Shown here piece by piece: positions 1 through 64,000 of a stretch of DNA of 64,000 bases. Numbering within the stretch: the stretch's first letter is position 1; each line of letters begins with the position of its first letter. Origin of the DNA: Isurus oxyrinchus (taxonomy: Eukaryota); assembly GCA_026770705.1 (NCBI GenBank), contig JANJGN010000038.1, forward strand, positions 11,160,001 to 11,224,000, written 5' to 3'. The notes below the pieces were generated by a model. It was given only the letters and a program-made list of their open reading frames with translations, had not been told where the DNA came from and did not search any database. Made by a program: the position numbers and the translations under genes.

Positions 1-1018
1 ATCCTGAGGGAATGCCTAAGAAGAAGGAGACAGTCTCTAGATGAATTTAAACCGAGACAGAACATCGTGCAGTGATTACTGATTCAGGTTCTAGATTAAT
101 CTGTACGTCTATTACAGAAACAGGGGTGAGATTGGCATTAACTAAAATAGAGTCTAGTGCACCAATAACTTAACAGACCCTAAGTATTATAAGCGGAGTA
201 GGGGCATTGTGCAGCAATTATAGATACAGTGCCTCGGTTACTATAAACGGAGATAGGTCCTATTACAGTGAATGCTGATACAGGACTTAGAATTAAACAA
301 CCTGAGACACAGTGATTACAGACACAGGGCCTAGATTTATATAAACTGAGACAGGGTTTGTTAGAGTAATTACTGATACAGGGCCTCGGTTAATATAAGC
401 TGAGACAGGGCCTATTCCATTGATTACTGATACAGGGCCGAGATTAATATAAATGGAGACAGGGCCTATTACATTGATTACTAATACAGGACCGAGATTA
501 ATTTAAGCTATGACTGGATCGATTACAGAGAGTACTGATGCAAGGTAAAGATTCATATAAACTGAGGCAGGGTCTATTACAGTGATTCCTGATACAGGGT
601 CTATATTCATATAAATTGAGACAGGGTCAATCACAATGCTTATTGATACAGGCTCTAAATAAATATTGGCTGTGGGCAGGGTTTATTACAGTAATTACCA
701 ATACAATGTCTGTATTAATATAAAAAGAGACGTGATCTATCACAGTGATTACTGATACAAGGTCTGTATTAATATAAACTGAGATAGAGTCCATTACACT
801 GATTTTTGATACAAGGTATGGATTGATATCAGCTGAGGCTGTGTGTATCACAGTGACTACTGATACAAGTTTTGGATTAACATAAACTGAGACAGGGTCT
901 ATTCCAATAATTACCAATACAATTCCTGTATTAATATAAACTGACACAGGGTCTATTACAGAGATAACTGATACAAGCTATGAATACATATCAACTGAGG
1001 CAGGGTCTATTACAGTAA

Positions 1019-1117
1019 AACAAAAACAGAATTACCTGGAAAAACTCAGCAGGTCTGGCAGCATCGGCGGAGAAGAAAAGAGTTGACGTTTCGAGTCTTC
1101 ATGACCCTTCGACAGAA
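1019..1117 (-). mobile_element. Short Penelope-like/hammerhead-motif element inserted in the satellite
   Basis: Non-satellite insert flanked by direct repeats ctattacagtaa (1007-1018 and 1118-1129). The minus strand reads AGTT-CTGTCGA-A-GGGTC-atgaa-GACTC-GAAAC-GTC-AACT. Near identical to 61988-62125. Confidence 0.8.
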
Positions 1118-4100
1118 CTATTACAGTAATTCTGACACAAAGAATGGATTCATACCAACTGAGAAACCATCTATTACAGTTGTCACTGATGCATTGTCTG
1201 GGTTAATATAAGCTGAGATGGGGTCTGTCACAGTTATTAATGATCAATGGTCTAGATTAATATGAACTTAGACAAGGTATATTATAGTGATTACTGACAA
1301 ATTATGTATTAATACAAACTGAGAAAGGGTCTATTACAATGATTACTGATACAAGTATGGATTCATATCAACTAATACAGGACCAATTACAGTGATTACT
1401 GGAACAGGGTCTGGATTAATATAAACAGAGACAAGATCTATTAAAGTGATTACTGATATATGGTATGGATTAGAATAACCTGACAGGGCCTGTTACAATG
1501 ATTTCTAATACCGGGTCTTGATTAATATAAACAGAGACAGGGTCTATTACAGTGATTACCAATACAAGATATGGATTGATATAAACTAAGTCAGGGTCAG
1601 CTTCAGTGATTACTGATGCAAGGTATGGATTAATAGCAAATGAGACAGGGTCTGTAACAGGGATTACTGTTACACTATATGGACTGATGTAAACTGAGAC
1701 AGGGTCTTTTACAGTGATTACTGAGACAATGTCTGCATTAATATAAACTGAGACAGGGACTATTACAGTGAAGTATGGATTAATTTCAACAGAGTCAGGG
1801 TCCATTACAGTGATTACTGATACAGGGTCTAGATGAATATAAACTGATACAGGGTCTCTTCCAGTGATTACTGATGCAAGGTATGGATTAATATAAAAAT
1901 CAGACAGGGTTTATTACAGCGATTATTGATGCACTGTATGAATTAAAAGAAACTGAGACAGAGTATATTATAGTAATTACCAATACAATGTCATTATTAA
2001 TATAAACTGAGACAGAGTCTATTACTGTAATTAATCATACAAGGTATGGATTAGTATCAACTGATTCAGGGCCCATTACAGTGATTACTGATATAGGGTC
2101 TAGATCAATATAAACTGAGGCAGGGATTATTACAGTGATTATCGGTGCAAGGTATGGATTAATATAAACGGAGTCATGGTATGTTACAGTGATTACTAAT
2201 ACAAGGAATGGATTCATATCAACTGAGACAAGGTCTATTACAGTGATCACTGATGCAATGTCTGGATTAACATAAATTTGGACAGGGTATATTCGGGTGA
2301 TTACTGATACATGGTATCAATTAAAATTAACTGAGACAGGGTCTGTTACTTACACTAATGATAAATGGTCTAGATTAATATAAACTGAGACAGGGTCTCT
2401 TCCAGTGATTACTGATTCAAGGTATGGATTAACGTAAACTGAGACAGTGCCTATTACAGTGATTACCAATACAAGGCTTGGATGGATATAAACATAGTCA
2501 GGGTCTACTTTAGTGATTACTGATACAAAGTATTGATGAATAGCAATTATGACAGGGTCTATTATGGTAATTACTGATACATGGTCTAGAGTAATATAAC
2601 TTGAAGCAGGGTTTATATCAGGGTCTATTACAGTGATCACTGATACAGAGTCCAGATTAATATAAATGGAGACTGGGTCAATCACAGTGATTATTGATAC
2701 AGGATCTACATTAATATAGACTTAGCACTGGGTCTATTACAGTAATTGCCAATACAATGTCTATGTTAATATAACCTGAAACATGGTCTATCACAGTGAT
2801 TACTGAAACAAGGTATGTACTAATATAAACTGAGACAGGGTCTGTTACAGTGATTACTGATACAAATGATAAATTAATATAAACTGAGACAGGGTCTATT
2901 ACAATGATTACAGATAAAAGGTATGGATTTGTACCAACTGAGATAGGGTTTATTACAGTGATTACTGATACAGTGTCTGGATTAGCATAAACTGAGACAA
3001 GGTCTTTTACTTTGATTACTAATACGTGGTACTGATTAAAATAACTTGAAAGAGCCTGTTACAATGACTACCAACACAGGGCCTAGATTAATATAATAGA
3101 CAATGTCTATTATAGTGTTTACCAATACAAGGCTTAGATTGATATAAATTCATTCAGAGTCTACTTCAGTGATTACTGATACAAGGTATTGATTAATATC
3201 AACTGAGACAGGGACTTTTATTGTGATTACTGAGACAAGGTCTGCATTAATATAAACCAAGGCATGGTCTATTACAGTGGTTACTGATACAAGGTGTTGA
3301 TTAACATCAACTGAGTCAGGGTCAATGCATGGTCAGTGATGACTGATACAGGGTCTAGATGAATATAAACTATGTCAAGGTCTATTGGAGTAATTACTGT
3401 TACAAGTAATGGATTAACATAAACTGAGACAGGGCGTATTACAATCATTCCTGATGAAGGGTATGGATTAATAAATTGATGAACAGAGTTTATTGCAGTA
3501 ATTAGTGATACAAGTAATGGCTTAATATCCACTGAGAAAGGGTGTATTACATTAATTACAAAAAAACTTTGCCTATATTACTATAGACTGAGAGAGGGTA
3601 TCTAACAGTTGTTATTGATACAATGTATAGATTAATATCAAGTGAGGCAGGGTCTATTACAGTGCTTATTAAACACAGTCTAGATTAGTGTAAATGGAGA
3701 CAGGGTTAATCACAATGATTATTGATACAGAATCTAGGTGAATACAGACTAAGGACATGGCCTATTGCAGTAATTACCAATATAATGCCTGTCTTAATTA
3801 GCAATTACTGATATAAAGTATGGATTAACATAAACTGAGACAAGGCCTATTACAATGATTACTCATATATGGTATGGATTAAAATAAACTCAGACAGGGT
3901 CTGTCACATTGATTTCTGATACAGGGTCTAGATTAATATAAACTAAGCCACGGTCTATTAGAGTAATTATCTATACAAGATCTGAATTAATATAAACTGA
4001 GACAAGGTATATTACTGTGATTACCAATAGAAGGCCTGTATTGATATAAGCTAAGGCAGGGTCAGCATCAGTGATTACTGATTCAAGGTTTTGATTAATA

Positions 4101-6744
4101 TCAACTGAGACAGGGCCTATTACAATGATTAGTGATACAGGATCAAGCTTAATATAAACTGAGAGAAGGCCTAAAACAGTGATTACTAATACAAGGTCTA
4201 GATTAATATAAATTGAAACAAGGTCTACTACAATGATTATTGATACAGGGTCTAGGTTAAAATAAACTGAGTCAGCATCTATTAGACTAATTACTAATTC
4301 ACAGTCGGTATCAATATAAACTGAGACAGGGTCTATTACAGTGATTACTGATACAGGGTCTAGATTAATATAAGTGGAGACACTGTCAATGAGAATGATT
4401 ATTGATATTGGATCTACATTAATATGGACTCTGGACAGCGTCTATTTCAGTGAGTAATGATACAAGTTATCGATTAATATAAACTGAGACAGGTTCAATT
4501 ACAGTAATTGCCAATGCAATGTCCGTATTGATATGAACTGAGACAGGATCTATTACACTGATTACTGATACAAGGCCTGCATTACCATAAATGGAGATAT
4601 AGTCTATTGCATTGGTTACTGATACAAGTTTTGGATTAATATAATCTGAGACAGGATCTATTACAGTGTTAACACTGATACAAGATATGGATTCATATCA
4701 ACTGAGATAGAGCCTATTACAGTGATTCCTGATACAAGGTCTGTATTAATATAAACTGAGAAAAGGCCTACTACAGTGATTACTGTTATATGGTATGAAT
4801 TAAAATAAACTGAGACAGGGTCTTTTACAATGCTTACCGATACAGAGTCTGGATTAATTAAAACAGAGGCAGGCTCTATTACAGTGGTTGCCAAGAGAAG
4901 GCTTTGATGGATCTAAACTGAGTCAGGGCCTACTTCAGTGATTACTGATACAAGGTATCGATTAATTTCAACTGAGACAGGGTCTGTTGCAATGATTAAT
5001 GTTGCAATGCATGGATTGATTTAAACCGAGACAGGGTCTTTTACAGTGATTAATGAGACAAGGTCAGTATTAATATAAACTGAGACAGGGCCTATTACAA
5101 TGATTACTGATACAGGGCCTGGAATAATGTAAACTGAGACATGGTCCATTACAGTGATACATGGTATGGATTAATAAAAAATGAGACAGGGTTTATCACA
5201 GTAATTACTGATACATGGCATGGAATAAAATAAACTGGGACAGTATCTGTTAAAGTTCTTACTGATACATGGTCTTGATTCAGGTAAATAGAGACCATGC
5301 CTCTTTCAGTGATTAATAATACAAGGTCTGGATTGATATAAATTGAGACAGGGTCTATTCCAGTCATTATCGAGATTAGGTCTGTGCTAATATAGATTTA
5401 GTCAGCATCTACTTCAGTGATTACTGATACAAGGTATTGATTAATATCAACTGAGACAGGGTCTGTTACAGTGGTTATTGGTAAAATATTTGGATTGATA
5501 TAAACTGAGATAGGGTCTTTTACTGTCATTAATGATACAAGGCCCGTATTAATATAAAATGAGACATGGTCCATTACAGTGATTACTGATACAAGGTGTG
5601 GATTAAAATAAAGTGAGACAAGGTCTGTTAGATTTATTATTGATACATGGTATGGATTATAAGAAACTGAGACAGAGTCTATTGCAGTCATTACCAATAA
5701 AAGACCTGGATTGATATAAACTGAGATAGGGACTATTCCAGCCATTACCAAGACAAGGTCTGTATTAATATTAACTGAGTCGGGGTCTACTTCAGTGATC
5801 ACTGATTCAAGGTATTAAGTAATAACAACACAGATAGGGTCTGTTACAGTGCAACAATGTATGGATTGAAACAAACTGAGTCAGTGTCTTTTACACTGAT
5901 TACTGAGACAAGGTCTGTGTTAATGTAAAGTGAGACAAGGTTTGCTGATACAAGGTATGGATTAATTTCAACTGAGGCAGGGCCTATTACAGTGATCATT
6001 GATACAGGGTATCAATTTACATAAACTGAGACAAGGTTTATTACAGTGACTACTGATACAAGTTATGGATTCATATCAACTGAGGCAGGGTCTATTGCAG
6101 TGATTGCTAATGCAGGGTATGAGGATAATATATACTGAGACAGAGTATATTCCAATGATTACTGATACATGGTATGAATTAAGATTAGCAGAGACATGAT
6201 CTATTACAGTGATTACCAACACAAGGCCTGTATTGATGTAAACTGACCCATGGTCTACTTCAGTGGTCACTGATACAATGCATTGATTAATATCAACAGA
6301 GACAGGGTCTGTTATAGTGATTACTGTTACAATGTATGGATTGAAATAAACTTAAAGAGCATCTTACACAGTGACTAATGATAAAATGCCTGTATTAATA
6401 TAAATGGAGATAGGGTCTCTTTTAGTGGTTAGTGATACAAGGCATGGATTAAAATCAACTGAGGCTGGGTCAGTAGTTACTAATATAGGACCTAGATTAA
6501 TATAAAATGAGGGAAGGCCTATTTCAATGATTACTGTTACAATGTATGGATTACTATAGATGTACAAAGGGTCTATTTCAGTGATTACTATACATGGCCT
6601 GTATTAGTATATACTGAGGCAGGGTCTCTTTCAGTGTTTACTGATACAAGGTATGGATTAATATCAATTGAGGCAGGGTCCATTACAGTGATTACTGATA
6701 CAAGGCGTGGGTTTATATAATATGAGACAGAGTCTATTACAATG

Positions 6745-6968
6745 AAAAAATTCAGCAGGTCTGGCAGCTTCGGCGGAGAAGAAAAGAGTTGACACTTCGA
6801 GTCCTCATGACCATTCAACAGAACTGAGTGAATCCTAGGATCATCTTTCCATGAGGACTTGAAACATCAATGTTTTTCTTCTCCGCCGATGCTGCCAGAC
6901 CTGCTGAGTTTTTCCAGGTAATTCTGTTTTTGTTTTGGATTTCCAGCATCCGCAGTTTTTTGTTTTTA
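6745..6968. mobile_element. Inverted-repeat (hairpin) copy of the same Penelope-like element
   Basis: Arm cagcaggtctggcagcttcggcggagaagaaaa plus its reverse complement; flanked by tctattacaatg (6733-6744) and tctattacagtg (6969-6980); degraded hammerhead core on the minus strand at 6787-6825. Confidence 0.8.
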
Positions 6969-8340
6969 TCTATTACAGTGCTTACTGATACAAGGTCTGG
7001 GCTGGTCTAAATTGAGACAGGGTGTATTACTGCGACTACTGATACAGGGTCTGAATTAATATAATCTGATACTGGGTGTAGTACAGTAATTTCTGATGCA
7101 GGGCCCAGGTTACTATACACTGCGACAGGGTCCATTACATTGAACATTGATACAAGGTCTGTGTTAATATAAGGTGAGGCAGAATCTCTTTCAGTGATTG
7201 CTGATACAATGTATGGATTAATATCAAGTGAGCCAATGTCTCTTTTAGTGGTTACTGATGCAACATATGGATTAATATCAACTGATGCAGGGTCTATTAC
7301 AGTGGTTACTGATACAGGGTCTAGATTAATATAAACTGAGACAGATTCTGTTACAGTGTTAATGATGCAAGGTCTGGACTGGTGTAAACTGAGACAGCAT
7401 GTTTCATAGTGAATACTGTCACAGGGTCTGTATTGATATAATCTGAAACTCAGTACAGGACAATGATCACTGATACAGATTCTGGATTAATATAAACTGA
7501 GACTGGGTCTAGTACTGTGATTACTGATACATGGTATGGATTAAGATAAACTGGAAAGGGTCAATTAATGTGGTTAACGACATAAGGCCTGCACTGATAT
7601 AAACTGAGAATGGGTCAATTACATTAATTAATGATACAGGGCCTAGATTAATATAAATTGAGACAGGCTCGGTTACAGTGATTACTGATAAATGGTCTCA
7701 ATTAATTTAAGCTTATACAGAGTCTATTACAATGATTACTGATACAGGTTGCAGGTTAATATTAGCTGAGACAAGGCCTATTATAGTGATTACCAGTACA
7801 ATACCTGCATTAATATAAACAATGCCACTGTCTATTCAAGTGAATACTGATACAAGGCTTGGATTAATATAAACGGAGACAGTGTGTTCTACTGTGAATA
7901 CTGATACAGGTTATGGGTTAATATATACTGAGACAGGCTTTATTACAGCATTCACCAATACAATATCGGTGAATATATAAACTGAGAAAGGGTATTTTAC
8001 AGTGATTATTGATTCAAGGCATGGATTAATATAAACTGAGACTGGGTCTATTATAGTGATTACTGATACATGGTATTGATTAACATAAACTGAGACAGGG
8101 TCTATTACAGTGATAACAAATACATGGTCTGGGCTGATACTAACTGAGACAGGGTCTATTCCAATGATAAACAAGACAAGGTCTATATTGATATAAAGTG
8201 TGTCAAAGTTTTTACAGGGATTACTGATACAAGTTATTGATTACTATCAACTGAGGCAGGGTCTCTTATGGTGATTACTAATACAAGGTTTGTATTAATA
8301 AAAACTGAGATAGGGTCTCTTTCAGTGCTTACTGACACAG

Positions 8341-11300
8341 AACATGGATTAATATAAACTGAGACGGTGTGTATTACAGTGAATACTGAAACAGGCTATG
8401 GGTTAATATAAACTGAGACAGTGTGTATTACAGTGAATTCTGAAACAAGTTATGGATTATTATAAACTGAGACAGTGTCTATTACAGTGAATACTGAAAC
8501 AGGTTATGGGTTATTATAAACTGAGACAGAATGTATTACAGTGAATACTGAAACAGGTTATGGGTTATTATAAACTGAGAGTGTGTATTAAAGTGAATAC
8601 TGAAACAGGTTATGGGTTTATATAAACTGAGACAGTGTGTATTACAGTGAATACTGAAGCAGGTTATGGGTTATTATAAATGGAAACAGTGTGTATTACA
8701 GTGAAAACTGAAACAGGTTATGGGTTATTATAAACTGAGATAGTGTGTATTACAGTGAATACTGAAACAGGTTATGGGTTAATATAAACTGAGACAGTGT
8801 GTATTACAGTGAATATTGAAACAGGTTATGCGTTATTATAAACAGACAGTGTGTATTACAGTGAATACTGAAACAGGTTATGGGTTATTATAAACTGAGG
8901 CACTGTGTATTACAGTGAATACTGAAACAGGTTATGGGTTATTATAAACTGAGACAGTGTGTATTACAGTGAATACTGAAACCGGTTATGGGTTATTATA
9001 AACTGAGACAGTGTGTATTACAGTGTATACTGAAACAGGTTCTGGGTTATTATAAATTGCGACAGTGTCTATTACAGTGAATATTGAAACAGGTTATGGG
9101 TTTATATAAACTGAGACAGTGTGTATTACAGTGAATACTGAAACAGGTTATGGGTTATTATAAACTGAGACAGTGTGTATTACAGTGAATACTGAAACAG
9201 CTTATGGGATATTATAAACTGAGATAGTGTGTATTACAGTGAATACTGAAACAGGTTATGGGTTATGATAAACTGAGACAGTGTGTATTACAGTGATTAC
9301 TGAAACAGGTTATGGGTTAATATAAAGGGAGACAATGTGTATTACAGTGAATACTGAAACAGGTTATGGATTATTATAAACAGAGACAGTGTGTATTACA
9401 ATGAATATTGAACCAGGTTCTGGGTTATTATAAACTGAGATAGTGTCTATTACAGTGAATACTGAAACAGGTTATGGGGTATTATAAACTGAGACAGTGT
9501 GTATTACAGTGAATACTGAAACAGGTTATGGGTTATTATAAACTGAGACAGTGTGTATTACAGTGAATACTGAAACAGGTTATGGGTTAATATAAACTGA
9601 GACAGTGTGTATTACAGTGAATACTGAAACACGTTATGGATTATCATAAACTGAGACAGTGTCTATTACAGTGAATACTGTAACAGGTTATGGATTATTA
9701 TAAACTGAGACAGTGTGTGTATTACAGTGAATACTGAAACAGGTTATGGGTTATTATAAACTGAGATAGTGTGTATTACAGTGAATACTGAAACAGGTTA
9801 TGGGTTATTATAAACTGAGACAGTGTGTATTACAGTGAATACTGAAACAGGTTATGGGTTATTATAAACTGAGACAGTGTGTATTACAGTGAATACTGAA
9901 ACAGGTTATGGGTTAATATAAACTGAGACAGTGTGTATTACAGTGAATACTGAAACACGTTATGGATTATCATAAACTGAGACAGTGTCTATTACAGTGA
10001 ATACTGTAACAGGTTAAGGATTATTATAAACTGAGACAGTGTGTGTATTACAGTGAATACTGAAACAGGTTATGGGTTATTATAAACTGAGATAGTGTGT
10101 ATTACAGTGAATACTGAAACAGGTTATGGGTTATTATAAACTGAGACAGTGTGTATTACAGTGAATACTGAAACAGGTTATGGGTTAATTTAAAGTGAGA
10201 CAGTGTGTATTACAGTGAATACTGGAACAGGTTATGGGGTATTATAAAGTGAGACAGTGTGTATTACTGTGAATACTGAAACAGTTTATGGGTTATTATA
10301 AACTGAGACAGTGGGTATTACAGTGAATACTGAAACAGGTTATGGGTTATTATAAACTGAGACAGTGTGTATTACAGTGAATACTGAAACAGGTTATGGG
10401 TTATTATAAACTGAGACAGTGGGTATTACAGTGAATACTGAAACAGGTTATGGGTTATTATAAACTGAGACAGTGTGTATTACAGTGAATACTGAAACAG
10501 GTTATGGGTTATTATAAACTGAGACAGTGTCTATTACAGTGAATACTGTAACAGGTTATGGATTATTATAAACTGAGACAGTGTGCATTACAGTGAATGC
10601 TGAAACAGGTTATGGGTTATTTTAAACTGAGACAGTGTGTATTACAGTGAATACTGAAACAGGTTATGGGTTAATATAAACTGAGACAGTGTGTATTACA
10701 GTGAATACTGAAACAGGTTATGGGTTATTATAAACTGAGACAGTGTGTATTACAGTGAATACTGAAACAGGTTATGGGTTATTATAAACTGAGACAGTGT
10801 ATATTACAGTGAATATTGAAACAGGTTATGGGTTTATATAAACTGAGACAGTGTGTGTTACAGTGAATACTGAAACAGGTTATGGGTTATTGTAAACTGA
10901 GACAGTGTGTATTACAGTGAATACTGAAACAGGTTATGGGGTATTATAAACTGAGACAGTGTCTATTACAGTGAATACTGTAACAGGTTATGGATTATTA
11001 TAAACTGAGACAGTGTGCATTACAGTGAATGCTGAAACAGGTTATGGGTTATTTTAAACTGAGACAGTGTGTATTACAGTGAATACTGAAACAGGTTATG
11101 GGTTAATATAAACTGAGACAGTGTGTATTACAGTGAATACTGAAACAGGTTTTGGGTTATTATAAACTGAGACAGTGTGTATTACAGTGAATACTGAAAC
11201 AGGTTATGGGTTATTATAAACTGAGACAGTGTGTATTACAGTGAATACTGAAACAGGTTATGGGTTATTATAAACTGAGACAGTGTGTATTACAGTGAAT

Positions 11301-14300
11301 ACTAAAGCAGGTTATGTGTTATTTTAAACTGAGACAGTGTGTATTACAGTGAATACTGAAACAGGTTATGGGTTATTATAAACTGAGACAGTGTGTATTA
11401 CAGCGAATACTGAAACACGTTATGGATTATTATAAACTGAGACAGTGTCTATTACAGTGAATACTGTAACAGGTTATGGATTATTATAAACTGAGACAGT
11501 GTGTATTAAACTGAATACTGAAAAAGGTTATGGGTTATTATAAACTGAGATAGTGTGTATTACAGTGAATAATGAAACAGGTTATGGGTTATTATAAACT
11601 GAGACAGTGTGTATTACAGTGAATACTGAAACAGGTTATGGGTTATTATAAACTGAGACAGTGTGTATTACAGTGAATACTGAAACAGGTTCTGGGTTAA
11701 TATAAACTGAGACAGTGTGTATTACAGAGAATACTGAAACAGGTTATGGGTTATTATAAACTGAGACAGTGTGTATTACAGTGAATACTGAAACAGGTTT
11801 TGGGATATTATAAACTGAGACAGTGTGTATTACAGTGAATACTGAAACATGTTATGGGTTATTATAAACTGAGACAGTGTGTATTACAGTGAATACTGAA
11901 ACAGGTTATGGGTTATTATACACTGAGACAGTGTGTATTACAGTGAATACTGAAACAGTTTATGGGTTATTATAAACTGAGACAGTGTGTATTACAGTGA
12001 ATGCTGAAACAGGTTATGGGTTATTATAAACTGAGACAGTGTGTATTACAGTGAATACTGAAACAGGTTATGGGTTAATATAAACTGAGACAGTGTGTAT
12101 TACAGTGAATACTGAAACAGGTTATGGGTTATTATAAACTGAGACAGTGTGTATTACAGTGTATACTGAAACAGGTTCTGGGTCATTATAAATTGCGACA
12201 GTGTCTATTACAGTGAATATTGAAACAGGTTATGGGTTTATATAAACTGAGACAGTGTGTATTACAGTGAATACTGAAACAGGTTATGGGTTATTATGAA
12301 CTGAGACAGTGTGTATTACAGTGAATACTGAAACAGCTTATGGGATATTATAAACTGAGATAGTGTGTATTACAGTGAATACTGAAACAGGTTATGGGTT
12401 ATGATAAACTGAGACAGTGTGTATTACAGTGATTACTGAAACAGGTTATGGGTTAATATAAACGGAGACAATGTGTATTACAGTGAATACTGAAACAGGT
12501 TATGGATTATTATAAACAGAGACAGTGTGTATTACAATGAATACTGAACCAGGTTCTGGGTTATTATAAACTGAGATAGTGTCTATTACAGTGAATACTG
12601 AAACAGGTTATGGGGTATTATAAACTGAGACAGTGTGTATTACAGTGAATACTGAAACAGGTTATGGGTTATTATAAACTGAGACAGTGTGTATTACAGT
12701 GAATACTGAAACAGGTTATGGGTTATTATAAACTGAGAAAGTGTGTATTACAGTGAATACTGAAACACGTTATGGATTATCATAAACTGAGACAGTGTCT
12801 ATTACAGTGAATACTGTAACAGGTTATGGATTATTATAAACTGAGACAGTGTGTGTATTACAGTGAATACTGAAACAGGTTATGGGTTATTATAAACTGA
12901 GATAGTGTGTATTACAGTGAATACTGAAACAGGTTATGGGTTATTATAAACTGAGACAGTGTGTATTACAGTGAATACTGAAACAGGTTATGGGTTAATT
13001 TAAAGTGAGACAGTGTGTATTACAGTGAATACTGGAACAGGTTATGGGTTACTATAAACTGAAACAGTGTCAATTACAGTGAATACTGTAACAGGTTATG
13101 GATTATTATAAACTGAGACAGTGTGCATTACAGTGAATGCTGAAACAGGTTATGGGTTATTTTAAACTGAGACAGTGTGTATTACAGTGAATACTGAAAC
13201 AGGTTATGGGTTAATATAAACTGAGACAGTGTGTATTACAGTGAATACTGAAACAGGTTATGGGTTATTATAAACTGAGACAGTGTGTATTACAGTGAAT
13301 ACTGAAACAGGTTATGGGTTATTATAAACTGAGACAGTGTATATTACAGTGAATATTGAAACAGGTTATGTGTTTATATAAAATGAGACAGTGTGTGTTA
13401 CAGTGAATACTGAAACAGGTTATGGGTTATTGTAAACTGAGACAGTGTGTATTACAGTGAATACTGAAACAGGTTATGAGGTATTATAAACTGAGACAGT
13501 GTGTATTACAGTGAATACTGAAACAGGTTATGGTTATTATAAAGTGAGACAGTGTGAATTACACTGAGTACTGAAACAGGTTCTGGGTTATTATAAACTG
13601 AGACAGCATGTATTACAGTGAATACTGAAACAGGTTATGGGTTAATATAAACTGAGACAATGTGTATTACAGTGAATACTGAAACAGGTTATGGGTTATT
13701 ATAAACTGAGACAGTGTGTATTACAGTGAATACTGAAGCAGGTTTTGGGTTATTATAAACTGAGACAGTGTGTATTACAGTGAATACTGAAACAGGTTTT
13801 GGGTTATTATAAACTGAGACAGTGTGTATTACAGTGAATACTGAAACAGGTTATGGGTTATTATAAACTGAGACAGTGTGTATTACAGTGAATACTGAAA
13901 CAGTTTATGGGTTATTATAAACTGAGACAGTGTGTATTACAGTGAATACTAAAGCAGGTTATGTGTTATTTTAAACTGAGACAGTGTGTATTACAGTGAA
14001 TACTGAAACAGGTTATGGGTTATTATAAACTGAGACAGTGTGTATTACAGTGAATACTGAAACACGTTATGGATTATTATAAACTGAGACAGTGTCTAGT
14101 ACAGTGAATACTGTAACAGGTTATGGATTATTATAAACTGAGACAGTGTGTATTAAAGTGAATACTGAAAAAGGTTATGGGTTATTATAAACTGAGATAG
14201 TGTGTATTACAGTGAATAATGAAACAGGTTATGGGTTATTATAAACTGAGACAGTGTGTATTACAGTGAATACTGAAACAGGTTATGGGTTATTATAAAC

Positions 14301-15280
14301 TGAGACAGTGTGTATTACAGTGAATACTGAAACAGGTTCTGGGTTATTATAAACTGAGACAGTGTGTATTACAGAGAATACTGAAACAGGTTATGGGTTA
14401 TTATAAACTGAGACAGTGTGTATTACAGTGAATACTGAAACAGGTTATGGGATATTATAAACTGAGACAGTGTGTATTACAGTGAATACTGAAACATGTT
14501 ATGGGTTATTATAAACTGAGACAGTGTGTATTACAGTGAATACTGAAACAGGTTATGGGTTATTATACTCTGAGACAGTGTGTATTACAGTGAATACTGA
14601 AACAGTTTATGGGTTATTATAAACTGAGACAGTGTGTATTACTGTGAATACTGAAACAGGTTCTGGGTTAATATAAACTGAGACAGTGTGTATTACAGAG
14701 AATACTGAAACAGGTTATGGGTTATTATAAACTGAGACAGTGTGTATTACAGTGAATACTGAAACAGGTTATGGGATATTATAAACTGAGACAGTGTGTA
14801 TTACAGTGAATACTGAAACAGGTTATGTGTTATTATAAACTGAGACAGTGTGTATTACAGTGAATACTGAAACAGGTTCTGGGTTAATATAAACTGAGAC
14901 AGTGTGTATTACAGAGAATACTGAAACAGGTTATGGGTTATTATAAACTGAGACAGTGTGTATTACAGTGAATACTGAAACAGGTTATGGGATATTATAA
15001 ACTGAGACAGTGTGTATTACAGTGAATACTGAAACAGGTTATGGGTGTATATAAACTGAGACAGTGTGTATTACAGTGAATACTGAAACAGGTTATGGGT
15101 TATTATAAACTGAGACAGTGTGTATTACAGTGAATACTGAAACACGTTATGGGTTATTATAAACTGAGACAATGTATATTACAGTGAATACTGAAACAGG
15201 TTATGGGTTAATATAAACGGAGACAGTGTGTATTACAGTGAATACTGAAACAGGTTATGGTTTAATATAAACTGAGACAG
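8341..15280. repeat. Homogeneous 54-bp satellite core (~128 units)
   Basis: Near-identical units actgagacagtgtgtattacagtgaat-actgaaacaggttatgggttattataa; period measured directly (actgaa at 9841 and 9895). Confidence 0.98.
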
Positions 15281-15830
15281 CCTCTATTACAGAAATTACC
15301 AATACAATATCTGTATTTATCTAAACTGAGAAAGGTTATTTTGCAGTGATTATTGATACAAGGCATGGATTAATATAAACTGCGACTGGGTCTATTACAG
15401 AGATTACTGATACGTGCTATTGATTAACATAAACTGAGACAGGGTCTATTACTGTGATTACCAGTACAAGGTCTATATTGATATAAAGTGTGTCTGGGTT
15501 TTTACAGGGATTACTGATACAAGGTATTGATCACTATCAACTGAGACAGGGTCTCTTGCAGTGATTACTAATACAATGTTTGCATTAATATAAACTAAGA
15601 CAGGGTCTCTTGCAGTGGTTACTGATACAAGGTATGGATAATATCCACTTAGGCAGGGTTTATTACAGTGATTACTGATACAAAGTCTGTATTCATATAA
15701 ACAGAGGCAGGGTCTAGTGTAGTGATTACTGGTAAACGGCCTAGATTAATATCAACTGCTACAGAACAGGATTGATACTGAGCCCAATTTAATAAAACTG
15801 AAGCGGGGCATAAAGCGATAATCTCTGACA
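15281..15830. repeat. Diverged 54-bp satellite, right flank
   Basis: Same diverged consensus as the left flank, fading out by ~15.8 kb. Confidence 0.9.
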
Positions 15831-16494
15831 CAGCACGGAGTGTAAGTCAACCAGGGATAAATCTGGTGTGGAAACAATTGATGCAGGGCTTTGTGGCATA
15901 TTGAGAGGGACAGAGAGTAATGCAGTTATAATTAATGCATAACCTAGTGTAATATACAGAGAGATAGGGTTTAGTGTTACATCATTAGAAACATCTTACT
16001 GTGCAATATAATAAGTGTATTAATTTCGAATTAACATAAGCCCCAGCATCAGTGATCCATTTGCCAGTGGAACAGCTTCTCCCTAAATATTCAAAAACAT
16101 CCCTCAAACATTGGACCATTTCTGATAAACCTATCTTAAGATTCTCGTTGATGAGTAGAGCAATCCCAGTTTTTTGTTGTGCAAAGAGTGAGGGGCAGTG
16201 CAAACTTAAGTTCCAGGAAATCTTCTGTCTTGTTACTTCGAAATGAGCATTTAACAATCGTTGACACTGCTTTATGGGGCCAATGGAAATAAAGTGCACT
16301 GTTACAACAGGGTCAGGCTAAGACACCAGGCTACAAGGCAACGGATCCCTGACAACTAAATTGATGTGTGTAAGACTGGAGCCTGCTCCTGAACTTTATA
16401 TACATAGAACCAAATGCTATAATTTCAAAATAGCAATTGCAACATGTCCAGTGCCTTGCATTAGTGGCTCTCATACATGGACAGTAACCACTAC

Positions 16495-16600
16495 TGAACT
16501 GAAAACAGAAAGTGCTGTAAAGACTCAGCAGGCCTGGCATGGTCTGAGGAGAGAGAAACAGAGTTAACGTTTCGATTCCATGTGAGTTTATTCAGAGCCA
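16495..16600 (-). mobile_element. Degenerate Penelope-like/hammerhead-motif element arm
   Basis: aaacagaaagtgctgtaaagactcagcaggcctggca...gaaacagagttaacgtttcg is homologous to the arms at 36159-36354. Confidence 0.65.
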
Positions 16601-16689
16601 CAACTGCAGGTTTGCAGCATGGTCAGTGGAGTGATCATTCAGATGTGGCGATGGTAATGTCATCTCAGTCTTAGGGAATAGAAGCATCG

Positions 16690-17150
16690 AGGTACATTAA
16701 CTGGGCTGGTAATACAGCGAAGATCAGAAATGCTCCAGAGACATGATTTAAACACCACGACGGCAGCTGGCGGGATTTCCATTCATTTAATTCACTAAAA
16801 CCGAAACTGGAATAAAATTACTCATTGCATTAATAATCGAACAACCTCATTGTCATGAAGTTGCAACTGGTTCACTAATGTCATTCGGGGAGGAAATCTT
16901 ACCCTTACCAGCCTGGCCTACGTGAGGCTGGAGCCCCACAACAACGTGGTTGAATCTTAACGGCCCTTGGAATGGTCCAGAAGACCATTTAGTTGGGTCA
17001 AAGCACTTCTTGGAAAGTCAAATAAGAGGCGCACGGCACAAACTGCAGCTGTTCAAGATGTCGGCTGCCCACCACCTTCTCAAGGGTACTTATTGCAGGA
17101 CAGTTAAGGCTGGCCTTGTTTTCGACGTTCACAACCAAAGACCAAATAAA
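16690..17150 (+). mobile_element. Degenerate shark SINE with LINE-derived 3' tail
   Basis: Motif ggttcactaatgtc...ggaaatct...cctggcctacgtga and tail caccaccttctcaaggg; the reverse-complement copy is at ~20740-20960. Confidence 0.55.
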
Positions 17151-17289
17151 AACAACAGTCAAAGCTTTGTAAACTATTACGGATTTTCTCAATGTAAAAT
17201 TATGCCACAAAATCTGGAAATACTCAGCATCATTCTCGGCTGACACTATTTTACAGCGCAGGGGTAACCTAGACCAATACCTAATGTGC

Positions 17290-17490
17290 AACTAATATCA
17301 CTAATAAACAGGTGATCTGGGCTTTTATTACATCTCTGTTGGTGGGAGCTTCCTGTGCACAAATTGCCTCCTGTAGTTCTAACGTGACACAAGGGATTAT
17401 AATTCGAAATAAGGTGCATCAATGAGGTTAATGAGATATGAGATTTGGGACCTCCTGAGATGGTGAAATGTGCTGTATAAACACCGAGTT
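17290..17490 (+). mobile_element. DeuSINE-like (SacSINE1-like) fragment
   Basis: ctgttggtgggagcttcctgtgcacaaattg...tttgggacctcctgagatggtgaaatgtgctgtataa resembles the Deu-domain/3' end of shark SINEs (recalled, not searched). Confidence 0.5.
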
Positions 17491-18339
17491 TTTACTAAAA
17501 GTGAACATGTCAAAACATATGTGGTGCTGTGTTAGAAAGTCTGAGAAGAATGTGATTAACGGTCATTTCTCTGTTCATTATTTAAACATGTTTATGTGAA
17601 AGGGGTTCATCCTTTCACCAGTCGATATTCAGCGGAATAACAGGCTGCTCAGAAATGCTTAATTGATTTAAGCAGCAGAATTTCCAGAAACATTTTTTCT
17701 TAAATTTAATGGCTTCTTTTGTTAAAAATAAATAACATCTGTACCAATTGGTTTTCTGAAAATTGTGTTCAATTCTTATACCATCTGTGAATATTCTTAA
17801 AATAAACTTGTTTTGTGCTGAACATAATCAATAAGTGACTGTTGATCTGATTCTGCTGCCATGAACACCACTTTGAAACTAGTGAGGCGGTTATGTAAAT
17901 AAACACAGAAATAGACGCCTCAGAATAGAATATTGAGCGTCGGAAATACAATAGATGTTTCCCCACCAGCAGAGCATAGAATTCACAACAGAGAGAAATG
18001 CAAATCACACAAAGGATTCCAGTAATGATTGATAGTTGGAAGATTTCTATAAGTTATGGGATAACAATATAAAGATATTTTTTGTGTTCAAAACTGGCGA
18101 AGCGTCCTTTGATCCTATATACAGCAGCATTGAAAATGTGTTTGCGGTCTTTCCTGCATTCTATCCCGCTCTGTCTCCCTTTCTCCCCTATCCCGGGAGT
18201 GTCTGGCCTCTCATTAATCTGTCAGCGTCTGTAACTCATAACGTGAAGTCAGTATCTTATCAAAGATTAATCTCACCCCTATTCATTGACTTTTAACGAA
18301 ATAGATGGCTGTTCGCAGAAGGAACTTAACTCTAAAATG

Positions 18340-18670
18340 TGTCTGGTTCACTCAACAACATGGGAGTATTTAATGGGACAGTCTAAAGGGAGCCCTCCTC
18401 TGCACATTAACATTCCTATGCCTTCCTGTGAATGGTATATGGGAAATTGTAGAGGGATCTTTTTTCTGCATCTGATACTGCTGCACCATTCTTGGGAGCA
18501 TTCGATCGAATCATGTAGAATTTGTCTATCCAGCGCTATAGATGTCCTGAGAATGTTTGGTGGGATAGTTTAGAGAGACCTTTACTCTGCCTCACCCAGG
18601 AATTTACCAATGTAGAGGTAGCTTTACTCTGCGTCTGAACTGTCCCGTGTCTATCCTTAGGCGTGTGTAA
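18340..18670. repeat. Degenerate ~65-bp tandem repeat remnant
   Basis: Recurring gggacagt..agaggga.ctttactctg.atct motif in several decayed copies. Confidence 0.45.
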
Positions 18671-20699
18671 TAGTGTTTCGGACTCAGTGCATGAAATGGT
18701 GTTCTAGACCGAATCCCTCATCACATGTCAAAATATATTTGGATGTTCACTTGAAGTACTGTAGCCCCAAGGGCCCTGGCACAAAAGCTAGGAAGTGGGA
18801 TTAGACTTGATAGATCATTTCAGGTCATTATGGTTAGGGTGTGCACAATGGCCTATTTCTGTGCTGCAGAAATCTATGATTTTCAGATCCTATGAAGTGC
18901 GTTGAGGTCTCAGAAAGTGTACAGAGGAAGGTAATGAGTTTGTTAACAAGGATCAGGGTCTTTAGTAACAACAATCAATTGGACAAATTGGCAGCATTCT
19001 GCTTGTGATAAAGAAGATTAAGCAGAAACCTAAACGCTTTTTCCAAGATGATGAGAGGTTTGAAAGAGAATTAGCAGAGAACACCAGTTCCTTCTGTTCA
19101 TTGTGTCAATATCCAGTGATCATAGCTTCAGAACAAATGTATATATTGGCAGATTTGTAAAAGGGCGATGAAGAGAAATATTTCGCCAGCAACTTGTTCC
19201 CTTTATATTACACCAGATCCTGCCTCAATTATTACTCTTTGAGTTCAAGTCACACTTTTAGTTTTGCTGAAACCTGTGAAATTTATGGATGCATAATCTG
19301 GTATTTGTATTTTTATTACACTAGGCTGTGACACAATTAACTCTGTGCTAATCAAGCCTCTGTTTCAGGCCGGCCCCCAAATCTGTTATTACTACATTAG
19401 AGCATTTCGCTATTCATATTATATAACGCTCTGTTTCAGTTATTAGTGAACCATACATCGTGTCTCTATATGTCGCACTCGACCATGTCTCAGTTATTAC
19501 TATACTAGAACATGTATGTGCTAATATTACCCTGGATCCTGTCTCTGTTGTTACTGCACTGGAACCTGTCTCCATTTATAATGTTTTACATAATTGTTTC
19601 TGTTAAAATTGCACTGGAAAATATATCTCTTTATATTTTACAGTGGGCCCTTTCTCAGTTATTACTGCCCTATACCATGTTTCTGTTAATCTAACATTTT
19701 ACCCACGCCAGTAAACATTGAATTATATCATGGCAAACGTATTGGAAACTGGTGAGGAAGTAGTGAAGTTAACGTGCAGCACAAAACAATGGAAACAGAA
19801 ACAATTTTTTTTTATTGAATTTCATTGAGAGTGGAAAGTGTTACATTCCATTCCAAGTGAGAGAGTTACAGATTTATTATGCTCACGTTAGGTATAGGTA
19901 CAGTTGCATTTTCACCGCCTCTTGCACGGATCATCACACACTCCAGTGACGCACAAGTGATCACTTGTCAACAAACAGAGAAAATGGTGGGTAGATGTCC
20001 TTTATTCTCCATGTGATTTAATCCACTTTCAAACTGAATTCTGAGCGCAGCTAAACTCACTTTGGAATCTAAATAGGCATTTTCCACACAAGAACTTGAA
20101 AAAGACGTCAGCATCAAGAAACGTTAACGATAATAGATGATCTGAAATTGCTGGATGGATGGTTCGAAATATAGATAGATAGACTGACAGCCAAACAGAC
20201 AGGTACGCAGCTAGATGGGTTGACAGATAGAGAGACTGAGATACACAACATCTAGCGTAATATATACAGTTTAATGCTAAATAACCTTTTCGGTGGCTCA
20301 TATGATACAAACAGGGAGATGGTCTTGTATAATGTGAAGAGATGTATGCATCAGTGCAATTACTTACTCCAACAGGGCCTAGTGTAAAACATGAATTGAG
20401 ACTAGGTCTTTTGCACTGCGATCTGAGACAGAGTCCTGTGTAATTTTAAGGAAGGCATAACCCTGTCATTACGTATCAGTACCTTTCATGGTCTTAAATA
20501 CCTCGATCAAAGCCCCTCTTAACACCCTCTATTCTAAGGAAAACGATTCAAGATCTCCAAGGTCTAGTAACATTCGGATCAATCTCCTCTTCATCCTCTC
20601 TGCGACCTTCAAATGCTTTATAAAACAGAGTTCCTGGAATAATTATGTGCAATATACATGGAAACACAATAGGGAATACTTTAACAAATATTGTTTTTA

Positions 20700-21545
20700 A
20701 TCATTCACTAGGCTGAAGTATTTATTTATCTCTATTCATCCAGGAGATGTGAGCGTCTCTGACACGGCCAGCATTTCCCCCATGCTCTGCTGTCCTGGAA
20801 CTGAATATCTGGCTAGACATTTTCAGAGTCGGAGGATAGTTAAGAGTGAACCACGTGCTGTGGGCCTGGAGTCACATTTAGGCCAGACTGGGGAAGGATG
20901 CATATTTACTTCACCGAATGTTCATTAGTGAATCAGATGCGTTTATAACAATGAAAATTGTAACGATCCAGTTCCATTTCCATTTTTTTATTCATTCATG
21001 GGATTTGTGCGTTTCCAGCTGAACCAACATTCAATAGCCAAACACAATTGCCCTTGAGAAGGTGTTAGTGAGCAGACCTCTTGTACTGCTGCAGTCCACG
21101 TGCTGTAGGGACACCCACAGTGCTTCTAGGAAGGGAGTTGTATGATTTGGACGCAAGGATAGTGAAGAAACAGGGACTTTCCATTGTTGTTGCTGTGCTT
21201 CTGCTGCCCTTGTTGCCTGGAGAATTGGGGAATATTCCACCACACTCCTGACATGTGCCTTGTAGTTTGTGGACAGGTATTTGCTGAATTCCCAGCTTCC
21301 GAACGGCTCTTGTCTCAATCGCATTTAAATTTCACCAGCTGCTGTGGTGGGATTTGAATTCATGTCCCCAGAAGATGAGTCTGGACCTCTGGGCTAGTGA
21401 TGAGCACTTGGGACGCTATAACATTCAAGGCTATGGGCCAAGTGCTGGTAAATAGGATTAGGTAGGTAGGTAGGTCAAGTGTTTCTCAAGTGCCGGTGCA
21501 GACTCGATGGGCCGAAGGGCCTCTTCTGCACTGTGATTCTGTGAA
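20700..21545. mobile_element. Nested SINE and LINE 3'-end fragments
   Basis: Reverse SINE core (20740-20960), reverse LINE tail cccttgagaaggtg (~21050), tRNA-like head gtgggatttgaa (~21350), CR1-type tail gggccgaagggcctcttctgcactgtgattctgtga (~21510). Confidence 0.55.
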
Positions 21546-21954
21546 TCTGTGGCAGAGCTACAGCCAGGTCGTGCCTGAGTTAGGGTCCAGTGTAATGTAA
21601 CCAGAGATAGGGCCTGGTATAATTTAAATGGTAAGTTGCTCCAGTGCAGTAATAACTGAAACAGAGCCTGGTTAAAATAAACTTAAACATGGTCCAGTAC
21701 ATTAAAAACAGGGACAAGTTCTATGAAATATAAACATAAACAATATAGCGCATCAATAACTAAGAAACCGCCTTATGTAACACAAACAGATATTATATGA
21801 GGTCAAATTTCAACAAAGATTTTTGGAATTTAAACTTAGTTAATTTTATACATCTGAACTATTAAAAATGCCCTCAATATCAGTAATGGGAAACGTGCAT
21901 CTCCCAGACTCATCAAAACACAGCTGACATATAAAGGTACGTTTCGGAAATACA

Positions 21955-22047
21955 TCCCCACACCCCCACCCCCCCACCACCACAACCCCCCCTCTCCCCC
22001 ACCCCCCCCCCCACCCCACCCCCCCCCCCCCCCCCCCCCCACCACCT
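21955..22047. repeat. C-rich low-complexity tract (G-quadruplex-prone on the minus strand)
   Basis: Many C runs, including a ~20-nt homopolymer. Confidence 0.9.
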
Positions 22048-22311
22048 TCCATGTTTTTTTTTCCCAAAGGGACTCCAGATAAAGAGCAAGGTGGTTAACT
22101 TTGAATCTCCCTCTAAACATTCTCCGTGTGCAGTCATTTTTATTAAACGGCCACGAGAATCAGCAACCTGAGCACAGTCAGTAAAGCCAGACGGCATCAA
22201 CCGAGGCACAGGCAAAGATACAGACAGTCCAATTAACTGTATAAAATTCTCTGAACGATCTTCTGTGGACATCTACCACAATTGAGAAACACTGAACGCA
22301 GGCTAGCGGAA

Positions 22312-23090
22312 ACACAAAAACAAAGAACAAAGAAAAGTACAGCACAGGGACAGGCCCTTCGGCCCACCAAGCCTGTGCCGATCATATTGCCCGTCAACTA
22401 AAACATTTTGTACTTCCGGGGTCCATATCCCTCTCTTCCCATCCTATTCATGTATTTGTCAAGCTGCCTCTTAAACATCACTATCGTACCTGCTTCCACC
22501 ACCTCCTCTAGCAGCGAATTCCAGACACTCACTACACTCTGCATAAAAATCTTGCCCCGCACATCTCTGTAGTTTTCTCCTCTCACCTTAAATCTATGTC
22601 CCCTAGTAATTGAATCTCCCACCCTGGGAAAAAGATTCTGACTGTCTACTCTGTCCATGCCACTCATAACTTTGTAAATTTCTATCAAGTCGCCCCTCAA
22701 TCTCAGTCCCTCCAGTCAGAACAATCAGAGTTTTTCCAACCTCTCCTCATACCTAATAACCTCCAGGTCAGGCAGCATCCTGGTAAACGTCCTCTGCACC
22801 CTCTCCAATGCCTCCATATCCTTCTGGTAATGTGGCGACCAGAATTGCAAGCAATATTCCAAGTGTAGGCTAACCAAGGTTCTATACAGCTGCAGCATGA
22901 CTTCCCAGCTTTTATACTCAATACCCCTGCCAATGAAGGCAAGCTTGCCATACCTTCCTGACTACCTTATCCACCTGCGTTGCCACTTTCAGTGACCTGT
23001 GGACCTGTATACCCAGATCCCTCTGCCTGTCGATGCACTTAAGGGTTCTGCCATTTACTGTATAATTCCTACCTGTATTAGACCTTACAA
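22312..23090 (-). mobile_element. CR1-clade LINE, 3' end of ORF2 plus 3' UTR/tail
   Basis: Minus ORF MRGDLIEIYKVMSG...TRGHRFKVRG is the typical CR1 ORF2 C-terminus; it has frameshifts and a short-repeat tail (caaagaa)n. Confidence 0.9.
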
Positions 23091-23099
23091 ACTAAACAC

Positions 23100-25200
23100 C
23101 CGCCTGACATAGTCATGCTCAATGTTAATACCTTCCAACCAATATCCCCACGCCTGATTGACCCACCAGTGATGGCGGGATATTAGTCGGGAAGGAGTGC
23201 TCCTGGGGGTCCTCAATATTGACTCCAGGAGTCATGAATACTCCTGGCATCAGAACAGGCAACAGTGGAAAATCTCCTTTCTAATTCGAGTTATTTCCCT
23301 ACCTCAACTAATGAATCAGCGCGTCTCCATGTTGAACACAATTCTGGTGAAACCCTGAGAGCAGAAAAGGAAATGGAACTTCAATGCACATCAGCAAGAA
23401 TGGCTCGATACCAATACTGACTGAGCTAGCCGAGTCACGAAGGACATATCTACCAGACCGTGCCCCTGGAAGGTGTTGAGAGAACACAAGGAGAAAACTT
23501 ACTTGAGATGGCGCTCATTACTCTACCTGGCACAGATAGATCTCTCCACATCAGTATTGATGAGAGTGTCCACCGTACTTTTCTTTTGGATACAAAGACC
23601 CATCTTCAGACTGAGAGCACCACCCGCGATGTTGTGTGGCATAATCATCGTGCTAAATGCGATAGATTTGGAGAATATTTGGCAATTAAAACCTTGCATC
23701 AGTGAGGCCATTAGCTTGAGCAACATTCTCATCCCCCCACAATATGCACGTCATGGGATGTATAACCCTCACTCTACCATTAGGATGAAGCCAGGGGATC
23801 AACGGTTGTTCAGTGATGAATTTAGAGCAGTAGACCAGATGCAGCAACAAGAACATCTAAAAATGGGGTGTCAGCCTGATCAAGCTGTAACATGGTGAAA
23901 AATTGCTGAACAAACCCAATGCGGCCCATTGACCCTCAATCATTGTACTCTCAGCCAGCAGCAACCTGATGGAAGGTGTCATTGACGGAGCAATCAAACA
24001 GCAGCTCATCACCAACAAGCTGCTCAACAATGCTCAGTTTAGGCTTCACAAGGGCCTTTCAGTTCCCGACTACATCACGTTGTTGATCTGAACAAAGACA
24101 AACAGCTGAATCCTAATATGAAAGTGAATGCCCTTGACATCAAGGTAGTATTTGACATATTGTGGCATCAAGGAGCATTAGCAACATTGCAGTCAATGGC
24201 AATCAGGGGGAAAACTCATTGGAATCATTCCTAGCACAAATGAAAATGATTGCTGTTGCTGGAGGCCAAAAGCCCCACACCAGAGCATCGCTCTCGGACT
24301 TCCTCAGGAAAGTGTCCTAGGCCCAGCCATCCTCAGTTGCTTCATCAATGACCTTATTTCCATAATCATGTCAGAAGTCACGATGTTCACGAATGTTGGC
24401 ACAATTTTCAGCATCATTAACGATGCTTCAGATACTGAAGCAGTTCATGCCTCCATGCAGAAAAAAAACATTTGGACAATATTAAACCTTTGGCTGATGA
24501 GTGGAAAGTGACATAACGTGTTACAAGTGCCAGGCAGTGACGATCTCCATCAGGAGAGAATCTAACCATCTCCCGTTGTCATTCATCGACATTAGCATCG
24601 CAGAATCCAACACCAGCAACACTGTGGGGGCCACAGCAGTAAATTAAGTTAACTGAACCAGCAACATATATGAAGAATCTAGAAAAGGTCAGAGGCAGCA
24701 CATTGTATGGCGAGCGATGCACCTCAAGTTTCTCCACAATCTGTCCACAATGTCCATGCAATTTTTAGGAAAGTAATTGAATATCTCAGCTTGCCTGGAT
24801 CAGGGAAGTTCCAACAAAACACTTGCCGAGCAGGCCCGAGAAACCACATTATCTTCTCCTAATACTATTTCTTATATTCGGAAGAAGGAAGACACCATGT
24901 AGGAAAAATCGTCGCGCCTGATTGGCCACCCCATCCGGCGTTTATAAATCCATTCCCTCCAGCACCACTGCACAAATACAGCAGTGTGCACCATCTACAA
25001 AATACACGGTGGCAACTCGCCAACTGATCTTTGACAGCCCGTGCAAGCCCCTGACTACTAACACCTAGAGGAGCAAGTGTGACAGACACATGGAAAGACA
25101 TATAAGTTCCCCTCAAGGCCAAACACCACATTGGCTTGGAGATATGTTGTTATTTCTTCACCGTCGCTGGGTCAAAACCCTGAAATCCCTATTTTACAGC
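23100..25200 (+). mobile_element. Degraded LINE (CR1/L2-type) ORF2 with RT motifs and 3' end
   Basis: ALDIKVVFDILWHQG (~24130) and GLPQESVLGPAILSCFINDL (24296-24355); the 3' region is homologous to 53310-53810 and 57270-57595. Confidence 0.8.
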
Positions 25201-25399
25201 AATGAATCATAGGGTCATAGAAATCCACAATACGGAAGAGGGACATTCGTCCCAGCGAACAAGCAGTAATCAGCCTTGTCAACTTTCCAGCTCTTGGTCT
25301 GTAACCTTTTAGGTTGTTTCACTTCAAGTTTTTACAACTCTTTCACATCATGAGTTTTAGATTCCCATCATCCTTTGGGTGAAAACATTTGCCGTGACC

Positions 25400-27060
25400 T
25401 ATTTACTCTAGAATGAAGGGGTCGACAGTACTTTAGCCAGATTTGCTGATGATACCAAGCTGGAAAAGGAACTAGGTTCTGAGGAGGACACTAAGAGGCC
25501 ACAATGACATATTGGTAAGCTGAGTGATTGTGCTGATGGAATATAAGGTTGGAAAAATATGAGTTTGACTAATTTTGCCGGATAAGTCGAAAGGCAACAT
25601 GTTATTGACTGCAGAATTATTCGGTGCAGAGAGATCTGTGTGTGTTTGTACACGGATCACACAAAGCATGCGGGCACAGCAAGGAGTTATGGAGGCAAAG
25701 AGAATAACCTCTTTTATGCAGCATTGTGTTACCTCAGCTTCCTTTGTTCAAAAGTAAACAAACCTAACCTATCCTCCCAAATAGCAATCCTCCTGCAGTC
25801 GAGGCAATGTCGTCATAAATCTCCGCTGTAACGTTTCTAGCCCAATCAAATCTTTCATATTGTTCCTGGCCCAGGGCTGCACCGAACACTCTAACTCAGG
25901 CCTAACTATTGTTTTACACAGTTCCAGCAGGACGTCTCAACTCGTATATTCTATGCCTCGGAGAATAAAGGCAAGAATCCCATCTTTTTCTTGATCAATT
26001 TATCTACCTGTCAGGCACCTTTACGAATATCTGCATTCGATAGTCCCACTTTACTTCTCAGTGTCGTATCATTCGTGAATCAGTGGCAGTCACTATCTCA
26101 GAATGCGCTGGATGCCGGGGTGCTGAATAAATTTAAGGAGGAGAAAGACAGATTTTTAATTAGTAATGGGTTGAAAGGTTACAGGGAGAGGATGGGAAAT
26201 TGGAGTTGAGGCCAAAATGAGATCAGCTATGATCGTAATGAATAGCGGGGCAGGCTCGAGGGGCGGAATTGCCAACTCTTGCTCCTCGTACTTATGTTTT
26301 ATTTACTGTTTATTACTTTATCTTGTTAGCTTTCCTTAAATGCACTACCTCGCAATCATCTCTAAGCCATTCTTATGTCTACCTGACTGGTCGATTTCCT
26401 GCAGTATACAGCTTTTTGCTCAATTCTTAATCACACAGCCAATTTGTGTATCATCTAAAGCCTTCTTAATCATGCTCTTTTCAGTCATGTGCAAGTAATT
26501 GATACATGCAAGAAAAGGCAAGTGTCCTATTACTAAGGCCTGGGGGATACCACTCCCGTTTACAGAAACACCCCGTGTCATTTACCGTTTGCTTCCTGGC
26601 ATTGAACCAATTTTGGATTTACCTCGCCGCTTTGCCTTGGATCACATTGGCTTTTAATTTCAGAACCGCTCTGCCATGTAGAACCTGCTCATTTTAAAAT
26701 CCATATACACTACATCGAATGCATTGTTTCCATCTGCACTCCTTATTATACCTTCAAAATATTTATGCATAATAGTCAGACTCGCCCTTCGTTTAACAAA
26801 TTCTTGCTGTCCAGCTTTGCTTACTCAGTGTCATTCTAAATGTCTCTTAGAATGTTCTCTTTCCAATACTATTCCCTGCTCCAAGATTATATTCAGTGTC
26901 CTGTAATTACTCAGTCTTATACCTTTCTGCGTTTTGAACAAGGGCACAACGTTAGCTGTCCTGTCGCCCTGTCTCAGTGCCTGAAGTTGCAAAGGATTAT
27001 AAAGTCATGGTCATTCTTATGCCGAGGGTACAACTCTGGCGAGCCTTGGCATTTATGCAT
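25400..27060. mobile_element. Scrambled CR1 LINE fragments in both orientations
   Basis: FADDTKL motif at ~25442 (+), CR1 3' end at 26070-26300 (+), reverse RT-region fragments at 25730-26030 and 26300-27060. Confidence 0.65.
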
Positions 27061-27314
27061 TTTAAAAGGTATTAAACCGCTTGATACTTTCAAAATGGTG
27101 GCAATTCGCCATTTCTAAAGGGGAATTGGGAGTCGGTAGACATGTTTGACTTAACAACTATTCCAAATCAGTCGATAATAAATAAGTAAAACATTAGAGA
27201 CTGTCTAATGTAATATAAACCATCCATGCCCACCCCTACATTACACTAGGCCCTTTCTCAGTTATCACCGCCTGAGGCAGTGCTGGTTTGGTATAATTTA
27301 GGCAAATCAACTTA

Positions 27315-27348
27315 CACTGTCACCTGGTGGCCAATCGTTGCCATTACT
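27315..27348 (-). promoter_or_regulatory. Candidate CTCF binding site (core plus upstream module)
   Basis: Minus strand AGTAAT-N9-TGGCCACCAGGTGACAGTG, one mismatch from the CCASYAGRKGGCRS core. Confidence 0.6.
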
Positions 27349-28489
27349 GCTATCGTGAAAATGTCGACGTTCGTACTGTTGTTGATAGAAACGTATCAAC
27401 AAACAAATTTGCACTTACACTCAACGCATTTTTAATGAAAGGGAATTAAATGCTGTAAAAATAACTGGTGAAGCAAATCCACCTTTGTGGATGTAACTTG
27501 CAAACATTAGGAATAATGTGTCTTGTATGCACACACTCACAGACACAAATAGACGCAGATACATATGTTGAGGCTCAGTCACACAACCAGTAACACGGAA
27601 AACGTGAATGTAAAGGCCCTCAGGAGAAACATTCCTTAACATTAAAACACGGTGTACAATAGACACAACAGAGATTTCCACTAATCTTTATGAACTGCAA
27701 TGCGTTCTGGCTCACCTATCCTTCAGTCCCTCAATCCAGTTCAAATTTCCGAGATTGTCATAAGATTCGACCAGTACTTTCAACAAAACTGTGACATAAC
27801 ACCAGAGCAATGAGAAATTGTACACAGCTCCTGATCGCTGTGACCAAGACAAAACGTATTTTACTACAAACAAAAATCCATCTTCCCACCCAGTCAAATA
27901 TATGTTCTTTAATTATTATGAGACATACTTCTCCCTTCATCCATCTGTCCATTTACCTATCACAGAAAAAAATGCTGTACCACAATAACTGACATTGGCA
28001 ATAGATTAATATAAACAAAGTGTCCAGTGCTGTCATTACAGAAAAGAGGCCTTATTTAACATAAACAGCGATAAGGACTCCTGCACTCTGAGCAGTTTAG
28101 TCCATGAATAACTATGGCAGACCCCGTCGAATATAAACAGGGAGATGGCCTCATGCACTTTAAAGGTGGGCATAAAATAGTGCAGAAATAAAGGAGAAAG
28201 GGTCTAGTGTAATATAAATAAGGACATGGATGAGTACAATATAACCAGACACATGCGTCAGTGCAGCAATAATTGAAAAAGTGCCTAGTGTAAAGGATGG
28301 ATGCGCACAGAGTTTATTGCACCAATGTCCGTGAGTGGACCCAGTAGAATATGGACTGAGACATGGTCAGGTTATGGCCTTGCAAACCCCTTCAGTAACT
28401 TGAACACATCTTTTAAAACATCTCTTAACTCTCTCTGCTCTAGGATGCTATTTCTATCGCTTTTCCACATAACAGAAGCCCCTCACCCC

Positions 28490-28800
28490 ATTTTGATAAA
28501 TCCTTCGACAGCATCTTCAGAACCCGAGAGCTCTGCGACATAGAAGGACAAGGACAGCAGGTGAATGGAAGCACCAGCAACTGCTAGTGCCGCTCCAAGT
28601 CACACACAATATTCTGATTTGGAAATATAGATTTTTTTCCTTCGTTGGTATTGAGTCAAAACCCCAGAGCTCCCTTCCCACCTGCACTGTTTTTGGATTT
28701 GAAACACACACAAGGCGGCTCACCAACACATTTTCCAGGGCAATTAGGTTTGGTTAGTAAATGTCGGCCTTGACAGAAATGTCAAAATCTGAGAACGAAG
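28490..28800 (+). mobile_element. LINE 3'-end fragment
   Basis: Homologous to the 53310-53810 and 57270-57595 family (tagaaggacaaggacagcag...gggcaattagg). Confidence 0.65.
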
Positions 28801-28912
28801 TAGAGCTAGCAATAACTGAGTGAAGGTCTGCTGTGATATAAACATAGACATGCTTTGGAGCAGTAATAATTGAGGCAGTGTATGTATGTTTCCATGGAAG
28901 CAATCGCGCTAG

Positions 28913-28946
28913 CACTGCCACCTGGTGGCGAAAGATTGCCATTGCT
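28913..28946 (-). promoter_or_regulatory. Candidate CTCF binding site (consensus core plus upstream module)
   Basis: Minus strand AGCAAT-N9-TCGCCACCAGGTGGCAGTG matches the CTCF core consensus. Confidence 0.72.
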
Positions 28947-29201
28947 GTTACTGTAAAATGCCTTCATCAGTTATTGTCTCTTATATTAACGCACCAAAAC
29001 CAAGCTACAATGATATACAAGATCATTACATTCTACAGGGGGTGGCGAAGGATAACAATGCAAAGGATTCCATCTGAGTGAAGCTTTGTTGCGCAAAGAA
29101 ACATTAGCAAAAGGACAAAGTGGTTCAAATCCTGTTAATTTATATTAATGTACATTTATTGGCATTAATTGAAGGGAGGACTTTTGATCAGGGAACATTT
29201 A

Positions 29202-29345
29202 TGTGTGTGTGTGTGTGTGTGTGTACATCTGTGTGTGTGCGTGTGTGTGTGAGTGTGTATGTGCGCATATGTGTACGTCTCTGTTTGTCTGCCTGTATCT
29301 CTGTGTGTCTGCTTGTTCACTTATTTGCCTGTGCGTGTTTGTCTA
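29202..29345. repeat. (TG)n microsatellite, imperfect
   Basis: Direct inspection. Confidence 0.9.
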
Positions 29346-29749
29346 AACACATCATTCTTAATGTTTCTATGCGAATTCTACAAAGGTAAATGATTATGTT
29401 TTCCAGTTATGTTTCTATATTTTATTCTCTTTGATTAAAAATATAATTTTAGGTCCTGTAATATCCTTAATGTGCATTGATTATCCATTTATTTTGTTCT
29501 CATATTTAGATCGCATTGTCCCACCGATCCGTTACCAAGGCAATGTCTGTCCTCAGAAATCATTTGTGAAAAGTGATTAAATCGGAGCATGCATAACGTG
29601 TATGAACACATTGTTCTTTGTGACAGATTGTTAGTTGATCAAAAGCGCATCTCACGGGACCTTGTATTGATTTCTGCATGTTGCAGTAAAAGTGAGAATC
29701 TCACTATCCGTGACCTGAGATTAATAAAACATTTCCTTCAGTCAGAAAG

Positions 29750-30340
29750 AAATCGAATTATATCCAACAACCATTTGCAACTATATAGCCCCTTTAATGT
29801 CGTAAATCGCTGCACGTTGATTCACCAGACCACTAACAGGCCAAGTCTGACACCGAGTCACGTAAGGAGACACAAGGGTGGATGACCATACATTAGGTCA
29901 ACGACGTAACTTTTAGTGAGGGTAGTAAAGGAGGAGAGAGGGAGAAGGGGTTTATGAGTGAATTCCATGGCTTAGGGCCAAGGCAGTTGGCAACAAGTGA
30001 TAAAATTCACGGATACAAAAGATGTGAGAATTCGAGGAGGGAAGGGGGAGGATTGTGAGGCTGAAGGAGCTGATAGGGATGGAAGTGGTGGTTGTAAGGT
30101 CGGGGGAGAGGTGGTGGAGGCCATGGAGGGAGTTTAACAATTGTGATAATTTTATTACTGATGCATTCCTTAACCGAGAACCGCTGTGAATCAGGGAGAA
30201 TAGGGTTGATGGGCCAACTGGACATGTGTGCCTTAAGATATGGGCAAGAGCATTTATCTTGAGCTCCTATTTATGGAAGGTGGACTCTGGGGGGATGGTC
30301 AGGAAACCATTGGAATATTCAGGTCTAGAAGTGACAAAGA
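29750..30340 (-). mobile_element. Degraded L2-like LINE 3' fragment
   Basis: Tail aacaaccatttgcaactatatagcccctttaa followed by the purine-rich antisense L2-type body. Confidence 0.5.
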
Positions 30341-30374
30341 GTTCGATGGGAGTTTTAATGATCTGCCTATGTCA

Positions 30375-30930
30375 TGTAGACCCAGAAACAGGGAATAATT
30401 AATTGGGTTTCTGCTCCTATGTCTGTCGGTGTCATATAGGACCAGTAACAAATAATCAATCCTAGGGTTTGTGCTCGCATGACTGCCTGTATCAAATAGG
30501 CCCAGCATCTGGAGATAATGCCCAGGGCTTGTGATTCAATGTGTGTCTGTGTGACTTGGGACCAGCACCTGGGAATCATTAATATGACGTGTGATTCAAG
30601 GGCACTTCGTATCAGATAATCCCTGCACCTATTAGCAATATCCAGGTTTTGAACAACTAAACGGTCATACATCAGCAAATCCAGGTTCTGGGGACAATTC
30701 CCAGCGTTTATGTTCTCTGGTGAGTCTGCTGGGCCCAGGTGCTTGATACAAACCCCAGGATTTATGCTCACTGATGCTTCTAATATCCCCCAGTCTCTAG
30801 GAATCACATTCAGGATTTGTGCTCCCTGGAGCGTCAGATGGTTTCTGTCACAATTGCCTCATGATCTGAGAATCTTTCCCAGGATTCATACCTCGGTACT
30901 TCAGAGAGGATACAGGTTCTGGGAAGCAAT
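30375..30930. repeat. Degenerate ~60-bp minisatellite
   Basis: ccag motif recurs in register at ~30381, 30441, 30501, 30561, 30621 and 30681, followed by cccaggg/tttgtg-like motifs. Confidence 0.55.
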
Positions 30931-32239
30931 CTCAAGGTATGAATTCATTCGAAATGAACGTCCATATACCCAATGGAGATGAACCTGGACTGTTTGGAAA
31001 CATTGTTGCTGGGCAGATCTGTGTATAAATAGGTTCCTTTGCTAACAGCTGGGTTCTTGTTGCCTTGCTCTATTTGATCTGCGGGCAGGAAACTGGTTGT
31101 TGAAGTTTCTGCACAGCAGCCACAGATGTTTCCTGTAAATTGAAATGTGAATATTCTCTCCTCCCTGATGGTGGAATGCTGGATTCCTGTTGGGCAGAGA
31201 TATGGGATGAACGTGTTGTTCAACAAACTGGGAATAAATTTAGCAGCAAATGAAACGTTAGGCAATCTTAATCTAAATTGCATTTCTTATGAGATGATAT
31301 TAAGGAAACTGCGTTTTGTGTATGGCAGGTGCAGAACAGACTAAATGCGGCAAGAACAGTACAATGAATTCGGGATTTTAATTAATTAAGGCCAATTTGA
31401 TTCTGATAATTGCGAAGTTCTTTCACAATCCTGTAACATGGAATGCCAGCTGAGCTGGTATCACACAGATATAAATAACACATTAACTACTCTGATACTA
31501 ATGTTTGATTCATTTAACGATTTTGTAATTTACCCAATGGTCTGAAGACGGTGGAGTCACAATCCCAATCTGGAGACTGGGAACTCATATTATTCACTGA
31601 ACTGTTAGTACAATTGTAATGGCAGGCTTTATATTTTCATATGTAACCCGTTAGCACATTTGGTCTTGGCACCTGAAAAGCTGAGCACAACTGGCTTGAT
31701 ATCACCATAAATTCAATGATTTCTCATCCTTGGTGCAAATTAACAACATCAAAAAAAAAAATCAAACTCGTGATGCCCCAAAACTCTGAATATAATTTAT
31801 GATTTAGTGGGGTCACCCAGATCGATATTGTTTTATCTGCATTGCTAAATATTTCCCAATGGTTTGTGGGATAAATCTGTCACATCAATTAGAAAGATAG
31901 ACATGGTGATTTAATTCTTAACTAAACAGGGTTCAGCTGCTCTGTGCAGCGTCATCACACACACATTCCTCGGTGCAAATCTCAACTTCTCCCATTTAGA
32001 ATCATTCACTGTGAAATGAAAGAACAATATTCACACTGGTGACCAGAAATCCAGTGGAAAATTGATTCACGGAGGATTGTTTTAAAGTGAAGTTTCACAT
32101 TTCACGATGGATTATATCTGAAATTAAGTGACATTATTCCGAAACTGTCGATGTCTTGGGACAAATATAATAGCTTTCTCTGAGCAAATATCAGTAACAT
32201 TTGTATCTTTTATCACACAGATAGGGGAACATGGAAATA

Positions 32240-32560
32240 AAGAAGACATACATTTAACCAGTGCATTTCACAACCACAGGATACCTTAAAGCGCTTTATA
32301 GGCAATGAAGATTTGTTTGTTTATTTATAAACCTATAATCACCATTGTATTGCAAGGAACGACAACCGTGAATTTACGTATAGGAAGATCCAACAAACTG
32401 CGCTGTGATAAATCACTAGATAAGCTGATTTTGGGATGTGGCTGAACGAGAAATATTGGCCCCAGGGGATCTCTCCCTTCATCTTCGGAATAATTCCATG
32501 GGTGTGTTTAGGTCCTTCTGAGAGCAATTGGACACTGAGCACATGTGAGGTGTTTATTGG
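32240..32560 (-). mobile_element. DeuSINE-like element upstream of the VH promoter
   Basis: Reverse complement of the 17290-17490-type sequence (tttcacaaccacaggataccttaaagcgcttt...ttggccccagggg). Confidence 0.55.
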
Positions 32561-32805
32561 GAATGTAAAGATTCGCACTGAATAAATTTAAACCGGCTTT
32601 GGAGAGAGAGTATCACATCCCAAAGGATAAATAGACAATCAAAAAGATACGTTTGTGGAACACGGAATATTAATGGTTAATAATTGTTTATACAGCTGGA
32701 CTCAGACAGGAAAAAGGAGGAGGAGCCAGGCTGTTAACAGGGGGAGGAGAGTGACACCCATTATCCAGCTCTGTCTCTCTCTCTCTCTTATTTGACTCTA
32801 GCTGG

Positions 32806-32813
32806 TATAAATA
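32806..32813 (+). promoter_or_regulatory. TATA box of the VH promoter
   Basis: TATAAATA ~100 bp upstream of the leader ATG. Confidence 0.75.
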
Positions 32814-32903
32814 GCAGGACGGTTCAGCTCCCGGTTCACAATCCGCAGGTGTCGCTGTGACGGAGAGTCACGCTCCTAAGTCAGTTGTACCCAGAGACTG
32901 AGG

Positions 32904-32949
32904 ATGGGATTTGCGCTGTGCCTTTGCTTCTTACTGGCTTACTTCACCT
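32904..32949 (+). CDS. IGHV: Ig heavy-chain leader exon (MGFALCLCFLLAYFT)
   Basis: ATG, hydrophobic signal peptide, phase-1 donor T|gtgagt that splices in frame to the V exon. Confidence 0.92.
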
Positions 32950-33076
32950 GTGAGTATCCCTGACTGTATAAGTGATACAACAGAAGTCTGCTTCTTGTCT
33001 GATATCGCGTTGCTATTTCCATTCACTGATTTGATTGTTTTTTAATGCAATTACATTTTTTTCCATTCGCTAACAG

Positions 33077-33378
33077 ATGTCCAATCCGCCATCGTGCTGA
33101 CCCAGCCGGCTTCAGAGACCGCTAAGCCCGGACAATCTCGCAAACTGTCCTGTTCGGTGAGCGGGTTCAGTCTGGACAGCTACTATGTGCACTGGGTTAA
33201 ACAAGTTCCTGGGAAAGGGTTGGAGTGGCTCCTTGCTTTCTACAAACCCTCGTCAACCACGTATTATGCGAATGGGGTCGAAGGTCGAATCATCCCATCA
33301 AGAACTTCGTCCACAACTTACATTGAGATCAAAAATCTGAGACCCGAAGACACCGTGAGGTATTACTGTGCAAAAGAC
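33077..33378 (+). CDS. IGHV: Ig heavy-chain V segment (IgW-like framework), open frame
   Basis: Acceptor taacag; reads YVQS-AIVLTQPASETAKPGQSRKLSC...WVKQVPGKGLEWLL...DTVRYYCAKD with canonical Cys, Trp and YYC; followed by a 23-RSS. Confidence 0.97.
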
Positions 33379-33417
33379 CACAGCGACCTGAACAAGCCCA
33401 GAGCTCGTACAGAAACC
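33379..33417 (+). other. V 3' recombination signal sequence (23-RSS)
   Basis: CACAGCG-23 nt-ACAGAAACC. Confidence 0.95.
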
Positions 33418-33768
33418 GCAGAGGAATAATTGCAGCGAATCATAGGTCAGTATTAGCTCAAAATAGGTTGAGAGTTGTGTTTGAACCTCGATTGAAAAGT
33501 TATGTTTTCCAAAGCAATAAAGTGGCGAAGAATAAAAACAAAATGTTGACTAACTCTTTATATTGAAGAGCATAGTTACCGCTTGGAATGTGCACAACTG
33601 ATGACTAGGAGTCAAATGGAAATATTGACAAATTATTATGTGAATAGGGATAATTTTAGCCCAAGGTTCTGCTCCTGATTAAAACTCTTGGATGAATTGT
33701 AATCAAAATCTGCAAATCTGCTGATTGAAAGGTTTTATTTCTTATAGCAACAATCAGTGAGTGAGAGC

Positions 33769-33846
33769 AGTATTTGTGCTGGCTTGTGTCACTGTGGTAC
33801 TATGGGGGTACTGGATGGCACAGTCGTTACTGTTAATGCAAAAACC
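33769..33846 (+). other. IGHD: D segment (coding 33797-33818) flanked by two 12-RSS
   Basis: AGTATTTGT-12-CACTGTG | gtactatgggggtactggatgg | CACAGTC-12-GCAAAAACC; all three forward frames are open (VLWGYWM / YYGGTGW / TMGVLD). Confidence 0.93.
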
Positions 33847-34168
33847 TCATCGGGGCTAATTGTTTGCATTTCGGTCAACGCATGTGTCTTACTTTAAAAC
33901 AACATTAAACAAAGCCCTATCTGTGCCTGGAATTCCCCAGTTGACAGGTTTCAAAAGGTGCTAAAGTTTTAATTATTAAATCATTGGTTGTTGATTTCAA
34001 TGCATGATCATCAGTTACTCTGCGAAATACAAATAAAACAGTGTAATTTAAAGTCTTTAAAAAAATTCACAATTTTACTTTTTTGATAAAGTCGATCATG
34101 ATTTTACTTTGCCTCTCGTTTCGTAACATTTAAATTAATATGGAATTTCTCCCCTTGTGTGCAGATCT

Positions 34169-34207
34169 AGTTATTGTGTGACCCAGACCAGCGAATGTAA
34201 CACTGTG
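34169..34207 (-). other. J 5' recombination signal sequence (23-RSS)
   Basis: AGTTATTGT-23 nt-CACTGTG. Confidence 0.93.
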
Positions 34208-34255
34208 ACTATATGGAATATTGGGGCCAAGGAACCATGGTGACGGTGACTGCAG
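34208..34255 (+). CDS. IGHJ: Ig heavy-chain J segment (YMEYWGQGTMVTVTA)
   Basis: WGxG motif and phase-1 donor G|gtaag. Confidence 0.97.
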
Positions 34256-36158
34256 GTAAGAAACAAGCCTTCATTCTGCGCTGTTGGATTTGCTTCATTG
34301 TTTCACATTTCTGTTTATTTTAGTCATTAATGTGTTAATCGAAACTTTGCATTCTGTGTTTACAATGTTTCATTTAATTATGCTGCAAAGGGATTGAACA
34401 ATTCTCCTGCTTCTCGGCAAAAAAAAAGCTCTGGGAGTTTTAAGGACTTGTTTGAGTGATTTGCATTTTACCTGCTGCTGAGGCTTTGTGCCTGGCTTAA
34501 ATACCTGAGTTTTGTTAAACAGTTTGGTGTTTCTACCATGTTTAATCTCGGTGACATCTGATTGCTGCAAGTTTTCTAATCGACTGAAAACATTGTGTTT
34601 AAAAGAGATGGAAATAAGATTGTAGACAGGAAACCGAGTGCTATCAAGGTCAAAATTATGGGTATTAAAATAAATGTTTGCCATTTTTATTTGTGTTTAA
34701 CTGCGCTGAAAAATATCAATATAATGTTGACCAACATTCATCTTAAATAAGTGAAATGCTACGATAACTAAGAACAACAGAGTTAACAAATTTGCTGCCT
34801 GGGTCATGTTTAAATGAAACAACTTGAAACATTAAAATGCAGTAATATCGCCAGACATTACTAAAATATACAGTGAAAATCAACACAATGCATTAAACAT
34901 GATGCATCGAAGTACAATTCTTCTGCCATTGTTTCATATTTCTGTTTATTTTAATAAATAACTTGTTCAATGAAAGGCGATTTTGGTGCGATGTATTGAG
35001 GTTGATTTGAAATGTTGCATCCGATTCTGCTGAAAGGACTTAGGTAATTAAGCAGTTGTTGGATTCACTCCCTCGGTGTTGTGATTTGGTGCTAAGTGCT
35101 GATGAGAGTATGTGCCTGGGTTACTTTGAACAGTTAAAGCTCGTGGACCTGTTTGGTGATTCTACAACGTGTAATGTCGATCACATCTACCGTGTGTTGG
35201 TGATGTGCTTAAACCATTGTGAAGGAAGGTTATAGTTATAAAGCAGGCAGGCTTTTTAATCAATTGTGATAGATATATTGATGCATTTTTATTTCAGTGC
35301 TAATTGCAGATTCAAAAATTAATATTTTGTTTCCGATATTCCTATTTAATACTTGAGGTAATAATGCAATGTTAAAGTACATGACCAGCGAATTTGAACT
35401 GTGATGGGGAGTTAAATGAATATAACTCAAACGCTTATAACGCGGCAATATTTCCCAAGATTACAACAATAAAAAATAGTATTGTTAGACATTTAGCAGA
35501 TAATCTGTTCGATCCACAACTCTGCTGTAAACACAGCACAATTAATATCAGCTGGACAAATGCAGAGGTTCCAGCAATTTCCATTGTTTTTTTTTAAATT
35601 ATAATACACACTGATCACACTGCAGTGTTTAGTTCAAACAAGGATTTTAAATAATTGTTTGCTCCCTGGTTTACACAGGTTGAAAGGTGCTAATTAATTA
35701 TCAATATTAAATCTGTTTTGTAAATTGTAATTTAATATATCTGCCGGGCTGCTGAAGCTTTGCTGTGCAGCCAAACGGCGCTGTTCCTTCAATTTTGGTG
35801 TAGCCCATTATCACTAAGCTAATCTTAAACAGTTTGCAGTTAAGGAATTGCTCAATAATTCTATTCAAATTCAGAGAAAGTTCAGAATGCATAAGGCTGG
35901 AGATGGACAAACATTGCTATTGAAGCAGGTTGGCTTAATTATAAATGTAACTTCTGAATTGAAGAACAACAACCAATCTTGCAAAGCTGTGAGATATACT
36001 GGTTGAATGAGTTGGGAGCTACCTTTAATTCACATTAAAATCGTTGTTCTTTTTGCTCGTTGAGTTTCAGTGTCTCAGGTGATGCAGAGGAATTGTCATC
36101 TCTCAGTTCTGCATTGGCGATTGTGGATCTTAATTTCAATAAGTTGCATTATATATTT

Positions 36159-36354
36159 AAACAGAAAATGCTGAAAAAATACTCAGCAGGACTGGCAGCA
36201 TCTGTCCATGGAGAAGCAGAGATCTGAAGAAGATTCATATGGATTCGAAACGTTAACTCTGTTTCTCCCTTCACTGATGCTTCCAGACGTCCTGAGTTTT
36301 GCCAGCATTTTCCGTTTTTATATCAGATTCCCAGCATCCGCAGCATTTTATTTT
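36159..36354 (+). mobile_element. Hairpin Penelope-like element with a hammerhead-ribozyme motif at the apex
   Basis: Inverted arms at 36159-36223 and 36255-36320; apex CTGAAGA-A-GATTC-atatg-GATTC-GAAAC-GTT; TSD cattata(t/g)attt at 36147-36158 and 36355-36366. Confidence 0.78.
36210..36268 (+). ncRNA. Minimal type I hammerhead ribozyme motif (predicted)
   Basis: Stem I ggagaagcagagat/aactctgtttctcc; core CUGAAGA; stem II with one U-U mismatch; GAAA; palindromic ACGU stem III; GUU triplet. Confidence 0.55.
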
Positions 36355-38564
36355 CATTATAGATTTGAAACTCATTTACGTGCATTGTGTGGATTACGGG
36401 AATGGTATATCGAAGTTTGGCTGTATTAGCTAGAGGAGGGTCCGAAAATGGCGCCAAACTGTCAGGGCTACATTAATTATTAAAAATAAAACTGCTGCTG
36501 AAATGTGGGTTGATATTTAAACTCCGGAGTCCTGCTTTAGTGACTAGAGGATGTTGCACTCCATTTTTTATTACCGATATGAGTAGCCGGATAGTGCTTG
36601 AACAATTTTAAGCTGCTCACTTATAAATATATCATGTGAAATACACGTTTAGAACAGAAGAGCTTTTACGTCGTGCAAACATAATCACAAACATGAAAAT
36701 CTTACATGGGTGTAGATATAACAGCACATTCTTATAAATTATTGATCATCTTAATTTATTAAAAGTAACATAATGTATTTGTCCGAAAGTGTATGGAATT
36801 GTTTGGTTAATTTAGGAAGTGTCACCTTAATTTAATTAAGCCTATTATTAACAAGAGACAAATCAGAAGAAAAATAAAATTATTAACAAATTTGGCATAA
36901 TGGAGTTATCAGTACGAATTCATTACAAAAAAAATCTCCCAAATGTGCTGCGCTACGTCCAAGATTAATGTTAAAACTCATGGTTGGAGACTTTTTAAAA
37001 TTATTTTCAATTAACTTGGAAAGCAACATGTTTCTCACTCAACTACCTTTAGCTCCATTGGATGTTGCTGTACAATTTAATTAATTATCTTCTTGTTTTG
37101 CCTCAGCAGTTTCAATGATTATATATTATTCTGAAATTATGTCAGTGAATAATAGGAGTTCAGTGTAAATATCTCCCGATTTGTTAAATTCATGCTCTAT
37201 TACAATGTCCCTGTTATAGACATAAATTACCATGAATGTAAATTATTTTGATGTACCTGTTCTCAGCCAAAATAACTCTAAGGCTGTTGTGAAAGCTGTA
37301 CACAGACAGGGAGAAATTGAGGCTCGTCAAATGGAGTTTTTCCATTTAGAATCAAAATAATTTCACAGAAGTGACATGGTCATAAATTTACAAACCTTTT
37401 AATCTATTCAAATGGATTAATTGGTACTGGAGAAATCTATGTTTAATAGCCTGATTTTTACCTTGTTTATGTCTGTTCTATTTCTACGTGTGTGGTCACT
37501 GTGCGAGAATCAGGAGCCTTCTGGCTGTTTGTGAACTTTCTGGTTCATTCTCCTGTAATTCAGGGAATTCATTTCAGACCATTTATTTAAGAAGTTTGTA
37601 TATCCAAGAAAGGTGCAAGTCTGTTCTTAAGTTTGAGAATGTGTCTCAGAAATAAGATCAGTATCCCAGTTTGTGGAATTCAGAGGGAATGCAAAGTGTA
37701 GAAAAATATTTTTCCTGTTCAGTGTTTGCTGTATCAGAGCCTGTGGTTTGTTGATGGTCCAATCTAAACGCAAGTTTAACTAACAATGCGGAATAGAGGG
37801 CATTTTAGAATGCATCCCACCATTAATATTCCTGAAGTACAGCGCTTCACAGGACTGTGCAAATAGAATTTTAGTATAATTCACCTGTTCTGTATCTGAC
37901 ATGAGAGTGTTGGCACTCTCAATATTCAAGGAACTTTAACCAGTATCAAACGCATTGGGCGTGAGTGCTCCGAATTAGATATGTAAAAGTAAATGATCAA
38001 TTCCTCCAATGAAGTAGCAGATCGCTAATTTAACGTACATTTCATTCCAAAAAAGCCAAGTTTGTGATGAAGGAATGATGATTAAACATTTTCAATATCA
38101 GATAATATTTGAAACAGATTGGCCTGATCTAAATTTCAATTTCAGGACAGTTACAGGAAGTGACGGTAACGTTACCTTCTGCGATATGATCGAATCTGGA
38201 AATAAATTCTGCAACTTAAATAGACAGTATGGTGCCTTACTCCTTGTCTAATGCAAACTACGGTAGAAATGAGAGCTGGAAAAATATGAATTTAACTTAA
38301 CTGAATGCACAGCCTGATTCCAACTGCCCGAAGGGCATTTGATGAACTATCAGAGAGGCAATTTTATTCTTGTTCCAAGGCCTTGCTGGGGCTGTGTATT
38401 TTATGTGGAACTTCAATGTTCTCCTCGCTTGTAACTAATCAGTACAGTCTGTGAACTGTGAACGTTTGATTGTGCAGGGTAGATGAAACGCCTTTTTCTG
38501 AACACATCTCTTCATGCATCCATTTTCCATCCATTGATGCAAAGATGGATATATTGTATAGTCT

Positions 38565-38840
38565 ATTTAACTATCTATCCATCTATCTATCTATCTTTCT
38601 ATTGATCTGTCTATCTATATATCTGTCCACCTGCCTGTCTTGTCTATCTGTCTGTCTGTCTCTCTTCTATCACTCTCTATCGCTCTTTCTCTATCGCTCT
38701 CTCTCTCTATCTATCTGTCCACCTGCCTATCTTGTCTTTCTTGTCTATCTGTCTGTCTCTATCTTCTATAACTCTCTATCGCTCTTTCTCTATTGGTCTC
38801 TCTCTTTCTATTCATCCATCTGTTTATCTGCCTATCTCTA

Positions 38841-38909
<69 letters not shown>

Positions 38910-38960
38910 GTACCGAGCTCTTTAACTCTCTGGCTATCTATCTATCTGTTTATCTAATCA
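38565..38960. repeat. (TCTA)n/(TCTG)n compound microsatellite in the J-C intron
   Basis: Direct inspection. Confidence 0.92.
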
Positions 38961-39744
38961 AGACAGCTGAAAATAATTGATTATTTGTAAACATCATTGA
39001 GAATCGGCAAATTTGGAGAGTTCATTCAGAAGTGTGATTGGCTGAAAGCCAAATGTCCATGCTTTCAAATAGTCACATTGATCAACTCTGGGTCATGCTT
39101 TATAAAAGTGCCAAAAGATTGTCTGTAAGTAATGAAGCTAGTCGATCCACCGGTTGGAGTTACATAATCTTTAGAGCAAATGCTGCCAAGCATCATCCAA
39201 GTTTATCCTCTGAAAACGACAACATGTTGATCATGAAACTATAATAGATTTGTCTAAAAACCCCTCTGGCCCACTGATGTCCTTCCTGGAAGATAATCGG
39301 CCATTCTTGCCCCGAGATAGGTAAATGTTACTGCATTAAATTAGTCATTTGCTGGTGAGAAGAGGTTGATAGTAAAATACTTTAAGCGAGAGCTCAGTGA
39401 AAATATTGTGGAAGGGTGTAAAGTGAAAGTGTTTGAGGAATGATTGATGTTTTCTTCAACAGAGGAGTAAGGGCTGGAGGAAGCCCAGGTTACAATATCC
39501 CGTATTTAACTCGCAATTATGTGGCCTCGTGGGCAGTATCTCCCTTTTCCGACTTGTGCCTCAACTTGTGTACAAGACTGGCCATCATGGCAGCGTGTCC
39601 CGTCGGGCATATCGACACCTAAAAGCAATTTATGACCAGGATATTTTGGAAATAAATTATCCCAATATTAAACTTCGAACAATTTGCTTATTTTATACTC
39701 ACGAATCACATTTTTAACTTGTTCAATTGACTTTTCATTCACAG

Positions 39745-40044
39745 CGACACCGTCTCCCCCCAACCTCTACGCTCTGCTCTCCTCCTGTGAACAAGCAAAC
39801 ACTGCCGGCTCCATCACCTACGGCTGTTTGGCTGCGGACTACTCCCCCGAAATCACCAGCGTTTCCTGGAAGAAAGGTCAAGAGACGATCACAGCTGGAT
39901 TGAAGACCTACCCATCAGTGCTGAACAAGAAGGGAACCCACACCCTGAGCAGCCAGTTAACCATCACCGAATCAGAGGTGGGAAGCAGCACAATCTACTG
40001 CGAGGTTCGACGGAGTGACTCGGTCTGGCTGAAGGAAATGCCAG
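39745..40044 (+). CDS. IGHM: IgM constant exon Cmu1
   Basis: [17 protein letters not shown]...[19 protein letters not shown]...[12 protein letters not shown]...IYCEVRR...KEMP, typical shark Cmu1; acceptor acag, donor G|gttcgt. Confidence 0.95.
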
Positions 40045-40204
40045 GTTCGTGTTGTGGGATGCACAGGGCGGCAGTGGCGGGGCTGGGTGAAGGGGGAACG
40101 TGGTCAGCAAATGAGTTATGTTCAAATTCTGCATCACATGGGTTAGAATGGAATGGGAATATTGTGTATAGTTCAGGTGCTCATATGACACTTAGTGTGG
40201 ATAC

Positions 40205-53311: not shown

Positions 53312-53810
53312 CCAGTTAACTCCACTTGCCTGGGTGAGCGCGGTTCCAACAACACACTAGAAGTTCGACACCATCCAGCACAAAGTCACTCAATTGTTGA
53401 CAGCTTATCTACCAGCTTCACCATTCACTCCCTCCACCACCGCTGCACAGCAGCAGCAGTGTGTGCCAATTACTAGATGCACTGCAGGAACTCATCAAGG
53501 CTCCTTCGATAGCACCTTTCACACCCCGACCTCTACCATCTAGAAAGACAAGGGCAACAGATACATGGGAACACCACCACCTGGAATTTCCTTCAAGGGC
53601 ACTCACCATTTTGACTTGGAAATGTATCGCTGCTTCTTCGCTGTCGCTGGGTCAAAATTATGGATCTCCCTTCCTAACAGCACTGTGTGTGTACTTGCAC
53701 TACATGGACTGTAGCGGTTCAAGAAGGCAGCTCACCATCACCTTCTCAAGGGCAATTAGGGATGGGCAGGGAAATGTTGGACTCACCAACGAAGCCCACG
53801 TCCCGTGAAA
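53312..53810 (+). mobile_element. LINE 3'-end fragment
   Basis: ccacttgcctgggtgagcgcggttccaacaacac...ccttctcaagggcaattagggatggg; same family as 24780-25200 and 57270-57595. Confidence 0.75.
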
Positions 53811-54589
53811 TAATAATAAATAATTTTCTAACTGATCATTGGGAACAGAAAAGCCGATTCTTGGAAACAAAATGGACAGCCTGATATCACTTTGTAAACA
53901 ATGGAAAACAACCCAATAGTTATTAAGAAATAGTTGCAGTATTAAACTATCTGCAATTAAAATGCTGGAACACTTTAGGATTTAACATATTCACCGAGGG
54001 CGGAGATGGGCTGAAGGTTATCACTGAAGTTAATGTAGGGGAATTATTCTTTATTCAGTTTTTTATTCAGAAAAGCGTTATTAGAAAATCGGAGATTTAA
54101 AGGAATGGGCAATTTCCCAGAGACAGAGACAGAGGGAGAGAGAGAGAGTTCAATAATTTTTAGTGAGTTAGACTCTGTCTCAGGTAGAGAGATGACAGAC
54201 ATTAAGTAAGTGTGCTGACAAACGCCCGTCTTAGCAAAGAAATGGTTAGTATCACATGAAATTCTAAACAAGAGCTCAACAAAATGTACTACAAATAAAT
54301 ATTTACGATATTAGGTGATCTGTAGTTACAGGTTGAATAAGAGAAAATAAAAAAAGCTGAAACATTCTGGTGAAGATAAATCTTTTATCTTTGCAGAATG
54401 ATATAGCATGATTTCATTTAACACAGACACACACAAAAGATGATGACTCATATGTAATTCTGTTGGCTGTAATGAAAATTAATATGAGAAGCTGCACGGA
54501 ACAACCAATCAATGGGAAACTTCTAGTTTTAGGCCAAAGTCAGAGGCCCATTTCTAACTCAACATCCACCTTATAGAGACATAGACAAG

Positions 54590-55865
54590 TGAATTAACAA
54601 CAGAGACAGAGTTTGGTGTGGTAATTACTGAGACAGGGCCTAGTGCAATTTAAGCAAGGACATTACAAGTGCAGAAATAATCGAGACAGCATCTAATGTT
54701 ACTTAAGCAAAGACGTGACCGAGTGCACGAATAACAGGGATGGGGACAAGAGCTATATTAACATAGACAGGGTCTACTGCTATAATAGCGGAGATGGGAA
54801 TACAGGGCCTGGATCAATATCAAGTGAAATAGGGCAGTTATTACAGGCACAGGGCCTAGAGTAATTGCTTCCTAGAGAGAGTCTAAGTCGTAATAATGGA
54901 GACTGCTGCCAGTGTAAGAGAGACAGGTATGATGTCGTGGAGTAAAATCAGGGAAAGGGAGAGTGGAATAGAAGCAGAGACAGAGGTACAAAGACAAAGC
55001 CTCTGCAGAGACAGGATCCATTTTAATTGAAAAGACAGACAAGGTCGTGTGTGATACAGGCTGATACAGAATCTAGTGTAACTTGTTCTGAAATGGTCTA
55101 GTGGAATATAAATGCAGACATGATTGAGTGTGTTATAAGCAGGGCCGCGATTAGTGGAACATAAGTGAGGCAGTGCAGTGTGTAGTAATAATTGAGACAG
55201 GATCTTGTGTAATACGAACCTGCCTAGTGTAGCAATAACACAGACCAGATCCAGTATAAGAAAACTGATACACGGTCTAGTGGAGCTTCACATAATCCAG
55301 CGCTCTTTGTAATATAATCTGACACAGTGTCTGGTGAATTAAATACCTGCAAAGGTACGAGATTAATAAAAACAGGGACATGCACTAGTACAGCAATAAG
55401 AGAGTAATGGTATAGGACAATAACAACAGAAACAGGGAATTGTGTGATATGAATGGAGGAATGTATTGGTGCAGCATTAACTGAGACAGGGTCCAGTTTG
55501 ATAGACAGGTGGCAGGTTCTACTGGAGTAATAGCTGAGACAGAGTCTTGTTAAATGCAAATAAAAACATGTTCCAATTTTCTATAACCAGAGACAAGCTC
55601 TAGTGCAGTGCCAACTGGGGCATGGCTTATTGTAACTTTAGCCGAGACCTGCTTCAGTGCAGTCATGACTGAGATAGTGCCAATTGTATTGTGGCCCTAG
55701 CCCAGTACATAAACAACTGTGACTGAGCCAATTACAGAAACAACTGATAGATGACCTTCTCTAATATGATTAGAGACATGTCCAAGTGTAATAGACATAG
55801 AAACGGCGTCTAATTTAATATGAACAGGGACAGTGTCAAATGCAGTAAAAATTGAGACAGCGCCT
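54590..55865. repeat. Highly decayed copies of the 27/54-bp satellite family
   Basis: Recurrent actgagacagggcctagtg / gagacagggtccag / taataattgagacag motifs at ~27-bp spacing. Confidence 0.65.
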
Positions 55866-55894
55866 GCTTCATGTGATGTGAGCAATCACGGTTA

Positions 55895-55928
55895 CACTGC
55901 CATCCACTGGTCGGTCTTTGCTATTACA
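55895..55928 (-). promoter_or_regulatory. Candidate CTCF binding site (core plus upstream module)
   Basis: Minus strand TGTAAT-N9-CGACCAGTGGATGGCAGTG; flanks are homologous to the 27.3 and 28.9 kb modules. Confidence 0.55.
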
Positions 55929-55998
55929 GATGTTGCGAAAATGTCGATTACATTTACTGTTTCTGAGATCAATGGTTAAAATCCGAAATAATGGAAAA

Positions 55999-56080
55999 CG
56001 TAGTCGACAGGATTTGAACCTGCGCGGGGTAACCCCAATGGATTTCAAATCCATCGCCTTAACCACTCGGCCACGACTAC
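55999..56080 (-). tRNA. tRNA-Ser(TGA), near intact
   Basis: GTAGTCGTGGCCGAGTGGTTAAGGCGATGGATTTGAAATCCATTGGGGTTACCCCGCGCAGGTTCAAATCCTGTCGACTACG: 82 nt, long variable arm, A and B boxes, TTTT terminator immediately downstream. Confidence 0.92.
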
Positions 56081-57269
56081 AGACCTGGAGAGTAAAACAT
56101 ATATATTTCATATATGAAATCATAGAATAGTTGCAGCAGAGAAAAAGCGTCTTCTTCCCACCCTGTCACTGCAACAACCCAGCCTTTTCCCCATAACCCT
56201 GCAATTCATACTGTCCCTCCTCGTTCTCCCTCCCAAACTGAGAATGAAAGAGAGAGAATGAAAGAGGAAGAGAAGTGATGGGTTTTGTAGATCCCAGGGA
56301 AAAGAGATTCCGGGAACAGTTCATGGTGACAGTTCACAAAGCAACAAGAAAACAACATTATTCCCTGAGGAGGGCCAGGAGTGGGAGCGTGTTTAGTTCA
56401 AACACAGAAGACTTGTTCAGCCAATAACAGCATCGGATCTGTTAGACATATACATGAAGTGAACAGTGAGGTGAAATAGTGCCACAAGCTGCGGAGGTGC
56501 AACTTTCAATTTCCAAGACCCACCATCCTCATCAGTGCTGCTCCTCTGAAACTTTCAAGGTCAATGTTGATCCTTTATATGGTGCCGTTCCCAGAACGAG
56601 ACACAGTCCTCCAGGTGTGACCTAACCAGGGCTTTGTATAGCTGCAGCAAACCTTTCCCTCTTTCCTATAACAGCCTCTGTAACAGGTTGTATAGACAGA
56701 GAGATTAGATTGTATCGATCGAATAAGAAAAATAAGGAGATGCTTCATCGGACTAAAATTCCTTTTCAAATTCCATTTGAAATGAACTTAATTTTTTTGA
56801 AAGCTGTATAAGAATCTCCAGCCTAACTCTTCATGTCACTGGGCCAGGGGAACTTTGTTAATTTTCACACACTGAGCAGGGACACGGCAGAAGCTCCTGC
56901 ACCTCTTTCAATATTGTTTTTCTTAACTCAGAGTTTTCGAAAGGGAATTGGATAATGACTTGAAAGGGAGAAAAACGATCAGGGTGATGGAGAAAGAGAA
57001 GGAAACTGCGACTAATTGGAAAGAACATTGTAAAAAGCTGATATTGATATGATGGTTTAAATGGTCTCCTCGCACACTCTGCCATTTTGTGATGATATCA
57101 CCAGATTAATTTGATGACAACATTTCTAAATGTGCCACGCGAATTCCATTTCTGTAAAACAAAGACCCAAAGTGCGGCTGCAGGACCTCACAGTTTAACA
57201 TAGTGTGCAGGTGCCTCTGGCTTTGTCAGGTATTGTTCTGTAGGGGAGTGGTTATCACATGTGCATGGA

Positions 57270-57595
57270 ATCACCAAGCCTCCTTAGACAGAACCTTCCA
57301 ATCCCACGACAATTACCATCTAGAAAAACAAGGACAGCAGATCGATGGGAACACGACCACCTGGAATTTCTCCTGCAAGGCACTCACCCTCTTGACTTGG
57401 AAATATGTCACTGTTTCTTCACTGTTGCTGGGTCAAAATCCTGGAACTCCCTTCCTAACAGCACTCTCGGTGTACCTACACCACAAAGACTGCTGAGTTT
57501 CAAGAAGGCAGCTCAGCAGCACCTTCTCAAGGGAAAATGGGATGGGCAATAAATGCTGGCCCAGCCAGCGAAGCCCACATCCCGAGAATGAATTA
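57270..57595 (+). mobile_element. LINE 3'-end fragment
   Basis: Ends ccttctcaagggaaaatgggatgggcaataaatgctggcccagccagcgaagcccacatcccgagaatgaat. Confidence 0.75.
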
Positions 57596-58109
57596 CAAAC
57601 TGTCTGCAGAATTAATCATAAATCTTCTTCTCATCCGTGTCACTCAAAGTTATTTTAGTTGCAAACATTCACTAAATTTGGAGTCTGAAACGGAACAATC
57701 ATTGGCCAGTTTGATGACACCGTTGTTTTCTGGGTCTTTGTCTCTCCTTAGGCCTCTGTCACTCTCGGTGTACATGACTGTGTGTGTTCCTCTCTGTGTG
57801 TCAATGTGATTCAGTCCCCCGAGGGGTTGTACACATTTTTTCCCATCACAAACGTTTTACACATTGGTTGTGCAGATTCACATTACAATGTAACAGAGAA
57901 AAGTATCAAGATAAAAGAGGAATTTGCAATGTTCTTGCATCCCATATCTTAACCTCTGCGTTTGCTTTGATGCACTGATGCCAGTCCCAGCTGTGGTGCC
58001 AAATCCCAGCTCCTGCTCCATTCATTCTGATAGAGATGATACACAGGATTTCTGCGTGTTTTATTACGGAGGGTCATCCCAGCACTTCGCCAAGGTTATT
58101 AAATCACTG

Positions 58110-58181
58110 CTTCTTCATCAGGAATCGAACCCACGCCCTGACTATGAAAGCACAGAATAGTAGCTATTGGGCCACCAGGGA
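58110..58181 (-). pseudogene. tRNA-Glu(TTC) pseudogene
   Basis: TCCCTGGTGGCCCAATAGCTA...CTTTCA...GGGTTCGATTCCTGATGAAGAAG; stems broken. Confidence 0.75.
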
Positions 58182-59384
58182 AGGTGCTCACAAGCCTCAC
58201 AACCTGGGTAAGCCATGCTACCTGTGCCTGTTATTTTCATTTCAAACCTCTTTCATTAGAGACATGCTTCACCCTCAAATTGACACGTTTATATAAAACG
58301 CAACAACATCCATCGTCAGACAGTTCCGGGTTGTTATTGGGTCCTTAAGCGACAAAGAGAAAATAATCCAACTCTCCTGTTGCTCAGCGGGTTCCAACAG
58401 CAGTGTTTTTTTATCTGAATATAAATGTAAAATATAATTTAACAACTGACCAACCAGGTACCTACAAATCTATGAAGTTATTGGATTCAAATAGACTCGT
58501 TAATGATTCCCTCTTCCTCAGCTCCGCAGTGAGTGAGACAGGGAAAAGCAGAAAAGCAGCAACATTCTGGCCCCGCACTGTCCAATCACCCGCTGCCAGC
58601 AAAAAGATACACTCACTTTCCTGAGTGTTTATTCTATGAAATGGTGAAGGGCGAATCTAAGACGCTTGTAAGATACTGTGCTCAGTTAATATCCAACAAC
58701 AAACAGGAACAAGGCAGTTTTCCTTTCACTTAAAAGGGCAAGTTTTGATAATGCTTCTGCATTAATAACTTATTTTGATAAAATGCATTTAATCTGTTGA
58801 AACGTCACAAGGCGTCCCCCGTGAACATTATATAATAAAGTGTGACACCGAGCCTCATATTCGATCAGAATACTAAAAGCTCGGTCAAAGGGGGAGGCTT
58901 TAAAAACTGTCTTAAAGGAGGAAAGTATCGATTTAATGTTCCAGCTAACAGCAATAGTTCTTCTCATTGGCGAAAGAAGTCTCCTGTGTTCAACCTAAAC
59001 AGACCAATTAGTAGGAGAAAGTTCTGTCTGGTGAAAAGATCGGGAATGAAAAAAAAAAGTGGAAAGTAACCTCTAAATGCCAAATGTCAAACCTTTCTGG
59101 TACTTTCTCTTATGTCTCATGACTGGGGATCGGCGCTTCCATTGGTCCACAGCGAATAGGGTGGAGGGTTTGGAAATTGAAAGTTACTCATGAGCAGCTT
59201 GTGGGACTATTTCACCTCACTGTCGAGTTCATGTTCCAGCTCACAGAAACCGTTGTTTTTATTGGCTGAAGAATTCGTTTGTGTTAAGGCTAAACAGGCA
59301 GTTTTGTGGTGAAAGAGATCTGAACTGAAAAACAATAGGCAAAAGCAGCGTGGATAAGCCAAATCGAAAAGCATTTTGATCGAT

Positions 59385-59456
59385 TCCTTGGTTGTCTAGT
59401 GGTTAGGCTACGGCGCTTTCAGCACCACAGCCCGGGTTCGATTCCCAGTAAGGAAA
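59385..59456 (+). pseudogene. tRNA-Glu(TTC) probable pseudogene
   Basis: TCCTTGGTTGTCTAGTGGTTAGGCTACGGCGCTTTCAGCACCACAGCCCGGGTTCGATTCCCAGTAAGGAAA; A and B boxes retained, anticodon and acceptor stems mismatched. Confidence 0.8.
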
Positions 59457-60451
59457 ATAAGGTTTGTTGAGTGTGGTCAATTTCTATTTGCGAACAGCTG
59501 CACCAAGAGTTAAAAGCTTAGCCTCACAGCAAGAAATATCACACTTCGAATAAGTCGCGAACAAACAGAAAAGAAGCAGGGCTGGTTGCAAGGCGAAATA
59601 TCGGTGGGAGAAGGATGATTGTTACTGTCTCCTATTTGCACCGGCACAAATATCCCTTCTGATCAATCAACTCCGCTTTGAAAACAGCGCGCCGGGCCCA
59701 ATGGGCTCTTTCTATGCTGTAATTATCTATAATGTTATGTTTCCCAACACCACCAACACTGCCTTTTTATAACCCACTCTAGATAAGTGCGCTTTCTTAC
59801 CTTGTATTCGGCTCGTCTGAAACCAAAACACGGAGCAATTCAGCGAGTTTTCTTGTCATTTCCAGCACGAGATTAGTCACGAGACTAAATGAGCGACACA
59901 TTAATGGTGCCAATCCTTCACTGGAGCTCACCGTGTGCAAAAAGCACTGTTATCATCAGCCTGTTCGGCACCTTCCTGCAGTACATCTGCTGAACAAATA
60001 TAAGCTTCTCACAGCTCTGCTTTCTTCACACTGAAATCCAGTATAAAAATGTGAACAATTTCAAAGCTGATTAACGTAGACAAGACTGGAAGGAGAGTGT
60101 GACTGTGGATAATCGGCACTGTGCACATTCCTGTAATCCGTACCTGGGGGAATCAGGAAGATGAGATCATGGTGTCTTTTTACTCTATGGTCTGCAAACC
60201 TATCGTCTTGTGTCTTACATTCCCACGAACTGACTGTGTCTGCATCAAGCAGCTAATTGACCCGGGAGTTGTAGGGGCAGAGGGAGCTGGAGGCGAGACA
60301 GTGACAGAAGCAGAAAGAAACGCGATATGAAAATGTTTTGAATTTGATGTCTGTCAGTTGGTGCCAGTGGTGAATGTCTGCCTTGCTGGTGCCACTGAAT
60401 GAGGTTGTGTTTTTTTTTGTTTTAGAGCAGCAAGATTGCAAATGACAACAG

Positions 60452-60524
60452 CCCCCAGCGTGGGGCTCCAACACATGACCCTGAAATTAAGCGTTTTATA
60501 TTCTATTAACTGAGGTAGCCGGGA
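60452..60524 (-). pseudogene. tRNA-Lys(CTT) pseudogene
   Basis: TCCCGGCTACCTCAGTTAATAGA...CTTAATTTCAGGGTCATGTGTTGGAGCCCCACGCTGGGGG is collinear with vertebrate Lys-CTT. Confidence 0.75.
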
Positions 60525-61089
60525 ATGGGGGAAGGAATCCTTCATATCCCAACACATATGGCGACAGACGTGTTTTTTTCACCAGGAGCCTCAGCTTGTT
60601 CTGAATCTGAGTGTAGAAGGGAGTCGACCTACAAAAGCCCCAAGGTTGCAATGCGTTCCTCTCAATCTCAGTAACATCGTTCACATCTTCCACTTCTTAG
60701 TTAGACGTCCTGCCAAAAATTTCAAACTCTCTCTTCATTTTTCATCCTCACATTTTTCTCTAACGTTTTAACATGAAGTTGTACAACAAATTTAAATAAA
60801 GTTAGTGATGGTAAAAATGTGTTCACCCCTCGGGGAACTGACTCACATTGACACACACAGAGGAACAGACACAAACATATGCACCGAGGGTGACAGAGGG
60901 CAATGGTTTGTCTCTAAGGAGAGGCAAATATTCATAAAGCAAGCATGACACCAAGTTTTATTCCAGTTCCAAGTTTCATGAGTGTTTTCGTGAACGAACA
61001 GAAATAGAAAAAAACCCAAGTGTTTGTATGGATTTTATTGCATTTAACCGATAATTAACTCTGTAGACACATTTTAAACCAGGAATAAT

Positions 61090-61149
61090 GACAAGTGGGA
61101 ATCTCAATGGACTTGGGCTCCATCACCTAAATCAATCGACCACGACAAC
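61090..61149 (-). pseudogene. Heavily decayed tRNA-Ser remnant (5' two-thirds)
   Basis: GTTGTCGTGGTCGATTGATTTAGGTGATGGAGCCCAAGTCCATTGAGATTCCC aligns to the Ser gene at 55999-56080. Confidence 0.55.
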
Positions 61150-61830
61150 CGGCCCTGTGCACAGGTTAATGTCGATGGTATAAAATCATAAATATCTACA
61201 GCAGAGGAAGACGACATTCTGCCCATCGTGACAATGCCAGCTGATGGCAAAAGGAATACAGCTAATTTGATAACCCCACATTTTCTCTACTACAATTCAA
61301 ATTGATATTGTCTCTCCTCGTTCTTCCTGTTAAAATGAAGAATGACAGGCATTTATTTTGACAGTGAGCTGGCACCTTTTGCATCATTCACGTTTGTAGT
61401 TGTATGTTAAGTGAATGTAATATATCTCAGTCACATTACATTTCCTCTTCACCACTTCACAGGATAAACCCTCAGCAAAGTGAGAAAATCTTTCAGCTGG
61501 CAGCGGGTGATTGGAGAGTGGGGGGCCGGAATATAGCTACTTTTCTGCTTTTCTCTGTCTCGCTCACTGTGGAGCCGAGAAAGAGAGAATCATTGACGGG
61601 TTTGTTTGAATCCAATAATTTCACAGGTGTCTATTGAGTTAGGTGTAATTATATAGTCGTTTATTGTTTTTTATTGTGTTTGAAATGAACATTCAAAACA
61701 AAAACATCGGTGTGGGAACACACTGGTTAAGGGTAAAGTTTGCGGAATAATTCCTTGCAGCTCAAGTAGCCAATGAGAGCCCGGAACTGTGTGACAATGA
61801 AAGCTGATAGGGAGAAAAAAGTGAAATCTT

Positions 61831-61904
61831 GGTCCCTGGGTGGTTTTGAACCATCAACTTTTTGCTTAACAGTTGAATGCGATAAACAATTGCACCACAG
61901 AGAC
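61831..61904 (-). pseudogene. tRNA-Asn(GTT) pseudogene
   Basis: GTCTCTGTGGTGCAATTGTTTATCGCATTCAACTGTTAAGCAAAAAGTTGATGGTTCAAAACCACCCAGGGAC; changes are mostly CpG-type transitions. Confidence 0.8.
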
Positions 61905-61987
61905 AGACGTAAGGCTGACTTGCCAACTTTCCTAAACCAGGGTGTCAGTGAATTTAAGCTTCAGATTGCTGCTACCGGGATGACAAT

Positions 61988-62125
61988 CCTAGTTCTGTTG
62001 AAGGGTCATGAGGACTCGAAACGTCAACTCTTTTCTTCTCCGCCGATGCTGCCAGACCTGCTGAGTTTTTCCAGGTAATTCTGTTTTTGTTTTGGATTTC
62101 CAGCATCCACAGTTTTTTTGTTTTT
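61988..62125 (+). mobile_element. Young Penelope-like/hammerhead-motif element with an 8-bp TSD
   Basis: AGTT-CTGTTGA-A-GGGTC-atgag-GACTC-GAAAC-GTC-AACT (61991-62029), then the arm and a T-rich end; TSD atgacaat at 61980-61987 and 62126-62133. Confidence 0.82.
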
Positions 62126-63262
62126 ATGACAATTGTTCTCTTCACTTTTACTCTTCCAAAATAAAGGGAGGGACGTTCACTGTGGATACATGGAAACAAT
62201 CTGATCCCACCCACTGCTGACACATCCATATCACCAGGAACGTGCTCTCCGACAACCGGTGCCGTCTTCTTTCCAGCCTTTCGGTGTCTTGACTGTTACC
62301 AAGTATTCTGATTGTCCTGAAGCCGATGTTAGGTTTGAGTTCCTGATGTACAGTAACGAGAATCATTTCAATCTCTCAGGTTAGTTAATTTCACTGATAA
62401 CTTCAGAGTCAATGTTCCAGCGTCTTAAAGAAGGGAAAGGTGCCTTGAATGTCTCTGGTCAGTCGAACAGATCACCCTTCATTCTCCTCTGATTCTGGTT
62501 CCCAAAGAGTTTCTAAAGATTCAGAAAGCTGGAGACTGGGTTTTCTGTTTTGCTTCCTTCTCCATTTTCCCACCTGCCAACTGACAATATTTTCCAAATA
62601 TTGAGGAGACAGTAAAGCCTTGAGACACAATTAGATCAGCCATGATCTTACTGAATGGCAGAGCAGGTTCAAAGGGCTGAATGGCCTCCTCCTGATCGTC
62701 ATTCGTCCCTTCCTGTGTCACAGCCCGAATCACTCCTGACTTTAGCAAACTGCTTTCGGAATTAATGATCAGTTAAATGAAATAAAAACCATTCAACTAT
62801 TTCCGTGTTTCTTATTTCCGTTCCTCTGCAAACATTCACTAAATTTGCAAGCTGAAATGGAACAATAATTGGCCAAGTTGGTGACATCCTTGTTTTCTGG
62901 GTGTTTGTCACTCTTGGTGTAAAGGTCTGTGTGTGTCAATGTACTTCAGTTCCCCGAGGGGTTGAACGCATTTTCACCATCACAAGCTTTATTCATATTG
63001 GTTGTGCAGTTTCATACTAAAATGTTACAGAGGCAATATCAAGATGAAAGATTGAAGAGGGGTTTGCAATGTTTGGAAGGAGGTGCAGCTAAGAAGTGGA
63101 AGATGTGAATGATGTTATTGATGATTGAGAGAAATGTATTGCAACCTTGGGGCTTTTGGAGGTCGATCCCCTTTGAAATTCAGAACAAGCTGAGGCTTGA
63201 GGTCTATAACAGCAGTGATCTCCAAGGATGTTGGGATGTGCAATACTTCGCTCTTCTTACAT

Positions 63263-63335
63263 GCCTGGCGAGTTCAGTCGACAGCGTCTGAGATTCTTAA
63301 TGCCAGGTTGTTGGGTTTGCGACCTGTGCTCGACG
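63263..63335 (+). pseudogene. tRNA-Lys(CTT) pseudogene
   Basis: GCCTGGCGAGTTCAGTCGACAG...GAGATTCTTAATGCCAGG...; its 5' flank is an inverted copy of the flank of the 60452-60524 gene. Confidence 0.7.
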
Positions 63336-63490
63336 AAATTCCCTTTTTAAACCTTGCTGCTTCCATGGGTGATCCCCAGGTCTCGATTCCTCCGGCAGTG
63401 TCACCGCTCAAACCGAATCTTTCTCCATCCTGCTTTGTTAATATCACAGCCGCTGGTTTCTGAGTGAAAACTGCTCTCTGCGTCATTGAA

Positions 63491-63562
63491 AGTCAGAGTA
63501 TTTAATTCAGAACATTTGGTGCTTTCACCGCTGCAGCCTAGGTTTAATTCCCGTACAGGGAA
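63491..63562 (+). pseudogene. tRNA-Glu(TTC) remnant (3' half recognisable)
   Basis: GGTGCTTTCACCGCTGCAGCCTAGGTTTAATTCCCGTACAGGGAA. Confidence 0.6.
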
Positions 63563-63624
63563 AACCTTTTCCTTTCCGTTGTGTGAACTATCACAATGAA
63601 TAGGAATTCCTTCTTGAATGAAAT

Positions 63625-63850
63625 CAGGTCTGGCAGCGTCTGTGGAGTGAGAAACAGAGATAATCTTCCAGCTGGATGATCTTTCATCAGACCTGGAAAA
63701 GTCAGAGATGTAACAGGTGGAAAACAAGTCCAGAGGCGGGAGGGAGGGGAGTGAAAGGACAAAAGGGAAGGACTGTGATAGGTTACAAGGCATGAGAGAG
63801 AAACTGACTAAAGGGATGATGGTGTAAAATGTGGGTAGGAATGGGACAGA
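63625..63850 (-). mobile_element. Older, longer Penelope-like pLTR remnant
   Basis: Arm aggtctggcagcgtctgtggag...; the minus strand has a pyrimidine-rich stretch leading into CTGATGA-A-AGATC (decayed hammerhead core). Confidence 0.55.
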
Positions 63851-64000
63851 TTTTTCTTCCTGCTGTTCAAACTGGGACAAATCTCACTGATCAACCAATC
63901 ACAACTGCTCTTTCAAAGCAGTGCGCCGGGCCGCATGGCCTCTTTCTGCGCTGTAACTTTCTATAATTATTTCATTTCTATCCTCACTGCTGTTGCCTTC

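Follow-up and report, generated by a model that had tools for sequence, protein, structure and literature searches.

A lone 22-nt D segment in a heavy-chain cluster of Isurus oxyrinchus, likely formed by germline joining of D1 and D2

The 64,000-nt stretch of Isurus oxyrinchus DNA analyzed here (the window) contains an immunoglobulin heavy-chain cluster with a lone D segment of 22 nt between V and J, and the locus raises the question of where such a segment came from. A first-pass annotation, made from the letters of the window, proposed that D1 and D2 had been joined in the germline, leaving the 5' signal of the former and the 3' signal of the latter. Comparison with the sister clusters of the same genome, public sequencing runs and the literature indicates that the segment very probably consists of D1 and D2 joined end to end, likely by RAG-type recombination in the germline, and that it was then copied to four loci.

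The cluster begins with a leader exon (32904..32949, forward strand), which has an ATG, 46 nt, a GT donor and a frame matching that of V, followed by an open VH exon of 302 nt (33077..33378, forward) which was assigned by translation and sequence comparison to an IgW-like V family. Recombination signal sequences (RSS) were located by a scan of the whole window in which the heptamer begins with CAC and at most three mismatches in all were allowed. Just four RSS-like matches were found from V to J: the 23-spacer RSS of V (33379..33417, forward), which is the same in most unjoined sisters, a reverse 12-spacer RSS (33769..33796), a forward 12-spacer RSS (33819..33846) and the 23-spacer RSS of J (34169..34207, reverse), which has a consensus heptamer. 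The D segment (33797..33818, forward) lies between the two 12-spacer signals. This bears out the first-pass description of a lone D with 12/12 signals and spacers of ~350 and ~320 bp, which measure 351 and 322 bp. The JH segment (34208..34255, forward) is open, carries the WGQG motif and a GT donor, and is left by RNA-type contigs at 34255 into Cmu1-like letters. The constant exons are all on the forward strand. Cmu1 (39745..40044, ends counted by hand) is open, as are Cmu2 (40985..41296), Cmu3 (44866..45171) and transmembrane exon 1 (51559..51686), which were read by translation. Cmu4 with the secretory tail (45661..46051) is frameshifted as assembled, a C run near 45767 being one base short; the three other joined copies described below (L002, L003 and L004) have this base and read through, and the frameshift of the window copy is either real or due to faulty assembly.

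One V, a D region, one J and their own constant exons in one unit correspond to the elasmobranch IgM minicluster layout. Shark IgM is laid out as four C domains, a secretory tail with a penultimate Cys and a transmembrane exon, and the same elements occur in the window; from this exon layout and from the likeness of the C exons, we take the isotype to be IgM. The VH segment matches a named IgW chain at 60% vs. 49-52% for four canonical IgM VH of the same genome, and a PDB sequence search confirmed an Ig V domain and nothing more. As a separate observation, the V of the window, whose family comprises at least 46 clusters, matches IgW-type chains at 60-62%, yet it stands on IgM constant exons.

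The genome itself supplies the comparison needed to read the D segment. A DNA search with the V-J stretch of the window gave 138 candidates, 40 of which were scored. Among these, full-length V-J matches were the window, L002, L003 and L004; the remaining 36 V-side matches end at D and 35 matches restart ~390 bp further on. The sisters align with query bases 1-743 and 750-1211, and the ~390 bp of extra DNA in between was found, in the loci fetched, to consist of the 22-spacer RSS of D1, the D1-D2 spacer and the 5' 12-RSS of D2. Pattern searches of the genome detected 46 D1-upstream and 46 D2-downstream signals, with no match for the controls. All 46 clusters of the V family were inspected: D1 (12/22) and D2 (12/12) are kept separate in 42 and are joined, with an identical 22 nt, in four. 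In the unjoined clusters the outer signals are 399-410 bp apart in 41 and 1052 bp apart in one. As the first-pass annotation had anticipated, the 5' flank of the 22-nt D matches the DNA upstream of D1 in the sisters, the reverse RSS aligning with their D1 upstream RSS, and the 3' flank matches the DNA downstream of D2, the forward RSS being identical to that of L005, L006 and others, while its halves each find a counterpart among the separate D1 and D2 alleles of the sisters. Among the 46 clusters, no 22-nt D was seen that is unfused and carries an unrelated flank.

Several family members depart from this pattern in other ways. The cluster with the long interval is L025 (G000:C101), where D1 and D2 are separated by 1052 bp instead of ~406. 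Eight members (L019, L020, L022, L023, L028-L030 and L045) have a one-base V deletion in common and form a pseudogene clade that has been amplified to eight separate small contigs. In L087 (G000:C20:77084816-77086980), which has a V of the same family, D1 and its signals were lost by a break in the spacers, giving V-D2-J, and D2 keeps its own 5' RSS.

The junction can be placed between 33807 and 33810. The first 11 nt of the fused D correspond to the 13-nt D1 allele of L040-L042 and the last 10 nt to the 11-nt D2 allele of L005/L006, and together sister D1 and D2 alleles account for 21 of the 22 bases. Enumeration of all family alleles gave five equally good parses, each leaving one unexplained base, which would be either an untemplated G or a substitution; relative to 13 plus 11 nt, the net loss is 2 nt and the untemplated bases number 0-1. 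A 13-nt D1 allele ending in GGGGGT is present in four loci of the other VH family, and with such an end the junction would need no untemplated base. Four of the five best parses put both junction ends 0-2 nt from the heptamers. P bases are possible and none is required, so that the junction bears no mark specific to RAG beyond the precise removal of the signals.

Details of the first-pass reading of the segment need revision. Its division into 11 plus 11 nt stands among the five equally good parses and is not the unique one. As to the GTACT with which it has both halves start, all 42 unjoined family copies of D2 start with A and none with G; in the second GTACT, one or two bases therefore probably derive from D1, or one is untemplated. 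Neither the Cmu4 frameshift of this copy, as assembled, nor the recurrence of D-D joins in the genome was noted at first pass. The three forward frames are all open, as it stated. Open frames as a sign of design were considered and rejected, since 13 of 14 unjoined family D alleles are also open in all three.

What removed the DNA between D1 and D2 can be judged from what is missing. Compared with the sisters, the fused cluster precisely lacks the facing inner signals and the intervening DNA. In the sisters the 3' RSS of D1 has a spacer of 22 and the 5' RSS of D2 a spacer of 12, a pair whose joining fits the 12/23 rule; 22 is the usual spacer length of the shark D1 RSS. The fused D fits a V(D)J-type coding joint made with little TdT, the part of RAG being deduced from the junction sequence. 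The signal joint of an excised D1-D2 circle gave no match in the genome at up to one mismatch, a result that carries no weight either way. An ordinary germline deletion between D1 and D2, without RAG and occurring by chance or through short homology, is considered improbable. Such deletions do exist in this genome, as in L087 (spacer break) and in L096, where D1 and D2 are joined through five shared bases, and an overlap of one base (T) is possible at the junction of the fused D. However, homology between the similar starts of D1 and D2 would yield an 11-13-nt hybrid like that of L096, not a segment of 22 nt that contains nearly all of both. For a random deletion within the ~1220 bp from V to J, the chance of having its ends in D1 and in D2 is ~2e-4, and that of having them no more than 3 nt from both the D1 and D2 signals is ~2e-5.

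The germline origin of the RAG-type joint was addressed through the ancestry of the four joined copies. In a tree of all 46 clusters, built from the flanks without D, they make up one side of a branch supported at 100/100. A second tree, in which 22 of these 46 clusters were combined with 21 loci from the other VH family, has the joined copies among unjoined clusters; its midpoint separates the two VH families, and its inner order and the order of branching among the sister clades are weakly supported. These trees place the joined form as derived from the split form. The exact parent is absent from the assembly, the best-fit D1 and D2 alleles being in different sister clusters. Flank identity among the joined copies is 96.2-99.6%, vs. 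91-96% when they are compared with six unjoined sisters. The copies are spread over three contigs, of which one measures 94.9 Mb, and show clade-wide flank changes as well as private mutations. Because somatic junctions are unique to a clone and one junction is common to four diverged copies, the join is very probably inherited rather than somatic, in agreement with the germline origin claimed at first pass. The assembly may contain a single locus twice over as L001 and L002, which are 1.67 Mb apart and 99.3% identical over 13.6 kb.

Still more improbable is that the reference picked up an artifact of assembly or, from lymphocyte DNA, a somatic V-DD-J intermediate. V-DD-J does occur as a somatic intermediate in spleen and thymus of the nurse shark (PMC2435157), and the tissue sequenced for the reference is unspecified; but the same junction recurs in four loci on three contigs with the changes just described, and the same D was recovered in a contig of public run X13. 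Least credible of all is that the single D represents the ancestral state or a tandem doubling, with two-D clusters derived from it, since the halves of the 22-nt D are indeed alike at both ends but separate D1 and D2 are the commonest state in both VH families (42/46 and 38/55), the joined clade is nested among unjoined clusters and the two flanks stem from different segments.

The X13 contig (94 nt, depth 37.9) covers 33744-33837, spans the whole D and carries two RSS-spacer differences from all four copies of the assembly; it has 64 letters to the left and 30 to the right of the junction, one below the bridging rule. A spanning contig was absent in three of the four public DNA-type runs (61-85% of each run read; tissue unspecified). 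The DNA-type runs contain just 0.26-0.28 of the words of the window, so that they are probably not near-identical to the joined clade. Another X13 contig end, a loose end before 33810, places the 5' signal of a D1, with ten bases from a different D1 allele, immediately ahead of a D2 end, and this one contig suggests a further independent D1-D2 join in that sample. Contigs of four runs guessed to be RNA show joining of this V family to J; none of the four V-to-J junctions with printed letters was assignable to the fused D, the CDR2 covered by these contigs belonging to another subfamily and the D region being without cover. A single contig of run X3 (depth 5) skips from 33443 to 34163, breaking off shortly beyond the V RSS and resuming shortly ahead of the J RSS; the ends of the gap are GT..AG, and the contig resembles a spliced sterile germline transcript.

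The following course of events is proposed. RAG would have paired the 3' 22-spacer RSS of D1 with the 5' 12-spacer RSS of D2 in an ancestor's germ cell or early embryo, ~380 bp between the two segments would have been excised, and the joining of the coding ends would have cost a net 2 nt and left 0-1 untemplated base. The joined cluster would afterwards have been duplicated into the four loci of the assembly. Its remaining signals are equal or near-equal to those of the unjoined sisters, and as they are 12/23 compatible (V23 / 12-D-12 / 23J) an intact copy would remain capable of rearrangement and would form two junctions in place of three. L002 is open in leader-V, J, Cmu1, Cmu2, Cmu4 and TM, its Cmu3 is identical to the open Cmu3 of the window, and judged by sequence it looks like an intact joined copy. 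L003 and L004 have V frameshifts, and L004 also has stops in Cmu1 and Cmu2. Given two or three broken copies out of four and no sign of selection, the joined cluster is most likely an accident that has been tolerated, and less likely a selected design or specialized receptor. The identity of the 22 nt across copies was weighed as a sign of selection and rejected: the summed branch length among the four is ~0.05, at which zero change is expected by chance about one time in three, and the unchanged bases are therefore not evidence of selection.

Other joined clusters occur in this genome, among them RAG-type products that count in favor of the proposed origin of the fused D, some with bases fitting P nucleotides (L053, L054 and L065). 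A JH pattern gave 108 matches; the 100 listed comprise 45 of this V family and 55 other loci, which were fetched. Among these 55, 38 are unjoined and four have a single D with the 5' signal of D1 and the 3' signal of D2. As assembled, four are V-DDJ (L059, L063, L067 and L080), two V-D-DJ (L097 and L101), one VDD-J (L083) and two full VDDJ in frame (L088 and L089). Two have an inverted D2-J interval, one has lost D1 by a spacer break and one is a J without a V within 2 kb. The single-D clusters belong to the canonical VH family (G000:C26), with D segments of 28 nt (L053), 25 nt (L054), 11 nt (L096) and 20 nt (L105); L053 and L054 each have one untrimmed end with bases fitting P nucleotides. 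The eight D-D loci show five different junctions and require four changes on the tree, at least three of which are forced by well-supported branches.

The two clusters with an inverted D2-J interval are L065 (G000:C26:36123173-36125340) and L078 (G000:C152:301593-303760). The inverted interval of L065 is 99% identical, in reverse, to L075. In both loci D2 is followed by two bases fitting P nucleotides and then by the 23-RSS of J, and the 12-RSS of D2 precedes J. From its sequence, this arrangement is read as a double hybrid joint with swapped signals that would still be 12/23 compatible (V23-12D22-12D23-12J). The two D2-J double hybrid joints are possibly of more interest than the fused D. A D1-D2 inversion of hybrid-joint type is known in the horned shark (PMC2193153).

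Germline joins of heavy chains were described as hard to dissect because their junctions are too variable (Lee et al., 2000; PMC2193156). In the present case, close unjoined sisters allow a heavy-chain joint to be read to within one base, the direction of the join is set on a tree, and later copying and decay can be traced. The finding supports ongoing RAG-type activity with little TdT in the shark germline, and the fusion shows how a new D segment can arise. A broader proposal, which we hold to be doubtful, is that the joining of D1 to D2 in the germline recurs in sharks as a route to new, long 12/12 D segments and to the V23-12D12-23J layout of bony-vertebrate heavy chains, with L002 kept as a CDR3-restricted early-life IgM, a counterpart of IgNAR type III. 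If it were true, the best data set on the rules of germline RAG activity would be this genome, where at least three, probably five, separate D-D joins and examples of V-D-DJ, V-DDJ, VDD-J, VDDJ and hybrid-joint inversions stand beside close unjoined sisters.

Germline-joined clusters have long been known, and the fusion in the window is a further, unusually well-resolved example without a new mechanism. The second VH family of the horned shark may have one D. Nurse shark IgNAR type III carries a germline D1-D2 fusion, still rearranges with one junction fewer, and is lineage-specific, the spiny dogfish not being joined (PMC4622739). As in the window, two D segments are fused in the germline; IgNAR, however, goes from three Ds to two units, whereas in the IgM cluster of the window two Ds have become one 12/12 D. 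In IgM of the horned shark, and in that of the little skate, V-D1-D2-J-Cmu miniclusters are likewise partly joined in the germline beside unjoined sisters. Reviews of germline-joined IgM clusters list VD-J, VD-DJ and VDJ, but a germline V-DD-J, with a free V and joined D1-D2, is not plainly listed in the parts available (PMC5192425, PMC4279169). For horned shark and skate IgH, "V DD-J" is printed in PMC2193153, a rendering that fits either VDD-J or V-DD-J, and the phrase "VD and VDD joined" genes in PMC2193156 favors the VDD-J reading. Among the papers searched, the exact string V-DD-J occurred only in PMC2435157, for somatic products, and PMC2192082 and PMC12227049 yielded nothing relevant.

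The somatic V-DD-J of the nurse shark has a configuration identical to that of the window, and D1-to-D2 joining can come first there; a normal shark IgM cluster rearranges with six trimmed flanks and three N sites. These somatic joints, however, are unique to a clone, carry N/P additions and are absent from erythrocyte DNA, whereas the join in the window is fixed and duplicated (PMC2435157). In nurse shark light chains, germline joints are trimmed, contain P bases and point to little activity of TdT. The NS4 light-chain genes resemble the fused D in having been joined from the split form, in their case several times, with clean loss of the RSS, small trimming and little TdT, and differ in that they are complete VJ exons while the heavy-chain join described here is partial (PMC2193156).

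Follow-up and report, generated by a model that had tools for sequence, protein, structure and literature searches.

A Penelope-like element with a U6 hammerhead core and its truncated copies in the genome of Isurus oxyrinchus

The young mini-elements in a 64,000-nucleotide stretch of Isurus oxyrinchus DNA (the window) are, in the reading that we regard as fairly probable, 5'-truncated end copies of an autonomous Penelope-like element (PLE) of the Neptune/Nematis type, in whose master lineage A6U became fixed in the hammerhead core. The ribozyme is likely strongly attenuated as a result, and the copying route that made the copies would do without it. What would be new is the U6 core in a minimal hammerhead (min-HHR) of a PLE; the elements themselves are ordinary PLE stubs. 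No report of a U6-type PLE hammerhead core was found in the literature searched; the work of Lunse et al. on PLE hammerhead variants was not covered by this search and may bear on the novelty.

The hammerhead motif and its core across the genome

The window sequence contains a 39-nt minimal type I hammerhead motif at 61991-62029 (+), with the stems, core, GAAA, ACGU and GUC that the original prediction had described. Element positions are numbered with hammerhead C3 as 0, which puts the predicted cut between +30 and +31. Stems I and II, the extra base before G10.1-C11.1, the 15.2-16.2 palindrome, GAAA and an NUH triplet follow the min-HHR layout. The putative min-HHR is nevertheless not filed as a canonical member, because young copies lack the A6 of the core CUGANGA, which older subfamilies of the lineage have. 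An Rfam search of the motif returned no hammerhead match at E<=5, and the isolated motif was no more stable in folding than its shuffles (z -0.55), so the hammerhead call is based on the core and stem pattern together with the PLE context. The three bases preceding stem I assign this copy to the U6-U7 subfamily with the intermediate upstream variant.

Table 1 Features of the Penelope-like element copies in the window
Feature	Position	Strand	Detail
Left target-site duplication (TSD)	61980..61987	+	8 bp, ATGACAAT; pairs with 62126-62133
5'-truncated pseudo-LTR end of Penelope-like element (putative)	61988..62125	+	-7 to ~+131 relative to hammerhead C3
Hammerhead stem I	61991-94/62026-29	+	AGUU/AACU
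Hammerhead core	61995-62001	+	CUGUUGA, U6 = 61998, then extra A
Hammerhead stem II	62003-07/62013-17	+	GGGUC/GACUC
GAAA	62018-21	+	
Palindrome	62021-24	+	ACGU
Predicted cut	after 62025	+	follows the GUC triplet
Conserved segment 3' of hammerhead	62030..62093	+	to first common 3' end (~+99; putative first RT start site)
Optional ~32-bp 'tail'	62094..62125	+	to second common 3' end (~+131; putative second RT start site); cf. PMC11167929, excerpts
Right TSD	62126..62133	+	pairs with 61980-61987
Second stub	1017..1119	-	CUGUCGA core, motif 1081-1119; no tail; -4 to +99; inside 54-bp satellite
TSD of second stub	1007-1018/1118-1129		CTATTACAGT(AA), 10-12 bp; overlaps element ends
Head-to-head insertion	6743..6966		minus arm 6743-6825 (damaged U6 motif), plus arm 6850-6966; in 54-bp satellite
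TSD of head-to-head insertion	6733-6741/6969-6977		TCTATTACA, 9 bp
Older A6 relative	36159..36353		core CUGAAGA, GUU triplet, ~77% identical; plus arm 36220-36353, inverted arm 36159-36202

The two further copies to which the original prediction had ascribed the same core change both carry U6. One is the second stub of Table 1; the other, at 6787-6825 (-) with CUGUUGA, is damaged elsewhere (G10.1>U and GAAAC>GAAGU). It lies in the minus arm of a head-to-head insertion whose plus arm covers +12 to +130, tail included. TSDs of the predicted 8-12 bp were recovered at all three window copies.

A 34-nt pattern, in which positions 6 and 7 were left free and the other letters exact, matched 84,138 sites in the 4.98-Gb genome, compared with 0 for the reversed control. 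Fixing A6 in the pattern reduced the matches to 139 of the 84,138 (0.17%), and the first 100 matches listed comprise 80 with CUGUCGA, 17 with CUGUUGA, one with CUGUGGA and two with C6. The genome-wide consensus is therefore not the canonical CUGANGA that had been named as counter-evidence, and U6 is the state of the source elements and a fixed subfamily character rather than random decay, as had been supposed. Most of the hammerhead motifs that this lineage has in the genome would escape a search restricted to CUGANGA. In RNA contigs from four runs, no letter besides U reached 5% at position 6, which weakly suggests that U6 is common to organisms A, B and C behind these contigs.

The autonomous element and the ends of its copies

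A 3.35-kb tandem unit carries the U6 motif in its pseudo-LTR (pLTR), in agreement with the predicted PLE-type minimal hammerhead. Between U6 motifs spaced 3,353 and 3,340 bp lies a 926-aa open frame, a single ORF with RT followed by a C-terminal GIY-YIG domain (Pfam RVT_1, E 7e-8; GIY-YIG, E 9e-4, under its curated cut-off) and with the motifs DKG, YIDD and VY..YIG. The linker between RT and the endonuclease (EN) has the form CX4CxxC (CPRKRCNTC at aa 792), and the CCHH of the EN is made of C..C at 835 and the histidines 857 and 873. The single ORF, the CX2-5CxxC linker, CCHH and DKG are shared with the EN+ Neptune/Nematis PLEs described in the portion of 10.1101/2021.04.23.441226 considered here, as are partial tandems, an inverted 5'-truncated copy and a 30-40-bp tail; the non-canonical hammerhead core sets the present element apart from them. 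The 3.35-kb units stand head-to-tail, with the tandem or partial-tandem pLTRs, the inverted 5'-truncated partners, the optional 30-40-bp tail and the TSDs of EN+ PLEs. Flank matches of at least 8 bp were found at 7 of 22 simple short copies versus 4 of 300 random pairings. On every tested feature, the sequence thus assigns the element to the EN+ PLEs and, within them, to the Neptune/Nematis type. The closest named homolog of its protein is from Chiloscyllium (69%).

All 73 scored copies of the RT+GIY-YIG frame, the best-scoring of 199,564 candidates, are 100% identical over 596 aa and stop-free, and they are distributed over five contigs, which fits the recent mobility that had been predicted. 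Linkage of the motif to GIY-YIG/RT ORFs, proposed earlier as a check, was found as well: 32 of the 34 ORF ends in those loci, which partly overlap, lead to a U6 motif, and the other two have none inside the locus. The mini-elements would accordingly be 5'-truncated ends of a very recently active autonomous PLE, and the data do not support a separate non-autonomous family, since the same sequence forms the pLTR end of an element with an intact ORF and the 5' ends vary. Nor are the copies confined to the ~100-225 bp first described; their lengths run continuously from ~60 bp up to full length, and 52 of 96 sampled copies are short.

Copy ends were collected from 96 of the first 100 matches, in the first 4.3 Mb of contig C1, with the anchor downstream of the cut site. 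The 3' ends are bimodal, at +94..107 in 44 copies and at +119..147 in 49, some 32 nt apart, and three copies run on into the ORF; the bimodality is the PLE tail. T-rich ends are present as noted originally; instead of being an added tail, they belong to the templated sequence of the element and are found within full-length tandem copies too. The 5' ends spread overall over -35..+45 and beyond. Among short copies, 36 of 51 in the young sample and 37 of 46 in the older one start within -13..+12, where ~17 were expected; this interval was picked after data inspection, and inverted pairs entered the count with each of their arms, so that the p value (~1e-8) is overstated. The cluster near the hammerhead start exists in both samples and predates U6. 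An apparent sharp peak at exactly -4 (11/96) was partly an artefact of a single reference and became a broad cluster at -2..-13 with 21 subfamily references. A transcript start near stem I may be the source of the cluster, as a stalled RT should halt where it first meets the fold, on its 3' side.

With reverse transcription starting downstream of the hammerhead, 5' ends at +31 are expected from linear templates that have been cut. Ends at +30..32 number one in the young sample (96 copies) and two in the older sample (98 copies, mostly A6), as many as background predicts in each, so the copy ends show no trace of cleavage before or after U6. The idea that A6-era copies had cut-site run-off which U6 copies lost was rejected, such ends not exceeding background in either. 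For the same reason their lack is no proof that cleavage was lost with U6, and copying by way of cutting and circularisation would not produce them anyway.

Replacement of A6 and activity of the U6 core

Eight subfamilies (6-20 sampled members each) make up one lineage, with A6 in the two oldest and U6 in the six younger. Non-CpG divergence from the own majority amounts to 10% and 6.5% in the A6 groups (CUGAAGA and CUGAUGA) and to 4.1, 3.7, 3.0 and 1.4-1.7% in the six U6 groups, values that are biased low by exact-match sampling and still give the order. Both states occur on a near-identical background in 98 transitional copies (41 A6, 17 U6, 6 G6 and 34 unreadable or truncated). A6 was replaced by U6 once, and the six later subfamilies kept U6.

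Between the oldest and youngest U6 groups, 37/218 to 41/210 sites differ in the 3'UTR (17-20%), 34/334 to 29/184 at third and 24/678 to 20/366 at first and second codon positions of the ORF, and 10-11/37 in the 40 nt upstream of the hammerhead. The motif differs at 5 of its 39 positions, which are N7, two loop bases, GUU to GUC and one stem II pair (A-U to G.U), and at none of the ten other core letters. Free positions changed in 4 of 8 cases and constrained ones in 1 of 31, the latter being the G.U that still pairs (Fisher p 0.004). Compared with a neutral rate of 10-20%, 1/31 gives p 0.01-0.03 for three rates and 0.16 for the lowest. The hammerhead fold is under constraint; the ten remaining core letters do not prove it by themselves (p 0.11-0.34), and the non-ribozyme segment +50..+130 is equally conserved (3/71 changed). 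A ribozyme that still works would be expected to leave such a pattern, which counts against the loss of activity favoured below. Stem covariation, which the original prediction had proposed as a check, did not appear: none of nine pairs changed on both sides in 12 distinct rows spanning the lineage, and one changed on one side, in stems that hardly vary and so give low power. Of the stem cells, 95% are paired, compared with 3-48% when slid.

The 40 nt upstream (-40..-1; L031:4525-4563) changed stepwise across the U6 subfamilies from a pyrimidine tract plus AG to a look-alike of the hammerhead 3' half (GGACUCGAAA). As a stem II decoy this look-alike was discarded, its predicted pairing probability being ~0.

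Published changes at position 6, which are A6C or pooled changes and not A6U, cripple cleavage. The U6 ribozyme has therefore probably lost much of its activity, and this copying route probably does not depend on it. As far as the consulted portions of the sources go, a natural A6C hammerhead has a kobs <0.1/min (PMC3088659), and A6C lowers a fast hammerhead from 0.3 to 3.55e-6/min at 0.3 mM Mg, with activity in Mn (PMC7151607). In pairwise mutagenesis, CUGA-motif mutations gave low activity and no rescue save for the C3:G8 swap (PMC9901934). Excerpts of further sources describe minimal PLE hammerheads as weak even as dimers (PMC4209133), the hammerhead of the Anolis Poseidon element PAc as cleaving only with its protein, PAc insertion in vitro as unaffected by hammerhead mutants (PMC11167929), and Naiad PLEs as thriving without hammerheads (10.1101/2021.04.23.441226). 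Folding predictions say little about U6, as A6 monomers misfold too: the U6-U7 form is predicted to zip the core against GAAAC (pair probability 0.84-0.97 in the 39-mer), the youngest forms are predicted to lose stem II in context (<0.1), and A6 forms are also predicted to misfold as monomers.

In the route that we favour, the element protein would nick the target DNA, and reverse transcription would start internally at two sites downstream of the hammerhead, as excerpts of PMC11167929 report in vitro for the anole Poseidon element, where this is the source of the PLE tail. RT would copy the uncleaved RNA through the motif and often halt 100-140 nt on, probably at the transcript 5' end, while priming of both target strands would produce the head-to-head pairs. 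The fold is kept, probably because it belongs to an RNA signal that the element protein recognises, and slight cutting with the help of this protein may persist. PAc resembles the present element in that its insertions have two ends 3' of the hammerhead, separated by the length of a tail; in the part of PMC11167929 considered, neither RNA nor DNA of PAc ends at the cut site, where copy (DNA) ends do not exceed background here. PAc differs in belonging to another clade and in having a canonical core and a hammerhead that overlaps the start codon. Here the first ATG of the long frame (L031:4710-7487) is codon 9, ~170 nt after C3, so both copy 3' ends fall in the 5' UTR and not in the ORF as in PAc. 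Multiplication over several subfamily generations after the core change suggests that cutting is likely weak or unnecessary for jumping.

An alternative that we hold only tentatively keeps the same autonomous element and takes its U6 hammerhead as a working, slow variant, in which the protein (or Mn2+) makes up for the missing A6 and selection still maintains some occasional cleavage and circularisation. The other core letters, both stems and the palindrome persisted over six subfamilies while the 3'UTR and upstream region changed, and the triplet stayed NUH; the protein-dependent cleavage of PAc and the low residual activity of natural A6C (PMC3088659, PMC7151607) point the same way. These points are countered by the non-significance of the ten core letters, the equal conservation of +50..+130, the weakness of minimal hammerheads as dimers, the predicted core zipping and stem II loss, and the lack of two-sided covariation. 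A broader and somewhat more doubtful form would make vertebrate Penelope hammerheads protein-assisted ribozymes in which A6 is dispensable, with the A6U core functional through six subfamilies, the element protein replacing the role of A6, and position 6 repeatedly replaced in shark-like PLE lineages; if so, the A6-to-U6 series would be a natural experiment on the role of the ribozyme in the PLE cycle.

The role of the hammerhead in endonuclease-bearing PLEs is described as unclear in the consulted portion of 10.1101/2021.04.23.441226, and this one lineage combines an intact protein with both a canonical ancestor and a descendant whose mutated core was followed by >84,000 copies. If U6 is dead, the genome would provide evidence that PLEs can spread without cleavage and yet retain the fold. 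If U6 cuts, a core letter that hardly ever varies would have a natural exception, and this would point to protein-assisted catalysis.

Resemblance to the minimal type I hammerheads of metazoan PLE pLTRs in PMC4209133 extends to the short stem I, the extra nucleotide before G10.1-C11.1, the absence of stem III, the 15.2-16.2 palindrome, the NUH triplet, the pLTR location, and the occurrence mostly as single motifs from truncated PLEs with inverted pairs. Unlike the U6 motifs, all 44 alignment rows examined there, none from cartilaginous fish, have A6; the motif search of that study required the core, and the sole core variant named in the excerpts is U3-A8. The natural A6C hammerhead of phage Bcep176 likewise has a substitution at core position 6 (excerpts of PMC3088659 and PMC7151607). 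There it is C, at a single locus, in a full monomeric fold with slow cleavage shown and Mn2+ preferred, whereas here it is U in a putative minimal dimer-type ribozyme with >84,000 copies.

Short copies, retrozymes and neighbouring sequences

It is improbable that the short copies form a family of their own, of non-autonomous mini-elements or retrozymes, which propagates itself with a PLE acting in trans. The starts of many of them fall within a narrow zone, and clear TSDs flank several; just over half of the sampled copies being short, and the pLTR-derived origin reported for retrozymes in excerpts of 10.64898/2026.07.22.740005, would also suit such a family. However, short copies equal the long-copy pLTR at all tested positions save one of 95, a loop variant (6/32 short vs 0/24 long, uncorrected p 0.016). 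This variant is a weak hint of a short-biased source and counts against the stub reading, but it is also found in one ORF-linked copy (L015-L017). SINE-like families are expected to have a lineage of their own, one constant 5' end and diagnostic variants that the autonomous element lacks, and none of these was found; 5' ends are heterogeneous and lengths continuous to full length. Non-LTR retrozymes are similar in being non-coding pLTR-derived pieces with a type I hammerhead, but form tandem arrays of short monomers, while the copies here are solo or head-to-head stubs of an autonomous element. No tandem array of short non-coding monomers with a hammerhead in each was seen among the first 100 matches listed. 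Nor did these young matches contain any same-strand pair <1 kb; they comprise only head-to-head pairs (15 at <350 bp) and the 3.3-kb tandems. That the motif has been functionless since U6 and merely carried along is very unlikely: the core change itself and the missing cut-site ends would fit, but 1/31 constrained changes stand against the 10-20% neutral rate (p 0.01-0.03; 0.16 at the lowest).

One short direct tandem exists in an older subfamily, with same-strand U6 motifs 304 bp apart (L196/L197, G000:C1:98058 and 98362) that could dimerise in cis.

The intron of D. virilis Penelope ends at helix I. In the present lineage, a good splice-donor match, CAG/GTAAT, lies at ~+76 (window 62062-62071; element +68..+81) in all but the oldest subfamily. 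An acceptor-like tract (-30..-3) ending in AG at -4/-3 is present in older subfamilies. An origin of the short copies from spliced RNA joined at this AG was rejected, as the bases 5' of the junction share no common exon-like sequence, and none of the copies seen was spliced.

Other, decayed relatives of this PLE end are located at 16502-16599 (-), 53268-53310 (-) and 63625-63659 (-). The 54-bp satellite forms an array of ~15 kb (window 309-15758), in which the two PLE stubs share one unit insertion position (CTATTACA). The window also holds tRNA-Ser(TGA) at 55998-56081 (-), tRNA-Glu(TTC) at 59384-59456 (+) and a weak tRNA-like match at 61831-61904 (-), 76 bp upstream of the 61980 insertion.
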